A stretch of DNA of 64,000 bases from a virus. The stretch lies in the IMG/VR virus record IMGVR_UViG_3300045988_147522; one strand, given 5' to 3'. Both the position numbers and the translations under genes were made by a program. The notes beneath the pieces were generated by a model. The model was given only the letters and a program-made list of their open reading frames with translations, had not been told where the DNA came from and searched no databases. Shown piece by piece: positions 1 through 64,000 of the stretch; the first letter of the stretch is position 1, and every line of letters begins with the position of its first letter.

Positions 1-216
1 CATCAAGATATCAATATTAAAGAATTGTCTCTGGAACTTTGCAACGATATCCACACTAATTTAGAAGAATGGGCACATTGGACAGCAGAATATGATTATA
101 ACGGTTCTGTCGATTCCGATCATTTCAATCAGTATAAGAAGAGATTATGTTATGATGTTTTTAACCTATTAGACATCTTGAATAACAAAGATGATGTAAC
201 TGAGATTGTTTGTTGA
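1..216 (+). CDS. hypothetical protein, 5' end outside window
   Basis: Frame 1 is open from base 1 to the stop at 214-216. The listed ORF starts at an internal TTG. Confidence 0.4.
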   Translation, partial: HQDINIKELSLELCNDIHTNLEEWAHWTAEYDYNGSVDSDHFNQYKKRLCYDVFNLLDILNNKDDVTEIVC

Positions 217-235
217 AGAAGGTGAAAATACAACA

Positions 236-439
236 ATGAAAATCATCAAACAAGGTAAATCTGAGTTGCAAATCAAACCATCAAAACCAAATACAATATC
301 CTGTTCAGAATGTGGATGTGTATTTCAATATTGCGATTATGACATACATTATGCCACAAGCATAAGTCACGACTGGGAGTGCTGGGAGGAATGGCTTGTT
401 TGTCCTTGGTGTAACATAGAAATTTATGGAATTTTTTAA
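236..439 (+). CDS. small Zn-ribbon protein, paralog A
   Basis: ATG at 236 follows GAAGGTG. Has CxxC...CPWC cysteine pairs. N-terminus MKIIKQG resembles the ORFs at 701 and 952. Confidence 0.55.
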   Translation: MKIIKQGKSELQIKPSKPNTISCSECGCVFQYCDYDIHYATSISHDWECWEEWLVCPWCNIEIYGIF

Positions 440-516
440 TGTGGACATGAAATTCAAGAATATTTTTAAAAGAAAGATTTTAATATGTTGCAAATGCAAC
501 GAAAGGAAAGGTCGTA

Positions 517-699
517 ATGACACACAAGAGACTTAGAAAGCTTTTACAAGCAACAGGTATACAAAGAAACAATGTAGAAGATGTTATTCGCAAATACCGA
601 GAAGATTATTTTTATACAACAAATGAAGATGTTTACAATCGCTATTGTGTGCGTGAACTGTTTAGTGTGGTAGTTGAATTTGCAAACAGGAGCGAATGA
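517..699 (+). CDS. hypothetical protein
   Basis: 60-aa ORF co-oriented in the early operon; no motif recognised. Confidence 0.4.
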   Translation: MTHKRLRKLLQATGIQRNNVEDVIRKYREDYFYTTNEDVYNRYCVRELFSVVVEFANRSE

Positions 700-700
700 A

Positions 701-889
701 ATGATTCAAATTATTAGACAAGGTAATTTAAAAGAACCTGTATTTAGATTTGTTTGTCGCAATTGCGGGTGTGTATTTGAAGCCGACAGAGAAAGCTATA
801 AACAATGTTTTACATCATATAATACATTTATTTTTTCGGCAAATTGTCCTTGTTGTAAAACTAATGTGAGCTATGAAGAATCATTGTAA
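701..889 (+). CDS. small Zn-ribbon protein, paralog B
   Basis: AGGAG lies 8 nt before the ATG at 701. Sequence MIQIIRQG...CRNCGCVF...CPCC. Confidence 0.6.
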   Translation: MIQIIRQGNLKEPVFRFVCRNCGCVFEADRESYKQCFTSYNTFIFSANCPCCKTNVSYEESL

Positions 890-951
890 CAGATAGGAGA
901 TATATGACACAGAAGGAGTATGACAATGATAATAATGGCAAGGAGTATTAA

Positions 952-1152
952 ATGATTCAAGTTCTCAGAGAAGGCGATCTTAAATCACCAATAATTAGAT
1001 TTAATTGTCTTAGATGTAAGTGTGTTTTTGACGCAGATAAGGATGACTACAAACTGATAGCAACTTCAGGTGGCTTAGCATGTATAACAGATTGTCCGCA
1101 TTGTCACAAAAGAGTGGCTCATATGATGACAACAGATAGGAGATATATATGA
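952..1152 (+). CDS. small Zn-ribbon protein, paralog C
   Basis: Sequence MIQVLREG...CLRCKCVF...CPHC, clearly similar to the ORF at 701..889. Confidence 0.6.
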   Translation: MIQVLREGDLKSPIIRFNCLRCKCVFDADKDDYKLIATSGGLACITDCPHCHKRVAHMMTTDRRYI

Positions 1153-1529
1153 TTTACTATTTAACAGATAGAACTCTTGCAAGAGCAATTAAGCGTTGCA
1201 GTAATGAAAATTACAACTACCTTATTGTCCTTAAAGATAACAAAGATTTTGACGACATGTCTGTTTCGATTCTCGAACAGGCGATTATGAGCGATACATA
1301 CTGGGGCACTTCGTCATATTTAACCTATGACCATATTTCTTTTCAAACAGGCACAATCACCATCTATAAAGATTCGTTAATTACAAACGATTTTAGGGGC
1401 GTTTATGACGAAATACTCGTTGACGAATTGGTAGAAAATAGCAAATGGGAAATCCTTGCCAAGCATACAAATAGTCACGGTTCATATAAGGAAAAGTATA
1501 AGTCAAAGGAGGAGTTCAGTTTTGCATAA
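1149..1529 (+). CDS. hypothetical protein
   Basis: 126-aa ORF whose start overlaps the preceding stop (ATGA). Confidence 0.5.
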   Translation: MIYYLTDRTLARAIKRCSNENYNYLIVLKDNKDFDDMSVSILEQAIMSDTYWGTSSYLTYDHISFQTGTITIYKDSLITNDFRGVYDEILVDELVENSKWEILAKHTNSHGSYKEKYKSKEEFSFA

Positions 1530-1764
1530 GGATATTGATTATGAGTCCTTACTTCGTTTTGTACAGGACAACCCTAACGCCGGTATATCACTGACAATAT
1601 CAGAGAATGAATTTGACCAAGTAATTGAAACTATTATATCGGCATTGATTACCAATGAAACACCACCAACACAATTAGTTAGTTATTTGGAATATAGAAC
1701 TCATCATATCTACATTGAATTTGTCAACGAAGCAACGCTTAAAATAAACACAATTGAGGGGTGA
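1522..1764 (+). CDS. hypothetical protein
   Basis: TTG start 8 nt after AAGGAGG. The longer listed ORF (from 1456) overlaps the previous gene. Confidence 0.4.
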   Translation: MHKDIDYESLLRFVQDNPNAGISLTISENEFDQVIETIISALITNETPPTQLVSYLEYRTHHIYIEFVNEATLKINTIEG

Positions 1765-1768
1765 TAAA

Positions 1769-2119
1769 ATGAAAAGAAAACCTATCCCTCAACCAGTAAG
1801 ATTTAAAGTATATGAAAAATACAACGGACATTGTGCATATTGTGGTTGTGAACTTGAACTAAAGGATATGCAAGTTGACCATATTGAAAGTATTTATTGG
1901 TATAACGGTGCAAATGATATTGAAAACTACAATCCTGCTTGCAGAATGTGTAATTTTTATAAATCAACAATGCCTATTGAAGATTTTAGAGGACAGTTAG
2001 GCAAACTCACTTCAAGACTCGAAAAGACTTTTATTTATCGTTTAGCGAAAAAATATGGTTTAATTCAGGAAGTTGAAAAGCCTGTGAAATTTTATTTTGA
2101 AAAGGAGAACAACCAATGA
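1769..2119 (+). CDS. HNH endonuclease
   Basis: Motifs CAYCGC...DHIESI...NYNPACRMCN (HNH with zinc-binding cysteines). Confidence 0.8.
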   Translation: MKRKPIPQPVRFKVYEKYNGHCAYCGCELELKDMQVDHIESIYWYNGANDIENYNPACRMCNFYKSTMPIEDFRGQLGKLTSRLEKTFIYRLAKKYGLIQEVEKPVKFYFEKENNQ

Positions 2120-2346
2120 ACGACTATAAAACCAGACTTTTATCCGAGCACAAAGAAGTCGTAGATAAAATCAATAAACTGAGGGTATTTCTTAATAAAT
2201 GGGACAACGGACAACTTTCGTTTATCCCAAGGCTCTCAAGGGCAAACTATTCAAAAACACTTGAAGCAATGTGTAATTACAAGATGCTTCTTGAAAGTAG
2301 AATGCTGATGGACAAAATATCCTTTAAGGAGGTCGAAAATGTTTAA
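2116..2346 (+). CDS. small helical protein, paralog of 12175..12447
   Basis: Shares the pattern L..W(D)(N/K)..L.F.P...R..Y......M..Y...LE.R with the minus-strand ORF 12175..12447. Confidence 0.55.
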   Translation: MNDYKTRLLSEHKEVVDKINKLRVFLNKWDNGQLSFIPRLSRANYSKTLEAMCNYKMLLESRMLMDKISFKEVENV

Positions 2347-2698
2347 ATTTAAGCCATACATAACGGTTATTGGGGAAAACGGTTTAACGGTAGATTTTGA
2401 GTTGTCACAACTCGGCACCTTTATGGTAAACAATATTGATATTGATAACGGGTTAGTTTGGTGTAATGAAGTTTATATTGAAACTAAGGCGATTGATTTA
2501 TCAGTTCTCGAACGCAGAAGTTCTCGTTTTAAGTTATTTGCTAACACTGTTACACAGATTATTCTTCATCCTTATAGAGCAAAAAGCAAATCTCTAATCT
2601 TACATTTAGACATCGATGCCAGAGTTATACATAATAAAGACACGAACACAATTATTATTTCAAACTTATCAGATACAAAGGAGGTGGAGAATGGGTAA
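2339..2698 (+). CDS. hypothetical protein
   Basis: 119-aa ORF, start coupled to the preceding stop. Confidence 0.45.
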   Translation: MFKFKPYITVIGENGLTVDFELSQLGTFMVNNIDIDNGLVWCNEVYIETKAIDLSVLERRSSRFKLFANTVTQIILHPYRAKSKSLILHLDIDARVIHNKDTNTIIISNLSDTKEVENG

Positions 2699-3359
2699 AA
2701 TCACAATCTTACCAGAAACAACCATTGATCCAATTTCGTTAATGGGTAGACGAGCAGGTATATGTTGGGGAAAAGATATTACAGACAGCGAAAAAAACTA
2801 CAAACGAGGTCTTGATTGTATTAAATCCAATCACGGTAGAGTGTTTGAATTTGTAAATATTGAAGCAATTATTGAAGGTTACTCAGCAAGAGTAATTAGG
2901 GAATGGTATACACATATTGGCGGCAGTCCTACACGACTTCAAAGTAGCACAAGATATGTCAACTACGATAACTTTGAATACATAGTCCCCAAAACAGTAC
3001 AAACCGAAGAACAGAAAACTTGGTACAACAACGCTATTAACACTATCAGCCAAACACTTAAGAATCTTGAAGAAAGTGGTGTCAAGAGAGAGGATGCTGC
3101 AATGTTACTCCCGTTGGGTATGATTACTAAAATTGTAGATAAGCGAAATGTTAGAAGTGTTATCAGTATGGCAGAACAGAGAATGTGTTCGAGAGCGTAT
3201 TGGGAATATAGAGAACTCTTTAATGAATACATAAAGCAGTTAAGACTCTATTCAGAAGAGTGGGTAACACTAATTCCTATGGTTATGAAGCCAAAATGTG
3301 AGACACTTGGATATTGCCCTGAGAAATACAGTTGTGGAAGAAAACTACAGAAGAAGTGA
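2691..3359 (+). CDS. thyX: flavin-dependent thymidylate synthase (ThyX-like)
   Basis: AAGGAGG before the ATG at 2691. Has SARVIREWYTHIGGSPTRLQSSTRY (divergent RHR...S..RY ThyX motif) and AEQRMCSRAYWEYRELF. Confidence 0.65.
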   Translation: MGKITILPETTIDPISLMGRRAGICWGKDITDSEKNYKRGLDCIKSNHGRVFEFVNIEAIIEGYSARVIREWYTHIGGSPTRLQSSTRYVNYDNFEYIVPKTVQTEEQKTWYNNAINTISQTLKNLEESGVKREDAAMLLPLGMITKIVDKRNVRSVISMAEQRMCSRAYWEYRELFNEYIKQLRLYSEEWVTLIPMVMKPKCETLGYCPEKYSCGRKLQKK

Positions 3360-3432
3360 TAAATTGTGGGGAGCAAATATATCCTACTTAATAGTAATCT
3401 GTTCCCCAATACATTAATAAAGGAGAGATTAT

Positions 3433-4044
3433 TTGAAAGATTGGACAGGAAATAGTAAAAGTGTTCATTCCGTTTTAGGAGCTTCTAACCACTCTCTTAA
3501 AGAGAGGGGAACAAATGATTATTATGCCACAGAACCTAAAGCTGCTGAACTTCTACTTGAAGTAGAAGATTTCGCTCTTGATATTTGGGAATGTGCTTGT
3601 GGAGAATGCTATTTGTCTAAAGTATTTGAGGCTCACGGTTATAATGTTAAGTCAACAGATTTGATTTACCGTGACGGAGGAATGTCTGAAACATTCGATT
3701 TTTTAGCAGAGTCAAAACCTAATTCGTGGAACGGCAGTATTGTTACAAACCCACCTTATAAATATGCTTATGAATTTGTAGAAAAAGCGTTAGATACAGT
3801 TACCGAAGGCAACAAAGTGGCAATGTTTCTTAAACTGCAATTTCTTGAGGGCAAAAAAAAACGAAGAAAATTATTTGACAGCAATCCGCCACAAACAGTT
3901 TATGTATCGAGTTCAAGACTTTTGTGTGCCAAAAATGGAGAATTTGATAAAATGCGAGCAGATGGTGGTAGTGCCGTAGCTTATGCTTGGTATGTGTGGC
4001 AAAAAGGGTATAAAGGAAACACAATTGTTAAGTGGATTAATTGA
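3433..4044 (+). CDS. N6-adenine DNA methyltransferase
   Basis: IWECACGEC (SAM-binding motif I-like) and IVTNPPYKY (motif IV NPPY). Confidence 0.75.
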   Translation: MKDWTGNSKSVHSVLGASNHSLKERGTNDYYATEPKAAELLLEVEDFALDIWECACGECYLSKVFEAHGYNVKSTDLIYRDGGMSETFDFLAESKPNSWNGSIVTNPPYKYAYEFVEKALDTVTEGNKVAMFLKLQFLEGKKKRRKLFDSNPPQTVYVSSSRLLCAKNGEFDKMRADGGSAVAYAWYVWQKGYKGNTIVKWIN

Positions 4045-4054
4045 GGAGAATGAT

Positions 4055-4252
4055 ATGCGAATTATTGTTGATATGATAACAATTATAGTGCTACTGGTAT
4101 GTGTAGCACTTAACATAGGTGCTACTGTTTACGAACATAAAACTATATATCCAAACAAAAAAGCATTACAAAACATTTATTGGTACACATACCTTATTGT
4201 ACTCGTAGATCTTGGTATTATGTGGGGTGCGCAGATAGGAAGTCATTTTTAA
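4055..4252 (+). CDS. small membrane protein
   Basis: GAGGAG before the ATG at 4055; two hydrophobic helices. Confidence 0.45.
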   Translation: MRIIVDMITIIVLLVCVALNIGATVYEHKTIYPNKKALQNIYWYTYLIVLVDLGIMWGAQIGSHF

Positions 4253-4262
4253 GGAGGTATAT

Positions 4263-4535
4263 ATGAAATACATCAAAAAAGCAATACCAATTGAAGCCTT
4301 CCAGTATAAAGGCGATTTTATTGAAAATGGGGAATATTGTATTCCTGAATGGGCGATTAAAGCGTATGAAGATGGCTTGCTTTATTATAAAGATGAAGGA
4401 GATTTATATATCCATACGCTTGAAGGTGAAATGAAATGCAGTTTTAACAGCTACATAGTTCAGGGTGTAAGAGGTGAGATTTTTCCTTGTAGACAGAACA
4501 TTTTTGAGAAAAGATATATGAAGGTGGAAGAATGA
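4263..4535 (+). CDS. hypothetical protein
   Basis: AAGGAGG before the ATG; 90-aa ORF. Confidence 0.5.
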   Translation: MKYIKKAIPIEAFQYKGDFIENGEYCIPEWAIKAYEDGLLYYKDEGDLYIHTLEGEMKCSFNSYIVQGVRGEIFPCRQNIFEKRYMKVEE

Positions 4536-4777
4536 AGAAAAGAATATCTGCTTGTGTTGTAATTATTATTATGATTTCGGTATTATTTAGTGGTTGTGCA
4601 TCTATCAAAGCATCAATTAAAACCAGCGATATGTTTGAATACATAGGGTATAGTCCAGAAGCCAACTCTGAAATTGTCTATGATACAGAAACTAAAGTTA
4701 TGTACGCTGTTCTTAGTAACAGATGTATGACTTTGCTCGTTGATGAAAACGGTAAGCCAAAACTTTGGAAAGAATAA
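4532..4777 (+). CDS. putative lipoprotein
   Basis: Signal peptide with lipobox: MKKRISACVVIIIMISVLFSGC. Confidence 0.6.
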   Translation: MKKRISACVVIIIMISVLFSGCASIKASIKTSDMFEYIGYSPEANSEIVYDTETKVMYAVLSNRCMTLLVDENGKPKLWKE

Positions 4778-4810
4778 AATTTAGGATTTAAAAGGAAAGA
4801 GGTGAAATAT

Positions 4811-5503
4811 ATGTTTTACATTACTGGTGATTTACATGGTGAATATGACATACATAAACTGAGTTCTAAACGATTTCCAATGGGCAACAATCTAACACGA
4901 GATGATTACCTAATTATTTGTGGTGACTTTGGTTTAGTATGGAACAATGGAAATTCTGAAGTGTATTGGCGAGATTGGCTTAATAATAAACCGTGGACAA
5001 CCTTGTTTGTAGATGGTAACCACGAAAAATTCCCTTTGCTGAATCATTATCCTATAACTACAAAGTGGGGTGGAAAAGTGCATCAGATTGAAGATAATAT
5101 TTATCATCTAATGCGTGGACAAGTATTTGAAATTGATAGCAAAACATTTTTTACAATGGGCGGTGCATCGAGCCACGATATACAGTATCGCACAAAGAAT
5201 GTTGATTGGTGGGAAGAAGAACTACCCAATGAAGCTGAAATGCAGGAAGGGTTGGCAAATCTTGATAAGTATAACTGGAAGGTAGACTGTGTAATTACGC
5301 ACTGTGCTCCAACCGAATTTATCGCCAGTTGTATCAATATGAGGTACAGTCCAGACACTTTAACCGAATACCTACAGCACATTGATGACAAGTTGGATTA
5401 TAAACATTGGTATATGGGACATTATCACCTTGATGTTGCATTTGGTTCGGATTCAGAAAAGCAAAAGCATATTTTGTATAACTATGTGGATATGATTGAT
5501 TAA
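4811..5503 (+). CDS. metallophosphatase (Ser/Thr phosphatase-like)
   Basis: Motifs GDLHGE, GDFG and GNHE. The ATG at 4811 follows AGAGGTG. Confidence 0.75.
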   Translation: MFYITGDLHGEYDIHKLSSKRFPMGNNLTRDDYLIICGDFGLVWNNGNSEVYWRDWLNNKPWTTLFVDGNHEKFPLLNHYPITTKWGGKVHQIEDNIYHLMRGQVFEIDSKTFFTMGGASSHDIQYRTKNVDWWEEELPNEAEMQEGLANLDKYNWKVDCVITHCAPTEFIASCINMRYSPDTLTEYLQHIDDKLDYKHWYMGHYHLDVAFGSDSEKQKHILYNYVDMID

Positions 5504-5524
5504 TATAGAAAGGACGACAAATAT

Positions 5525-5674
5525 ATGGGAATAGTAGTTTACCTTATATCGCTTTATTTATTAAACGCAAATGGGACTATAGCACCTGAATCATATTTGT
5601 TTTCAGTATGGTGCTTTACTATTGTAGGTGTGATAGTAGATATAATTTTCAGCAGTTTTAAGAGTCTTGAATAA
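5525..5674 (+). CDS. small membrane protein (49 aa, below the ORF-track cutoff)
   Basis: AAAGGA precedes the ATG at 5525. My own translation is MGIVVYLISLYLL...IVGVIVDIIFSSFKSLE, which fills the gap before dut. Confidence 0.35.
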   Translation: MGIVVYLISLYLLNANGTIAPESYLFSVWCFTIVGVIVDIIFSSFKSLE

Positions 5675-5697
5675 AAAATAATTAAGGAGAATTAAAT

Positions 5698-6123
5698 ATG
5701 GAAATTAAAATTAAATACTTTACAGACATCGAAAAGATTAAACAAATTCCAAACGGAGATTGGGTTGACTTAAGGTCGGCTATTGATATTACACTCAAAA
5801 AGGGTGAGTTTACTATTATTCCACTCGGAGTAGGAATGAAGTTGCCGTTTGGCTACGAGGCTCACATTGTACCAAGAAGTAGCACTTACAAGAATTATGG
5901 CATTATTCAGACAAATCACATGGGAGTAATTGACAACTCCTATTCGGGCGATAACGACCAATGGGGTATGCCCGTAATTGCAATGAGAGATACAACCATA
6001 CATAAAAACGATAGGATTTGTCAGTTTCGCATCACACAGAAACAGCCTGATTTTGAGTTTACAGAAGTAGAATGTCTTGACACAAAAAGCCGTGGTGGCT
6101 TTGGCTCAACAGGCAAGCAGTAA
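5698..6123 (+). CDS. dut: dUTPase
   Basis: [14 protein letters not shown] (motif III) and the C-terminal RGGFGSTG (motif V). Confidence 0.85.
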
Positions 6124-6135
6124 GGAGGAATAACT

Positions 6136-6492
6136 GTGATTACATATAATGATTTTGAAAGATATCTTGCCAAAATTCAAAGAATCCATGAACTTGAAGA
6201 TAAGATTTTGAATCTTGGTGACGAGTATAGTGATTTGGTTTTAGAGTATGTGTCGCCATTTGCATATCATGGCGTAACTATGGAAGATGAACTTATTGAC
6301 TGTCTCGAAAAAGGTTTAAACCTTAAGCCTGATGAATACGGTGACACTTGGGTATCATATTGGGTTTGGGAGACAGATTGTGGTCAAAGAAATACAATTG
6401 TAGAAATTGACAATAAAGAAGTAAGCATTGCAGAAATTGCTAACTTGTGGAAAGTTATCGAATGGGAAAAGTCGGGAGAATTGAATGAATAA
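6136..6492 (+). CDS. hypothetical protein
   Basis: GTG start after AAGGAGG; 118 aa. Confidence 0.5.
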   Translation: MITYNDFERYLAKIQRIHELEDKILNLGDEYSDLVLEYVSPFAYHGVTMEDELIDCLEKGLNLKPDEYGDTWVSYWVWETDCGQRNTIVEIDNKEVSIAEIANLWKVIEWEKSGELNE

Positions 6493-7102
6493 ACAAACGA
6501 TTGTAGTTAATCTTTATGGTCAGCCTTCCTGTGGTAAATCCACAGGGGCTGCTTATATATTTAGTCAGTTGAAAATGAGGGGTATTGACACGGAACTTGT
6601 AACCGAAACGGCTAAAGATATAGTATGGGAGCATAATGATACTGCCTTAACTAACCAATTATATATACTTGGCTTACACTCACAAAGATTTTGGAGACTG
6701 AGAAATCAGGTTAGAGTAATTGTAACTGACTCACCAATCCTGTTGACCGAAATTTATAACGCATTTGAAAAGTGTGGTTTTTACCCCTCAAAATCCATTG
6801 AAAAGTGTGTAAATGATACCGCCGAAGCGTTTAGTTCTCTCTTTGATAACTTAAATTTCTTTGTTAAGTCTGCTAAAAAATATAATCCAAATGGTAGATT
6901 ACAAACCGAAATTGAAGCAAATAATATAGGTACACGAATTGAATCAATGCTAATTGACAAGAATATCCCATATGAAATTATCAAAGGTAACCAAAAGGGG
7001 TACGATAAAGCCGTACAACTAATTGTGGATTACATTGACCGAGAGGACAAAATGGATGCTATTAAAGAGGATAGAGAAAGGAACGGATTGAATGTTGTTT
7101 GA
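6485..7102 (+). CDS. P-loop ATPase/kinase-like protein
   Basis: Walker A GQPSCGKST and Walker B-like VIVTDSP. Confidence 0.65.
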   Translation: MNKQTIVVNLYGQPSCGKSTGAAYIFSQLKMRGIDTELVTETAKDIVWEHNDTALTNQLYILGLHSQRFWRLRNQVRVIVTDSPILLTEIYNAFEKCGFYPSKSIEKCVNDTAEAFSSLFDNLNFFVKSAKKYNPNGRLQTEIEANNIGTRIESMLIDKNIPYEIIKGNQKGYDKAVQLIVDYIDREDKMDAIKEDRERNGLNVV

Positions 7103-7259
7103 GGTTTATAAAGACGGACAAGGCAAATTTATGTGTAGTGATACAAGCTGTTTGCCAACAGAAAATCAGCTTAAAAGCATGAACAAAAATGGGTATGAAT
7201 TTAAGTTGAACGGTAAGAAAGCAACGCTAAAAAGTGTATTGAAATTAATTGGAAAGTAA
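7092..7259 (+). CDS. small hypothetical protein (55 aa)
   Basis: ATG at 7092 overlaps the preceding stop. My own translation is MLFEVYKDGQGKFMCSDTSC... Confidence 0.3.
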   Translation: MLFEVYKDGQGKFMCSDTSCLPTENQLKSMNKNGYEFKLNGKKATLKSVLKLIGK

Positions 7260-7302
7260 ATAGAGATAATAACAATTTAATATTAGTTAGGTAGGTGTTC
7301 AT

Positions 7303-7500
7303 ATGAAACCAATGCTTACTCCAAAGGATATTATGGAAATTTTTGGTGTCAGTAAAAACACTGCGTATAAAATGGTTAGACAAAAAGGCTTTCCTTCGAT
7401 TAAGGTGGGGAATAGGTATGTTGTTAGAGAAAGTTCCCTTGAGAAATGGATTGAAACGAACGAAGGTCGAGAATTTATTTTACTTGAAAGAAAAATTTGA
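7303..7500 (+). CDS. xis: excisionase-family HTH DNA-binding protein
   Basis: Sequence LTPKDIMEIFGVSKNTAYKMVRQKGFPSIKVGNRYVVRESSLEKWI, typical of the excisionase/MerR-type HTH. Adjacent to attP and int. Confidence 0.7.
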   Translation: MKPMLTPKDIMEIFGVSKNTAYKMVRQKGFPSIKVGNRYVVRESSLEKWIETNEGREFILLERKI

Positions 7501-7539
7501 AATTACAAAAAATTTTACCATAAATTTTTTCAAAAACTC

Positions 7540-7568
7540 TTGACTTTATTCGCTCCATCCGTTATAAT
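7540..7568 (+). promoter_or_regulatory. sigma-70-type promoter
   Basis: TTGACT, a 17-nt spacer, then TATAAT. Confidence 0.5.
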
Positions 7569-7610
7569 AGTCACTGTTGAGTTGAGAACAGACAACATTT
7601 TCAAAGTCAC

Positions 7611-7633
7611 AACTGTTGTCAAACTGTTGTCAA
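7611..7633 (+). repeat. attP arm repeats (two tandem AACTGTTGTCAA)
   Basis: Two abutting direct copies. The same 11-12-mer recurs at 7886-7910 and inverted at 7925-7935. Confidence 0.55.
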
Positions 7634-7666
7634 ATTCAAATTTTGAATTCAAAAAATGTAGTGTTT

Positions 7667-7741
7667 AAGCCAAAAGTAGACACTTCGACTAACTGCCTTC
7701 TAAGCAGTAGGTCAGGGGTTCGAGTCCCTTTTGGCGCGCCA
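7667..7741 (+). other. attP core: tRNA-Arg(UCU)-like segment with an intact 3' two-thirds
   Basis: Anticodon arm ACTGC-CTTCTAA-GCAGT (anticodon TCT). T arm AGGGG-TTCGAGT-CCCTT. 3' acceptor TTGGCGC, then G, then CCA, ending at 7741. The 5' acceptor pairs at only 5 of 7 positions and there is no canonical D arm. Confidence 0.55.
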
Positions 7742-7754
7742 ACCTAACAAATTA

Positions 7755-7809
7755 GAAAACCCTTGAAAAGTGGCTTAAATAGTGGCTTTTTGAGGGTTTT
7801 CTTGTTTTT
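7755..7809 (+). terminator. hairpin plus T-run directly after the tRNA-like 3' end
   Basis: GAAAACCCT..AAAAG / CTTTT..AGGGTTTTC followed by TTGTTTTTG. After integration this would terminate a reconstituted tRNA. Confidence 0.45.
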
Positions 7810-7885
7810 GTCATTATACATAGCCTCGTTCACAGCGTGGCAAAACCTACTTGTTTTACCAAGTAGTACCAAGTAATACCAAATA

Positions 7886-7935
7886 AACTGTTGTCAAAAC
7901 TGTTGTCAAAGTTTCAAAATTCTCTGACAACAGTT
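7886..7935 (+). repeat. attP arm repeats (P' side)
   Basis: AACTGTTGTCAAA twice in tandem (7886-7910) and an inverted copy TGACAACAGTT (7925-7935). TACCAAGTA direct repeats lie just upstream (about 7855-7885). Confidence 0.55.
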
Positions 7936-7963
7936 TTCAAAACACAAAATCGGAGGTCAATTT

Positions 7964-9193
7964 ATGAAAAACACAAAAAATGACAAAAACGCAAATCAAC
8001 CAGTTCGTACCAGAAGAGACAACGGAGCAGGTTCAATTACCCTACGAAAAGACGGAAGATGGATGGGTTCAATTCAGTACGGATATAAAGCTGACGGTAA
8101 ACCAAAGCGCATTACCATCTACGGAAAAACACAGCAAGAAGTAAAGAAAAAACTAAGAGAGAAAAGTGAAGAGTTTGTTAAAAACGATGGCAATATCATA
8201 TTAGCTAAATCAATTAAGGATTGGTTTTCAGAATGGTTGTATAAGGAATTAAAATACACCTTAAAACCGAAAAGTTTTGATGCAAAAGAAAGAACAATCA
8301 ATAAATTTATTATTCCAAATTTTGGTTATATACAAATCAACCAGTTGACATCTAAAGATGTTCAAGCCCTTATAAACAAAATGGTAAAACAAGGGTATTC
8401 TTTATCCCAAATAGATAAAGTAAGATCAACAATAGTGCAAAAATATCGCTTAGGTATGCAAAATAATGAAGTAACAATAAACCCAGCACTAAATGTGAAA
8501 TTGCCAGCATCATTAAAAGCCGAGGTAGAAACCAAACAAGTGTTAGCGTTGAGCGAAGAAGAAGTAAAAAAATTAACCGAACAGGCGTATAAAACATATC
8601 CTAATGGAACAAAAGTATACTCAAGAGGAGAATTTATTGTTTTCTTACTAAATACCGGATTAAGACTCGGAGAAGCAACCGCTTTAACATGGGACGATGT
8701 TGATTTTGATAACCATACAATTACTGTAAATAAAAGTTATGTTCAAGTGTTAAATCGGGACAAAAATAATATCAATCCGCAAACACAAAAACCTTATGCC
8801 TATACGATGATATTACAAAAGTCTCCGAAGACAACACGCAGTACAAGAGTTATACCACTAAACAAAGAAGCCCAGAGAGCTTTAAAAGGATTGTGGGATT
8901 GTAACAAAAAATACGAATTGGTATGTGCTAACGAGAAAGGCAAACCTAATGATTCATCCAACTTGAATAGAAGCTTAAAATATATGCTTAAGCAAGCAGG
9001 CATAAGCACCTCATACAGTGTTCATTCATTGCGTCACACCTTTGCCACACAGTTATTTCGTAATCATGTAGACATAGAAATAATTAGTCAATTATTAGGA
9101 CACGCAGACACTACGACAACCTATAACACCTACATTCATGTTATTCAGGCAGAAAAAATTGAAGCAGTTGGTTCGTTGGATTTTGTGAAATAA
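7964..9193 (+). CDS. int: tyrosine integrase
   Basis: Motifs LRLGEATALTWDDVDF (Arg I), HSLRHTFATQL (HxxR) and LGHADTTTTYNTYIH (His/Tyr). Confidence 0.9.
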   Translation: MKNTKNDKNANQPVRTRRDNGAGSITLRKDGRWMGSIQYGYKADGKPKRITIYGKTQQEVKKKLREKSEEFVKNDGNIILAKSIKDWFSEWLYKELKYTLKPKSFDAKERTINKFIIPNFGYIQINQLTSKDVQALINKMVKQGYSLSQIDKVRSTIVQKYRLGMQNNEVTINPALNVKLPASLKAEVETKQVLALSEEEVKKLTEQAYKTYPNGTKVYSRGEFIVFLLNTGLRLGEATALTWDDVDFDNHTITVNKSYVQVLNRDKNNINPQTQKPYAYTMILQKSPKTTRSTRVIPLNKEAQRALKGLWDCNKKYELVCANEKGKPNDSSNLNRSLKYMLKQAGISTSYSVHSLRHTFATQLFRNHVDIEIISQLLGHADTTTTYNTYIHVIQAEKIEAVGSLDFVK

Positions 9194-9207
9194 AATACAA
9201 AAAAAAT

Positions 9208-9234
9208 AGGGGTAACTCAAATCGAGTTACCCCT
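9208..9234. terminator. bidirectional hairpin terminator
   Basis: AGGGGTAACTC-aaat-(c)GAGTTACCCCT with an A-run upstream and T/A runs downstream. Lies between the convergent int and the cargo operon. Confidence 0.5.
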
Positions 9235-9391
9235 AAAATTTTAAAAACTATGTGAAGGTCATTAACCCTCTCAATGCAAAACCTAATGGTTTTTGATACC
9301 TTATTTTGTTTCATCTCTGAGAACTTTACGCAGAGATTCTGCTCGTTTCTCAATAATGTTGTCAAAAATCATAACAATAACCTCTTGTAAA

Positions 9392-10429
9392 TCATTTTGT
9401 ATTAACAGCATCACCATTGGTGCTTAGCCGTTGCATATAATAGTTACATAATTCGATACCAATACGATTTCTGTAATTATCAACAAGACTGTTATTGAGA
9501 TTATAAGCAAGAGTATTGCAGGCGTCTTGGATTACCTTTTGTGCATCAACTTTCTTACCAAGTGTTTTTAATAATTCATCTTCATCTACAATATGTTTTT
9601 TATAGGTTGCTATTGTAATTATCGCCTTAATATATTCTCCACTTGAATTACGAAGTGTTAGCAAGAAACACCCTATTGAACCTTTAAGATTTCCGTTTCC
9701 GTCAACTTGGTCTAAATTAGTAGTATAATAATGCCTATCGTTAAGTGCTTTTTGCTTGTCATTAAAGAATACATAAGGACGCCCTATGTCTAATAAATGA
9801 GCAAAAGTAGATTGTTTATTAGAAATAATGTGTGAAATCGAAGCCGAATATTCGTCAATGTTGTACCAAGTATCTTTATCGGTAAATGGGAAATTACAGA
9901 TTAAATTCGTGTGTATTTCTGATTTAGCGAAACTATGAGTTTTGTCCTTTAGCAAAACACTAACACTGCGTGACAACTCATCTAATATATTTTGGATTTG
10001 ACGACAAGGGTTAGTGTAAATCAACGGAGCGATTTGTCTACCTCTTACTACATTTTCTATTTCATGAATCTGTGTGTGTAACTTGTGTTTACATATCGTG
10101 TCTACACTGGAATTCACTTCAAGAAGTAAATCCCGCTCTGCTGTAATCTTATCCAACTCTTCTTTATCTTTGGTATGTATTTCACAATAGCGATCTACCA
10201 CAGATATGCCTAAATTGAGCAACAGTACGACTACAGTTAATATCCACCCCAAAACTGTAAGATACCGTCCTTTTGCACTATTCTCTGTTAGCCATCCGTT
10301 TCCAAAGAAAGCTAAAATTAAAGAGAACCATACGCCTGATAGTTTAACCAAAAACAAAGACACTATCCAATTATCTTCAACTGCTTGATGAACCTTTAAT
10401 ATTGCAGTACCTAATTTATTATTTTCCAT
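9392..10429 (-). CDS. membrane-anchored protein with a large C-terminal domain (cargo gene)
   Basis: Two N-terminal hydrophobic helices (residues about 20-75) followed by about 270 soluble residues. No catalytic motif recognised. Confidence 0.6.
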   Translation of the reverse strand: MENNKLGTAILKVHQAVEDNWIVSLFLVKLSGVWFSLILAFFGNGWLTENSAKGRYLTVLGWILTVVVLLLNLGISVVDRYCEIHTKDKEELDKITAERDLLLEVNSSVDTICKHKLHTQIHEIENVVRGRQIAPLIYTNPCRQIQNILDELSRSVSVLLKDKTHSFAKSEIHTNLICNFPFTDKDTWYNIDEYSASISHIISNKQSTFAHLLDIGRPYVFFNDKQKALNDRHYYTTNLDQVDGNGNLKGSIGCFLLTLRNSSGEYIKAIITIATYKKHIVDEDELLKTLGKKVDAQKVIQDACNTLAYNLNNSLVDNYRNRIGIELCNYYMQRLSTNGDAVNTK

Positions 10430-10577
10430 TCCTCTTGTTTTCTCCCTTACGAGGACTAATCGTCATCAAAATGGAATATTCTCTTACCTTAATGTTTCGC
10501 TTAACATTAAGTTTTTCACTTATCGCATATTGATACATTGTCCTATTTGGTTTTGCAACCATATCTTTAACACCCAT
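10419..10577 (-). CDS. small basic protein, first gene of the cargo operon
   Basis: GGAGGA lies 5 nt before the ATG at 10577. Its end overlaps the next gene's start by 11 nt. Confidence 0.45.
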   Translation of the reverse strand: MGVKDMVAKPNRTMYQYAISEKLNVKRNIKVREYSILMTISPRKGENKRNGK

Positions 10578-10612
10578 AATTATCCTCCAAAAAACCAATC
10601 CTGACACCTCTC

Positions 10613-10641
10613 ATTTTACAATTTTTTACAATATATGTCAA
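10613..10641 (-). promoter_or_regulatory. sigma-70-type promoter for the cargo operon
   Basis: On the minus strand: TTGACA, a 17-nt spacer, then TAAAAT. Confidence 0.45.
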
Positions 10642-10886
10642 TGGGTTTATTACATAAATGTATCATAACACATTTATTTCAAAAAATATTTTATTTTATG
10701 TCAAATATATTTAAAAGGATTATTTTAATCCCATTTGATTTCATTTTTATTATACTTAGACAGCCTATCTAATATCCATTGCTTTTTATGGTGAGACTGA
10801 TTGTCAAAATCCTTAACTTTATTTTTATCTACCTCAAAAGGCTGACTTGTCTGTACTGCAAGCACTGACATTTTTAACATCCTTTC

Positions 10887-10924
10887 AAAAAAACAAAATT
10901 GGCGTTTATGACCATTGGTACGCC
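10887..10924 (-). terminator. rho-independent terminator (minus strand)
   Basis: GGCGTACC..(loop)..AAACGCC hairpin followed by AATTTTGTTTTTTT on the minus strand. Confidence 0.45.
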
Positions 10925-11287
10925 ATAAACCAACCCACCTCTTTATCTTCCTCTATGTTGGTCAACCATAGTCTTATCTTCGCTCGTTGTCCAATTATTT
11001 TGAGTCGCTGGCATCGTGCTACGACCAAGAATCTAAGCTATTTTATCTGTATTCTACAGAAAGGTAGTTGCGTTCGCATTCCTGACATCTAAAGGTAGAT
11101 GTTACCACTATATAAATCTGCTCAAGTGAGCTGACACTAAATGTCATAATTGCCTGTGAGTCCTCAGATTATCACAGGGCGATCACTAATATATTATACC
11201 CCATAAGCTCGAAAAGCATTGCAAGAATACCAAGACCGTGTACCCTAAAGTATCACAGTACGAACTTATGTGTTACCTTTTGGTATG

Positions 11288-12172
11288 TCAGCCGAGTGCC
11301 TTTTTTGCGTTGGCAATTTTCTTGTCTTTAGACCAATTGCAATCATTGATAAGATGATAGATAACATTGATTGTTTTTTCATCTACAACGCCGCTAACCG
11401 TGATATTACCTGCTTTCTGTGCCTCTTTTACAGCTTTCAAAGTGCCGTCACCGAAACCGTTTGAATTATCGACTTTCGTCTTGATGATACCCATATTGTA
11501 GAGTGTAATCAACAGTTTCTTGAATGCAAGTGTTGCCGTATTATGTGAACCGTATTTAATCATTTCCTCATTCTCCTCTGACTTTGATTTGATAATGTTT
11601 TTATTAATGATGACATCGGTATCAACATTACCGCTGATACCGCTGATTCTGCCGTTATCGGCGTTCTGCCATATATCGCAAGACTTGGATGGGTTGGATG
11701 ACCACTGTGCAAGCCAAATACTGTACTTACTCCTGAGCCTTTCATAATCAAGATGATTATTGAGCCAGTTAAGATTACTGTACACTCCTGCACGATATCC
11801 GCCTGATTTGATAGCATCACAAAAAGCAATTGCAATGTTTGTCAGAGCAGACATACCGAGCCTTGTCTGACCGCTCTCTTCAAGGTCGTAATATACAGGT
11901 AATTCAAGCGTTTTGCCCTTAATACACGCAAGGCATACTTTAGCCTCCTGCTTTGCTTCTTCAGCAGAATAAGCATAAGAGTACCAGTATACACCGACCG
12001 CAAGACCTGCCCTCTTAGCGTTCTTGTAATGCGTTTCAAATTCAGAGTCTTTCTGATAGGTTTCTTTACCAAATCCTGCACGGATAATCACGGCGTCAAT
12101 ACCGCTGTTCTTAACTTTGTTGTAGTCAACCCCTGTTTGACAATAGCTAACATCAATAGCAGTAACTTTCAT
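11288..12172 (-). CDS. endolysin: GH25 muramidase with a C-terminal peptidoglycan-binding domain
   Basis: N-terminus AIDVSYCQTGVDYNKVKNSGIDAVIIRAGFG (GH25 pattern). C-terminus GFGDGTLKAVKEAQKAGNITVSGVVDEKT (PG_binding_1-like). Confidence 0.85.
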   Translation of the reverse strand: MKVTAIDVSYCQTGVDYNKVKNSGIDAVIIRAGFGKETYQKDSEFETHYKNAKRAGLAVGVYWYSYAYSAEEAKQEAKVCLACIKGKTLELPVYYDLEESGQTRLGMSALTNIAIAFCDAIKSGGYRAGVYSNLNWLNNHLDYERLRSKYSIWLAQWSSNPSKSCDIWQNADNGRISGISGNVDTDVIINKNIIKSKSEENEEMIKYGSHNTATLAFKKLLITLYNMGIIKTKVDNSNGFGDGTLKAVKEAQKAGNITVSGVVDEKTINVIYHLINDCNWSKDKKIANAKKALG

Positions 12173-12174
12173 TG

Positions 12175-12447
12175 TTATTCCTCGCTTTCTGTAAATGATT
12201 TTTCCAAATCAATACCTTCCATAACCGCTCTTGCTTCAAGTACAGCGATATAATCTGTCATTGCTTTAATCTGCATATTGTATGTACTGCGTGGACAAGC
12301 CGGTGTAAATGCTAATTCGTTCTTGTCCCAATTATCAAGCATTTTCTTCAATCCCTTATAACGAATTACCAATTGCTGATACTCGGCTATAAATCTTTCC
12401 TTGTAGTCCTCACTCATCATACCGTTAATTGTTTCTGCTAAAACCAT
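12175..12447 (-). CDS. small helical protein, paralog of 2116..2346
   Basis: See 2116..2346. Contains LDNWDKNELAFTPACPRSTYNMQIKAMTDYIAVLEARA. Confidence 0.55.
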   Translation of the reverse strand: MVLAETINGMMSEDYKERFIAEYQQLVIRYKGLKKMLDNWDKNELAFTPACPRSTYNMQIKAMTDYIAVLEARAVMEGIDLEKSFTESEE

Positions 12448-12536
12448 AATAATTATTCCTCGCTTTCATCTGTTTTAAATTACAAAGCACCCACCTCAAT
12501 TAAGAGATGAGTGCTAATTTTATGTATTGTATTTAA

Positions 12537-12788
12537 TTACTTAGGTTCACCATAGGTCATAGCCTGTTCACTGTCTGATGTACCCTTAGTTGTAGGATCA
12601 ACTACAACGCCAAGCACTGCAAGCAAAGCAAATACAGTGTTCACTACTGCCGTAAGGTTATTGCCAAGCTCACCAAAATCAAGCTCAAAACCAAACACTT
12701 TAGCTACCGCCTGAATCAGCAGAAGTGCCGCAGGAATAAGTGCAAGCCAAAATGTTTTATTTTTAAATCTTACTGTCCAGTTAATCAT
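12537..12788 (-). CDS. holin (phi-LC3-type)
   Basis: MINWTVRFKNKTFWLALIPAALLLIQ..., a second TM helix, then the DPTTKGTSDSEQAMTY tail. The ATG at 12788 is preferred over the longer listed ORF. Confidence 0.75.
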   Translation of the reverse strand: MINWTVRFKNKTFWLALIPAALLLIQAVAKVFGFELDFGELGNNLTAVVNTVFALLAVLGVVVDPTTKGTSDSEQAMTYGEPK

Positions 12789-12801
12789 ATAACCAACTCC
12801 T

Positions 12802-13230
12802 TTAAATATTCTTTTCTGGCAAATGTAATGCCAGTTTATATCTATCAGTACAATATGTGTCTCCGCCAAGATTGTGATACTCTTTATACAGGTCAATCAA
12901 ATTGAGTTTTTGGATTGAGGTGATACTATTCTTTGCAAGACACTTGTCACACAACTCTAAGATACTATTTCTCAAACCTGCCTTCACTGCTTCAGCTAAC
13001 TTAACCGACATATCCCACTTTTCTGTATCAAGAGCAATGTGAGACTCTAACATTTCTTCAATTTTGTTAAGCTTCTCTATTGTGTCGTTAGTGTTGTTTG
13101 TATTTCGCACCCAACCGATTATTTTACGGCGTAGAGGGGTGACTATAGCAGTCAACACTGTCAGTATAGCAGTAGCACAACCAAAGCATACACTAATAGT
13201 CTTAATGATTTCAATTATTTCATTACTCAT
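12802..13230 (-). CDS. membrane-anchored protein in the lysis cassette
   Basis: N-terminal TM helix (ISVCFGCATAILTVLTAIV) plus a helical domain. Confidence 0.5.
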   Translation of the reverse strand: MSNEIIEIIKTISVCFGCATAILTVLTAIVTPLRRKIIGWVRNTNNTNDTIEKLNKIEEMLESHIALDTEKWDMSVKLAEAVKAGLRNSILELCDKCLAKNSITSIQKLNLIDLYKEYHNLGGDTYCTDRYKLALHLPEKNI

Positions 13231-13249
13231 TCAATCACCACATTGATTA

Positions 13250-15703
13250 TTACTCCTTTGTTTGTATTATTTTTTCAAGTGCTGCAACTCTTGCCTCAAG
13301 ATTGCCTTTTAAGACTTTATTGCGATTAGCAAGAGATACAGTACATTGCATATCAATTGTTTTGTTCGCTGCAAGCTTCACTCGTAAATATGTAATAGGT
13401 TTAGTTACACCATCTACAATCAGCGACTTGGAAGTCTTGTTTAACGCCAACTCCAGAGATGTATCAATTATGTTATAAGACGAATCTGCGAAAGTAATTG
13501 TCACATCTGATGAAACTGGTGTAATATTATCTATATAGAAATTATATGTACCGCCTTTCAATTCCAATGAATCGAGCTTAACATAGACGAAAGACTTGCC
13601 ACTGGTGTATGCTGTATCGCATTTAATACTCAATGTATTGTCTGTTGCTACGACACTAAAGTGAGTATTGGTTTTGCTTGTGTATGTACCATTAGTACAC
13701 GATAAAATATTTGGAGCATCCTCTAACACATCTGATACATTAGCTTTTGGTTCACCAAAGTCGCTATCTAACAAGTCGTACATTCTAAACATTTTATTAT
13801 AATCATCTGTAAGATTATTGGTGTATATCATATGATTAGGCTTAACATATGTTGTTGAACCAATATCGAGAGTATTACCACTATTCGTCAAACCAAAGTA
13901 TTGATTATTTGCAGTTTGTACCTCGTTTTCAGTTGTACCATACTTATAATTAACATCAGATAAAGATAATTTATTAATTGCCGAAATCATACTTGCATCA
14001 AACATAATTGCAGATGCACCACGATAATGTCCTATTTGACAATCATCAAAAATGACGGACTGATATTGATAAGTCAATCCTGCTGCATACCCTGATCTTA
14101 ACGGACTTGTCACATTTTCAATTGTACAATTTCGTGCAATAACACTGCACGGTTCATTGGTATAATATGTACCTGTTACAGACAGTCTCTGATTAAGCAC
14201 AATACCATTGCCAATGTATTTGTCTCCATGCGTAGATGTTTCAGTTTTATCTGCTCCATAAAGTTTACAGTTATCAATATAATTAGTGCCGTTATCCCAA
14301 TCAAGAGTTAAACAACTTGCATACTTATTGTGTATTGTTGAGTCTCTAAGTATCATCTTGCCGTATTGTGCTTCAATTGCCGCACCCCAACCATCAATAT
14401 CAATGTAACAATTATTAATGTTGGTATGTCTTGTGCTTACTTTAATGCCTCTTTTTGCACAGTCAGTAATTGTGCAGTTGGATACAGTAATATAGCTATC
14501 ACCACTACAGTCAGCAGAAGGTCTTTGAATTAAATAAATACCATCTCCATCAGGCTCTTTGTCACCAACTTTGTATCCATTGATATTGCTGATTTGAGAA
14601 TTACTGATATATCCGTGTTGACTAAACTCACCATTCACACTTGACACTCCTATGCCGACCGCGTGAATAAATGTATCCTCAGATACAGTACCAGCCTTAA
14701 TGTCAGATACAATAACATTATTGATATTAAACTGAGAACAATCTCTAATTAAATTAATGCCAGCAGCAAATGAAGATACTTTGTTTCCTGCACCTTTAAT
14801 GGTTGCATTTGTGATATTACTGTTTTGACAACCAACTAATGTAATGCACTGAGACACTTTGTGCTGCCCATCGAAACAACCCCCGATAATTGTTAAATTA
14901 TTACAATTAGTAAACTTAAAAAACGAACCTTGCACAGTCGTTTCAGCAGCGTCTGTCGAATTAGTAGTTTGATTGTAAAATACAAAATTAGTATTATCAC
15001 AAATAATGGTCAAGTCATCAATATTAGACAAAGCAATACCATTGCACTTATAAGTACCTACTGGAAAATAAAGACATCTTTTTCTTAACGAAGCTGTCGG
15101 TATTTTCGATAAACTTGTCACCCCTCCTGAATTACTAACACCATACGCAGTTGCACTCAATAGTGACAAATCATTGTTACTCCAAAAATTATTTAGAAGA
15201 TACTTAAGGCTTGGATAATTCTTAGCCGTGTCCGTAATATCAGAATTATCCAAAATCTTCAAATCCTTATTTTCAGGATTAATGTTAGAATATTTGGATA
15301 GCAAGGTTAATAATGCACTAAACTGTTCGCTTGCTTCAATTGCATGACCACTGGTTGACTTGTTAATAGTGAGATTAATACCGCTAATTTTCAGAACCTT
15401 GTTATTAATGGTGATATTAAGTTCACCTTCACCCACACCTGCATAAACAGTCATAGAGGGTTTAACTTCAAATTCAACAATACCTCGTTTAACATCTATA
15501 ATTGTTGCGTCAACAATTTCTTCAGAACCACGAGGGAGAGTTATTGTGTATGTAACCGCCGAACCAGTTAAGTCAATTGCTCCTTTATCATCCACAACCA
15601 TAAGGCGAGGATATTTGATACCACCCTCGCCTTGTGTTACAGTAAAAAACTTGTTGTTGTCTTTCCAAGCGTGTACTGTATATATTTTATTGTAGGTTTT
15701 CAT
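13250..15703 (-). CDS. receptor-binding or tail fibre protein with a right-handed beta-helix (depolymerase-like)
   Basis: AGGAGG before the ATG at 15703. The N-terminus resembles that of 16225..18846 (BppU-like). The centre has beta-helix repeats such as NITNATIKGAGN and NCTITDCAKRGIKV. Confidence 0.65.
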   Translation of the reverse strand: MKTYNKIYTVHAWKDNNKFFTVTQGEGGIKYPRLMVVDDKGAIDLTGSAVTYTITLPRGSEEIVDATIIDVKRGIVEFEVKPSMTVYAGVGEGELNITINNKVLKISGINLTINKSTSGHAIEASEQFSALLTLLSKYSNINPENKDLKILDNSDITDTAKNYPSLKYLLNNFWSNNDLSLLSATAYGVSNSGGVTSLSKIPTASLRKRCLYFPVGTYKCNGIALSNIDDLTIICDNTNFVFYNQTTNSTDAAETTVQGSFFKFTNCNNLTIIGGCFDGQHKVSQCITLVGCQNSNITNATIKGAGNKVSSFAAGINLIRDCSQFNINNVIVSDIKAGTVSEDTFIHAVGIGVSSVNGEFSQHGYISNSQISNINGYKVGDKEPDGDGIYLIQRPSADCSGDSYITVSNCTITDCAKRGIKVSTRHTNINNCYIDIDGWGAAIEAQYGKMILRDSTIHNKYASCLTLDWDNGTNYIDNCKLYGADKTETSTHGDKYIGNGIVLNQRLSVTGTYYTNEPCSVIARNCTIENVTSPLRSGYAAGLTYQYQSVIFDDCQIGHYRGASAIMFDASMISAINKLSLSDVNYKYGTTENEVQTANNQYFGLTNSGNTLDIGSTTYVKPNHMIYTNNLTDDYNKMFRMYDLLDSDFGEPKANVSDVLEDAPNILSCTNGTYTSKTNTHFSVVATDNTLSIKCDTAYTSGKSFVYVKLDSLELKGGTYNFYIDNITPVSSDVTITFADSSYNIIDTSLELALNKTSKSLIVDGVTKPITYLRVKLAANKTIDMQCTVSLANRNKVLKGNLEARVAALEKIIQTKE

Positions 15704-15827
15704 TATTTTCCTCCTTATCACTTCGTTAATATATACATTGTATTTTCATAAATAGAAACATTACTTGTACACTATAACGAATAATTTGGCTTTAAAACCC
15801 TCCTTTTAAAACTCTTCAAATTCGCTG

Positions 15828-15938
15828 TCATTCCATGTAATTATTTAGAATTTCCTGCACCTGCGCCCTAATTTTTTCAGGAACATCGTCGATTGTTTTT
15901 AATCCTTTACGGATTAATTCCGCATAAATTTTCGCCAT
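15828..15938 (-). CDS. small protein (36 aa, below the ORF-track cutoff)
   Basis: GGAGGG before the ATG at 15938. My own translation is MAKIYAELIRKGLKTIDDVPEKIRAQVQEILNNYME. Confidence 0.4.
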   Translation of the reverse strand: MAKIYAELIRKGLKTIDDVPEKIRAQVQEILNNYME

Positions 15939-15943
15939 TTACA

Positions 15944-16210
15944 TCATCCCTCCGTAATTCCTTCATATATTTCACATAATGCAAGTTGAGTGTCGGTAAG
16001 CTGTGATTCAAGCGTTGTGTTTCGCTCATCAATCATTTTAATGTATTCATCCTTTGTATAACGTAGCTGATTGAACTCATACTCAGTATGGCTTTCATCT
16101 TCTGACTGCACAACAATTTCTGTGATGTCGCTGTTCACCCACACTGAGTACTCGTCAATTTCGACTTTCTCAGGCTTTACAGTGCTTCTTACTGCGCCGT
16201 AATCAATCAT
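15944..16210 (-). CDS. hypothetical protein (between the tail fibre genes)
   Basis: 88-aa acidic ORF with AGGAGG upstream. Confidence 0.5.
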   Translation of the reverse strand: MIDYGAVRSTVKPEKVEIDEYSVWVNSDITEIVVQSEDESHTEYEFNQLRYTKDEYIKMIDERNTTLESQLTDTQLALCEIYEGITEG

Positions 16211-16224
16211 AACTATTCCTCCTC

Positions 16225-18846
16225 TTATACTTTAGCAGTCGGAACATACACCAAGCGGCCGCCGACAACCCGACTACGGTAGCCAACACCGTCAATACCG
16301 CGCCAATTGAAACCGCCCGCCTGACTGGAAGTGTTGAAACAACCACCAAAACGGGTAATACGATAACCGTTCAAATTTGATTCGGCATAGAAGTAATCGC
16401 CAACAGGAAGTGCGTTTGTTCCGCCGATTTCTGACGGCATCAGCAACCAATCATAATTCTCACCGCCATAACCCATTGCGTTAATAAAACCACTTGCATT
16501 TGCAAGAGTGAATCCAACAGGCTCATAGTTATCAGAATGCTTTGATTCATTGAATGCGAAGTTGTTCGCAACATAGGGTTGACCACCGCACATAGAACCG
16601 TCACCCCAAATGTTGATTCCCTGAATATGTTTCCATAGGTTACCCCAAGGATTTTCGACGCCACGATAGGAAACGGAAACTTTTCCGCTTTTTGTATAAG
16701 CTGTTTGAGTTCCTCCAATTTCATTTGTGGTTTTGGTTGCCTGACCTGTGCCATTACCAAGGTCAGCGGTTGAGCCTGTCAGACTGGAACAGTTGTATGC
16801 TGAATTATCTGCGATGCTGACAACACCCTGTCCGACGCCCGTTTGTGAGTTCATCATACCAAACTCAATCATCATAAGAAGTTGGTTTGCAGAAGTAGCA
16901 TGGATGGTTTCAAGATGCCAACCCGGTCCTCTGTTCTGTGCCATTGTTTCAAGGTTTGTCTTCGTTCCAATCCCTTTTCTCAAACCGCTGATAGGTTTCT
17001 TTCCGGCGACTGAACAGAGTAAGTCGCCGTCCTCATAAGTGATAGATTCGTCAACGTTATCATTCACATAGGCTTTTGCGGAAACATCGTACATGCTTCC
17101 CTCATCAGCTGAATACAGGATGTAGTCAATCTCGTTACCGTTTTCGTCATAGAATGCTGGATGCAGTTTGAACCCTGTTTTTGGCTTTGAGCTTACATAA
17201 TAGTTCGCCTTCCGTAGATGATAGCCGATTCCTGAATTGGTGTTTTTTTCCAACTTTAGCGGAACAACTTTATAATAAAATGCTGACTGATACACCATTA
17301 CCTGACCGTTTGAGCCGTCCTCCGTATAGCCTTCATCGCCGTAGTATGCCGTGATTGTTCCGTCATCAGAAACATTACATCTTCTTCTGCCGCCGTACAT
17401 TGTAAATTTATTAAAGTCTGAACCTTGCGACAGTCCGACTGCACCTGCAAGTCTGGTAAATGTCTTATTTTCAAAATCAACGCAAAGTCCTACTATGTCA
17501 TCATCTGTATAGCCGATGTATGCCTTAATGTCCTCAACCTCGTTCGATAAGTCAGCTCCGTCTTTTCCGTCATCTCCGACAACCTTTCCGAGATTTGCAG
17601 ATGTACCGTCTGAATAGGTAAGTATCAGTTCGCCCGAAATATTAATCTCAGCATTAGTTATACCAATACCGTCCTTACCGTTTGTGCCGTCAATGCCATT
17701 TATTCCGTTAGTGCCGTCTTTACCGTCTGCACCTACTACAACACCCAGATTATCAACAGTATTGTTGGAGTAAGTTATGAGAAGCTCACCGTTTTTGTTA
17801 ATTTTAGAGCTTGCTATTCCAATTCCGTCTGTACCATTTTGACCTTTTTCACCCTGTTCGCCTTTAAGAAATTTTAACCAATCTTCTTCAGTACCGATAA
17901 AACCACCATTTTTTGCGATTTCATAAGCTGATAAACCATTTTGTCCATTTGTACCGTTAAGACCGTCTTTACCTACGATTTTGCCAAGATTTGTTGAATC
18001 TCCATTCGAGTATGTAATCACAAGCTCTCCACTTGTATTAACTTCGGATTTGGCAACACCTACACCATCGTTTCCGTTCATGCCGTTTGTACCTTGTGAC
18101 GGTTTATTTGTATCTATTTCGCCAATGAACCAATTGCCGTTATCACCAATATGCGGAGTAATTCCGTCAGCACCCGAAACGCCATCTTGTCCTTTTAGTT
18201 CACCATTGTTGAATTTCTGCTGAAAAGTTTCGCCATCTGCAAACGGAATATCATCGGCAGTGTAGGTTTGCTTGATGTTCAAATCTTCAAGCGACTTATC
18301 TCCGTTAAGTTCAACACCATTGATAGAAGGTCTGTTGTTCAAATGCGCATAATCACCATCAAACTCTTTAAGTGTTCGCCAAATAGTGTTACCGTCACTG
18401 TCTATAGACAATACCTGTCCGACAACACCGTCTGTAGTCGGTTTAGAGACAAAGTTTTCTAAAACATTAAAATCATCAGTGCTTTCAACCTTTGTGTCAT
18501 CTGGCGCAAAAGAAACCTTAAAATTAACACCTGAAAATCTTACATTGCCTTCAGGAAACTGTAATTCTACAATACCTTTTAATACACCTTCAGCCGTTGT
18601 CATCTGTAAATACAAAGGTAAATAAATCAAACCTTTATCTTTATCTACTCTGCACTCAACACCTACCTTGTGTTCGTCTGGCTTTAATCCATAATAGGCG
18701 GCAAGCGTACATTCTGAAAGGTTGATATCAGCACCATGATTTTTAATCTCAATTTCAAACTCAGTCACACCGTGCTCTCTTTGTGTGATTGGTTCAAGAA
18801 CCTTGTTAATATAAGCACAGTCAATGCTTAAATGTCTAATAATCAT
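16225..18846 (-). CDS. tail fibre with collagen-like repeats
   Basis: Multiple G-X-Y runs (for example GKDGLNGTNGQNG, GEQGEKGQNGTDG, GADGKDGTNGINGIDGTNGKDG), three repeated modules, and a BppU-like N-terminus. Confidence 0.75.
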   Translation of the reverse strand: MIIRHLSIDCAYINKVLEPITQREHGVTEFEIEIKNHGADINLSECTLAAYYGLKPDEHKVGVECRVDKDKGLIYLPLYLQMTTAEGVLKGIVELQFPEGNVRFSGVNFKVSFAPDDTKVESTDDFNVLENFVSKPTTDGVVGQVLSIDSDGNTIWRTLKEFDGDYAHLNNRPSINGVELNGDKSLEDLNIKQTYTADDIPFADGETFQQKFNNGELKGQDGVSGADGITPHIGDNGNWFIGEIDTNKPSQGTNGMNGNDGVGVAKSEVNTSGELVITYSNGDSTNLGKIVGKDGLNGTNGQNGLSAYEIAKNGGFIGTEEDWLKFLKGEQGEKGQNGTDGIGIASSKINKNGELLITYSNNTVDNLGVVVGADGKDGTNGINGIDGTNGKDGIGITNAEINISGELILTYSDGTSANLGKVVGDDGKDGADLSNEVEDIKAYIGYTDDDIVGLCVDFENKTFTRLAGAVGLSQGSDFNKFTMYGGRRRCNVSDDGTITAYYGDEGYTEDGSNGQVMVYQSAFYYKVVPLKLEKNTNSGIGYHLRKANYYVSSKPKTGFKLHPAFYDENGNEIDYILYSADEGSMYDVSAKAYVNDNVDESITYEDGDLLCSVAGKKPISGLRKGIGTKTNLETMAQNRGPGWHLETIHATSANQLLMMIEFGMMNSQTGVGQGVVSIADNSAYNCSSLTGSTADLGNGTGQATKTTNEIGGTQTAYTKSGKVSVSYRGVENPWGNLWKHIQGINIWGDGSMCGGQPYVANNFAFNESKHSDNYEPVGFTLANASGFINAMGYGGENYDWLLMPSEIGGTNALPVGDYFYAESNLNGYRITRFGGCFNTSSQAGGFNWRGIDGVGYRSRVVGGRLVYVPTAKV

Positions 18847-18860
18847 ATAATCACCACCTA

Positions 18861-21443
18861 TTATTCTGTAAAATTAAATGTTGTGTTTTTAACACTTGTT
18901 TGTGAAATCGTATTGAAACAATCAATAAATCTCTTCTTAAGAGGCTTAGCAGAATAGTTTGTATTAAATATCAAACTGAAATCTGATACATCATCATAAT
19001 TTATAGGAATTGAAAGCAAAATAGGATACTGCCAATCACCGTCTTTTACTTCAAGAGATACTGCTGTACCAAGTGTTAAATCTGCAATGTTATCCTTCAT
19101 TTCAGGAATTGCCAATATATTCGCTGACTCAATCTCAAATTCATAACACTGCTTGCTGAGATAATTGTCGTGGTCAGATTTAGCTTGAACCCTTACTTCT
19201 TGCAATGTTGTTATAATATCATTAGCGGAATAGGTATCACTAAATACAACATTGTCATTTGTCCAATCTCCTTCAGTAATGTAATTTTGGAGTTCCAAAA
19301 TTTCAGCAGGGGAGAGGATTGTTGCAATACCGTCTTTGTTTGCCTGCAATGCCGTCTTGTAGTTTAGTGTAAACTTTTTAGCTACTGTTTGCATCTCGTT
19401 ATAACATGTATTGTATTTGGCTACTGCGTTATCATAATCATTTTTTATATTCCAATATGTCTCTGCTGCCGAATACAATTTTGTATATAAAGATTTGGAG
19501 TAATAGCAATCGTAATTGATGTAATCATATGGTGGGTTTCTCATTCCACTCGGAATACGCACATAGTCATCCACAAGCACTTGATAAGCATAACGCAACT
19601 CTCCACTTGAAGAGTTAGGGAGCGGTTTGTCACTAAACCCATATTTGTCTATTAGATGTGTATTAATTGTATCTGCGACTGTTAAGTATGTTGTTAAAGC
19701 TTTTGACACTTTAGAAGCTTGCTTTATTTTCTTTTGATTATACTCAATCAATAATGCCCCTTTATTAGCATATTTTACAGACTGTTTCTCAATGTTTGTT
19801 TGCCACACCGTAAGAGCTTCTTTTAAGGTTCTATTTTTAGTATCATCAGCCACATAGTCTAATTGATTTTCAATATTACTAAAATTGTACAATATATTAT
19901 TTCCTGTAGGGTTGATTAACCCTAATCCATATTGATCGTTAGATGTATGCACTCTTAATGCACTAATACACCTATCATCAGTTGTGTGGATATTCGTATT
20001 TTTGATTGCATTTTGCCATGTTAATATCGCCTTAGAATGAGTGCCTAAATATTTTTTATCAGTATCATAATACCGTCGTTCTTCTGTCTCTATATTGCCA
20101 TCTATTATATTAATTGTCATATTTTCTGAATCAAAAATGAAATAGCATTGATACGACGAAGCGATATCATTATTTAAAAAAGTATAGACATTTGCATTAT
20201 CAACATCGTCAAGTGTTCTATATCTAACGCACACCGCTTGAGAAATGTATCCTATTTTCCACTGTGGGAGATAATCAAGTATTTGATTCAACAATCCTCG
20301 GACAAACTTTTGTTTATGTCTTGTGTTGCCATAACAATCGTAATACCAATTATCACTGGTAACAAGGTCGTTAATATGATCAGGTACAAATAGTGGTAAT
20401 GTACTGTTCGATAGAGAAAACGCTCTTTTTGATAAAGTCATCTCATAAGACTGGGCTGTTACTTTTAGCACAACATTACTTCCGTTATCATTTATTTCTT
20501 CCGTGTTAGTAATAACCCACCATACATTTCGTATGCCATAGTTTTTATTTTTATTTGTTTCAAAGTGTGTACACAATCTTTCTCTTGAAAAAATTTGCAC
20601 CCAAGAGGCATTGGGAATATATGTACGATAAGTATTGTCGCTATATGTTGCTTGACTACATACAAGACTTATTCGGATATACCCTTCGTCAATAGTATCA
20701 GTATTGTCTTCAATGTTACCATCGCTATCTCTTACTGTAAAATCTACATATCTTCGGAATGGTTTTTTTGATGTTTCATAATAATAATTATCATCAGATT
20801 TAAGCCAACTATCTGCGTTAGCTTCCTTATAGTAATGAATCTTGAATGAATATCGTAAAGTGTCACCATTAAAACATTTTGTCGAAATGACATCGCCTTT
20901 ATGAACAGGTATAAAACTTTTACAGGCTAAATACTGGTAGGCATACCAATTTTGCTTGTACAAGTCTAAGCTTTCTGAATAATCTTTAAATACCCCATCA
21001 TTAATAGTGCCGCCCCATACCCACTCGTAACCGTATGTAGTGCCAATATCAAAAAGCATAGTTTCGTTTTTAATACTAAAATTGCTAATTGCTGTATTAA
21101 CATCAAACGATAACTCATAATCTTTTCGTGTGCCTCCGCCTTTTAAATTATACAGATAATCTGAATAATAACTTTCTCCTGTAAACTTAAAATATTCGGT
21201 TGAATCGTTGAGGTACAAAAGCATATCAGGCTTTAGATCATCATAATTAGGATTGTCCATCCAACTGTTAGTACGAGTGTCATAAACTTTTTTAGGCACT
21301 TCAAAACTCATTTCCGAAGCTGCTCCGAAATTATAATCAGCAGTCCAATTGTGTATATTCTTGACATAGCCAAGCGAGGTCTTTTTATTCTGTCTATACA
21401 ACACCATGTCAGGAGTCTCTTGTGCGTAATTTCGTGTTTGCAT
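18861..21443 (-). CDS. tail-associated / baseplate hub protein (Tal-like)
   Basis: 860 aa, immediately downstream of the Dit-like gene. The call rests on position and size. Confidence 0.55.
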   Translation of the reverse strand: MQTRNYAQETPDMVLYRQNKKTSLGYVKNIHNWTADYNFGAASEMSFEVPKKVYDTRTNSWMDNPNYDDLKPDMLLYLNDSTEYFKFTGESYYSDYLYNLKGGGTRKDYELSFDVNTAISNFSIKNETMLFDIGTTYGYEWVWGGTINDGVFKDYSESLDLYKQNWYAYQYLACKSFIPVHKGDVISTKCFNGDTLRYSFKIHYYKEANADSWLKSDDNYYYETSKKPFRRYVDFTVRDSDGNIEDNTDTIDEGYIRISLVCSQATYSDNTYRTYIPNASWVQIFSRERLCTHFETNKNKNYGIRNVWWVITNTEEINDNGSNVVLKVTAQSYEMTLSKRAFSLSNSTLPLFVPDHINDLVTSDNWYYDCYGNTRHKQKFVRGLLNQILDYLPQWKIGYISQAVCVRYRTLDDVDNANVYTFLNNDIASSYQCYFIFDSENMTINIIDGNIETEERRYYDTDKKYLGTHSKAILTWQNAIKNTNIHTTDDRCISALRVHTSNDQYGLGLINPTGNNILYNFSNIENQLDYVADDTKNRTLKEALTVWQTNIEKQSVKYANKGALLIEYNQKKIKQASKVSKALTTYLTVADTINTHLIDKYGFSDKPLPNSSSGELRYAYQVLVDDYVRIPSGMRNPPYDYINYDCYYSKSLYTKLYSAAETYWNIKNDYDNAVAKYNTCYNEMQTVAKKFTLNYKTALQANKDGIATILSPAEILELQNYITEGDWTNDNVVFSDTYSANDIITTLQEVRVQAKSDHDNYLSKQCYEFEIESANILAIPEMKDNIADLTLGTAVSLEVKDGDWQYPILLSIPINYDDVSDFSLIFNTNYSAKPLKKRFIDCFNTISQTSVKNTTFNFTE

Positions 21444-22417
21444 TAAATACCACCCAACCTGTGTAATGTTGTGTACTTTAAAATTAAGCTTTTATCGGAG
21501 TCGAAAACCTCGTAAGCATAGTTATGTTTAGCGTCAATTCTATCTGCGGATTTAATGTATAGATAAATTTGATTTCGACCATTGCCAAGCCAAAATAAAG
21601 ATACATAATCGAGATTATCTCTAATAACTCCGTTGTATTTAATAAATGGAGGAGTGAGTGAATGAAAAGTTTTTTCATTAGGTTCTTTCATTGTTACCAT
21701 TCCATATTGAGTATCCAGTTCATATACGGCATCTTTGTCTGTATGATAATTCACACTCGCATCAAAAACGAACATAGACTTATTAAGTTTATTTCCGACA
21801 TACACTCTATAATTCGATAATGTGTAATCTATTTGATGTTCTGTCCAGTTGTGTCCGATCTTTAAATCAATAATAGGACAAATTTTGTTATTGATAGGTT
21901 GTCCTTCAATGTCAATTGTAGTTTCAAAAGACAGTGTTTGCCCTGTATTTGACGGTTTAGTTGCAACACCCTGAAACTCAACTTCATTGTCCTGATACCA
22001 AAATCCACTATCGTTTTGTACCTTGCAACGCAAACCTCTATAACCTCGTGCATCAGTAATATCACTGTCAGGAATAAATAATGCGTTGAGGTAATAATCG
22101 GATGTTTCGTTTTGCAAATAAAGTCGTTTCCAACCGTCTTGTCCGAATAACCAATTTTTAATTTCAATCATTATTTCGGCTGGAATATTATCTTCTGGGC
22201 TAATAATTTCAACCGAAAATTCAAGTGGATGTTCAGCATAATTAAGATTGTATAAAAGCTGTTGTGCATTATGGGGGAGAGCCACAGTAGTGGGTTCATA
22301 TTCGCCTCCACTTGCAAACTCATTACTATCGTCACTTATGAAAGCTAAAATTAAATTATAATCACCTGAGTATATATTATTATAAGTAAAATAACAATCT
22401 CTATACAACCAAAACAC
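21443..22417 (-). CDS. distal tail protein (Dit-like)
   Basis: 324 aa at the position preceding Tal. The start is uncertain (GTG at 22417 or the TTG three codons later, after AAGGAGG). Confidence 0.5.
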   Translation of the reverse strand: MFWLYRDCYFTYNNIYSGDYNLILAFISDDSNEFASGGEYEPTTVALPHNAQQLLYNLNYAEHPLEFSVEIISPEDNIPAEIMIEIKNWLFGQDGWKRLYLQNETSDYYLNALFIPDSDITDARGYRGLRCKVQNDSGFWYQDNEVEFQGVATKPSNTGQTLSFETTIDIEGQPINNKICPIIDLKIGHNWTEHQIDYTLSNYRVYVGNKLNKSMFVFDASVNYHTDKDAVYELDTQYGMVTMKEPNEKTFHSLTPPFIKYNGVIRDNLDYVSLFWLGNGRNQIYLYIKSADRIDAKHNYAYEVFDSDKSLILKYTTLHRLGGI

Positions 22418-22507
22418 CTCCTTAATAAAAACATAGATAAATATATAATCTTACTTGTAAAAATAAAAATATTATGGTAAAATAAAACAAAAAGGGAGTG
22501 AAGAATA

Positions 22508-22720
22508 ATGAATGCAAATAACACTAAAAACAATAGTGGAAAACTGATTGCCATTGGCATTATAGTGTGCGTAATACTGTTACTTTCATTGATTGGCTCA
22601 AATTGTTCATCAACTTGTATTGAAGATGGATGTGACCAACCAAGAGCTCATAACAGTTATTGGTGTACTTATCATGAATCAATACATTATTTAGCTCACG
22701 AAATGGAACAATCTAAGTAA
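22508..22720 (+). CDS. small membrane protein with a Cys/His-rich tail
   Basis: GGGAG before the ATG. One TM helix, then CSSTCIEDGCDQPRAHNSYWCTYHE. Has its own terminator. Confidence 0.5.
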   Translation: MNANNTKNNSGKLIAIGIIVCVILLLSLIGSNCSSTCIEDGCDQPRAHNSYWCTYHESIHYLAHEMEQSK

Positions 22721-22724
22721 CACA

Positions 22725-22759
22725 AAAGGCTGCCAAACGACAGCCTTTCTTTTAATTTT
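22725..22759 (+). terminator. rho-independent terminator (+)
   Basis: AAAGGCTG-loop-CAGCCTTT followed by CTTTTAATTTT. Confidence 0.55.
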
Positions 22760-22763
22760 GTAA

Positions 22764-22796
22764 TAAAAAAAGAGAAGATGTTTTTCATCTTCTCTT
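22764..22796 (-). terminator. rho-independent terminator (-)
   Basis: AAGAGAAGATG-5 nt loop-CATCTTCTCTT followed by a T7 run on the minus strand. Confidence 0.55.
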
Positions 22797-22826
22797 ACAA
22801 TATTTTACTATTTAGTTTTAAAATAA

Positions 22827-23402
22827 TTAATCTACTGGCGAGTCATATCGCTTGCACAACTTAGGGTAAACTTCCAACATAAATGTATTAAACAATTCAA
22901 ATAGATGTTCTATTGGTTTATAATATTCATCAACCTTTTCTTTAATATCATTAAAACTTGAATTTATACCCTTATTATTTCGTAATCCAGCCATAAGTGT
23001 AGGAAATGTTACTAACCATCTGCGATTATCTTCATACTCACGCCATACTGTAATGATTTGCTTATATGTAAATTGCTGTAAGTGCATACTTAAAGTACGC
23101 CTTATTACAATGCTAAAAAAATCCGCAGTGTCGTAATAGGCACGAAAAATATGCCCCAATGCTTTATCTAAATTATCTTCAATGTTTTTATCGGTACTAT
23201 TTTTACCAGCAATACCGTCATAATAATCTTTATAAGCTCTCGTAATATGATCCAATGAATCTTTTTGCTCTTTAATAGGTTGAACAAATGTACATAACTC
23301 ATTATCATACTCTTCAGACAATATACATAACTCTTTTTGCTTATTATATACATAATTATACTTTTCCCAAAAAGTATAAAATATATTTTGATAATCAGTC
23401 AT
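22827..23402 (-). CDS. hypothetical soluble helical protein (accessory cassette)
   Basis: 191 aa, rich in aromatic residues, no TM helix. Third gene of a cassette that has its own promoter. Confidence 0.55.
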   Translation of the reverse strand: MTDYQNIFYTFWEKYNYVYNKQKELCILSEEYDNELCTFVQPIKEQKDSLDHITRAYKDYYDGIAGKNSTDKNIEDNLDKALGHIFRAYYDTADFFSIVIRRTLSMHLQQFTYKQIITVWREYEDNRRWLVTFPTLMAGLRNNKGINSSFNDIKEKVDEYYKPIEHLFELFNTFMLEVYPKLCKRYDSPVD

Positions 23403-23415
23403 AATCCACCCCTAC

Positions 23416-23676
23416 TTATGGAAACACAATTTCATCAGCTTCTGCTTTGACATTGTTTTCATTTTTGATGTATCCCTGATTCATACGGACAGAACCACGA
23501 ATTCTGTTATTGCATACATCTGTGTCTAGCTCATACTTGTATGATTTTTCTTGAGATGAATGTGTTTCATATTTGATTTGCTTTTGTTTTTTGATAGCAG
23601 ATATTAACTGTCCTAACGAATGCAATACAGCTAAAAGTCCAACAATTCCAGATAAGATTAAAAAGAAATATTCCAT
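23416..23676 (-). CDS. single-pass membrane protein (accessory cassette)
   Basis: N-terminal TM helix FFLILSGIVGLLAVLHSL; 86 aa. Confidence 0.5.
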   Translation of the reverse strand: MEYFFLILSGIVGLLAVLHSLGQLISAIKKQKQIKYETHSSQEKSYKYELDTDVCNNRIRGSVRMNQGYIKNENNVKAEADEIVFP

Positions 23677-23692
23677 AATATGCCTCCGTGTA

Positions 23693-24154
23693 TTAATTGA
23701 TAGTAGCTAGACTACAAAACTGTAACACACCTACGACTATCACACTTGCCAATGATATAATATTTATCCACATAGCTATATTTTGATTAAAATAACGATA
23801 CCATCCGTCGCTAAATACAGCCATAGTATATAATGCTAACAGGATGGTCATCATACCTAATAAATATATCCTTAAACCTTTACCACCTTTAGCTCCATCG
23901 ACTAAAAGTATTTCTACTAGTAGCAATGTAGCAATGTTAAAAATAGAGAAAAATATATCTTTATCTGAAAATATGGATACAAAACTAATTTCTTCTGCAT
24001 GACCATGCAACACCAAATTCATTGTTTTAAATAGTATGGGAATAGAACTAACTAATATACCAATAAACCAAATGGAAATATTTTTTTCAAAAGTTCTTAA
24101 TTGTTTTCGTTTTATGTTGTTATTATGTATAGAAAATATTTCAATCCGTTCCAT
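23693..24154 (-). CDS. multi-pass membrane protein (accessory cassette)
   Basis: About four hydrophobic helices in 153 aa. Confidence 0.55.
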   Translation of the reverse strand: MERIEIFSIHNNNIKRKQLRTFEKNISIWFIGILVSSIPILFKTMNLVLHGHAEEISFVSIFSDKDIFFSIFNIATLLLVEILLVDGAKGGKGLRIYLLGMMTILLALYTMAVFSDGWYRYFNQNIAMWINIISLASVIVVGVLQFCSLATIN

Positions 24155-24196
24155 ATCTTAGTACCTGTGTCTATGTTTTTAAATGTAACTGTTAAT

Positions 24197-24225
24197 AGTC
24201 TATTGCAAAACCACACACTTGTCAA
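24197..24225 (-). promoter_or_regulatory. candidate promoter of the accessory cassette
   Basis: On the minus strand: TTGACA, a 17-nt spacer, then TAGACT. Confidence 0.4.
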
Positions 24226-24344
24226 GTGAAAATTAACTGTTTTGATAACAATTTTGTTAAAACCTTGCTCAAATTACTATTTTGTAACTATATAGACAAT
24301 AATGATAACAATACTGTGAACGAATATATAGATATATGACAATG

Positions 24345-24386
24345 TTGTCAAACCGAGGAGCTACATATCGTTCTTCGGTTTGACAA
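24345..24386 (-). terminator. long hairpin just after the TMP stop (possible terminator)
   Basis: 12-13 bp stem TTGTCAAACCGA / TCGGTTTGACAA, but no clear T-run on the minus strand. Confidence 0.3.
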
Positions 24387-24392
24387 AAACTA

Positions 24393-27300
24393 TTACAAGT
24401 GCCTATTATTAACAGTATAAGACATAAGTTTTTTGATAGTGTTATTCATAATCTTTTCGGACTCCTTGTGCAGTGCATTAACAGTAGCCTGAGTAGCATC
24501 ACCTTGTACATTGATGTGAATTGTAGGGGAAACAACAGTTGATTTATTGTTCACGACATTCGGTGTTATTTCAGAACCAAACTTCTGTGCAAAATAATCA
24601 GTTGGAGCTGATGCAAATTCAAACAATTCATTTGTCATCGCTTTGCTAAATACAGGATTGCCTTGTGGTAAGATTGTATATCTGCCATTACCAAGAGATG
24701 TAGGAATAAGTTCTGAACCGATACCCTCTTCGTCAACAATAGACAAACCACCTTTGGCTGATTTTGTACCAGAAGCATACGCTTTCATTTTAGACCATAA
24801 AGAACCTGCTGGTAGCGCTCTTCCGCCATACCAATCTTTACTAATCCGACTTATGAAATATGTTTCAGCGTCCTCTTTGTTCGTTTGGTTGGTTTTATAC
24901 ACTTTGCCGTTATAGGTAATTGTATACCCATGACCTGTTATACTCGATGGTTGTATTTTAACTGAATCAATCTTTGCTTTAGTGGTCTGTGCAGAATTAC
25001 CCAACTCGTCAATTTTTTGCTTCAAACTATCAATTCGAGAAGTGTAGTTATCAATGCTTCCTGTCACATTAGCAATAGCAGAGTCTACATCGTAGATACG
25101 AGATTGTAGTGTATTCATTAAATCCATAACATTGAGCTGCGCAGTGCCATATTCATAAAGAGCACTTTGAGCCGACTGCCACATATGGTTAAACTCAGCC
25201 TCTGTGGTTGTAGTGTAATTTTGACAATACCACAACAGGTTGTTATACAATGTACCATTGTCATTGTCAATCATATTACATGCAGCTCTGTGCAAAGATA
25301 CCTCGTTGTTTAAGAAATCTTGAATAGTTTGGATTTCATCATCATAATGCTTATCTGTCTCTTCTTTCAGTTTATCTAAAGCTTCTTTGCGAGTATCATA
25401 CTGATAGTCTGATAGATAATCATATAAGTCTTCTCTGGACTCAACCAAATCATCAACATTTTCTTTGTGAGCCTTTTTACCTGCGGAACTATCGTCCAGT
25501 CCAGTAATAGCAGCAGACAATGCGTTTGAAGCAACAGCATTTTCTTTCTCTTTGAGTTGTTTGTTGAAATCAGCTTCTTCTTTTTCTTTGTCAAGAAGTT
25601 CTTGTTTCTTTTCAATAAGTTCGTCAATTTTATCTTTGCGTTCTTGTAGTGCATCTATTTCGTCCTGCTTAGTCTGTTTAATGTACTTTTCTGTCCAATC
25701 GACTAAACTTTCAATCGCAGACAACGCATCCTCATAACCACTTTTAGTATCTTCTAACGCTTCTTTTTTCTTTTCTAAAGCGTCTTTACTTTTCTCAAGA
25801 GCTTTTTCTTCCTTTTCTATCTGCTTTTTGTACTTCTCCGAAGCAGAAGTAGCTTCGTCTGTAGAAGTAGACAAGTCACTTAATGAAGAAGCATACGAAT
25901 CAATCAAAGCGGCTTTCTTACGCCAAGCAGACTCTGCCTGAATAACCGTTTGTTGATATAGCGTACCTGTGCCTTGTTCAGCGTCTTTAGCAGCAGCAGT
26001 TGCATATGCTTCTTTCCATTTTTTGTCCGCCAAATTAGTAGCCGACTTTGCAGCGCTGTCTTGACTCTTTTGAAGATATGCTAAAGCCTGTGTCTCATTT
26101 TTAAGTTTGCCTACTTCGTCAATTGCTTCTTGTAAGTAAGAAGCTTTCAGTCTTTCTAATTGAGCTTTGGCTAAATCTCTAAATTTTTCAGAAGTTAAAT
26201 CAAGTTCGCCTTGTTCATTAACAAGTAAATTTATATAAGAGTCGTCTAACGACAAAACCGCTTCCAGAGTATCAAAAGATAATTTTCCGTTTTCGTTATA
26301 TTCGTTAATAGCAGTTTTGACAGCCTTAAAAGCCGATAACACAGAAGTAACTTTTTTTGTGGCGTCTTCTGTAGATACTTTAAAAGTAACCTTATCTTCT
26401 GCTTCTTTTTTTATGTCTTTAACAGCTTTTTTTATGTCCTCTAAAGAACTAATATTATCTTTTTTGTTATACAACTTAGAGATCGTATTAAAATCCAGAC
26501 TTTGCAAATACTCTTTGGTTTTGTCTTTTTGTTCTTTGGATACTTTATTTATCAGATCTGTATTTTTTTTGGTGTATTCTTTTACTTTGTCTTGCCATTC
26601 TGATAATGTAAAGTCTGCCGTATCGGTATCGCAAGAAATCTGATAAACTATTTGTTTATCGTCATTTGACAATCCATCTATCCACTCGTTGAATCCTTGA
26701 ATTTCTTTTTGAGCAAGAGATATAGCTCCGTTTGTGCCCAAATAGTGCATAGTTTTTGCAGTATGATCTGCTGTGTCGCCAATATCAGCAATAAGGTTTT
26801 TTATCTTAACGCCATCAATCTCGATGCCTTTAGTGTCTAATTTTAATAAATCTTCGTTAGTCCATCCCTCGCCAGCTTCGTCAATAAGACTCCAAATGTA
26901 TTCGTACACGGTGTCCGCATCCAACAACACTGCTCCGTCAGGCGTTTGTAGCATTGGAGAAAAAGCGATTTCCACACCATCAAAGGTATCCGATCCAGCA
27001 AATACAGTAGAAATTGTGCCTTTCATGTCTTTTACAGTAGAACCCCATGACTCTATCGCAGTTTTGTACTTTTCTAAATTAGAATCTGTCCATTCTAAGA
27101 CTTCACGATTGTTGGTGTCAATATTGCCAAATACTGTTTGTAAAGGATTAACACCCATGTTCGCTGCTTCCTGTTGTATCTCTTCCAAACCAGTGCCATC
27201 AGCAAACTGTTCCTTGATACTACGAACAAAATTATTCGTATCAACTCCGCCCAGTTCAACTGGTATTGCAACAGGTATAATACCATTAATCGTTGATGTA

Positions 27301-28937
27301 TTTTTAGCAGCAGATTTAGTATTATGGGTTTGTTTCGTTGCACGGTTGACAAGATTAGCTATTGCGTCATCTATGTTTACATTATCAGCGACCTCGACAT
27401 CTGAAAACAAAAGTTTTACAAACAATGCTTTTGTATCTGTATCTATACCGTCAACGCTTGATAATACTTTTTTGATCTGATTACTCAAATCTTGATAATT
27501 TGATATATCAATCTTACCATTTTTAATATCGTCTATTTTAGACTGCACACTGCTTAATGTGTCAGCTAATTTTGGATTATCAAACGCTTTAATTATATCA
27601 GATACGGTTTGTTTAACTTTTTCTAAATTATCTGCTGTACTCGCTTCAGGATCAACAATCTTACTGTAGAAGTTATCCCATGTGGCACTATTTATATATT
27701 GTTCAATAAGAACTTGACTTTTACTATCTAATGTGCTAAACTGCTCATTAGTATAGTGAATATACGCATCAAGTACAGGCTTAAAACTATTGTTTACCAA
27801 ATCGTTAATTTGACGCTTTAAAACGGATTGCTGGTTTTTGACTGCCGATATTATGGTAGATAAGTCTTTTTCGTCTATCTCATCATAAAGATAAGACATA
27901 CCATACTCTGTACCGCCACCAGTCTTAACAAGATCTTCAATACCAGCACCTTTTAACGCTTTACTTAAAGCAGGAGTTAATTGAGTATCTTTTTTTTTAT
28001 TAAGATTCTGCACAAATTGGTCGAGTGCTTTAATTTGGGTGATGTAAGTTTCATCATCTGCACCCCACATACCTTGATTAGTCCAGATGTTTTCTAACGC
28101 TTTGCCAATACTATCCTGCTCTTTAGACACGATAGTTTCGTAATAAGCATTCTTTTCATTAGTCATTGCCTTGTTAAGAGCTTCAACATTGTTTTTACAC
28201 TCTAAGATAGCGTCATTCTGGGCTGAGTAACCTTTTACCAAGCCCGGATACATCTGTGCAATCTCATTAGAAAGTTCAATATATCTCTCATACTGAGTAG
28301 AGGTTAAAGAGATATTTTCTCCATAAGAATTAACACCATCAGCTAATTCGTAATATTCATTTTTGATTTTGTTTACAGATGCTGAATGAGATGTGTAGGC
28401 ATCTTTTTTGTCGTTAATCTCTGTTGTGATTTTTTCAAGGTCTGATAGGTTATTTTCAGCTCTGTTGATGTAATTATCAAGTGCTTCAAAACCAAAAGAA
28501 ATTGCAGTCATTACACCTTGTATAATAAGCATATTACCAATACCTGCGGCAATATTCTTTAACGAAGAGCCTAATGAAGATAGCTTGCCTTTAATGCCTG
28601 AAAAAGCACCAGACATTGATTGAGCATTTTTACTTAAGAGATTCTCTGATTCGGCATAATCTGTGTTGTATTGTATGCCTTTTAATAATTCTTGGTTTAA
28701 ATCTTTAGTAGCTTCTGCAAATTTTGACTGCTTGAGTATATCTGCTTCATTAGCAGTTACTGCATTTTTTAAAACCTTGACATCTAAGCTTTCAGCGTAG
28801 GTTTTATATTCTTTATATTTGTCAATAGCCTTGTCAATATCTTGCGTTGCTCTGGCTTTGGCAGCCGTAGTAAACCATCCGATGTGTTTACCATTATCAC
28901 TGTCTAAGTATGTTTGGAGTATCTTTCTCTTAGACAC
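24393..28937 (-). CDS. tape measure protein, C-terminal part (probable exon 2)
   Basis: Coiled-coil-rich with hydrophobic segments. TMP-type C-terminal region ASGTKSAKGGLSIVDEEGIGSELIP. The only start is a GTG with no SD, and an in-frame TAA lies two codons upstream. Confidence 0.75.
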   Translation of the reverse strand: MSKRKILQTYLDSDNGKHIGWFTTAAKARATQDIDKAIDKYKEYKTYAESLDVKVLKNAVTANEADILKQSKFAEATKDLNQELLKGIQYNTDYAESENLLSKNAQSMSGAFSGIKGKLSSLGSSLKNIAAGIGNMLIIQGVMTAISFGFEALDNYINRAENNLSDLEKITTEINDKKDAYTSHSASVNKIKNEYYELADGVNSYGENISLTSTQYERYIELSNEIAQMYPGLVKGYSAQNDAILECKNNVEALNKAMTNEKNAYYETIVSKEQDSIGKALENIWTNQGMWGADDETYITQIKALDQFVQNLNKKKDTQLTPALSKALKGAGIEDLVKTGGGTEYGMSYLYDEIDEKDLSTIISAVKNQQSVLKRQINDLVNNSFKPVLDAYIHYTNEQFSTLDSKSQVLIEQYINSATWDNFYSKIVDPEASTADNLEKVKQTVSDIIKAFDNPKLADTLSSVQSKIDDIKNGKIDISNYQDLSNQIKKVLSSVDGIDTDTKALFVKLLFSDVEVADNVNIDDAIANLVNRATKQTHNTKSAAKNTSTINGIIPVAIPVELGGVDTNNFVRSIKEQFADGTGLEEIQQEAANMGVNPLQTVFGNIDTNNREVLEWTDSNLEKYKTAIESWGSTVKDMKGTISTVFAGSDTFDGVEIAFSPMLQTPDGAVLLDADTVYEYIWSLIDEAGEGWTNEDLLKLDTKGIEIDGVKIKNLIADIGDTADHTAKTMHYLGTNGAISLAQKEIQGFNEWIDGLSNDDKQIVYQISCDTDTADFTLSEWQDKVKEYTKKNTDLINKVSKEQKDKTKEYLQSLDFNTISKLYNKKDNISSLEDIKKAVKDIKKEAEDKVTFKVSTEDATKKVTSVLSAFKAVKTAINEYNENGKLSFDTLEAVLSLDDSYINLLVNEQGELDLTSEKFRDLAKAQLERLKASYLQEAIDEVGKLKNETQALAYLQKSQDSAAKSATNLADKKWKEAYATAAAKDAEQGTGTLYQQTVIQAESAWRKKAALIDSYASSLSDLSTSTDEATSASEKYKKQIEKEEKALEKSKDALEKKKEALEDTKSGYEDALSAIESLVDWTEKYIKQTKQDEIDALQERKDKIDELIEKKQELLDKEKEEADFNKQLKEKENAVASNALSAAITGLDDSSAGKKAHKENVDDLVESREDLYDYLSDYQYDTRKEALDKLKEETDKHYDDEIQTIQDFLNNEVSLHRAACNMIDNDNGTLYNNLLWYCQNYTTTTEAEFNHMWQSAQSALYEYGTAQLNVMDLMNTLQSRIYDVDSAIANVTGSIDNYTSRIDSLKQKIDELGNSAQTTKAKIDSVKIQPSSITGHGYTITYNGKVYKTNQTNKEDAETYFISRISKDWYGGRALPAGSLWSKMKAYASGTKSAKGGLSIVDEEGIGSELIPTSLGNGRYTILPQGNPVFSKAMTNELFEFASAPTDYFAQKFGSEITPNVVNNKSTVVSPTIHINVQGDATQATVNALHKESEKIMNNTIKKLMSYTVNNRHL

Positions 28938-28963
28938 AATATATTAAATAAGAAGGTGTTTTA

Positions 28964-29428
28964 ATGCTTGAAGTAGCAATATGTCCAAAATGTGGAGAAG
29001 TTAATTACCCTGCATTGGAATCATATAAGAAATGTTATTGTTGTTGGGTTGGTTTTCTTAAAAGACCTCGTAAATTGCTTTTTGAAGTTACAGAACAATT
29101 ACAGCGAGAGCACTTTGAACGAGATGTTTTGGGAAGCAAAGAGGCTGAATATCTTTTTTGGTATGAAAAATTCCTTAAAGACTGTCCTGAATATGATAAT
29201 AGTCTATATGAAGAACACTTAAATAACAACAGACGCTGGGATTTAGTAACAAAACAACGACTTAATAAATTATCTTCCAAGCCAACTGTTAAATGTCCAT
29301 ATTGCGGTTCTTTGCGTACTACTAAAATTTCAACAAGTAGTAGAGTAGCTTCATCTCTCACACTCGGCTTAGCAAGCAATAAGATAGGCAAGAACTATCA
29401 ATGTAATGATTGCAAAGCCACCTTCTAA
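28964..29428 (+). CDS. zinc-ribbon protein (opposite strand, between the TMP parts)
   Basis: AAGGTG lies 6 nt before the ATG. Cysteine pairs CPKC...CYCC and CPYC...CNDC. Has its own terminator. Confidence 0.6.
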   Translation: MLEVAICPKCGEVNYPALESYKKCYCCWVGFLKRPRKLLFEVTEQLQREHFERDVLGSKEAEYLFWYEKFLKDCPEYDNSLYEEHLNNNRRWDLVTKQRLNKLSSKPTVKCPYCGSLRTTKISTSSRVASSLTLGLASNKIGKNYQCNDCKATF

Positions 29429-29438
29429 TTAATAATTT

Positions 29439-29470
29439 GAGCAGTGTTTTATAATACTGCTCTTTTTGTT
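29439..29470 (+). terminator. rho-independent terminator (+)
   Basis: GAGCAGT-loop-ACTGCTC followed by TTTTTGTTTGTTT. Confidence 0.55.
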
Positions 29471-29501
29471 TGTTTATAAAACTTTTCTTTTATATGATAG
29501 T

Positions 29502-29808
29502 CACTGTTGTCTCAGTGTCGATTTGGACTATACAATTTAAGGTCATTTCATATCGTTGAAACTACCTCAAGAGGCTTATAGTCTCTGAACCTCCGCTTAT
29601 GCGGCTGGATGCTGATTATGGCTTATTACGGCGGTTAGCTTTTGGCATACGCCGAACAATAACTTGTTTCTGACTTTCGTCTCCATATGGCGTATTGTTC
29701 ATCACCATTTCCCAGAACGGCTATCATTCCGTTTGCAGTTTAACCTCTCATTTAACGACATACATCACCATTTCTTGATTATAGCACGATTACGCTACTT
29801 TCTCAAAA
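29502..29808 (-). ncRNA. group I intron catalytic core
   Basis: Minus-strand matches to the classical P/Q/R/S elements: GTTCTGGGAAATGG (29705-29718), GCATCCAGCC (29603-29612), GGTTCAGAGACTATAAG (29575-29591) and GTATAGTCC (29525-29533). Consistent P3, P4, P6, P7, P8 and P9 pairings are present. Confidence 0.65.
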
Positions 29809-32800
29809 TAGATAGGCATACTCCTAAAACCCGTCAATTTGGGTTTACCCTTGTCGCTTCCCATTAATCCAGACAAAACGCCAGATATAGAAAGAGTACC
29901 AATGTTTGCTCCAAGATGAGAGAGCAATTCATTAGCTTGTGTTAAAAATCCTAACAATCCAGAGCCAGTATCAACTACGCCTTTAACAATATCACTTGAT
30001 ACTGTTGTTGTTGATAATTCCTGCCACTGTGCCTGAAATTGTTTTACTTTACCTTCGATACTATCTATGTACTTTTCGTGTTCCTTTAATGCAGAACCAT
30101 CTGAGTTCTTGGATGTATCTAATGAATTGATTGCTGTACCAATGTTTTGAATTACAGCAGAAGCGTAGTTAGACCTGTTCTTACCGGCGATAAGCTCAAG
30201 TAATGACGCTTTATTTTTATCAGCCAATTCATCCCATACGAGAGCGATATCTTTAAGAATATCATAAGTGCTACGGAATGAACCATTGTCCATAATATCC
30301 ACGCCTGAAGACGAAGAAGTTTTTGTTAAAGCTTTGATTTTGTCTTGAAGCTCAGAAGTTGTTGTGCACATTCCTTCCGTATCTTCTCCAGCCTTTTTAA
30401 GCTCCACCGACATACCTCTTAATCTCATAGCAAGCACTTTAAGTGCATTACCTGATTCATCTGCACTCTGTGTAACTTCGGTCATTGCGGTCAGCAACGC
30501 AATGGTTTCATCAAGGCTATTACCCGCAACAGCCATAGATGCGGCTGAGTTCTTCAAGCCTTCGCCTAAATCACCTGACGAGACAGCGTAATTATTACTC
30601 ACCTCATTAAGTTTATCGACAATGCTTTGTGCCGATGAAGCTTCCATATTAAAAGCTTTTAATATGGAAATAATGTCACTACTTGCTTCACCAACACCAT
30701 CCAAATCGTCACCGACATTAGCATATATGGTTGCTACCTCTGCCAATTGCGTTGAGTCAGGTATATCATAACCCATACGAGCAAAATCAGCGGTACTTGT
30801 AACAAAGTCACTAATAGTAGTACCCAGCTCTTTTGCTTTGCCAGTTGCCGTAGTTAAATATTTGTCATATGTCGAATCGGTGCTGTCTGTAACTTTCTTA
30901 AGCTCCACCATAGCAGTGTCTAACTCGGTTACAATGTGTATCATGTCTTGAACAGTAGCAATAGCTTTATTCATAGACGAAGTGATAAAATTCCACGAAC
31001 CATATTTAAGATAGTTCTTTGCAAGTGTGCGTAGAGCGGTTGCACCCATCAATCCAGCAGACTCGGCAGAAGTCTTAATATTTGCAAACTGTGACTGGAA
31101 AGATTTAAGCTGTTGGCTACTGACTTTTGCAGCATCTGATGTTTTATTTAAAATGGTTTCAATTTGTCCAGCATATTCTTGAGCAGCTTTAGGATTGCTA
31201 CTCGCAAATTTCATAACCTGCAAACGCAGTGTTTCTACTGCTTTGCTGCTTGCGATTGTGCTTTTACTTGCGGTTTCTAAACTCTGACTCCATTTAGTTT
31301 CAAATTTATGTAAAGCAGCATTATTTCCAAGCTTACCAGTTACTTGATTTGTAGCGGTTATTTCTTCGTTAAGTAATTGAAATTTTTGGAGGTAGTCACT
31401 AAGTTCGTTTTTAAAATTGTCAGGAATATTGTGTCCGTTAAGTAAAGATGTTGTTTGCTGACGCAAAGCTCGCATATTAGCCAAATATTTATCCAACTGA
31501 CTATTATTAATAACCTCGCCTGAGCCATTTAAAATATCATAATGATATCCTTGCGCTTTGCCAGTTGCGTTGGCAGTATTGAGCTTTTCTTTAATATTGT
31601 TAATCCTACTTTGAAGCTTGTCTATAAAAGAATCATCTGCACCATTCCATACACCATTTTCAAGTAGTTTTTCACATTCTTGGCGTATATCTTCCAAGTC
31701 CGCTTTTGCTTCTTGTAATTGTCCTTCGGGGATAAACGCTACATTTTTACTGCGGTTTTGAATGTCATCATATACTGTATCAATATCACTCCGAATCTTT
31801 TCTATTTCAGAACGATTGTTGTTTACAGTATTAGAGATAGAGGTCGATAACGCTTGTGCCTCTGTCGCAAAAGACGAAAGAAGTTCTTTTGGTACATCTT
31901 CTCCATTATTCCACATATCACCAATAATATCTTTTTTAGATATGAGGGTTGTAAGTTGAGACCATGCAGTACGATATTCAGACACAGTTAGCAAGCTTTT
32001 GTTTTGCTCTTGCGTTAATTGATTAGTTGTTTGTGATACAAGAGCTTCTGCGTCTTGAAACTCCTTTAAGGCAGCAGTGCTTTCTGTAATAACAGCCAAT
32101 TGACTTTGTAACTCGGAAGCGGATATTTCATTTGTGCGACCAGTAGGAGATACTACACGACTCCCTGTATCAATAAGTTCCTGTAATTCTGCTTTAGTTT
32201 TGTCTATAGACTCAGCACTAATTACACTATTTGAATTATGACTCTCAAGGATAGCATATAAGGATTGGGCAGTTTGAATAATATTATTAATTTCATTAAC
32301 ACTCTGTCTGCCTTCTGTATTGATTGCAGTTACATCTTGCAATAATTTTACAACCTTTTGGCTCAAATTGTCTAAATCAGCGACAGGAATTTCCAACCCT
32401 TGAGATAATGACTGTTCTAACTGTCTTCCTTCAGAAGCCAAACTTCTTGATACCGTAAGAAATTTCTCAATATCTTGTGTATTTAAAAACTGATATCCTT
32501 GTTTTTGAAGGTTTAAACCGCCAATAATGCTTTGGATTCTGCTCTGAATCTGAGATAGCTCTTTTGCAGTTTGCTGATAATTTGTCACATCGGCTGTCGT
32601 CCGATTGCTATTATTATTCTTGCTATATTGACTACGAGATGCTTTGACTGTATTTCCAGTAACACCAACCGAAATACTACCAATTGCTTTTTCAATGTCT
32701 TTCTTCAAAGACTTCATCGCGTTACTACAGTCAAACTTTTTAATTGTAACTACTGGAATTTTTGGAGGGTTTTTAAGAGATTTTTCAAATAGTGTCTGAA

Positions 32801-32993
32801 CGCTCTTTTTTAATTGGTCTTTGGCTTGCTTGCTCTGATCGGCTTCTATATTATATATTTTAATACCGTCAATAGCTTTAGCTAATTCTCCAACACTCTT
32901 TTTGAAAATTTTCTTGTCTTCGTTTCTTGTTCCAGCGATCACTTGGACGGAAATACCAAAAATATCATTTTCATTTGCCACACATACCACCAC
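29790..32993 (-). CDS. tape measure protein, N-terminal part (probable exon 1 plus a few intron-encoded codons)
   Basis: TP901-type TMP core AVSSGDLGEGLKNSAASMAVAGNSLDETIALLTAMTEVTQSADESGNALKVLAMRLRG. The stop at 29790-29792 lies inside the intron-like segment. Confidence 0.8.
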   Translation of the reverse strand: MVVCVANENDIFGISVQVIAGTRNEDKKIFKKSVGELAKAIDGIKIYNIEADQSKQAKDQLKKSVQTLFEKSLKNPPKIPVVTIKKFDCSNAMKSLKKDIEKAIGSISVGVTGNTVKASRSQYSKNNNSNRTTADVTNYQQTAKELSQIQSRIQSIIGGLNLQKQGYQFLNTQDIEKFLTVSRSLASEGRQLEQSLSQGLEIPVADLDNLSQKVVKLLQDVTAINTEGRQSVNEINNIIQTAQSLYAILESHNSNSVISAESIDKTKAELQELIDTGSRVVSPTGRTNEISASELQSQLAVITESTAALKEFQDAEALVSQTTNQLTQEQNKSLLTVSEYRTAWSQLTTLISKKDIIGDMWNNGEDVPKELLSSFATEAQALSTSISNTVNNNRSEIEKIRSDIDTVYDDIQNRSKNVAFIPEGQLQEAKADLEDIRQECEKLLENGVWNGADDSFIDKLQSRINNIKEKLNTANATGKAQGYHYDILNGSGEVINNSQLDKYLANMRALRQQTTSLLNGHNIPDNFKNELSDYLQKFQLLNEEITATNQVTGKLGNNAALHKFETKWSQSLETASKSTIASSKAVETLRLQVMKFASSNPKAAQEYAGQIETILNKTSDAAKVSSQQLKSFQSQFANIKTSAESAGLMGATALRTLAKNYLKYGSWNFITSSMNKAIATVQDMIHIVTELDTAMVELKKVTDSTDSTYDKYLTTATGKAKELGTTISDFVTSTADFARMGYDIPDSTQLAEVATIYANVGDDLDGVGEASSDIISILKAFNMEASSAQSIVDKLNEVSNNYAVSSGDLGEGLKNSAASMAVAGNSLDETIALLTAMTEVTQSADESGNALKVLAMRLRGMSVELKKAGEDTEGMCTTTSELQDKIKALTKTSSSSGVDIMDNGSFRSTYDILKDIALVWDELADKNKASLLELIAGKNRSNYASAVIQNIGTAINSLDTSKNSDGSALKEHEKYIDSIEGKVKQFQAQWQELSTTTVSSDIVKGVVDTGSGLLGFLTQANELLSHLGANIGTLSISGVLSGLMGSDKGKPKLTGFRSMPIYFEKVA

Positions 32994-32994
32994 C

Positions 32995-33513
32995 TTATTT
33001 CAACTTTGCTATAATTTTTGTTGTAATACTTTTTTTGAAGTCTGAATTGTTTAGTTCTGCTCTCGTTGACGCTATAGGATTACGAACCCCCATAAAAGCA
33101 TATTTTTTGGCATCATATCCGATAGCTCTCCATAAGTCAGAGGTGTAACTATATCTCTTTCTGGTATATCCATTCCGACCATATCCTGCTATCCAACGAA
33201 TCAATGCGTCCGATGTAGTGGTTGGCACTTGATGAGTAACAACTGAGCGGTTTGGTGTTGCGACAGAAGTTATGATAATCTTATTGCTCTCTTGGGACAC
33301 ATCTTGAATTTGGGAGCTGCTTCCTAAGCCATTCACACTACGCCTTACATAAGTTGTAGGAGTATATGTATCATAAATATCTGCTTTGATATTTTTTCTT
33401 AATTTGTCTTTAATATCTTGAGCAATATCGGTTTTTAAAACCTGAGAAGCCGCCTTGTTAATTGCTTTGACAAATGTGTCATACGAATTGAAAGTCTTGA
33501 TACCACCAGCCCC
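32995..33513 (-). CDS. open frame of 173 codons at the chaperone-T position; start unresolved
   Basis: The frame is open from directly after the TAA of the upstream gene. No ATG/GTG/TTG occurs in the first 59 codons. The listed GTG at 33336 is preceded by protein-like in-frame sequence. Confidence 0.45.
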   Translation of the reverse strand, partial: GAGGIKTFNSYDTFVKAINKAASQVLKTDIAQDIKDKLRKNIKADIYDTYTPTTYVRRSVNGLGSSSQIQDVSQESNKIIITSVATPNRSVVTHQVPTTTSDALIRWIAGYGRNGYTRKRYSYTSDLWRAIGYDAKKYAFMGVRNPIASTRAELNNSDFKKSITTKIIAKLK

Positions 33514-34161
33514 TTATTTAGCAGAAGGGAAGAGGGGAAGTGGACTGTTGTTTGGTTTATCTTCTTCCTCTTTGATAATGTGGTTTACCATATCCATCAT
33601 CTTATTGAGGTCTACCTTATCGCCAATAGACGATATGTTTTCAGTTAATGCTTTAAACTGATTCATAATTAATGCAGTTTCATAGGTCTTTTCGGAGATT
33701 TCCTTTTTCTGCATATATTCAATTCTCTTCTGAACACCTTCATATATTAACGCCAATTCTTTTTGATTGATTTTACTTTTAACAAACTCTGCAACACCTG
33801 TTTCTGTTACAAAAGAATACATTTTTTCAAAAACAGTAGGAATTGCAAAATTTGCATACTCTCTAAGAATCTGCATGTCAATCAATGTAGATGTGATTTC
33901 GGGAAGGTATCTATTTTCTGATATATCAAATACAGTTTCCGCTACTGTACTACAGATATTTGAAAGGCGTACTGCTCCGATAGTATGTTTAATTCTTAAA
34001 GAGATGTGTTCTATTTCTTCAGGCTTTTTATCATCTGTTGTTGCTGAATGAAATACATAATCATAAAACTTTGGCTCATTTTTTTCTGCGTAATAAATTT
34101 TTCCAAAAGTCATTACTGGAATTTCTTTATAATCTTTTTTTTTATTTGTGCCTTTTTTCAT
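33514..34161 (-). CDS. tail assembly chaperone-like protein (call by position)
   Basis: ATG at 34161 after AAAGGA. Helical, with an acidic C-terminus, immediately upstream of the TMP region. Confidence 0.4.
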   Translation of the reverse strand: MKKGTNKKKDYKEIPVMTFGKIYYAEKNEPKFYDYVFHSATTDDKKPEEIEHISLRIKHTIGAVRLSNICSTVAETVFDISENRYLPEITSTLIDMQILREYANFAIPTVFEKMYSFVTETGVAEFVKSKINQKELALIYEGVQKRIEYMQKKEISEKTYETALIMNQFKALTENISSIGDKVDLNKMMDMVNHIIKEEEDKPNNSPLPLFPSAK

Positions 34162-34174
34162 ATATAAAATCCTT

Positions 34175-34711
34175 TCATTCCTTGTGCCGTATATTAATGT
34201 TATGTACAGCATAATTTCCGATACAGATAGCATCCGAAATGTTATCGTTATCGGTATCAATGTCATATTTATTCTTTACATACTGCAACGATAGTATTTT
34301 ACTTTGTTTTTTCGCTTTGTTATCGTTAGGAATAGTTGCAGTGATTTTTGCTTTAATTTCTTTACTTGTCCTGCTCCTTGCGTTGCAATAATTTTGCCAC
34401 ACAGAGGGTGATATGAGTTGGTATAAATAATGTTTTTTTTCACAGAGGTTAATCAATACGCCTTGTAACTGTGCCAAATTTTTAAATACTGATACATTAG
34501 CTCTCAAATTAATATCCTCAAGAAATACAACTGAGATCTTTCTCTTTGTGATAAGTTGACTAATATACTTTTCAATCTCACAAACAGCCTCTGAAAATGT
34601 GTATTTACCATTAGGAAAACTAAAACTGCCATAGTCTACAAGCTTTTGCTTTTCGTAGTCGTATATCGCCCAACCACCGTTGCGAGCCTGATCAACCGCT
34701 AAAATTCGCAT
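34175..34711 (-). CDS. RuvC-like Holliday junction resolvase
   Basis: MRILAVDQ (catalytic Asp), VVFLEDIN (Glu) and DNISDAICIG (Asp), typical of phage RuvC-fold resolvases. Confidence 0.7.
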   Translation of the reverse strand: MRILAVDQARNGGWAIYDYEKQKLVDYGSFSFPNGKYTFSEAVCEIEKYISQLITKRKISVVFLEDINLRANVSVFKNLAQLQGVLINLCEKKHYLYQLISPSVWQNYCNARSRTSKEIKAKITATIPNDNKAKKQSKILSLQYVKNKYDIDTDNDNISDAICIGNYAVHNINIRHKE

Positions 34712-34777
34712 TTTATTTACCTCCTAAAAAGAATAGGGAAGATAAGGGAGAAAAATCCCATCTTCCCTATAAGAACA

Positions 34778-35104
34778 TCATTTCTGACTACTATTATCTT
34801 CGTCAGTTTTCTTTGTAATTGCTGCTTTCCCTCGCTTTGCGGTTGCTACTCCATTGTTAATAACATTGCCCTTAATAAGTACATCCCTTATTTCTGGCAT
34901 CATGGATTGTGTAGCCTCTTTACTAATCTGTGCAAACTGCTCTTTGAGTTCTTTCGGGGAAGCACCAAGACGCATATCCTGTATAATCGAGTAAATTTGA
35001 TAGTGTGCTGGCGTATCGGCAACTGCCCTCCATCCACCATATTTAGAACAGTTCACACAAACTTCATATTCTTTACCACAAATGAGGCACTTTCTGATAG
35101 CCAT
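34778..35104 (-). CDS. zinc-ribbon protein
   Basis: CLICGKEYEVCVNCSKYG at the N-terminus. Confidence 0.5.
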   Translation of the reverse strand: MAIRKCLICGKEYEVCVNCSKYGGWRAVADTPAHYQIYSIIQDMRLGASPKELKEQFAQISKEATQSMMPEIRDVLIKGNVINNGVATAKRGKAAITKKTDEDNSSQK

Positions 35105-35106
35105 AA

Positions 35107-35934
35107 TTATGCCTCAGCTTCGTCTTCAGGAATAACTACATAGAACTGTTCTTTATCTTTAGAACAATAGTTAGTCATACCTTCAAATTCGATAGGCTGT
35201 GTGCCATCTGGTTTAATTTCGAGTGAAAAATTGTTAGAAAGCTTTGCTCTTTCAAATACAATAATTGTATAAATCTTTGTTGATGGATCACAAACATCAT
35301 GACAAATGCTATCAAGAACAAAAGTACCAGCCTTAGAAAAGTTATCACTTGAGTTGGTAATCTTAACCGCATTCTCCATCTCACACTTATAGATAACAAT
35401 AAATGTCATAGGAGAACCGTCTTCTCTCTTAACAGGGATATCATCACCAAGAGTGATAGTTTTACCAGCAATAGTGAAGTTTGTTTTATTTGTTGCAAGG
35501 TCACTCGCTGTGACTGCAAATTTCTCACCAAGACCGCCCTCTGTAGTAAGTGCCCAAATAGCTGTTACAGGACTTGTCGTGAGAGGAGTCCAGTTGAGTG
35601 TAATTGTTTTAGCAGTAGGGTTTGCCTCAAGAACATCTACCTTCTTGGTTACAACCTTCTTATCAGCGGCACCAACTTCTTTCTTTGTACCCAACTGGTC
35701 AGCAAATACACCAAGATTAATAACAGAGTTAGATGCTGTAAATTTTGAAGTCTTAGTTCTGTCAAATGAACCAATTGTTGCACCGACATTATCTGTAGCA
35801 TTTACTGCTTCGCCACCGCACTCAAGTGTGCCATCTTTAATCTGATTAGCTGTCCACTCAATATCGCCTGAACTAATGTCCTGCTTTGTAAGACGAGTAA
35901 CCCTGTCAAGCACAAGATTGTCAATATTATACAT
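35107..35934 (-). CDS. major tail protein (call by position)
   Basis: 275 aa, beta-rich, strong AGGAGG, preceded by a terminator-like hairpin and located upstream of the chaperone and TMP. Confidence 0.5.
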   Translation of the reverse strand: MYNIDNLVLDRVTRLTKQDISSGDIEWTANQIKDGTLECGGEAVNATDNVGATIGSFDRTKTSKFTASNSVINLGVFADQLGTKKEVGAADKKVVTKKVDVLEANPTAKTITLNWTPLTTSPVTAIWALTTEGGLGEKFAVTASDLATNKTNFTIAGKTITLGDDIPVKREDGSPMTFIVIYKCEMENAVKITNSSDNFSKAGTFVLDSICHDVCDPSTKIYTIIVFERAKLSNNFSLEIKPDGTQPIEFEGMTNYCSKDKEQFYVVIPEDEAEA

Positions 35935-35950
35935 AATAAATCCTCCTTAT

Positions 35951-35978
35951 AAAATAAAAAGCACTCCCTTTGAGTGCT
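35951..35978 (-). terminator. hairpin plus T-run (minus strand)
   Basis: AGCACTC-loop-GAGTGCT followed by TTTTTATTTT on the minus strand. Confidence 0.5.
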
Positions 35979-36741
35979 ACAAATTACGCATCCAATTAAG
36001 AACGCTTTTATTACTTATTTTCTTTAAATCAACACAGCCACTATAATACCCAGTCATAATGTTTTCGTAGTCATTTATTGCGTTAATACGATCAGCGGCG
36101 TCCATTAAAACATAAATAGGCAAACTCCAAACCGTTGAATAACTATATTTAAAATTTGCGTGATTAGTCAACGCAGAAACAATAGGGAGTAGGGTTGACT
36201 GTGCTTTCTGGTGCTCTTTCCGAGCGTATTTTTTGTTATCCCTATCTTCATCTACCATGAACCTTTTGGTGGTTGTGTTTCCGCCTTTCTCTTCGTGCTT
36301 TTTTAATCTGTGAATTTTTCGTATGTAATTAACTATAATTTCGTAAACAAACCTATCAATAATTAATTGAGTATTAGTATCAATTAGTTTAATATCTTGA
36401 GAAGTATTATCTTTAACCAGCACCATTCCTTGTAAATTAATATCCTCTTCAAAAAGCAATGACAAAATATTACTATCTATGGATTTATAAATTAAAGTAA
36501 AAAAATCAAAATCATCTACTTCATCCCACCATAAATTAAAACCATCATATAATTCTGATTTGTAATCAGAAGGCGTTGCACAAATTTTACCTATTTCTGC
36601 AAAATATTGTTTCTCACCAATGTCGCATATATCATCAAGTGTTGGTTGTTTTAGAGTTAAATGAGTAGAAATTTTAATAGGTTTACCTCGATATAGCGTC
36701 ATTTCGTCTATATCTAAAAAATCAATTGCCTTACTTCTCAT
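35977..36741 (-). CDS. hypothetical virion-module protein
   Basis: 254-aa ORF in the head-to-tail joining region. Confidence 0.45.
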   Translation of the reverse strand: MRSKAIDFLDIDEMTLYRGKPIKISTHLTLKQPTLDDICDIGEKQYFAEIGKICATPSDYKSELYDGFNLWWDEVDDFDFFTLIYKSIDSNILSLLFEEDINLQGMVLVKDNTSQDIKLIDTNTQLIIDRFVYEIIVNYIRKIHRLKKHEEKGGNTTTKRFMVDEDRDNKKYARKEHQKAQSTLLPIVSALTNHANFKYSYSTVWSLPIYVLMDAADRINAINDYENIMTGYYSGCVDLKKISNKSVLNWMRNL

Positions 36742-37253
36742 AATTTACTTCCTATGCGGTTATGGTCTTGCAAGGTATATTCTAACACTTGTCCGTAATA
36801 ATCCTGTATGGGGTTAAATTCGTTAGCCGATACGAGTTCTAATCGCCCAAAACCAACATCTGTCATACCATTAATTTCTTCATCAATATATCCTGCAAGC
36901 AAATCAGTACGGATGCCCTGTAACATATCCATTAACTGCTCGTGTGCAAATATATAAATCATTAAAGATGTCGTTTTTACAGCCGATGAGCTAACTTGTG
37001 TTACCCCTGACTGCATTGTCACAAATACACTTTGTTCCTCTATAGTCTCAGGAACATAAGGAAATAGCTTGATAAACGATTTAGCTGGGCTTTGGCTTCC
37101 TTTAACTACATCTATGAAATTATCTTCATTATCCGTGTCTATACATATTAAATTCACAATATTCTGATTGTTTAAGCAACGCTTTTTAATCAATTGTTTA
37201 AGAAGTGTCATACCTGTAAAACTATTACGCTTAACATCTTGCATTACGACCAC
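36738..37253 (-). CDS. hypothetical virion-module protein
   Basis: 171 aa, overlapping start and stop with its neighbours. Confidence 0.45.
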   Translation of the reverse strand: MVVMQDVKRNSFTGMTLLKQLIKKRCLNNQNIVNLICIDTDNEDNFIDVVKGSQSPAKSFIKLFPYVPETIEEQSVFVTMQSGVTQVSSSAVKTTSLMIYIFAHEQLMDMLQGIRTDLLAGYIDEEINGMTDVGFGRLELVSANEFNPIQDYYGQVLEYTLQDHNRIGSKL

Positions 37254-38287
37254 CCCTTAATCACAAATTCTTTTTCTGTCGATAAATTATATAATGAAGA
37301 CATAACCCTTAGCGTAACTCTTTTTCCAATAAATGAGTATTTAAGCGGAACATAAAGTGTTAAGGTATGATTGTCAGCACTTGACTTAATTGATACATAA
37401 TCTTCACCATCCTCTAAAGAGTATTCGTACCCATTTGAGTTCTGAATAACATCACCTTGCTTATCAACTATACTAAACGATAGTTCACAATCTTCGTCTA
37501 TATACAAAACTCCGTCATTACATCCCTCAATACGAATAGCATATGGCTGAGAAATCGGAACATCTATATCGTCTTTGTTTGAATTATTAATCAAGGTGTA
37601 ATAATCAGCAACCATTAATTCAGTATTATCATTGGTAGATCTGTTACATTCTTTTAAACCAAAAGTATATACACCTTTACCATTATAAAGCCCCGGCAAT
37701 CGGTCAGGTTTTGTGACCTGATATGCCAATATGTTCTGTTGTGCATCAACATCGTCAACCAAAAATCTTTGTCCTCTGTATAACTCTTTAGTTTCACTAT
37801 CCTTAGCTATAATAAGGTTTAAACGGTTGTCACCAACAGTAATTTCTTTAGTTTCTCTTTCGCCAGACGAATTGCGGTCATTATTGGTAATAATACAATG
37901 CCTTTCGATTATGTCACCATTGTTGTTAATCCATTTGAGTGTGTAGTTACATTGCTGTATTTTTGCTCTTGTGTATAACTCATCCTGTACATCATGCGAT
38001 ATAATCAACCAATAATTATCTTGCCATTCTACCAGAGAACCTCTTTCAAACTTTTCGTTAGGGAGAGAGAGTAAATTCTTAATATCATCTCCGTTATCGC
38101 TCCTCGTAATGACAGCTTCTCTTTCTTCGCCGTTTATTGTTACAGTTACATAAGACAAGTTCTTATTTCGTAATAATTCAGTTTGTCGCTGCTGCACACG
38201 CTCTAACATTTGCTGTCGTTTAGTTTGAGGCAACGAAACATGCTCATTCATATACTCATTCCATAAAGACACAGTTATCACCTTCAA
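37244..38287 (-). CDS. hypothetical virion-module protein
   Basis: 347 aa, coupled to its neighbours. Confidence 0.45.
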   Translation of the reverse strand: MKVITVSLWNEYMNEHVSLPQTKRQQMLERVQQRQTELLRNKNLSYVTVTINGEEREAVITRSDNGDDIKNLLSLPNEKFERGSLVEWQDNYWLIISHDVQDELYTRAKIQQCNYTLKWINNNGDIIERHCIITNNDRNSSGERETKEITVGDNRLNLIIAKDSETKELYRGQRFLVDDVDAQQNILAYQVTKPDRLPGLYNGKGVYTFGLKECNRSTNDNTELMVADYYTLINNSNKDDIDVPISQPYAIRIEGCNDGVLYIDEDCELSFSIVDKQGDVIQNSNGYEYSLEDGEDYVSIKSSADNHTLTLYVPLKYSFIGKRVTLRVMSSLYNLSTEKEFVIKGWS

Positions 38288-38579
38288 TTCTATATTTAAG
38301 CTTTTCGCATAGAGTAATCATTTTGAAAATATTTCGTCTCACATCTTCAACGCTACTGACATAAATATTTTGTTCGTAATAGCTTAATATAGCAAGAATA
38401 CGCATAATCACAGCGTCATACCCTGTGTCTTTAATAAGCATATCAAACCCTTTTAACTCTTTAATAATATCTGAGATATGAGTATCTATAAATTCAGAGT
38501 TTTGCTCTTTTAAGGGTAGAATTTTAAATATCTGATTAATTAAACACGATAGATAATGCAAATATATTTGTTTGTTCAT
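38256..38579 (-). CDS. hypothetical virion-module protein
   Basis: 107 aa. Confidence 0.4.
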   Translation of the reverse strand: MNKQIYLHYLSCLINQIFKILPLKEQNSEFIDTHISDIIKELKGFDMLIKDTGYDAVIMRILAILSYYEQNIYVSSVEDVRRNIFKMITLCEKLKYRIEGDNCVFME

Positions 38580-39028
38580 ATATGTAAATCCGTTAAGTCT
38601 CCGTGTTCAAAAGAGTAATTATTTCCTCTGTTTTTGAAACATGTTTCAGCCTCTTTATATGCTGTTCTTACACGGTTTAAAATTTCCGCAGGCGAATACC
38701 CACTGTAATCTGTTGTATTAAGTGTGTTTTCCAAGTTGTCTGCGTTATTTGCATATGGCTTAAACCACTGTGCAACCATACCTTCGGTAATAATGTCTAC
38801 AATTTCGTCTACATCTTCAGCGCTAAAATTCTCTAAAAATGTTCTTGTTGTATCATCTCTATTGTAAAGATTATAACCACACTTTCTATTGAAAGAAGCA
38901 CATGCTCGTTTTAAATACCCATCACATACTCTTGTTTTTTCTTTATCGCTAAGATGAGGATCTAAAAATTTCCACTCTTTTACTTTATCCAGAAAGACTC
39001 TGATAAAATCATCATAAGAGACTATCAT
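38576..39028 (-). CDS. head-tail connector-like protein (call by position)
   Basis: 150 aa, second gene after the capsid gene. Confidence 0.4.
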   Translation of the reverse strand: MIVSYDDFIRVFLDKVKEWKFLDPHLSDKEKTRVCDGYLKRACASFNRKCGYNLYNRDDTTRTFLENFSAEDVDEIVDIITEGMVAQWFKPYANNADNLENTLNTTDYSGYSPAEILNRVRTAYKEAETCFKNRGNNYSFEHGDLTDLHI

Positions 39029-39039
39029 CGGAAACCTCC

Positions 39040-39603
39040 TTATCTATCGACTAATTTAACACCAAGACTCTCTTCTAATCCCGTAATAACCGAAAGTGAA
39101 TCAATTTCGTGATTCGCTACTGCATTGCGTGCTTTGTAACATACTGACATTCTCTGAGAGTGGTTTAATTTTGAAACAATTGCTTTAATCTCGTCGGAGG
39201 TTTTGTCAAACAATGTATCAAAGCCTTCAACTGTGAGTGCATTGGTGTAATATTTTTCAGCATTAAGTACCTCAAGAACTAAAGTGTCCTCAAATAAAAA
39301 CCAATTATTAGAAAAGAAGGCTTTATCTGTGGAATAGATTGACTTTACATCTGCAAATGTCAAATCCTGAACATCACCGAACTCTTCCCATATAAATTCT
39401 TCGTGAGTTCTTCTGTTCTGTGCAATAAGTTTACCCTGAAAGCCGTTAATTACAGGAATAATAGCTTCAGACGGAAGTGTTTTTCTTAATTTAATATGCT
39501 GATTTTCCAGAACATCCATGTTTGCAGATGTTTTTGTTTTTGTCTTAGTTGTTCTGCGTGTTGTTGTAACTGCTGTTGCCATTTGATTTATCCTTTCCTT
39601 CAT
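39040..39603 (-). CDS. hypothetical protein downstream of the capsid gene
   Basis: 187 aa with a T/K-rich N-terminus. Confidence 0.45.
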   Translation of the reverse strand: MKERINQMATAVTTTRRTTKTKTKTSANMDVLENQHIKLRKTLPSEAIIPVINGFQGKLIAQNRRTHEEFIWEEFGDVQDLTFADVKSIYSTDKAFFSNNWFLFEDTLVLEVLNAEKYYTNALTVEGFDTLFDKTSDEIKAIVSKLNHSQRMSVCYKARNAVANHEIDSLSVITGLEESLGVKLVDR

Positions 39604-39632
39604 TGAAACGGGCGTAGTTTTAACTACGCCCG
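39601..39632 (-). terminator. GC-rich hairpin after the capsid gene (attenuator or terminator)
   Basis: CGGGCGTAG / CTACGCCCG stem with only a weak T-run. Confidence 0.35.
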
Positions 39633-39645
39633 AATATCAGTATCA

Positions 39646-40665
39646 TTAGTTAGTAAAAGTATATCTACCAATACCAGTATTTGCGCCACCTGAAAGCACA
39701 ATGCCAATACCATACTTTTCACCATAAAGGTACTCGTATGTAAGGTCGGCATTTTCTGTCGGGTTGCCAAGGATGATTGTTGATACACCCTCGTATACAA
39801 CCTTGATAGGCTTATCATCGCCTGCAACGATATTAAGAGTCTTATCGTCAAACACAAAATCAGTAGTGCCGATCTTGTGTCTCTGTGGAGTTGCAAGTAC
39901 ATTAGAACCATAATACTTACCATAATAACCGTTATTGTAAATATCGCTCTGTGAGTCCTTGCCCTGTACACTTGGAGCAATTTTACGAAGACCAGCCTTT
40001 GTACCTGAAATTGTTGCTGTCTTACCGCCAGCAGCAGCCTCTACATGTGCAATTGTGTCAAGGAGAGTATCTTCGCTATATGTACCCGCAACAGGGAAGA
40101 AGGCTGTACCGCCAAAATCGTCTGCTGTAGCAGATGCCCATACCTTGTAAATATCATCAAGAATCTTCTGACTAAAGGATTCACTTACTCTTGCAATAAG
40201 TGTATTAAAATCCACTGTGCCATTAAGCACTCTCTGAAGCTCCTCATAGATTTTTACCATTTTGAGAGTTGTATCAATTGTTACAGTATTATAACCGCCA
40301 AATCTCTGTCTTCTAACGCCCTGTGTGCCATCTGCAACCTCAGCAACCTGATAGAGAATAGAATCCTGTACTTCAAATGCGTTTACATCACCGGCTGCAA
40401 TATTTCTAAACTCAACAAAGTTGTTAAAGAAGTCACTCTTCTGAAGACCTTCTACTACAGTGCGAGAAAGAATTTCCTCTACAATTGAGAAGAGCTGGCC
40501 GCACTTACCGTCTCTAATTCTCTTGTAGTCAAGCTTGGTTGAACCACCATTAGCTTCAACAAGAGACTTTCTAAGAACTTCCATTGAGTCCTTATTTGAA
40601 TACTTACCAACTTCACCGTGATATGCGTCAACAGCAAGCTGAACAATGCTATTATTATCTGCCAT
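39646..40665 (-). CDS. major capsid protein
   Basis: 339 aa, strongly expressed context, position after the scaffold-like genes, composition typical of HK97-fold capsid proteins. Confidence 0.7.
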   Translation of the reverse strand: MADNNSIVQLAVDAYHGEVGKYSNKDSMEVLRKSLVEANGGSTKLDYKRIRDGKCGQLFSIVEEILSRTVVEGLQKSDFFNNFVEFRNIAAGDVNAFEVQDSILYQVAEVADGTQGVRRQRFGGYNTVTIDTTLKMVKIYEELQRVLNGTVDFNTLIARVSESFSQKILDDIYKVWASATADDFGGTAFFPVAGTYSEDTLLDTIAHVEAAAGGKTATISGTKAGLRKIAPSVQGKDSQSDIYNNGYYGKYYGSNVLATPQRHKIGTTDFVFDDKTLNIVAGDDKPIKVVYEGVSTIILGNPTENADLTYEYLYGEKYGIGIVLSGGANTGIGRYTFTN

Positions 40666-40679
40666 AATACAATCCTCCC

Positions 40680-41195
40680 TTACTGTACTTCAATTGTATA
40701 GAGTATGTATCTCTTATACTTTGTTTCGTCAACAATTTTGCCAATCTGTGTTGATGCGGCTGTTGCAGTTTCAACAACCTTCATCTTTGTGCCTGCCTGC
40801 ACTTCTACTGCGTCACCCTTCTTCGGTGTACCATCAAGAGCTTCCGCAGAAACGCTAAAAGTATCACCTGTATGGAAACGGAAACCTCTAAGAGTTTTAC
40901 CAGCTTCGTTTGTGTATTTTTCAAGGTTGATGTCTGATTTAAGTACAGCCTTCTTGTCCTCTTCTACAGTTGTAACGATAGCAAGCTGAGCTCGTGGGGA
41001 ATTTGCTGCGGGAGTTGTTGCCTTATGAATCTGCTTTTCACCCGCCATAAGTTCACCCACAAGTACAATATTGCCGTTATCAATTGCTGTAGCTGCACTA
41101 CCAGAACCCATATATTTCATTGAAACAATAAGTGAACCATCTGTGGTTGCACTAACATTATCGCTGTTATACACAGCATGCTTTACATCAGCCAT
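40680..41195 (-). CDS. capsid-associated protein (decoration or scaffold-like)
   Basis: 171 aa, beta-rich, directly upstream of the capsid gene. Confidence 0.4.
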   Translation of the reverse strand: MADVKHAVYNSDNVSATTDGSLIVSMKYMGSGSAATAIDNGNIVLVGELMAGEKQIHKATTPAANSPRAQLAIVTTVEEDKKAVLKSDINLEKYTNEAGKTLRGFRFHTGDTFSVSAEALDGTPKKGDAVEVQAGTKMKVVETATAASTQIGKIVDETKYKRYILYTIEVQ

Positions 41196-41212
41196 ATAAA
41201 TGCCTCCTCTAT

Positions 41213-42730
41213 TTAATCTTTTGGTTTAATGCCAAACTTGGCAAAAAGACCACCGTAATCGTTTGTGTCATCAATAACACTATTCTTATCCGCTACGCCA
41301 CCTACATTTTTATCAATACCAAACGCCAGAGGCTTGTCTGTTTTCTTAGAAAAACTCATGCCGTTTTTGCCCATAATTGCATAACATTTCTCTTCAATAT
41401 CAGAAATGTTCATACCTTCATGCTCGGCTTTCAATGTCTCGTATTCATTAACCCCTGCCAAATTACTGAACTTTGCAAACACAGCGTCTTCCTGTGATTT
41501 ACGCTCTTCTGCTTCTTTTGCTTTCTTATACTCTTCCAGTTCAGTCTTTTCAGCAGTAATACTTGCAAGACTTGCTTCATACTGTTCTTTATTTGATTTG
41601 AGTGTCGAATAAAACTGAGATTTTACCTCGTCTACCATATTAAACACCGCAGACTCAACCTCTTTGTCACCCTCTACATAATCAACAATGGCATACTTTT
41701 TTCTCTTTGCTGTAGATTCATCTACCACAACATCGTCACCCTTAAGTTCATAGTTAAAGCCAACGAGCTGTCTGTTTTCGCAATCTGCGTAATATACCTC
41801 TTTAGACTCACTGTCGTAGTCCACAAACCAATACTTGCGCACTTCATAGAATGAATCATCATCGAGAGTAATCTTTGTTTTCTTATCATCCATTGCATGG
41901 ATTAATTTCTGACAAACATCAGACTCCAAAGCAAACTTTCTGCTTTCAAGCTCAGATGTTAAATCCTCGATAGAAATATTTTCAATATCCAAATCACTTA
42001 CATCTACTGCATAGCTTTTAATCAGCTCTTGTTTCTTATCCATAACATCTCCTCCTTTCTTCTGTGTGCTCTTACTTATTTCTGAGAGCATAGCTTTATA
42101 ATCCTTCATCATCTCGCTATATTTGTCATAAGTGCCACTTTGAGAATACATTTCGACACATGCTCCTTCAAAACAAGGCTCAACATCTTCGCCTAAAACA
42201 CAAAAAGCCTCAAATTCAAAATCGTTGATCTGATATACTCCATGCTCGTCCATTTCACCATCTATAATAGAAATCTCCATTGACTCAGATGCACTGTTTT
42301 CGGAAAGTAATTTATATACACCTTCTTGCCTTGTCCATAAATAAGCTTCAACACACAGATATTCATGAGTACCGCCGCTATCTTTAATGGATTCCCACCA
42401 ATACTTTGCAGATTCAGGCACTACTCCGATAGGTTCTGTTAAATTAACCAATTCTGTTCCTGTGTCTGTGGTGACTATCTCAACATCGTGTCCACTATAA
42501 TCCTTTTCTTCTCGTAGATAGTGAGTAACAACAGGACAATTAAAAATTGACCAAATAGCTCTTTCAAATGCTTCTTTCGATATGTATGTCTTATTGCGAT
42601 TAAGTCCCGTATAAGCCACTTTAATTACACCTTTTGCAAAAGAACTATTAATTTTTTCTTCGTTGTCGTACTGTATAATGTGATTAGGGATACTATATTG
42701 AATCGTCACACGCTTTTTATCTTGCTTCAC
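41213..42730 (-). CDS. scaffolding / prohead maturation protein (call by position)
   Basis: 505 aa with a long acidic coiled-coil C-terminal half. Confidence 0.4.
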   Translation of the reverse strand: MKQDKKRVTIQYSIPNHIIQYDNEEKINSSFAKGVIKVAYTGLNRNKTYISKEAFERAIWSIFNCPVVTHYLREEKDYSGHDVEIVTTDTGTELVNLTEPIGVVPESAKYWWESIKDSGGTHEYLCVEAYLWTRQEGVYKLLSENSASESMEISIIDGEMDEHGVYQINDFEFEAFCVLGEDVEPCFEGACVEMYSQSGTYDKYSEMMKDYKAMLSEISKSTQKKGGDVMDKKQELIKSYAVDVSDLDIENISIEDLTSELESRKFALESDVCQKLIHAMDDKKTKITLDDDSFYEVRKYWFVDYDSESKEVYYADCENRQLVGFNYELKGDDVVVDESTAKRKKYAIVDYVEGDKEVESAVFNMVDEVKSQFYSTLKSNKEQYEASLASITAEKTELEEYKKAKEAEERKSQEDAVFAKFSNLAGVNEYETLKAEHEGMNISDIEEKCYAIMGKNGMSFSKKTDKPLAFGIDKNVGGVADKNSVIDDTNDYGGLFAKFGIKPKD

Positions 42731-42765
42731 TCTTACTCACCACCTTCCAGATGATTTTAAATATG

Positions 42766-42795
42766 TAAAAAGCCCCACTCTATAACGAGTGAGGC
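42766..42795 (-). terminator. hairpin plus T-run (minus strand)
   Basis: GCCTCACTC-loop-GAGTGGGGC followed by TTTTT on the minus strand. Confidence 0.45.
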
Positions 42796-42999
42796 TTAAA
42801 ACATTAACTTGTCTGAATAAATACAAGCCACATTTTTAAATAAAGCTTTATTATTTGAGAGTGATGATTTGTTCTCAAATACATATAGTGTTGGGCTTGT
42901 AGAACATTTTCTCTTATTGTCAATAACAGAAATAAGAGAATACCCTGCATTGATTAACAGTTGTTTGTCTTTTTCATTTGTTACATAAATAAATTTCAC
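42796..42999 (-). CDS. small hypothetical protein
   Basis: 67 aa; its start overlaps the portal stop. Confidence 0.45.
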   Translation of the reverse strand: MKFIYVTNEKDKQLLINAGYSLISVIDNKRKCSTSPTLYVFENKSSLSNNKALFKNVACIYSDKLMF

Positions 43000-44516
43000 T
43001 ACTCTTCGTCTCTTTCCTGAGCAATTTCACCGTTGTCACTGATTTCTCCTAAATCTTTGGTTGGTGCTCCCGCTTCTCCATTGCTATCCGCTGCCTTTGT
43101 ACTCTGTGTAGCTGAACTGCTCAATGGAACAAACTTATCGGGAATGCCCATAATAGAGTTTTCCAAAAAGTGCATACTGTCAATATCTGACTGGTTAAGT
43201 CCTTGTGATGCACAATAATACGAAACCATCGGCAATCCGTATTGGCAGGCTTTTAGATACGAGTCGCCAGCTTCTTTACGATTGAAACGACTTACATCCA
43301 AAAATGATATCTTAAACATTTTTCCATGTGAGAGAGTATGAATGTAACGATTAAGCATCTTTTCAATGCTTAACACAATTCCATAAGTAATTGCTTGGTC
43401 GGCTTTTATAGATAAAAGCAAAGCATTTGACGATGCTTTTGCGTTGTTAAATAGAAGACTCGAAACACCTGCTGCCGTAAAAAGATGATTCTCTGCGTCT
43501 GCTACATTGTCTACATCAGAGGTGTTTGCATGATTAAAGCTAATCTTCTCAACCGGCATTGGAGTTAAAACTGATCCTACTTCATTTGGCAGTACGGAAT
43601 CTAAGTTTCTCCATATATCTTTAGCCATTTCATAATCCATAGGAAATGAGCCGTCATCATTCATTAACAGTTTCATTACCAGTAACGCATAATTCTCGAT
43701 TTCGGTTTGTGTCAAATTGAGCTGCTTATAGTCTTCAACTTCATACAATTCACGCAAAAGTCCAACAAAAGGAGGCACTGGATAACTTAAAATATCTTTA
43801 TTACATTTGATTGCAAAAGATGTCGGAGCATCCAATAACTGCCACTTATATTGTGTACTGTCTTGCTTATATAAATTATATTTAGTTGTAAATTCAACAG
43901 GGTATAGAGGCAGTAATTCTGACCTCGAATCAAAATACTGAAAATTAAATGAAACATCCAATACACCATCTTGAATGGACGCTATGTCACAATAATCAGA
44001 GGGAAGTTGCTGAATCATAATATTATCTTTGGTTGCCCTCATAGTTCCATAGAACACATCTTCTCGTAAGCACACGGTTAAGATAGTATCAAATGAGCTT
44101 TTAATGTTAAACCCATCTAATGTATGCAAAATCTTTGTGTAATTTTTCTTAATCTTTTTTGTATCTGACACACTTGATATATCTACATTGTATGGAGACA
44201 CAATATAAGACAAGTCTGTCAATCCAACAAAATACTGGATAATTCTACGAAAGTGTGAACTCGCCGAATACATATAGATAACCGCATTGCGTAACTGTGC
44301 TTGATATCTGTATGGATTGGACAAATATGTATTGATTTCGTCTTTTGTGTACAGAAAAAAGGAAGGTGTGTTTCTATCATTGTTTAGGTCTCGAAACACA
44401 AGCTGATTTAAAGCAGCAAATTTTTGCTGAGTTGTTTTTATCTGCTCTTTATATTTTTTATCATCTTCTGTTCGTTGCTTCTCAGTATGAATTTCTACAC
44501 TATCAATCTTATTCAT
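42999..44516 (-). CDS. portal protein (call by position)
   Basis: 505 aa immediately downstream of the large terminase, with an acidic C-terminus. Confidence 0.6.
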   Translation of the reverse strand: MNKIDSVEIHTEKQRTEDDKKYKEQIKTTQQKFAALNQLVFRDLNNDRNTPSFFLYTKDEINTYLSNPYRYQAQLRNAVIYMYSASSHFRRIIQYFVGLTDLSYIVSPYNVDISSVSDTKKIKKNYTKILHTLDGFNIKSSFDTILTVCLREDVFYGTMRATKDNIMIQQLPSDYCDIASIQDGVLDVSFNFQYFDSRSELLPLYPVEFTTKYNLYKQDSTQYKWQLLDAPTSFAIKCNKDILSYPVPPFVGLLRELYEVEDYKQLNLTQTEIENYALLVMKLLMNDDGSFPMDYEMAKDIWRNLDSVLPNEVGSVLTPMPVEKISFNHANTSDVDNVADAENHLFTAAGVSSLLFNNAKASSNALLLSIKADQAITYGIVLSIEKMLNRYIHTLSHGKMFKISFLDVSRFNRKEAGDSYLKACQYGLPMVSYYCASQGLNQSDIDSMHFLENSIMGIPDKFVPLSSSATQSTKAADSNGEAGAPTKDLGEISDNGEIAQERDEE

Positions 44517-44533
44517 TTTTCACACCCTTTCTT

Positions 44534-46381
44534 TTAACGGTACTTATACATGTCTGGTGCTCTAAACACAAAAAAGTCTTTTGCTGAATAGATCGTGTTG
44601 CCTTTTTGTCGTATACTATCTTCAATTTTTCTTGCTACATAATAGTTGTAAGACAAACTTGAAAAACGGTCTTTTCGCATACCAGACATTTCTTTAACTT
44701 TAATAAGTTTATTGTTTTCTTCAATGTTGAGCTTTACTAATTCATTAACCAATAGCGTGGTATTTATATACTGCTTAATGATTTTTGTTCGCTCAATAGG
44801 ACTAAGATTACTATATCCTTTAATATCATTAAGGCAGGTTTCTGCATCAAACTCATTTATGAGTAATTTAATACGACCAGACTTAAACCCTTCTCTTAAG
44901 GCTAATGCACAGTCTGAGTTAAATTTAGCACCTGCTTTAATTGCCCAAATAACTTTTGGAGCAGATTTATCTTTACAACGACTTGCCATATCTGGGTTGT
45001 TACAGCAAGATAATGGGGGATAAACCACACCAGTTTCAGTGTCTTTAATTTCTTCCACCAAAGCATCGTATACACCAGAGCCAACACCGTTCGCATCAAT
45101 GACTATATAATCACAATCAAATTGTTCATATAATTTTCGCACAATCAATGCTTGCACTCTTGTTAGTTCGCCCTCAAGTGTGTCGCTGTATATGATATTA
45201 TGAACAAATCTACCGCCTTTTTGCTTCTGAGGTACACAGCTATTGATAAAAATAGCAGAAGCGTCATTCTTGTGTTTTGTTGTTGTTGCCATAAGCGCAA
45301 TATCAATTGACAAAATACGCTTTTCATCGTGTTGCTTAGGCGGAATAATTAGTTTTTTATCTCCTGCCAGCCTACTATAATCGGGCGGCAACCAAGGATA
45401 TTTTATTGTTCGTGTCTGATTAATAACAGGATATTCATAGAAGCTACCTTCAAAATCACCATAGAACAAACAATCCATTTCCATTGACCATGACACTTCA
45501 TTGTAATCTGATTCAGCCATATCATCCTCGACTTGTTCTCTCATAAGCAGACCTTCTCTAATTGCAAGCTGATACGGAAAACCACATATAAAACATTTTT
45601 TACTATCGTCTAACATAGTAGCCGCATAACCCTTTGCTTTTGCGTAAGACCAATGAGAACAAAACCACGCTGAAGACATATAAATTTCCTTGTTTCTCTC
45701 TTGGTATTCTGGTTTTACATGCCAACTGCCATCTGGTCTTTGATATTGATATTTTTTAAGTTTGAAAAATCCGGGTTGTCTGGGATTCGATAAGAATTTT
45801 TTCAATACGGTTTGAATGACATCCTTTGATACCATTCTAAATTCATCGGTAATAAGAATATTTGCTCTTGCACCTCTGGCAGAGTCTCTCGAAGTTACTA
45901 CCAATATTTTTGATGTATTCCTAAATTTGATTTCGCCTTTTTCACCTGTAATACTCCAAGATTCAATTTCAGCTCTCAAATTAGGGGCACCGGGCATAAT
46001 AAGATTTATAATCTTGTCCAAAACTAAATTAGCCTGTTTTCTGTTACCAGATGCAATACATATTGTTGTTCCCGGATATAAAATACATCTAACAACGCAA
46101 AAAATAGCAACCAAAAATGTTTTACCCAAGCCTCGACAGGCTAAAAACATAAACTGGTTGCATATATTCATAAAACATATAAGTATAGATTGAAATGGTT
46201 TTAGAATAATATTTAGATAATCTTCAACAAAGTGTTCTGGGTGTTCTCTGTAGTATCCAGTTACCGTGTTTACTTTGTCCATTGTTTCTTGCCGTTGTTC
46301 TTTGATTCGGTCTTTGGTTGTAACCGAACTTGTACTATAAATACTGTCAGTCTGTGTTGATGTCATCGGCATCACCGCCAT
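44534..46381 (-). CDS. terL: terminase large subunit
   Basis: Walker A-like CRGLGKT and Walker B ILITDEF. C-terminal nuclease-type acidic motifs (SIDIALM, VIDANGVGSGVYD). Confidence 0.85.
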   Translation of the reverse strand: MAVMPMTSTQTDSIYSTSSVTTKDRIKEQRQETMDKVNTVTGYYREHPEHFVEDYLNIILKPFQSILICFMNICNQFMFLACRGLGKTFLVAIFCVVRCILYPGTTICIASGNRKQANLVLDKIINLIMPGAPNLRAEIESWSITGEKGEIKFRNTSKILVVTSRDSARGARANILITDEFRMVSKDVIQTVLKKFLSNPRQPGFFKLKKYQYQRPDGSWHVKPEYQERNKEIYMSSAWFCSHWSYAKAKGYAATMLDDSKKCFICGFPYQLAIREGLLMREQVEDDMAESDYNEVSWSMEMDCLFYGDFEGSFYEYPVINQTRTIKYPWLPPDYSRLAGDKKLIIPPKQHDEKRILSIDIALMATTTKHKNDASAIFINSCVPQKQKGGRFVHNIIYSDTLEGELTRVQALIVRKLYEQFDCDYIVIDANGVGSGVYDALVEEIKDTETGVVYPPLSCCNNPDMASRCKDKSAPKVIWAIKAGAKFNSDCALALREGFKSGRIKLLINEFDAETCLNDIKGYSNLSPIERTKIIKQYINTTLLVNELVKLNIEENNKLIKVKEMSGMRKDRFSSLSYNYYVARKIEDSIRQKGNTIYSAKDFFVFRAPDMYKYR

Positions 46382-47447
46382 CCTTGTCAGAAGGTGCGGT
46401 CTTTAATGCTTCCGCAAATACCGACTCAAAAATAGCTTCATCATCTTCACCAGCGTATTCTGGACGCTCAACCCTATACCTATTCATTTCTTCTTCGTAC
46501 ATATGAGCGTATCTGTTATGTATTTTTAGCATTTTACACAAATGTCCGAGAAAATAAGTTGTAATATACCAAATTAACTGATTCTTGTTTTTACACTCAT
46601 CTATAGGTTTTCGCTCTTCATATTTTTTTATTAATACACCAAAAGTGTTTGTTTCAGCTAAGTCACTTTCTTTTGTCTGGTTAGGTGATATTCCTAACTT
46701 GGTCATAATGTTACCCATGCTTGTCTGTAGCGAATCAATTTTTTCGTTATGTTGATTTGCCTCTGAGATTCTTAAATCTGTAATGCATAACTGTTTGTAT
46801 AACACTTGTTGTTCAACTGTTAAATTGTGATTGTCCTTAGTGAGTTTTTTGTATAGTGACTTAAGATTAGCATAACTATAGGCTGGATAGCCATATCCCC
46901 AAAAGGCTTCGTCTGCGGGAGTTATGCCTAATCTAACTTTTAACTCATCTTCGCTTTCCCCACTACCACCAAAATTTAAAGCACCTGACGGCACAGAATC
47001 TATCACATCGTCCTCTGTAGCACTTCCTTCTTTGACCTTTTTGAACTTTAATTCTTCTTCGTCCAGAGTATCGTCAAAAGTTTTGCCTGAGTATTTTAAT
47101 AAGTTTGCCTTTTCCATATAGGCTCTAAATCTTGGACGAGATGAACTGGTGTCTCCTAACAGAGCGTATATCTCAGGAGACCAGTAAACATCAAAGTGTA
47201 AACACACCCGCCTTAAAGCTTTCTCTTCGCTTCCAAAAACTTCTCGATAGTGATTATATAATTCATCTACGCAATCTTTACATACTGGGAAAAACTTTCC
47301 GTCGCCTTGCCATAATGGAGAAGAACCTCTTGAAAATGCTTTGGCTCTTTGAGACTCTGTAAATTCCTTTTTGCATTTCTTGCAGCGGTATACCGGTTTA
47401 AAGTCAATACTTTTTTTTGGTGGAGCGATTTTACTAACTTTAGGCAA
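46347..47447 (-). CDS. possible terminase small subunit / DNA-binding protein
   Basis: N-terminal zinc ribbon CKKCKK...CKDC; position upstream of terL. Confidence 0.35.
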   Translation of the reverse strand: MPKVSKIAPPKKSIDFKPVYRCKKCKKEFTESQRAKAFSRGSSPLWQGDGKFFPVCKDCVDELYNHYREVFGSEEKALRRVCLHFDVYWSPEIYALLGDTSSSRPRFRAYMEKANLLKYSGKTFDDTLDEEELKFKKVKEGSATEDDVIDSVPSGALNFGGSGESEDELKVRLGITPADEAFWGYGYPAYSYANLKSLYKKLTKDNHNLTVEQQVLYKQLCITDLRISEANQHNEKIDSLQTSMGNIMTKLGISPNQTKESDLAETNTFGVLIKKYEERKPIDECKNKNQLIWYITTYFLGHLCKMLKIHNRYAHMYEEEMNRYRVERPEYAGEDDEAIFESVFAEALKTAPSDKDGGDADDINTD

Positions 47448-47451
47448 AGAA

Positions 47452-47736
47452 TCACTCCTTATCGTGATTTAATTGTGTGTTTAAAGACAAGGACGCTGTA
47501 AATTTTGCACATCTTGATGCTTCGATGTTGATAATTTCGTGCGTGATAGGATTTGTCCCTCTTCGAGCCTTGCCCTCATTAACATAAAAAGTACCAAATT
47601 TGTGTATCTGTACGGGTTGACCAGTACATAACATTTCTGCAACGCAATCAAAAACATCTTTGATTACTTCTTTTGCGTCCTTTTTTGTGTAGCCTTTATC
47701 GGCTAACATACTAATTAGTTCTGTTGTTTGTGCCAT
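47452..47736 (-). CDS. HU/IHF-family DNA-binding protein
   Basis: Sequence FGTFYVNEGKARRGTNPITHEIINIEASRCAKF matches the HU beta-arm pattern. Confidence 0.8.
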   Translation of the reverse strand: MAQTTELISMLADKGYTKKDAKEVIKDVFDCVAEMLCTGQPVQIHKFGTFYVNEGKARRGTNPITHEIINIEASRCAKFTASLSLNTQLNHDKE

Positions 47737-47763
47737 TATTTCTCCGTTTCTTCCGTGTGCAGT

Positions 47764-48771
47764 TTAAATGTTGCACTTGTCTTTATTCGCTTGTAATTTA
47801 CTCTTATCTTCTTTGATATAAAACCTACGAGTAACATCCGTGCTTTTGTGATTAAGCAACACTGATACCTCTTCAAGCGACATACCAGCATTTTTATATG
47901 CTGTTGCTCCGCTATGTCTAAAATCATGAGGATGTAATGTTGGAACTCCAATCATTTGACCAATCTTTTTACAATAGTCGCTTAGTGTTGATACTGTCGC
48001 AGGAGTGCAAGAACCACTCTTTCTATGAGCTGATACAAAAACATAGCCACCATCTTCAATATTGTTCTCTGTTCTGTATTGTTTTAGATTTAGCAAATAT
48101 TCTTTAGCTTCTTCGCTAAAGAACAATTCAACAAGATATCCTTCTTTTTCAAGAACATCTTTAGCCACACGACTATCAAAATCAAGCTGTTCCCATCTGA
48201 TGTTTGCAATGGCATTTATTCTTGCCATTGTGGTCAGCGAAAAGATAGCATATGCTTGCATTGTAAGTGCTTCGTAATACTGCGTGGGCTTAGTTTTTCT
48301 TTGCTCCTTAGCCTTTTCAACATTCTCTTGTAGCTTTTCTCTCATAAACTGAATTTGCTGTGTAGTAAGAAATGTTTGTGCAACAACCGCCTGACCTTCT
48401 TTTGGTCTATCTATAAAACTCATTGGGTTCTCGTCAATCAATCTCTTTTTCTTTAAAAATAAAAAGAATGCCGATATACTTGACATTCTTCTCTTAATAC
48501 GATTTGTATTATTGCCCTGATCTTTGCAATAAACGATAAACTCAGAAATATCTGAATCATCAATCTCTTTAACTGATTTATTGTCTTGATAATCGTATAT
48601 ATAAATCCACCAGTTAGCTAAATCGTTATAATAATTATAAATTGTCTTTTCCGAAAGTTCTCTGATTTTCATATCTAATAAATATTTATGATATAGTTTG
48701 AGTGTTTCGGGATTGATTTTTTTTAGCTTCTCTTGATTTAACATACATATTCGTTCACTTCGCTTCGGCAT
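47764..48771 (-). CDS. tyrosine recombinase (XerC/D-like, with core-binding domain)
   Basis: HDFRHSGATAY (HxxR) and LNHKSTDVTRRFYIK (His/Tyr), with an N-terminal SAM-like domain. Confidence 0.85.
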   Translation of the reverse strand: MPKRSERICMLNQEKLKKINPETLKLYHKYLLDMKIRELSEKTIYNYYNDLANWWIYIYDYQDNKSVKEIDDSDISEFIVYCKDQGNNTNRIKRRMSSISAFFLFLKKKRLIDENPMSFIDRPKEGQAVVAQTFLTTQQIQFMREKLQENVEKAKEQRKTKPTQYYEALTMQAYAIFSLTTMARINAIANIRWEQLDFDSRVAKDVLEKEGYLVELFFSEEAKEYLLNLKQYRTENNIEDGGYVFVSAHRKSGSCTPATVSTLSDYCKKIGQMIGVPTLHPHDFRHSGATAYKNAGMSLEEVSVLLNHKSTDVTRRFYIKEDKSKLQANKDKCNI

Positions 48772-48781
48772 ATTTCACCAC

Positions 48782-49108
48782 CTACTCAAAAATAATATTC
48801 ACTGCGTCTCCTTCTATGTATTTAACATATTGACAAAAGAAACGAAGAGATCTACGTATTGCCGAAAGTCTTTGATAAGACACTCCTCGTTCGTGTCTCA
48901 TATATTTAATAAAGTTATTGATGTCTTCACTTGTACACTTCGTAAAAGACTTATTTTTGTTAAAATGCCATAGCCACTTAAGAAACATCCGTGTGTCGTC
49001 AACATAATGCTTTACAGTGGCAGGAGAGTACGGTTCATAACTCAAATATGTTTCAAAGTTATCCATTAGTTCTTGGTTATATGCACACATTTTTTCTTTA
49101 TTAAACAT
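48782..49108 (-). CDS. stand-alone integrase core-binding (SAM-like) domain protein
   Basis: 108 aa. Sequence YSPATVKHYVDDTRMFLKWL...INNFIKYMRHERGVSYQRLSAIRRSLRFF resembles the N-terminal domain of tyrosine recombinases. There is no catalytic domain. Confidence 0.5.
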   Translation of the reverse strand: MFNKEKMCAYNQELMDNFETYLSYEPYSPATVKHYVDDTRMFLKWLWHFNKNKSFTKCTSEDINNFIKYMRHERGVSYQRLSAIRRSLRFFCQYVKYIEGDAVNIIFE

Positions 49109-49120
49109 ATAACCACATCC

Positions 49121-50230
49121 TTAATTTAGAGACATAAGTTTGGTTTTCTCACGAATAGCGTGACCGTGCTCATCGAAACACATATATACAAATCCTTCTT
49201 TCTGAGAATTAACCAATCTTCCTTCGCTATATTTCATTTTTCTTGTTTCACAACAAGCACCCTGTTCATAGATTGCAGAATTTCCGATGACATAATACCC
49301 TTGACGATGAGTATGAGCCATAACAATATTTCTAAAATCAAATCCCTCGTTGCGAAAATAATACAAAGCTTTTTCTGCGGTTTTAAGCATTACCGAAGAG
49401 TATGCTCGTGGATGGCAAAATATTGTATCGCCAAACTGAGAGTACCATTTGCCTGTAAATTCAATTTCAATGTTACTATCTTTGAACACATGCGTCAGGG
49501 GAGAATACTCAGTCTTCGTTCCTATTTCGTTGTCATAATCAATAAATCCGTCTGTGAAAATATAATCAAGTACAGATGACGGCATTATGTCACATAATTC
49601 ACTGTTTGTCTTTTTTGCAATATAATCACCTATTCTCAAATCGTGATTGCCGTTGTTTGCAATTACCTTTTTGGGATTCAGCAAATGAATCAGGTCAATT
49701 AAATATTGTCTTGCTCTGATAAGTTCTTTGGTTATACTTACATATTTCGACTTATTCGTAAATTTTGATAACTGGGCGCAATCTACAAGGTCTCCGTTTA
49801 ATTGCAATATATCTACACGACCTATGTATTTCTCAAATGTGCTAAGAGGCTTACAATAAGGAAAATGCAAATCCGATACTGAAAGAACTCTCGTGCTTAC
49901 ATTATCTTGATTTTTATAATTATAATAGTCATACACACCTGACGCATATTTTCTAAAGTGGTCAGATGATACGCTCTCACCAAGCAGGTTTACAATTTGA
50001 GACCATTTCAAAGGAAATTTTGTGCCATTTAGCTCTCCGTTCTTTTTAGCTACTATTAGCCTGATTTTCCATTCCTCGTGGGTTTCGTCTGGTCGCTGTA
50101 AACACCAATTGTCTATATATTTATTTGTGTTAGCTTTCTGCATAGTAAGACGCTCAACCCTTTCGTCTCTGCTTAGAGGCACGATTTTTTGCTTTAAGTA
50201 TTTTAGCTGCCTCAATATTTGTGTCTGCAA
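49121..50230 (-). CDS. calcineurin-like metallophosphoesterase
   Basis: Motifs VSDLHFP, NGDLVD, NGNHD and MAHTH. The start is uncertain (TTG at 50230 or the ATG at 50143). Confidence 0.7.
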   Translation of the reverse strand: MQTQILRQLKYLKQKIVPLSRDERVERLTMQKANTNKYIDNWCLQRPDETHEEWKIRLIVAKKNGELNGTKFPLKWSQIVNLLGESVSSDHFRKYASGVYDYYNYKNQDNVSTRVLSVSDLHFPYCKPLSTFEKYIGRVDILQLNGDLVDCAQLSKFTNKSKYVSITKELIRARQYLIDLIHLLNPKKVIANNGNHDLRIGDYIAKKTNSELCDIMPSSVLDYIFTDGFIDYDNEIGTKTEYSPLTHVFKDSNIEIEFTGKWYSQFGDTIFCHPRAYSSVMLKTAEKALYYFRNEGFDFRNIVMAHTHRQGYYVIGNSAIYEQGACCETRKMKYSEGRLVNSQKEGFVYMCFDEHGHAIREKTKLMSLN

Positions 50231-50399
50231 TCAAACAGAGATATTCGGTCACTTCTGGTAAATATCTTCTGTGTCTTTTTGCAGGCTTTCCTCGTCCTGT
50301 CTGGGGAATCCATACATCAGGAAACTCTGAGCGTATAATCTGACTCTCTTTTTTTGTGATTGTAATAATTGTAAAAACTCCTTAAATTCAATTTATCAC

Positions 50400-50428
50400 T
50401 TGACTTGCAATGCAAGAAATGATAGTAT
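50400..50428 (+). promoter_or_regulatory. promoter-like element with an embedded palindrome
   Basis: TTGACT, a 17-nt spacer, then TAGTAT. The spacer contains CTTGCAATGCAAG (50404-50416). Confidence 0.35.
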
Positions 50429-50550
50429 ATTATGGGGTATTGTGTTTAGTCCCCCTATACAGCCTAACTCGCAAGACAAAAAACCGCATAAAATTCGAGG
50501 TTTTTGGGTGTCAGAATGGTAAAAAAAGGCGGGAAGTACCCCAAAATTGC

Positions 50551-50583
50551 AAAAAATCACCCCGATTATGACTATAATCGGGG
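50551..50583 (-). terminator. rho-independent terminator after the 926-aa gene
   Basis: CCCCGATTAT-gact-ATAATCGGGG followed by (T)GATTTTTTG on the minus strand. Confidence 0.55.
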
Positions 50584-50590
50584 CAAAATT

Positions 50591-53371
50591 TTATGCTTTT
50601 TTAAATCTAACCCCAAAAAATTCTATATCTCCTTGTTCACACATTTTTAATTTTTGTACTGGGGTTTTGCTTTTACGCAGAAGATATAAGAAATCTTTAG
50701 GTAGGGAATAGAATAATATTTTAATCAATAGGCGGTATATGTCTTTGTTTGTTGGTTTCTCGGCTTCGCGTAGCAAATAACTCATTGTGCTTAAGCCAAT
50801 TCTCTTATAAGACACATATGTCAATAAGTCTTGATAAATTTGTTCTGCCTGCTCATGCTTTTCTATATTCGAGGATTCTTCTTTTAACCATACAGCGTTT
50901 ATTTCACTTTGTTTCTTTCTTACAGTGTAAATAAACTCATCAGCTTGCTCTTTGTTGATATGTGAAGAGTGAGGCTTGAAATCAATAAAAGAAGTCAAAG
51001 GCAACATAGGGTGTTTATCATTACCAACTATACGCTTACGCACTGATTTTTCAAGATAGTCCATAGAGGTATCATAACAACGGTAAGTCTTATTTTGAGA
51101 AGTACAATGTTTATGTCTTTTATGATTGGCTTTTTGTTTGCTCACTTCTAACATAAATTCTGGCAGTGCCTTGCTTCCGTGTTCGTCTTTGAGGTACTTT
51201 GTGGTTAGTCGTTCAAGCTCTTTTGTCATTTGTACATCAAACTCTTTTTTAGCCTTATCTATTTCAATATTAGACATTACAGACAACTGACAGATATCGG
51301 TATATATGGGTTGTACACTTTCAAACGATGCACCGTTATTAATATTATCCCACATAATACTTGTAAGCACTTGTGCAAGGTTAATAATTTCTCCAATCTT
51401 ATTTTCACTTGTTTTAATATCCAAGTCTGTTAAGTCATTAACGGTGTAATGCCTCTTGATTTTTTTAGCTTCCACCATATTCGTTGGAACAAGCCATTTA
51501 TCATAATTTTGAATTGCTGCCTTTAATAGAATGGGATTGTCTGTGATTAATACACTATCTGAGTCAAAGTCGCAGCCATTAAGCCGTTGCAAAACATTTT
51601 CTCCTATGCTGTTAATACACAATATCTCTTTAGTGAAGTTGAAGTATGTATCTATTTCCGGACATTCTTTGTTATAAGCAACCCATACATTGCCTGTACA
51701 ACAATGAGGACTTCTTGAGCCTAATAATTTTTGATTATAGGCAAATCTTTTTGAATGTATATTACCTATACCCAAGTGAGATGTACCGTCAAATTTACCA
51801 ATTGATTGTAGGAGCATCTCATAAGGATTTCCTACAAGCGTTGAGTAATTACCAGCTACGGAAACATGACCTCTCTTCATATTGTTCTTATAAGACCTAA
51901 TAGTTTCTCTTACTGTGTCATAATATAATTTAGTGTCACAAAACTTGTCATTAATGCCAAGCAAAGTGTACACCAAATCGTTTTTAGAGGCTATGGCTTC
52001 GCCTGCGAGCGTGTTGTTTGCCTGAGCCTTAATGTGATACCTCAAAACAGTTTCGTCCGTTTTAAGGGCTTTTAGATAGTCTTTTGAAGGTTTCAAAAAC
52101 TCTTCCATATCTTCTTGTGATAACTGTAAGGTATTTAAAAGCTGATAATGGGTTTGAACTAATTTACCGTCCATAATGTGAGTCGGCTTTTCGTACTTAA
52201 CTATGCCAAACTCTATGTCGAGATTGTCAAGCCATGCGTCAAATGTTCCAAACTTCAAATATTTAATACTGCTTGGAGTAGTTATGAGCTTTACATCCTG
52301 TATACATTTGGCTCGTGTATATCCATTAAGCTGTGACACATCAGTAATACCGTTGTCGGCAAACCATTGTTGAAGGTTGGTATTAAAGCAAGCTGACTTA
52401 AAAAATCTATTACGCAATAATAAAAACCCTTTATGCTGGTATTCTCCAAAAAGACTAACATCCATAAGAGACTGTCCGTCCCAAATGCTGTTACATATCT
52501 GCACTTCTTCCGGTTGCGTTTTTAACATACCCTCATCTATACGGGTAGTCATTACTCTATCTGTAAACACATCTTCATAATCGTCTACAAGTAAAATATT
52601 TTCGGGCTGAATATACAGGCTTGCAATAGTGCTACTCAAAGGTAGCGCTGTATAGGACTCAAATGCGGGCAAATCTATTTCTTGCCCCTGTTTGATAGTT
52701 AAACCACACTTAGACCAATTAAAAATTCCTCTATATAAATTCTCATCAATGAATAAACATTTTCCTAAGCGGGAACTGCCATTGCTTCTTTTGTATCTTA
52801 CATATTTTACTCCATCACACACAAAACCGTTTGCATACAAGTCGGCTCGTAAATCACCAACCGAGTGTAACACCTTTATGTTGTTCTTAGCCTTATACAT
52901 GCCATCATCGTAATAAAAGTATTTGCCAAGTACATCTTTATGTATAGGAAACTCTGTAGGAGTGTCTGTCTGAATAGCAAGCAGTTCACCGTCCTTAACA
53001 CAGACACAATCTTGTAAGGTTAATTCATCTAAACGATAGCCGAATTTCACATAAATGTTAGCGGTTATTCTATTGTATTCTTTGTTACTGTAATTGAAAG
53101 TAATATTAATAACTTTCTGAGTGTATTCTTTTCCGTTGACCGTACAAGAAAAGCGATTATTTCGGAACACCTTCTTATATACCTCAATGATTTTCGGAAG
53201 TTCTTTGCTATGAGGAAGTGTGTTAATAAATTTTCGGTAGTTAATATCTCCGTTGCGATAACGGATGTTATAACCTACACTATCGGGTTTATTATAATGG
53301 TTTGCGATAAATACATCTTTAGCATCCAAAGAGAGGATGTTTACTCCGTGTATATAATCACTCAACAACAC
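50591..53371 (-). CDS. candidate single-subunit two-barrel RNA polymerase (cellular RdRP / YonO-like)
   Basis: LLGSRSPHCCTGNVWV (compare plant/fungal RdRP K/RNPCLHPGD) is followed 47 residues later by NGCDFDSDSVLITDN (compare SGGDLDGD). The DFDSD codons are at 51557-51571. Confidence 0.55.
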   Translation of the reverse strand: MLLSDYIHGVNILSLDAKDVFIANHYNKPDSVGYNIRYRNGDINYRKFINTLPHSKELPKIIEVYKKVFRNNRFSCTVNGKEYTQKVINITFNYSNKEYNRITANIYVKFGYRLDELTLQDCVCVKDGELLAIQTDTPTEFPIHKDVLGKYFYYDDGMYKAKNNIKVLHSVGDLRADLYANGFVCDGVKYVRYKRSNGSSRLGKCLFIDENLYRGIFNWSKCGLTIKQGQEIDLPAFESYTALPLSSTIASLYIQPENILLVDDYEDVFTDRVMTTRIDEGMLKTQPEEVQICNSIWDGQSLMDVSLFGEYQHKGFLLLRNRFFKSACFNTNLQQWFADNGITDVSQLNGYTRAKCIQDVKLITTPSSIKYLKFGTFDAWLDNLDIEFGIVKYEKPTHIMDGKLVQTHYQLLNTLQLSQEDMEEFLKPSKDYLKALKTDETVLRYHIKAQANNTLAGEAIASKNDLVYTLLGINDKFCDTKLYYDTVRETIRSYKNNMKRGHVSVAGNYSTLVGNPYEMLLQSIGKFDGTSHLGIGNIHSKRFAYNQKLLGSRSPHCCTGNVWVAYNKECPEIDTYFNFTKEILCINSIGENVLQRLNGCDFDSDSVLITDNPILLKAAIQNYDKWLVPTNMVEAKKIKRHYTVNDLTDLDIKTSENKIGEIINLAQVLTSIMWDNINNGASFESVQPIYTDICQLSVMSNIEIDKAKKEFDVQMTKELERLTTKYLKDEHGSKALPEFMLEVSKQKANHKRHKHCTSQNKTYRCYDTSMDYLEKSVRKRIVGNDKHPMLPLTSFIDFKPHSSHINKEQADEFIYTVRKKQSEINAVWLKEESSNIEKHEQAEQIYQDLLTYVSYKRIGLSTMSYLLREAEKPTNKDIYRLLIKILFYSLPKDFLYLLRKSKTPVQKLKMCEQGDIEFFGVRFKKA

Positions 53372-53624
53372 TCACCTCGCTCTCATACATAAGCGAATAT
53401 GTGTTGTCTTCATCGTTTAGTTCGTGCACAACCTCTGCATAAGCCATAACACGCTCATTCATGTCCTCTGTGACCTCCTGAGCGATTATTTCTTCGACAG
53501 AGTAATTTGTACAAGGTAAACTATTCGTGCCACACAGGTCAAACCAGAGGCATTTACGACAATCCTTCACCTCCTCTGCTGTAAAATTCTCTGTTGCTGT
53601 GTAGTTAAATGTATATTTGTTCAA
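53358..53624 (-). CDS. hypothetical acidic protein
   Basis: 88 aa; its end overlaps the start of the next gene. Confidence 0.5.
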   Translation of the reverse strand: MNKYTFNYTATENFTAEEVKDCRKCLWFDLCGTNSLPCTNYSVEEIIAQEVTEDMNERVMAYAEVVHELNDEDNTYSLMYESEVSVVE

Positions 53625-53638
53625 TGGGTTGGACTCCT

Positions 53639-54820
53639 TTATTTATTATTATTTATCCAACCGACCAGTAAATTTCTCATCCTTGAGGATGGGATATAGA
53701 TGTTAATTTCTTTGTTATCTCTGATTGCGCTTCTCCAGATAAACTGAAGCATTTCACTGAGAGCAAAACCGTCTTCATCGACCGTAACGCCATTGTTCTC
53801 AAAAAATCTTATAAAAACAGGGGAGATGTACCTATTGACCGGATAGGCAATCGCTGTCCTGCTTTTAAACTTATTAGATGCTCGTAAGTTACAAGCTATA
53901 AATCCTTTTGTGTATCCTTTACCTTGCACTTTAGATTTATACTCTTTAAATGTTGTCCACATACACTCATTAGATTTTGCGTTCAATATGTTTCTAAAAA
54001 AATTATATATATTTTTTTTAAGTGTAGGGATTTCCTTGTCGTGTGTCTGATACCAGTGTTTGCTAAGTGCTGTTGGAGGTTTACCAATTTCATTCATTTT
54101 GTCATTATCGCATATATGTATAAGTTTAGTGATATCCGAAATGTCATGCTTGACTTCGTAATCTACGAATGTAAAGTTTTCGTAATTGTCCCCCTGTATC
54201 CACCAATATTTGGGCTGAATCTCAAACATCTGAAAGTAGTAAGCAGTAAAAGACGCCTCGTACAAATAAGTAAGGATAAATACTTTGGAAAAGGCTTTAA
54301 AGTTTTCAATCGGTAGTAGTTGAACGAAGTCATTGTTTGCACAGTACAAGTTGTGACAATTACACATCGTTTCTATGTTTTTCATATAAGTTGTTCCTTT
54401 GACCGAGTTCCAAGTGGCACATCCTTTATTATCAAACTCACAAAGTGATGCAATAAACTCTCGATCACTTGATGACAAAACAAGTTGAGATATCGTTTCT
54501 ATTGTTTCATCGAGTATCAGTGTGTAATTGTTGTCTTTTATTAGTTTGCGTGTTTCACTATCTATATTTGAGAAAAGTGAGTGGGTAGTCGCTACATTCT
54601 TTTTGTTTGTAACAAGCTCTTTGAATTGTTGCCTTTTTGATGGACTCTTTTGAGGCTCTATAAACTCTTTGTTAGTACAGGCTGTTATCACTCTATCAAC
54701 TTCTGACAAATACGGAGTACAAAAAATGAAGTGTTCATCTTCAGGTGCGTTATTAATGTAATTAATTGCAGCGGAAGTTTTACCTTGTCCCATTAAAGCG
54801 TTTACAACATTCAGTTCCAC
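53639..54820 (-). CDS. P-loop NTPase, helicase-like
   Basis: Walker A GQGKTS, Walker B LILDE, and a possible motif VI QFIWRSAIRD. GTG start after AAGGAGG. Confidence 0.6.
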   Translation of the reverse strand: MELNVVNALMGQGKTSAAINYINNAPEDEHFIFCTPYLSEVDRVITACTNKEFIEPQKSPSKRQQFKELVTNKKNVATTHSLFSNIDSETRKLIKDNNYTLILDETIETISQLVLSSSDREFIASLCEFDNKGCATWNSVKGTTYMKNIETMCNCHNLYCANNDFVQLLPIENFKAFSKVFILTYLYEASFTAYYFQMFEIQPKYWWIQGDNYENFTFVDYEVKHDISDITKLIHICDNDKMNEIGKPPTALSKHWYQTHDKEIPTLKKNIYNFFRNILNAKSNECMWTTFKEYKSKVQGKGYTKGFIACNLRASNKFKSRTAIAYPVNRYISPVFIRFFENNGVTVDEDGFALSEMLQFIWRSAIRDNKEINIYIPSSRMRNLLVGWINNNK

Positions 54821-55193
54821 TTGCAGACCTCCTTTATATGATGTGTATTTCGTTGGTTGTTGTTCGTAACAGAATCTCTCCTTTACAAGTAAATGTTTGT
54901 GTTGATGTGTGAATTGCCTCTACATCAAAATCACCCCTTTCAAGACTTATAAAATGGTGTTCATTTTTGTCACAAAAACCCCAAAACCCCAATGCCAATG
55001 TGGGTTTTCGCCACTTTGGGCAAAAAGGATTAATTACACTCTTTTCACAATTACTCTATTCTCTTTCTATATATTCTTTTTTCTAAAGAGAGAGGCTTTG
55101 AAAAAGCCGATGAACACTATGTTTTATTTTAAAAAAGCACTTTTGGTTTTTAACTATTCGTAATTCCAAAAAGAGCTCCATACCACAGGGTAG

Positions 55194-55246
55194 AATACAT
55201 TTGTCCCAAAAGTTTTGCAGATTAAGCCTTTACAGACAAATGTATT
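55194..55246. repeat. 12-bp perfect inverted repeat with a 29-nt spacer
   Basis: AATACATTTGTC (55194-55205) pairs with GACAAATGTATT (55235-55246), inside a 600-nt ORF-free gap. Confidence 0.5.
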
Positions 55247-55424
55247 GGTCGCTTAATTCTCTCGAACAGCAAGCTTATTCTGAGATTGCCAATCGTTCAT
55301 TAAGCTCCTTTACTCTAAATTTTACCTTAGAATCCGTAGATAGTAGTTGCAAGAGAATGTGTCTATGTTCAATAAATTCATTTCCCAACAAGGGAAAAGA
55401 AAAACTAACACAGTAGTTGCTCCT

Positions 55425-56261
55425 TTATGCAAGTGATTGGAAGAGATTAGTAGCTTCTAAATTGCTATTAACTACATAACTGTAATCTGTACCAAGGTTG
55501 AGTTTCTTGCAGGAAGCCAAGATTATATCTTGTGTTAAGCCTATATACCTTAATGTAATGGAAGGAGAACTGTGTCCAAACATTTCCTGTAATAGTAAAA
55601 GCTTATCGTTGCTAAAGTTGCTCATAGCCATTTGATGATAACCAAAGGTTTTTCTTAATGTATGAGTTCCTACTTTTTCTGTAAGGTTACATTCAGTTTC
55701 TAAGCCTTTAAGAATACTATATATATATTCTCTGGTTAAAGGCTTACCTAAGTTCTTAGAACGGTTACTGTTGTCACCAGTAAATAAGTAGTCATTCAGA
55801 GTTTTGGAATTGTGATTGAGGAACAATTCTACGGCATCCATTACTGCTGAGTTAATGGTAACTACTCTATTGATTTTTTTTCTTCTTGTTTTTTTTGTTT
55901 TTAATTCGATGATAGGAAAGTATTCTTTGAACACTAACTGTTGGTTCTTGACCTCTAATAAGTGATTAAAGGTAAGTAACCTTAAGTCACTGACTCTTAA
56001 TCCAAAATTGATTCCCAATATAAAAAGCATGTTGTCTCTGTATCGACCTTTACTGATTAGATAGTCAGAAATGTTTTTTAATGTCTGGGTATCTTTGATA
56101 GGATCCATGTCATGTCTCTCATAAGATTCTATATTTTGAATTTCTGAGGGCACTGTGAGTTGAGCTGACGCTCGGAGCTTATTGTTTTGCCTAACTAATT
56201 TCTCAGGTTGTATAGGCTGCGAGAAGTCTACATAGATTAGGTTGTTATTCTCAGTTTTCAT
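55425..56261 (-). CDS. tyrosine recombinase, essentially catalytic domain only
   Basis: GLRVSDLRLL (Arg I), HTLRKTFGY (HxxR) and GHSSPSITLRYIG (His/Tyr). The ATG at 56261 is preferred because a promoter lies inside the longer listed ORF. Confidence 0.75.
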   Translation of the reverse strand: MKTENNNLIYVDFSQPIQPEKLVRQNNKLRASAQLTVPSEIQNIESYERHDMDPIKDTQTLKNISDYLISKGRYRDNMLFILGINFGLRVSDLRLLTFNHLLEVKNQQLVFKEYFPIIELKTKKTRRKKINRVVTINSAVMDAVELFLNHNSKTLNDYLFTGDNSNRSKNLGKPLTREYIYSILKGLETECNLTEKVGTHTLRKTFGYHQMAMSNFSNDKLLLLQEMFGHSSPSITLRYIGLTQDIILASCKKLNLGTDYSYVVNSNLEATNLFQSLA

Positions 56262-56299
56262 ATGTATCGAACATCCTTTCTGAATTACTTTCTGAACTA

Positions 56300-56327
56300 A
56301 TTGTACCATATATCCTAAAAATGTCAA
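56300..56327 (-). promoter_or_regulatory. sigma-70-type promoter (leftward)
   Basis: On the minus strand: TTGACA, a 16-nt spacer, then TACAAT. Confidence 0.5.
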
Positions 56328-56698
56328 GTAAAAATGACTTAAAAATCAAAGTTTTTTGAAAAAATTCCAAGTTGTGGAAATGCAAGTATATTCATTATTT
56401 TTTGTAAAGGATATTTTTATCGGAACAAATTCACCATTTGTATAGGAAATAAATTTCAGGATTTGCAGAGGGAGAGGGAAAAAGGAAAAATAAAAATACG
56501 AGATTTTAAGCCTGACTGTGAGAAGAAGTTACTGCAAACATAAAGCATAATTATGCAGTCTGAAAATATGGAAAATATCCCCGATATAACATACTGCTAT
56601 TTTGTGAAGTGAAAATTATACATTATTTTGTATAAATATTCATTTCATAGTATATATATGTTTTGCAATCATTATAACCAGCAAGAAATAAAAATGAC

Positions 56699-56728
56699 TT
56701 GACAAACTGCAAGGGGGTGTGTTATACT
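56699..56728 (+). promoter_or_regulatory. sigma-70-type promoter (rightward early)
   Basis: TTGACA, an 18-nt spacer, then TATACT. TGCAAG and CTTGCA half-sites flank and overlap the -10. Confidence 0.5.
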
Positions 56729-56760
56729 TGCACTATGGGTTATCCCATAGGACAAAAAAC

Positions 56761-56776
56761 TGTTGCATATGCAACA
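56761..56776 (+). promoter_or_regulatory. 16-bp perfect palindrome (operator-like) between promoter and first early gene
   Basis: TGTTGCATATGCAACA. Confidence 0.4.
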
Positions 56777-56798
56777 AAAAAATCATGGAGGAATTAAA

Positions 56799-57161
56799 AT
56801 GACAAATCAAAAAACAAAAAACAATACGATACTCTCGGACGGTAACTTTGCCGACCTTGCGGGCGGGAACAACTCAATACTAATGGGGGGTACTTATGCA
56901 AGACTTACGGGGGGCAATGATTCCATACTTACGGGGGGCGTACACTCCATACTTACGGGAGGTAATAATTGCGTAATTGTCGGAGACTATGAGAGCACCG
57001 TCAAAGGTAAAAAAGGATCCTTAATTGTGTTAATCAAAAGGGATATTAATATGCATATTGTCGATTATCAAATTGCACTTATTGACGGCGTAAAAATTAA
57101 GGAAGATACCTTGTACACCTTTGGATATGAAGGACCTATGGAGGTAAAAACAGAATGGTAA
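56799..57161 (+). CDS. octapeptide-repeat (beta-solenoid-like) protein
   Basis: GGAGGA before the ATG at 56799. Six to seven consecutive 8-residue repeats: ADLAGGNN / SILMGGTY / ARLTGGND / SILTGGVH / SILTGGNN / CVIVGDYE. Confidence 0.55.
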   Translation: MTNQKTKNNTILSDGNFADLAGGNNSILMGGTYARLTGGNDSILTGGVHSILTGGNNCVIVGDYESTVKGKKGSLIVLIKRDINMHIVDYQIALIDGVKIKEDTLYTFGYEGPMEVKTEW

Positions 57162-58291
57162 CAAAAATCAAACACGCACGCACACTCTATGGCACATGGT
57201 ACAGGGTTTATATTCCTTCATCTTATTTCAACGGTTGCAACAAGCTTATACTTGACACCGTAAAAAGCACGCTACGAAATAAGACTATTCAAGACTATGT
57301 ATACGGGCTGTACAAGACTGCACAGTCAAATCGTGGATATGCAAACATTTACAGCTTAACATATCAGATTGCATGCAAAGTGTGCCGGAATAACAAAATT
57401 AAAGACTTGCTCCCGGGTTTATATGCTGACTATCAACAAATCAGTAAAGCTATAACGGCTCCGGCTCAAATTCAACAAGCAATTAAACAAACGGTTAAAG
57501 ACTTAAATTTCGACTACTGCAAACAGTATCACGATAAAAAAACGCACTCCGTCAAGCCGTGGAACTCTCAAACGGTCAAATCTCATATCGGCTATCTGTT
57601 AACATATAACCCTAACAAGTCATTGTCTTTTTTTTCTGATTTACTTCACACGGGACTTGAAGAACCTCTAACGGTCGACGGCTTGACCGTATGGAATGTT
57701 GCAAGCTCATGTATAAGTTTACTCGACTTAAAAAGCAAATTAAGTCAGGTGTACACACTCAAGACAACACAACATAAGTATAGCAAAGATAAACATACAC
57801 TTGTTGACGGCTCGATTTATCAAATGACAGTAAACGGCTTGCGCCGTGTGTTTATTATAGGCAACGGCGACACAATAACAGAAACTAATGATACATATAT
57901 TTGCGAACGGCAACAAAACGGCTTGCAGTATATGTATTATATTACAAAAAAATACCTACGCCGTCAGCGCTCCGCCGACACTATAAGTTTACAAGCGCCC
58001 ACAAGTCAAGACTTGACGATTGCCGACTTGTTGCAAGACCATTCAGACCCCTGCGCACTGCAAGAATTTAAAACATACGAAAATCTTATAAATGATTTTT
58101 ATAAAACATATATTAGCACGCAGTTCGTCAAGCCTAAAACATTTGCGGTGTATTGTCAGTACCTAACACTAAAATGTACAGGTTTAAATAATAACACTTG
58201 CGCCGCTCAATTAACAATAGGTCATGCAACACTTGATAGATACATAGCAAGCTATAGTACGATGTTTTACGACTTCATAAAAAACAAATAG
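57155..58291 (+). CDS. hypothetical protein
   Basis: 378 aa; start overlaps the preceding stop. Confidence 0.55.
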   Translation: MVTKIKHARTLYGTWYRVYIPSSYFNGCNKLILDTVKSTLRNKTIQDYVYGLYKTAQSNRGYANIYSLTYQIACKVCRNNKIKDLLPGLYADYQQISKAITAPAQIQQAIKQTVKDLNFDYCKQYHDKKTHSVKPWNSQTVKSHIGYLLTYNPNKSLSFFSDLLHTGLEEPLTVDGLTVWNVASSCISLLDLKSKLSQVYTLKTTQHKYSKDKHTLVDGSIYQMTVNGLRRVFIIGNGDTITETNDTYICERQQNGLQYMYYITKKYLRRQRSADTISLQAPTSQDLTIADLLQDHSDPCALQEFKTYENLINDFYKTYISTQFVKPKTFAVYCQYLTLKCTGLNNNTCAAQLTIGHATLDRYIASYSTMFYDFIKNK

Positions 58292-58311
58292 ACTAAAAAG
58301 CCTTTTTAGTC

Positions 58312-58342
58312 CGCTCCCGTAAAAACGGGAGCGTTTTTTTTT
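58312..58342 (+). terminator. rho-independent terminator (+)
   Basis: CGCTCCCG-taaaaa-CGGGAGCG followed by a T9 run. Confidence 0.65.
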
Positions 58343-58539
58343 ATGCTTTTTTATTCAAATTGTGTAATATGTATATTATAATTCTTTAAAAAAAATATAG
58401 CTTGTGCAATATTTTTGAGGGAAAACACCTTTTCTATTTGGTATATATAATGTACAAAAACAAACAACAAACAAACAACACCGCAAACAAGCGGTAAACA
58501 TTTGTTAGTTATTTGTAATTACAAAAACGATATCACGCA

Positions 58540-59030
58540 AGATACACCGATTTTGCGGTACAATGATTTGAAATGAAGGTTTTGAGTCGTACTGCGGAAC
58601 TCGAAAAGGTCTTGAATTTCGTTTCGGATAAGCGTGAGAGCGTGCCGAGCGGCGTATCGTTTGCCCACCTGTGGGGCTGCACCAAAAACGCAGTCACAGA
58701 GCGGAACATTCCGCTTAAGGGCGATGGAGCTTCGTGGAAGCCGAAGCAGATTGTTGAATGGTGGCGTCGTTGCATCCAGATTGTAACGGGTAGTTTCGCT
58801 GTAATGAAACAGTGCAGACTTGAGTAAACAAGGAAGATGGCTGAAATCTTCGCTAAACCGCTTGAAGTGAACAAGTGTCGTAATATCCAAATCACAACAA
58901 TAATAACTATTAAAGGCTCTTGGCTAACCTGAGCAAGTCCGTTTCAGATCTGAGGCGGGTGACTTGTATTCTGCTCAAGACCTTGAGTGTCGGGTGACAA
59001 AGATACCTTCATATCTGCCTTGAGCCTTTT
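58540..59030. other. GC-rich, compositionally anomalous segment (structured RNA or acquired small gene)
   Basis: Two 60-nt lines counted by hand give 63% and 53% GC against AT-rich flanks. Overlapping ORFs occur on both strands, none with an SD. Many short hairpins are present. Confidence 0.3.
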
Positions 59031-59149
59031 AATATACATACTTGTTTTCTATCATTCTGCAAAGCACACATCTGAGGTAATGGCTTAGTCTGTTGCCTGA
59101 GCTGTGTGCTTTGTTGCACACGAATATTTTAATAATAGGAGTGTTCAAA

Positions 59150-60025
59150 ATGACAGAAACTGAAGTAATGGTAAAAGAAATCGTAGGAACTAAGAAGATT
59201 GAGCGCAAGACCTCATCTGATGGACTTGACAGCAAGCTTGCTGGTCTTGAAAAAGCTACAAAAGCATTGCAGACAGCCGCTGAGAGTGAAAACTTGGCTG
59301 AGTTTGCAAAAGCAAATGAGGATGCTAAAGATGTTCAGGATGATTACAACAATTATTTTACGAAATACTGCTTTGAGAATTTTCTTGAGGCTGAGCATCC
59401 GGCATTTGAAGTGTTAAAAGCAGGCTTCCTCGATTACAAGTCAATCAAGGGTGAGTCAACAATGGGATCGGTTACATACAGTGTTGTAACTGTGTCTAAG
59501 CAGATTAACTTTTTGGCATTCAATGCAGAGGCTCGTTGTTTCGGCAATAAGCTCGGCAAAGCAGCAACATTGCTTGCTTACTATGTGAGCCTGTATAAGA
59601 CCGCACAGGTGGCTAATGGCAAAAACATCATTAGCGGTTTCAATCACGCTTATCAGACTACAAAAAGGACTGTGGCACAGGATCAGCTCTTGAGCAAAGC
59701 ACCATCTAAAACTCTGCTCAAGAAGGCTTTGCAGGATGTTATCGACGAGCTTTGGTTTGTCGATAATGGCAAAAACGAGAACAAGTATGTCGTTACTACT
59801 CAGTGGTGTAATTTTATGCTGGACTTTATTGTTACAGCAAGAATGACCAAAACTGAGGCTTTTTATCAGACCGCCTCACCTGAGAAGGTTGTACAGGCTT
59901 GTGCAAACTTGATGCACAAACTCATCAATCGCTATGACATCTCAATCAAAGTTGAGGACAAAACTGTTCCGGCTGTTGAGTTGACTGCTCAGGATGAAAA
60001 TAAGGCTGAGACTGAACAGAAGTAA
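59150..60025 (+). CDS. hypothetical protein
   Basis: TAGGAG before the ATG at 59150; 291 aa, helical. Confidence 0.6.
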   Translation: MTETEVMVKEIVGTKKIERKTSSDGLDSKLAGLEKATKALQTAAESENLAEFAKANEDAKDVQDDYNNYFTKYCFENFLEAEHPAFEVLKAGFLDYKSIKGESTMGSVTYSVVTVSKQINFLAFNAEARCFGNKLGKAATLLAYYVSLYKTAQVANGKNIISGFNHAYQTTKRTVAQDQLLSKAPSKTLLKKALQDVIDELWFVDNGKNENKYVVTTQWCNFMLDFIVTARMTKTEAFYQTASPEKVVQACANLMHKLINRYDISIKVEDKTVPAVELTAQDENKAETEQK

Positions 60026-60036
60026 TATCTAAGTAC

Positions 60037-60076
60037 ACTCGTTTAGCGGTTGCGAGTAAAAATAAAACCGCTACCA
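60037..60076 (+). repeat. 40-nt hairpin repeat, copy 1
   Basis: ACTCGTTTAGCGGTTGCGAGTAAAAATAAAACCGCTACCA. Copy 2 at 61176-61215 differs at 2 positions. Confidence 0.7.
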
Positions 60077-60108
60077 AAGCGTATGCTTATTTTTAAGGAG
60101 GTTTAGTA

Positions 60109-60243
60109 ATGCGTCCACAAAAACATAATAAATTGACTAACCTTGAGCTTGCTATAATGACAGCAGGTTATTGTTTAGCAGGAGCTCTAAGTTTGACTGG
60201 CTTGTACTGGCTGTGCAAACTGTTAGTCTTAATTGTACCATAG
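60109..60243 (+). CDS. small membrane protein (44 aa)
   Basis: AAGGAGG before the ATG at 60109. My own translation is MRPQKHNKLTNLELAIMTAGYCLAGALSLTGLYWLCKLLVLIVP. Confidence 0.4.
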   Translation: MRPQKHNKLTNLELAIMTAGYCLAGALSLTGLYWLCKLLVLIVP

Positions 60244-60254
60244 GAGGGATACCG

Positions 60255-60407
60255 ATGAGTCAAAAAGATAAGCTTGAAAAACTTCTTGAGTGTTACGGCA
60301 TCTCATGGGGTGAGTTAAGTATATTAAATGATGCACAGATCAAAGCGATTGAGGTGGCTTATTATGACCGCTATGGCGAAAATATCGCTATAAGCTTTTA
60401 TTTTTAA
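60255..60407 (+). CDS. small hypothetical protein
   Basis: AGGAGGG before the ATG at 60255 (MSQKDKLEKLL...). Confidence 0.45.
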   Translation: MSQKDKLEKLLECYGISWGELSILNDAQIKAIEVAYYDRYGENIAISFYF

Positions 60408-60419
60408 GGAGGTGAAAAG

Positions 60420-60623
60420 ATGGGAGTTGTATGGGTGGAAAATTATGCGTATGAATATGCTGCTAAGTTTCTTCATGACAAAGAAGTGACTTTTGAAGCC
60501 ACTCGTCCCGATAGGGGTTCAAGCAAAGTAAGGCTTGAATTTCCGAAGCTATCTCAGAAAATGTCTGAGTTACTTATGACTAAGATTTGCCATAAGTCAA
60601 GGCAGTACGCAAAGCTCGAATAG
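60420..60623 (+). CDS. hypothetical protein
   Basis: AAGGAGG before the ATG; 67 aa. Confidence 0.5.
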   Translation: MGVVWVENYAYEYAAKFLHDKEVTFEATRPDRGSSKVRLEFPKLSQKMSELLMTKICHKSRQYAKLE

Positions 60624-60735
60624 AAAGTATGTTCGCTTGAACACTCGTGTAAAAAATGGTAGAATATTCCTGAAGCGTGATTATATCACGGCAAGATAAA
60701 CGATGTTTGTCATTAAAAGAGAGGAAGGAATATGA

Positions 60736-61176
60736 TTGCCAGAAAATAAAGACAATAGTGCGATGAACGCTCATGAGACTCACGAGAAAATGCTCAAAAT
60801 GCTACAAGAGGCAGGAGAGCAAAATCCGGATTGCCCAGAAGGACAATTTTTACTCAATTGTCTTACGGGTATGAATGAAGCACGAAACAAAGCCAAAGCA
60901 AGAGTGGTTGATCCGGTTAGTGTAAAACAAATCAATGGATTAAAAAAACTGTTTGAAGGTATAGATGGGGTTGATGTACAAACTACTGTTGACTCGTTTC
61001 GAGATTGTTTTATGTTTACCGTTGACTCAAGCCATATTATTACGCTTGATGCGGAGCAAATTGCAAATTTTTATCCGTTATTGGAACACTCCACTAATTT
61101 TTATGCTGGATATGATGAAGTCACAGAAACTCATTGTCTGGAGATTGATTTTCCGCACTATGTGTACGAGTGGTAA
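60736..61176 (+). CDS. hypothetical protein
   Basis: TTG start after GAGGAAGG (or the ATG at 60763); 146 aa. Confidence 0.5.
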   Translation: MPENKDNSAMNAHETHEKMLKMLQEAGEQNPDCPEGQFLLNCLTGMNEARNKAKARVVDPVSVKQINGLKKLFEGIDGVDVQTTVDSFRDCFMFTVDSSHIITLDAEQIANFYPLLEHSTNFYAGYDEVTETHCLEIDFPHYVYEW

Positions 61177-61215
61177 CTCGTTTAGCGGTTGCGAGTCAAA
61201 ACAAAACCGCTACCA
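61176..61215 (+). repeat. 40-nt hairpin repeat, copy 2
   Basis: ACTCGTTTAGCGGTTGCGAGTCAAAACAAAACCGCTACCA. It begins at the last base of the stop codon of the preceding gene. Confidence 0.7.
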
Positions 61216-61313
61216 TAAAATCACTCTTTTATTAGAGTAACAAAAAGTAAATATAAACCAATTAAGTGTATGCGATAGATTTTTGCATACACTTTTCTTT
61301 TGCCTAAAAAGAG

Positions 61314-61502
61314 GTGGTAAGAGTGTACGAGAGTATCAAAACAATACAAGATATTCGTGATGAACATATTGATGTATTGAGGGATTTTGGTGTAAAAGTT
61401 ACATCTCAGATTGTGCGAACAATCGAAACCAAGAAAACCGAAATTGCGATTGAAAATTACTGTCGTATTTTAATAATTAAACGATTAGAACAGGAGGAAT
61501 AG
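61314..61502 (+). CDS. hypothetical protein
   Basis: GTG start after AAGAGG; 62 aa. Confidence 0.45.
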   Translation: MVRVYESIKTIQDIRDEHIDVLRDFGVKVTSQIVRTIETKKTEIAIENYCRILIIKRLEQEE

Positions 61503-61508
61503 CTTCTT

Positions 61509-61748
61509 ATGCTAAAGGTTGGAGATCAAGTTCAAATATTGCCTTCTGCTGTTATAGTTGGAATACCTGAGATATTTATTGGACATACGGCGGTTATTAA
61601 TGCAGTATATTCTAATAATTTGATAAGCAATTCAGTACAAATCGAGGTTAACGATGAAGACAACAATACTTGGCGTTGTTTTCCTAAACATCTCAAGAAA
61701 ATTCAACCGTCCGAAACAGCTGATATCAGTATTTGGAATTATATTTGA
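61509..61748 (+). CDS. small beta-rich protein, paralog 1 of 3
   Basis: N-terminus MLKVGDQVQILPS is shared with the next two ORFs. Confidence 0.55.
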   Translation: MLKVGDQVQILPSAVIVGIPEIFIGHTAVINAVYSNNLISNSVQIEVNDEDNNTWRCFPKHLKKIQPSETADISIWNYI

Positions 61749-61762
61749 GAGAAGGTAATTTT

Positions 61763-62020
61763 ATGTTTAAAATTGGAGACAAAGTAAAAGTATTACCAAG
61801 CATAACACAACAGGACGGTTGTGATAGTCAGTTCTTGATTAACAAAATAGGCATCATACAGTTCGAGAGTCAAGACGATAGAGGTATAAATTGGTATGCT
61901 GTAAGTTTTGATTTTGATGATGATCGGTTACATGGTTGTACAGGGTTTACACCGCACTCAGATGGTTGGTGGTGCGACGGAGATTACTTATCACTCGTGC
62001 CAGAAAGTGATGTCTGGTAA
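61763..62020 (+). CDS. small beta-rich protein, paralog 2 of 3
   Basis: MFKIGDKVKVLPS...; ATG at 61763 after GAGAAGG. Confidence 0.55.
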   Translation: MFKIGDKVKVLPSITQQDGCDSQFLINKIGIIQFESQDDRGINWYAVSFDFDDDRLHGCTGFTPHSDGWWCDGDYLSLVPESDVW

Positions 62021-62044
62021 TGCATTTTGTAAGGAGGTGGTTTT

Positions 62045-62305
62045 ATGTTGAAGGTTGGCGATAAGGTTAAAATACTTCCAACAATACTGTCAGTCTATCC
62101 TAATTTTCCGTATGTAGGAGTAGTAGGCAGAGTGTGTGCTATTGACAACAATAATGATTCGATAGCTGTTGAGTTTTCGCATCCTAATGGGTATTTTCAT
62201 AGCTGTGACGGGAAGTCTGGGCAGTATTCTGGCTGGTATTGTCGTAGGAAAGAGTTGGAATTTATACCTGATGATAATTTGCCAGATATTTGGGAATATA
62301 TCTAA
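62045..62305 (+). CDS. small beta-rich protein, paralog 3 of 3
   Basis: MLKVGDKVKILPT... with the same C-terminal W/C pattern as paralog 2. Confidence 0.55.
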   Translation: MLKVGDKVKILPTILSVYPNFPYVGVVGRVCAIDNNNDSIAVEFSHPNGYFHSCDGKSGQYSGWYCRRKELEFIPDDNLPDIWEYI

Positions 62306-62387
62306 CATATAAACAATTTTAGGGAGGTTATAAAGTAAATTATGTTGATAGCAAAACACAATATTACAGTAGAAGGAGATTACAAAA

Positions 62388-62786
62388 ATGGCAGGCAGAA
62401 CTATTAGTAAAGAACTAAAAGCCCAGATTGTGTCGGCTTATAGACAAGGCGAAAAGATGAAAGATATAGCTGAATTGTATGGGGTATCATATCCCACTGT
62501 TTCTAAATTAGTCAGAACATCGGTTAATTCATCTGTTAGTCTTGTAGGCATTAAAAAGGCGTGTCCTAAGTGTGGTAAAGATAAACACGAAGTGGGTTCA
62601 TATTATTGCTCACATTGCGGGGCAAACATTATGACGGAAGATCAAAAGTTGTCAAGAGAACTTGACAATATCGCAAAAACAATTCGTTTTTGTTTGCCAC
62701 AAGCAAAAGAATCCGATAGAGAGAAAATTGATAATTATGTTGCAGTTTTAAAAGAGGCAGCATTAAGAGTAGGAGGAGAGGGGTGA
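62388..62786 (+). CDS. HTH plus zinc-ribbon DNA-binding protein
   Basis: HTH KMKDIAELYGVSYPTVSKLVR, then CPKCGKD...CSHCGANI. Confidence 0.6.
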   Translation: MAGRTISKELKAQIVSAYRQGEKMKDIAELYGVSYPTVSKLVRTSVNSSVSLVGIKKACPKCGKDKHEVGSYYCSHCGANIMTEDQKLSRELDNIAKTIRFCLPQAKESDREKIDNYVAVLKEAALRVGGEG

Positions 62787-62787
62787 T

Positions 62788-62907
62788 ATGACGGTAATTG
62801 CAAAGAATGGTCACTTTGAAGTTATTGATGAGCATGGCAATGTGTTGTGTTCGGGTGATACCGAAACAGAAGCTGTTGAAGCGTATGAAGAAATAGGATT
62901 TGAATAA
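62788..62907 (+). CDS. small acidic protein (39 aa)
   Basis: AGGAGGAGAGGGG before the ATG at 62788. My own translation is MTVIAKNGHFEVIDEHGNVLCSGDTETEAVEAYEEIGFE. Confidence 0.35.
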   Translation: MTVIAKNGHFEVIDEHGNVLCSGDTETEAVEAYEEIGFE

Positions 62908-63165
62908 TGTAACATTTGCTTGCTTTATTAAATAAAGCCGCCTTACTTAAAGTAAGGTGTTCGAAAGGTTAGAGAGAAGACAGGGAGGGCGACTGAAGGC
63001 GAATTGACACTGGACAGTCTCTTGCGCGGGATGTTCTCAAAGAGACCGAAGTTCTTAAGCCAAAAGGGCACTTCCGAATCCACATCTCAACGCAAAAGCC
63101 ACAGGAAAAAGATTAATTTACCGACTCTTCTGAAGTATCGATCTTTTATTTAAGAAATGTTACAG
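62907..63165 (+). other. ORF-free element closed by a 10-bp long-range stem; 5' part repeated at 63958
   Basis: TGTAACATTT at the left end is complementary to AAATGTTACA about 240 nt downstream. Internal hairpins include CCTTACT-TAA-AGTAAGG. Confidence 0.3.
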
Positions 63166-63281
63166 CACCCCTTTAGATAGGGGTGAGCGGTTACAAAACT
63201 ACTACCTCCTCGTGGTGTAACTGGGTAATGCTAAAGTAGAAATAAATTAAAGTGCCATACGAGGCAGAAAGGAGTCACAAA

Positions 63282-63668
63282 ATGACTGTAAAAACATTAA
63301 ACAATGTGATGGTTATTGAAGCCAACTTTCCAATGGAGGAACTTTTTAAAGTTTACAAACACAAGCCAGATGTATTGTCCTTAAAGGATGACGATGGCAA
63401 TATGCTTTTCGCTGTAAAGCCAAGTGAACACAGAGAGAGTTTTAGCGATTGCGGAATTTCTTTTGTAAGTAATTCTTACACAGCGTCAAAAGCATCAATT
63501 ACAATTCCTCTCCCATCAGAAGCTGCCAACAACACAAAGGTGTGGATTGCAGAAAACTTTGGTTCAATTCTGACAAATCTTGAACAGATTGAAAGAAATG
63601 TATCAGAAGCTTGTATTGATATTGATGCAAACATTGCAAAAATTGTCGGCTCAATTGTAACAGCGTAA
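63282..63668 (+). CDS. hypothetical protein
   Basis: AAAGGAG before the ATG at 63282; 128 aa. Confidence 0.5.
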   Translation: MTVKTLNNVMVIEANFPMEELFKVYKHKPDVLSLKDDDGNMLFAVKPSEHRESFSDCGISFVSNSYTASKASITIPLPSEAANNTKVWIAENFGSILTNLEQIERNVSEACIDIDANIAKIVGSIVTA

Positions 63669-63685
63669 ACAAGGAGGAAATAATA

Positions 63686-63919
63686 ATGAAAAGCATTAAA
63701 GTTCAGAATAATCTTAAGTCAAAAACAATCATTGGCAACCCAGACGAAATGACAGTTCAGCAGGCTTTCAATGAAGCCCAGCTCGAAATGGGTAATGGTA
63801 TTCTCAATCTTAACGGCGTTGTGGTATCTGCACAGGATGTCAACAGAACGCTGTCTGACATTGTTGGTGCAAGAGATACATACATTCTTGCATCGGTTGT
63901 CAAAGCTGATTGTGCATAA
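63686..63919 (+). CDS. hypothetical protein
   Basis: AAGGAGG before the ATG; 77 aa. Confidence 0.5.
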   Translation: MKSIKVQNNLKSKTIIGNPDEMTVQQAFNEAQLEMGNGILNLNGVVVSAQDVNRTLSDIVGARDTYILASVVKADCA

Positions 63920-63933
63920 TTTGATTTGAAACA

Positions 63934-63956
63934 AGGGAGAGTACACTCTCCCTTTG
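63934..63956 (+). terminator. hairpin terminator (+)
   Basis: AGGGAGAG-taca-CTCTCCCT followed by TTGG (short T-run). Confidence 0.4.
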
Positions 63957-64000
63957 GCATTTGCATTGTCGAAAGACTGCTTTACTTAAAGTAAAGTATT

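Follow-up and report, generated by a model that had tools for sequence, protein, structure and literature searches.

Two tape measure open reading frames (ORFs), ORF1 and downstream of it ORF2, lie on the minus strand of a viral DNA, with a gap between them: are they two genes, or one gene interrupted by an intron? We took up this question in a 64,000-nucleotide stretch (here termed the window; IMG/VR record IMGVR_UViG_3300045988_147522), for which a sequence-only reading had proposed a group I intron. Our analysis makes it very probable that the tape measure gene of this phage or prophage of gut Clostridia is interrupted by such an intron, of 873 nt. The intron carries a small zinc-ribbon gene on its opposite strand, and this two-strand layout recurs at one tape-measure site in many distantly related phages. 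The observations of the sequence-only reading are partly confirmed and its interpretation is supported, its errors being limited to details (the assignment of P4 and Q, and the pairing of P1). The structure and homology of the RNA, the single-gene origin of the two ORFs, the missing starts of relatives and the conserved synteny are all shown here.

A group I ribozyme core is found on the minus strand at ∼29807–29500. A covariance model trained on nine other lineages only, with the window's subtype left out, has a single match in the whole 64-kb window, at 29617–29522 (−), which is full length (36.8 bits, E = 1.4e-05). The fold (RNAalifold, pair counts), taken over three diverged lineages, is 96% paired with 19 compensatory pairs, against 1–3 in slid controls; none of 500 shuffles matched the pairing support of the core, whose minimum free energy (MFE) z-score is −3.4. 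The canonical order P3-P4-P5-P6-P7-P3′-P8-P7′-P9 was recovered unsupervised by RNAalifold. The R 17-mer GGTTCAGAGACTATAAG has 30 exact matches in viral contigs, every one followed by TAGTC 25–59 nt downstream, and the R and S (TATAGTCC) elements described earlier are indeed present. A P5-extension block (GGAGACGAAAGTCAGAAA) is common to 84 viral stretches, among them introns accepted by the Rfam model RF00028 (L110, 84.6 bits; L075, 53.3 bits). RF00028 itself, which the sequence-only reading had proposed as a check, taking the lack of a significant hit as grounds for refutation, gave no match in the window region even at E ≤ 10; it misses every copy of the window's subtype, yet detects classical introns in control loci. 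No other Rfam family scored above threshold in the region, the weak matches being to unrelated families.

Within the subtype P3, P4 and P7 are invariant, so that the case for the catalytic centre comes from homology and family-level covariation; P7 covaries across ten lineages of the wider family. The tetraloop hairpin, like P7, never varies inside the subtype, where P6, P8 and P9 have compensatory changes. The covariance match, the three-lineage covariation, the P5 block common to RF00028-positive introns and the covariation of P7 in the family together support a group I intron core. Coordinates are collected in Table 1.

Table 1. Features of the interrupted tape measure gene and its intron (window coordinates)
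Feature	Position	Strand	Basis
Exon 1, tape measure	29808..32993	−	PF10145 PhageMin_Tail, E = 1e-25; aligns to N-terminal part of uninterrupted homologues
Exon 2, tape measure	24393..28934	−	Aligns to C-terminal parts of uninterrupted homologues
Putative group I intron, 873 nt	28935..29807	−	Splice-site enumeration in window, L001 and L008; L202 as third 3′-flank variant
Ribozyme core, P1 to P9	29500..29807	−	RNAalifold and pair counts, three lineages; MFE
P1 5′ strand, exon CUAU + intron UUU	29805..29811	−	Two alternative partners
GAAAUGG, partner of 5′ exon end	29768..29774	−	Covariation; single-sequence MFE fold
Hairpin GUAGCG-UAAUCG-UGCUAU	29781..29798	−	Three pairs with changes on both sides
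P3 5′ strand AGAGG (partner CCUCU 29574-29570)	29744..29748	−	Complementary, invariant in all copies
Extra hairpin AACGG...CCGUU between P3 and P4	29716..29733	−	Compensatory changes
P4 5′ strand CUGG	29712..29715	−	Pairs with UCAG 29615-29612
P5 (AUGGU/GCCAU) and extension	29618..29708	−	Compensatory changes in P5, P5a, P5c
P5a	29700-29693/29661-29654	−	Compensatory changes
P5b, hairpin GAC-GAAA-GUC (GAAA tetraloop)	29681-29672	−	RNAalifold; invariant in subtype
P5c	29653-29650/29633-29630	−	Compensatory changes
Q element AAUCAGCA, holds P4 3′ strand	29610..29617	−	Covariance model R1 positions 1-8
Bipartite P6: outer CC/GG, inner CCGC-AUAA-GCGG (29604-29601/29596-29593)	29590..29608	−	Compensatory changes, both parts
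R element GGUUCAGAGACUAUAAG, includes P7 5′ strand (29583-29577)	29575..29591	−	17-mer exact in 30 viral loci
P7	29583-29577/29532-29526	−	RNAalifold; covaries across lineages
P8 hairpin (29569-29557/29550-29538)	29538..29569	−	RNAalifold
S element UAUAGUCC, P7 3′ strand	29525..29532	−	R-S arrangement, covariance model, alignment
P9 hairpin (29516-29513/29506-29503)	29503..29516	−	80% paired, one compensatory pair
Gene for 154-aa protein, N- and C-terminal zinc ribbons	28964..29428	+	Inside intron 3′ extension
Intrinsic terminator of that gene, 10-bp stem and T-run	29439..29472	+	Sequence

P6, P7, P8, P9 and the GAC-GAAA-GUC hairpin had already been picked out in the sequence-only reading and were recovered by RNAalifold. 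The P4 proposed then, CTGGG/TCCAG, was misassigned and the Q placed wrongly: the real P4 pairs CUGG with the UCAG held in Q, it is homologous to UGCUGG/UCAGCA in classical relatives, and Q is identical to theirs. TCCAG was rejected as the P4 partner, being the outer P6 plus its bulge. P6 has paired substitutions in lineage L053, and the P8 sequence is almost completely different in L008 and L053 with pairing kept. The hairpin between P3 and P4, ACGG/CCGU in the window, reads GUGGG/CCCAC in L008 and ACGGG/CCCGU in L053; such a hairpin is unusual, non-standard for group I introns.

The 5′ exon end has two candidate partners. In its helix with GAAAUGG, 6 of 15 pairs differ in both bases yet remain paired; this helix places a conserved U.G wobble at 29810, as against the frame-consistent cleavage site 29808. 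The P1 of the sequence-only reading, CUAUUUU with AAAGUAG (29801-29795), puts the wobble at 29808; it is 72% paired, not above slid controls, and gains no comparative support. The hairpin GUAGCG-UAAUCG-UGCUAU competes with it for GUAG. By inspection of the sequence, P10 pairing to the 3′ exon is weak.

Homologues of the flanking ORFs answer the question of one gene or two. Seven uninterrupted ORFs (1,961 to >2,516 codons) align in order to ORF1 (E 1e-58 to 1e-105) and ORF2 (E 1e-8 to 6e-24), the proteins P0012, P0016, P0042 and P0044 span the junction, and among relatives ∼30 alleles are uninterrupted and ∼35 interrupted. ORF1 as annotated extends to a stop at 29790, its last five codons (FEKVA*) being intron sequence; the end of exon 1, ...SMPIY, is conserved (NMPIY in L008, KMPTY in L145). 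Exon 2 opens with TCT AAG AGA (SKR...), and conservation begins precisely there in L001, L202 and L008. The GTG (28937) of the downstream ORF lacks a Shine–Dalgarno sequence (SD) and has a TAA two codons upstream, just as first described. In ∼90% identical relatives (L001/L021/L029 and L202) the conserved downstream frame opens without ATG, GTG or TTG: a stop immediately adjoins it in L001 and is two codons upstream in L202, and the first canonical in-frame start comes ∼100 codons downstream in L001 and ∼35 (a GTG) in L202. The uninterrupted homologues, the junction-spanning proteins and the start-less relatives support the proposal that the two ORFs are exons, which would encode the halves of one tape measure protein. 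The relatives' tape measure gene also hosts a second, optional intron with clean boundaries (exon U before it, G at its end) that the window lacks, and their tail module is SPbeta-like (YomU/YomW/YomN Pfam matches).

The best boundaries would be a 5′ splice site after U29808 and a 3′ splice site after G28935, the sites named by the sequence-only reading and now picked by comparison with relatives. No other pair can be placed at matching positions in all of the window, L001, L202 and L008: exon 1 ends ...TAT in all four, the final G is followed by TCT in all three close relatives with different 3′ flanks, and by ATG in L008. Position 28935 is not, as first thought, alone among G-terminated in-frame 3′ sites, since +6 and +12 fit as well; the relatives still favour 28935. 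A close intron-less allele, which would have fixed the junction directly, was sought among the relatives and not found; in L053 exon position −1 is C, not U. From P9 to the 3′ splice site is a distance of 565 nt, and no long-range helix returning the site to the core was found.

The plus-strand ORF is a real conserved gene, judging by its relatives, SD (AAGAAGGTG, 7 nt before the ATG) and terminator, and it would lie within the intron in antisense, as first proposed. The ORF (28964–29428) and its terminator at 29439–29462 agree with the earlier description. Full-length homologues at 64–68% identity exist, in one cluster of 105 members, and the protein matches PF23451 (E = 5e-07); it has no nuclease features and is no recognisable homing endonuclease. 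On the sense strand A/T-mixed sequence comes after the terminator, so tape-measure transcription should not stop there. In 15 of the 18 interrupted lineages a gene with this C-terminal zinc ribbon sits directly against the downstream exon, on the other strand, and its placement is the same in 6/6 sampled distant family members, independent of ribozyme type. This wide distribution had escaped the sequence-only reading.

Splicing, its exact sites, when the genes are expressed and what the antisense protein does are inferred from these data, as follows. The first ∼310 nt would form the ribozyme, P1–P9 with an elaborate P5 extension and GAAA tetraloop, and the remaining ∼565 nt, from P9 to the 3′ splice site, would be a cargo bay for one opposite-strand gene with its own ribosome-binding site and one-directional terminator. 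Late transcription would pass through the whole element, which the ribozyme would excise by two guanosine-initiated transesterifications, joining ...SMPIY to SKRKILQ... in one protein of ∼2,575 aa; from unspliced RNA nothing but the N-terminal 1,067 aa, with FEKVA as the last residues, would be made. The zinc-ribbon gene, pointing the opposite way to the late operon and equipped with signals of its own, is therefore most likely expressed separately, for instance from the prophage; if so, the intron gives it a cost-free site inside an essential gene.

Might the ribozyme be a relic, or unable to reach its 3′ site, leaving two separate polypeptides, of 1,067 aa (ORF1) and 1,514 aa (ORF2, from GTG 28937)? 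Dozens of homologues (∼35% identity) stop within 10–20 residues of the same point, ATG starts many downstream ORFs in other lineages, gaps reach 3–7.5 kb with many genes, long for a group I intron, and the window does have an in-frame GTG. That GTG, however, has no SD, the ∼90% identical L001/L021/L029 and L202 have no start before the conserved SK.KILQTYLD, and the uninterrupted homologues are single proteins; purifying selection on the ribozyme structure, seen in the 19 compensatory pairs, means that it is not a relic. We therefore consider two polypeptides unlikely.

Less probable again is deliberate partial splicing as a switch, by analogy with frameshifted tail-assembly chaperone genes, in which a short ...MPIYFEKVA protein and the full-length one would both be used and their ratio would depend on which partner, GAAAUGG or AAAGUAG, the 5′ exon end takes. 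The 5′ exon end and GUAG do take part in two well-formed, mutually exclusive pairings; past the junction, every lineage reads through a short in-frame tail to a nearby stop; and the same-site interruption is kept, with different ribozyme types, across lineages ∼35% identical in protein, a persistence unusual for a purely selfish intron. But a short tail plus stop is expected by chance from any intron, and the ∼30 relatives with uninterrupted genes mean that the split is not required. That the RNA resembles an intron by chance, or is another structured RNA such as a leader or regulatory RNA for the downstream gene, is very improbable: no Rfam family is above threshold at the region, but the independent covariance-model match and the compensatory pairs effectively refute this already, the exact R...S arrangement holds at 30/30 loci, the helix order emerged unsupervised, and modules are common with RF00028-positive introns. 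A spliced group I intron thus remains our preferred reading.

Classical phage introns (T4 td, nrdB and nrdD/sunY; SPO1 DNA polymerase; Twort orf142) likewise interrupt a phage protein gene and have conserved P, Q, R and S, with a peripheral ORF looped out of the core; their ORFs, unlike the window's, run in the sense direction and code for GIY-YIG or HNH endonucleases. A protein gene opposite to the strand of intron and host gene is found in those group I introns of nuclear rDNA that carry homing endonuclease genes in antisense, position L2066 being one example (PMC9548176). Those occur in eukaryotes, code for His-Cys box endonucleases and need both Pol II signals and spliceosomal introns (PMC9548176), whereas ours is a bacterial system and its protein lacks a nuclease signature. 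IStrons (CdISt1 and relatives), group I ribozymes fused to an IS200/IS605 element, share with the window a compact 5′ ribozyme, foreign coding cargo before a distant 3′ splice site, and splicing that makes insertion in a gene harmless (PMC4227781, PMC3984707). Here, in contrast, the cargo is a 154-aa opposite-strand zinc-ribbon protein, not a transposase or TnpB, and the element keeps to a single conserved site of one gene family, whereas IStrons are scattered; no IS ends were seen. Introns in phage tape measure genes are already known: Bacillus cereus-group prophages have group I introns at three tape measure sites, TMP-IVS1, IVS2 and IVS3, of the IA1/IA2 subgroups, any homing endonuclease genes in them being on the sense strand (Tourasse and Kolsto 2008, PMC2504315). 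Like the window's, these are phage-type ribozymes related to other phage introns, in the tape measure gene of temperate Firmicutes phages, with different introns at one site and intron-plus and intron-minus alleles coexisting (PMC2504315). No opposite-strand gene is mentioned there (PMC2504315), and a conserved antisense gene in a tape-measure intron appears to be new as far as the literature could be searched. The window's core further differs from TMP-IVS in having no P7.1/P7.2, an extra P3–P4 hairpin and no RF00028 match, and its host is a phage of gut Clostridia with an SPbeta-like tail module.

The layout proposed in the sequence-only reading, with two minus-strand ORFs either side of a gap that holds a plus-strand ORF, and a downstream ORF that opens at a GTG lacking a Shine-Dalgarno sequence with a TAA close upstream, was found just as described (see the table). 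The gene counts as a tape measure gene because its product, a very long protein of the tail module, has the PF10145 core and uninterrupted homologues run to >2,000 codons; neighbouring genes in the relatives are of tail-tube and chaperone type. Among relatives of 40–49% identity, the frame continues for 1,400–1,900 codons through the junction in ∼30, and in ∼35 it ends at the junction, a group I core following shortly after in most of these. Seven uninterrupted ORFs match both window ORFs in order (ORF1, E 1e-58 to 1e-105; ORF2, E 1e-8 to 6e-24) and four database proteins span the junction, upholding the earlier proposal that the flanking ORFs are one tape measure gene. That a group I intron splits this single gene is in our judgement highly probable. 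The tape measure protein of the phage would then be annotated as one chain of ∼2,575 aa, not as two proteins. A blastn search of deposited phages (‘distant’ setting) returned no match to the window.

Coordinates of features in the window and in related viral or metagenome loci (L-numbers); a slash marks a junction
Feature	Locus	Coordinates	Strand	Size	Remarks
ORF1 (exon 1, N-terminal half)	window	29790-32993	-	1,067 aa	PF10145 tape-measure core, E = 1e-25
ORF2 (exon 2, C-terminal half)	window	24393-28937	-	1,514 aa	GTG start without Shine-Dalgarno; TAA two codons upstream
Gap between ORF1 and ORF2	window			853 nt	
Predicted intron	window	29807-28935	-	873 nt	ends in G28935
Antisense gene	window	28964-29428	+	154 aa	inside gap; good Shine-Dalgarno; one-directional terminator 29439-29462
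R1 match	window	29617-29522	-		full length; 36.8 bits, E = 1.4e-05
P4	window	29715-29712, 29615-29612	-		CUGG with UCAG
P7	window	29583-29577	-		
P3'	window	29574-29570	-		
Extra hairpin between P3 and P4	window	29733-29716	-		covarying
Alternative partner of 5' exon end	window	29774-29768	-		GAAAUGG
Extended -10 promoter	window	29806-29778	-		TTGAGA, 17 nt, TG-n-TATAAT; 11 of 12 matches
Start of exon 2	window	28934-28905	-	∼30 nt	AAGATACTCCAAAC.TA.TTAGAC
tRNA-like gene	window	7669-7736	+		32.5 bits (cut-off 29)
3' junction	window		-		attgtG/TCTAAGAGA
3' junction	L001, L021, L029				atcataG/TCTAAGGTT
3' junction	L202				acatagG/TCTAAAGAT
3' junction	L008				ctattaG/ATGTTCCAA
5' splice region	L053	4760-4800			ENA ERZ27227520 k141_519837
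Second insertion	L005	10851-11280		∼430 nt	
Second insertion	L028	2041-3517		1,476 nt	
Core matches	L203	8947-8802, 7073-6927	-		E = 9e-05, E = 2.4e-05
Accessory gene in gap	L118	10525-11121	-		
Accessory gene in gap	L193	6752-7753	+		
Accessory gene in gap	L204	7510-8355	-		
Accessory gene in gap	L207	6812-7219	-		

A minus-strand search with the Rfam Intron_gpI model (RF00028), suggested earlier as a check of the intron and named there as able to refute it, gave no significant match: cmscan reported none in the window at gathering score, nor at E ≤ 10 over 28700-30000. The model likewise misses all copies of the window's subtype (the ribozyme kind of the window-type copies, L008 and L053) and, in three distant relatives, the cores that occupy this gene site. 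Because classical introns in the control loci behave as positive controls should (53–99 bits), we read this miss as a limit of sensitivity. As standard pipelines including Rfam miss the subtype, the same annotation error probably occurs in hundreds of gut prophage records. The sole Rfam match in the window at gathering score was a tRNA-like gene whose acceptor stem is imperfect in the alignment.

A second covariance model, R1, covers the 3' core (Q-P6-P7-P3'-P8-P7', 90 positions) and was built on nine lineages in which this gene is interrupted, the window's subtype being left out. Over both strands of the 64-kb window it has a single match, at the proposed core, and it also recognises the core in loci outside its building set (L202, L008, L053, L169 and L203). 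Exact copies of the 17-nt R element are present in 30 viral contigs, all 30 with TAGTC 25–59 nt downstream, the R...S arrangement that had been read in the window. The P5-extension block GGAGACGAAAGTCAGAAA recurs in 84 viral stretches; among those newly found and inspected, the majority are evidently phage group I introns of the classical kind (P AATTGCTGGGAA, Q AATCAGCAGC, R TTCAACGACTA, S GATATAGTC), and in L110 and L075 the block lies inside the region matched by RF00028. The R1 match, this sharing of the P5 block with RF00028-positive introns and the covariation below bear out the claim of a group I core.

L008, L053 and the window type, which has ∼22 near-identical copies in IMG/VR and 2 more in metagenomes, are the three diverged lineages of the subtype. 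From these, RNAalifold recovered P4, P5, P6, P7, P8 and P9 in canonical order; the P5 extension has three parts and a GAAA tetraloop, P6 is bipartite, and P8 lies within P7. Of the 83 pairs, 19 changed on both sides. Once P3 had been entered as a pseudoknot, 96% of cells were paired against 33–48% with slid partners, and 19 of 82 pairs were compensatory against 1–3 in slid controls, values reached by 0 of 500 shuffles in a test where the structure was derived from the same sequences and only three lineages. The core order tested (P3-P4-P5-P5'-P4'-P6-P7-P3'-P8-P7'-P9) is thus present, P3 entering as the added pseudoknot. P3, P4 and P7 do not vary within the subtype; P7 covaries across the wider family (at one pair, CG five times, GC four times and GU once).

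Two helices differ from those first drawn. Homology with classical Q elements favours CUGG/UCAG as P4, within the Q element AAUCAGCA, and rules out the CTGGG/TCCAG pairing proposed earlier, whose TCCAG belongs to the outer P6 and its bulge; with P4 so reassigned, two odd substitutions in L053 become a compensatory pair in outer P6. The P1 hairpin adjacent to the 5' site fared no better than controls (72% paired in the alignment register in both). A better partner for the 5' exon end is GAAAUGG, in a helix that encloses an inner hairpin and has 6 of 15 pairs compensatory, and the single-sequence minimum free energy fold (z = -3.4) chooses the same pairing. The adjacent P1 could escape the comparison if L008 is shifted in register, and we keep both pairings as candidates. 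In these P4 and P1 details the sequence-only reading needs revision; apart from them its observation and interpretation were essentially right. Group I introns normally join P3 to P4 by 3 nt; the window has an extra covarying hairpin there, and with P3 invariant the local topology is drawn only tentatively. Only 2 nt separate P7 from P3', leaving no P7.1/P7.2, the elements expected of subgroup IA2 (typical phage introns); we therefore assign no subgroup.

Comparison also bears on the splice sites. Relatives retrieved with exon 1 all contain the intron, giving no close intron-less allele; a pattern scan of genome contigs had 0 matches and one of metagenomes only 2 further window-type copies. 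Uninterrupted homologues could not pin the junction, which lies within an unalignable linker. The 3' flank is more informative, existing in four diverged versions (see the table): in all four the DNA before the G varies, including a 1-nt indel, and protein conservation begins directly after the G; L001 and L202 have no possible start codon at this conserved coding start. Of all the site pairs that put U before the 5' site and G ahead of the 3' site and leave the frame open, only the pair claimed earlier, after 29808 and after 28935, fitted the same positions in all lineages, so that the intron is delimited as in the table. The predicted spliced junction would read ...ATGCCTATCTAT/TCTAAGAGAAAG, and the joined frame is open and agrees with single-protein homologues. 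On this comparative evidence we hold the exact sites to be probably right.

Their weak points are the U.G wobble position, a poor P10 and the 565 nt from P9 to the 3' site. U29808 is the frame-consistent last exon base, and it forms a U.G wobble only in the adjacent P1; the helix with covariation places the wobble at 29810. A 5' site at this conserved U29810 (phase 1) would move the junction to -2/-2 (...CTATCT/TGTCTAAG), and no single 3' site then fits the window, L001, L202 and L008. A 3' site just after P9 would give ...MPIY-TII-stop; nothing is conserved there in L008 or L053. The pair after 29808 and 28935 is thus the one we retain.

Several features of this region were seen in passing. 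L053 has C, not U, at the last exon position, and upstream it is frameshifted against the conserved ...VNWNMPIY frame; this copy may represent an allele in decay or a misassembly, and at least three sense-strand ORFs come after its core. The sense strand of the window's intron has, in its first 30 nt, a near-consensus extended -10 promoter, which may be due to chance because it is not conserved in L008 or L053; if active, it would yield transcripts without exon 1. The same gene also carries a second optional insertion: seven close relatives have one at window ∼30593 (minus strand, inside ORF1: GAGGTGAGT/AATAATTACGC), with clean U/...G/ boundaries and R/S-like elements TCCGTAGAGACTG ... CCAGTCC. 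Its joined flanks equal the window's uninterrupted sequence, making the window a natural intron-less allele. The long version in L028 adds a sense-strand ORF with a GDYWHANP motif. Neither RF00028 nor R1 detected this insertion.

The antisense ORF is a real gene: the claim of a zinc-ribbon gene antisense inside the intron holds, with full-length homologues at 64–68% identity besides the good Shine-Dalgarno sequence and terminator. The protein falls in one cluster of 105 member sequences, on contigs of up to 1.19 Mb, whose only name is ‘hypothetical protein [uncultured Ruminococcus sp.]’. Wide conservation is limited to the ∼50-residue zinc ribbon, found in 2,539 cluster representatives at E ≤ 1e-3, always C-terminal and in small proteins. 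The first ∼30 nt of exon 2 show DNA conservation (window, L001 and L202) much above that of the following coding sequence; lying just upstream of the antisense gene on the plus strand, they could hold its promoter, and a simple sigma-70 scan found none. We expect the antisense transcript to begin within the first ∼60 nt of exon 2 and to occur in the lysogen.

The arrangement recurs widely. In 15 of 18 interrupted lineages the downstream exon has next to it an opposite-strand gene with the same zinc-ribbon motif at its end, whatever ribozyme type stands at the other end of the gap. All of six distant family members, picked blind to context, are divergent from and adjoin a giant opposite-strand ORF, with a PF10145 ORF beyond the gap where the contig extends far enough. 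Gaps measure 0.8 to 7.5 kb and can hold accessory genes of the families HEPN pEK499_p136 (E = 1e-17), GmrSD N-terminal domain (E = 8e-12), DUF2513, ANT/Bro-N antirepressors and PBECR2/3. A sense-strand ORF of 216–230 aa, hydrophobic in its N-terminal half and matching no family, is common to L008 and L053. Because interruption at one site persists across lineages with only ∼35% protein identity and differing 5' ribozyme types, and the zinc-ribbon gene is nearly always at the 3' edge, the comparison favours a function that goes with the site and not with the ribozyme. The pattern further suggests that introns can offer independently expressed genes, some defence-related, a place to insert at no cost within essential late genes.

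More tentatively, and as a proposal we consider possible if doubtful, the intron and the opposite-strand gene may be one conserved co-inherited module in the tape measure genes of many gut Firmicutes phages, the zinc-ribbon protein being functionally tied to the site. It might be a new, non-canonical factor for intron maintenance or mobility. Or it might be a prophage-expressed factor, for example for superinfection exclusion acting on incoming tape measure proteins, and its gene would be kept with its own tape measure allele by residing inside it. If the module is real, the defence-type cargo (HEPN, GmrSD-N) and growth to 3–7.5 kb would mean that self-splicing introns carry accessory genes inside essential phage genes.

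Other identities for the element find less in their favour. Nothing in Pfam, NCBIfam, PHROGs and PADLOC, which gave only zinc-ribbon matches, speaks for the 154-aa protein being a homing endonuclease or acting in defence; Foldseek with an AlphaFold model (pLDDT 76) against the PDB and viral models returned only generic zinc-ribbon and Rpb9/TFIIS-like folds, and no LAGLIDADG, GIY-YIG, HNH, His-Cys, PD-(D/E)xK or EDxHD nuclease domain was found in the intron ORF. IStrons have the same layout, a 5' ribozyme and cargo before a distant 3' site (PMC4227781, PMC3984707), and the protein has weak matches to transposase zinc-binding domains; these are far below cut-offs, and the protein is the only ORF, with no TnpA/TnpB in the 3' part, so that we reject an IStron. 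One giant intron behind every large gap is weakened by L203, where the 4.4-kb gap between the tape-measure halves holds two separate core matches, which suggests tandem introns instead.

The usual view of group I introns in phages is of sporadic, selfish elements that bear a sense-strand endonuclease. Opposite-strand genes go unmentioned in a review of bacterial group I introns and in the IStron survey, and our literature search found antisense intron genes only in nuclear rDNA introns, which do carry them (PMC9548176). Group I introns in prophage tape measure genes have already been described in the B. cereus group (PMC2504315). An intron in a tape measure gene is thus known, and what appears to be new is the conserved opposite-strand zinc-ribbon gene at the intron 3' edge.
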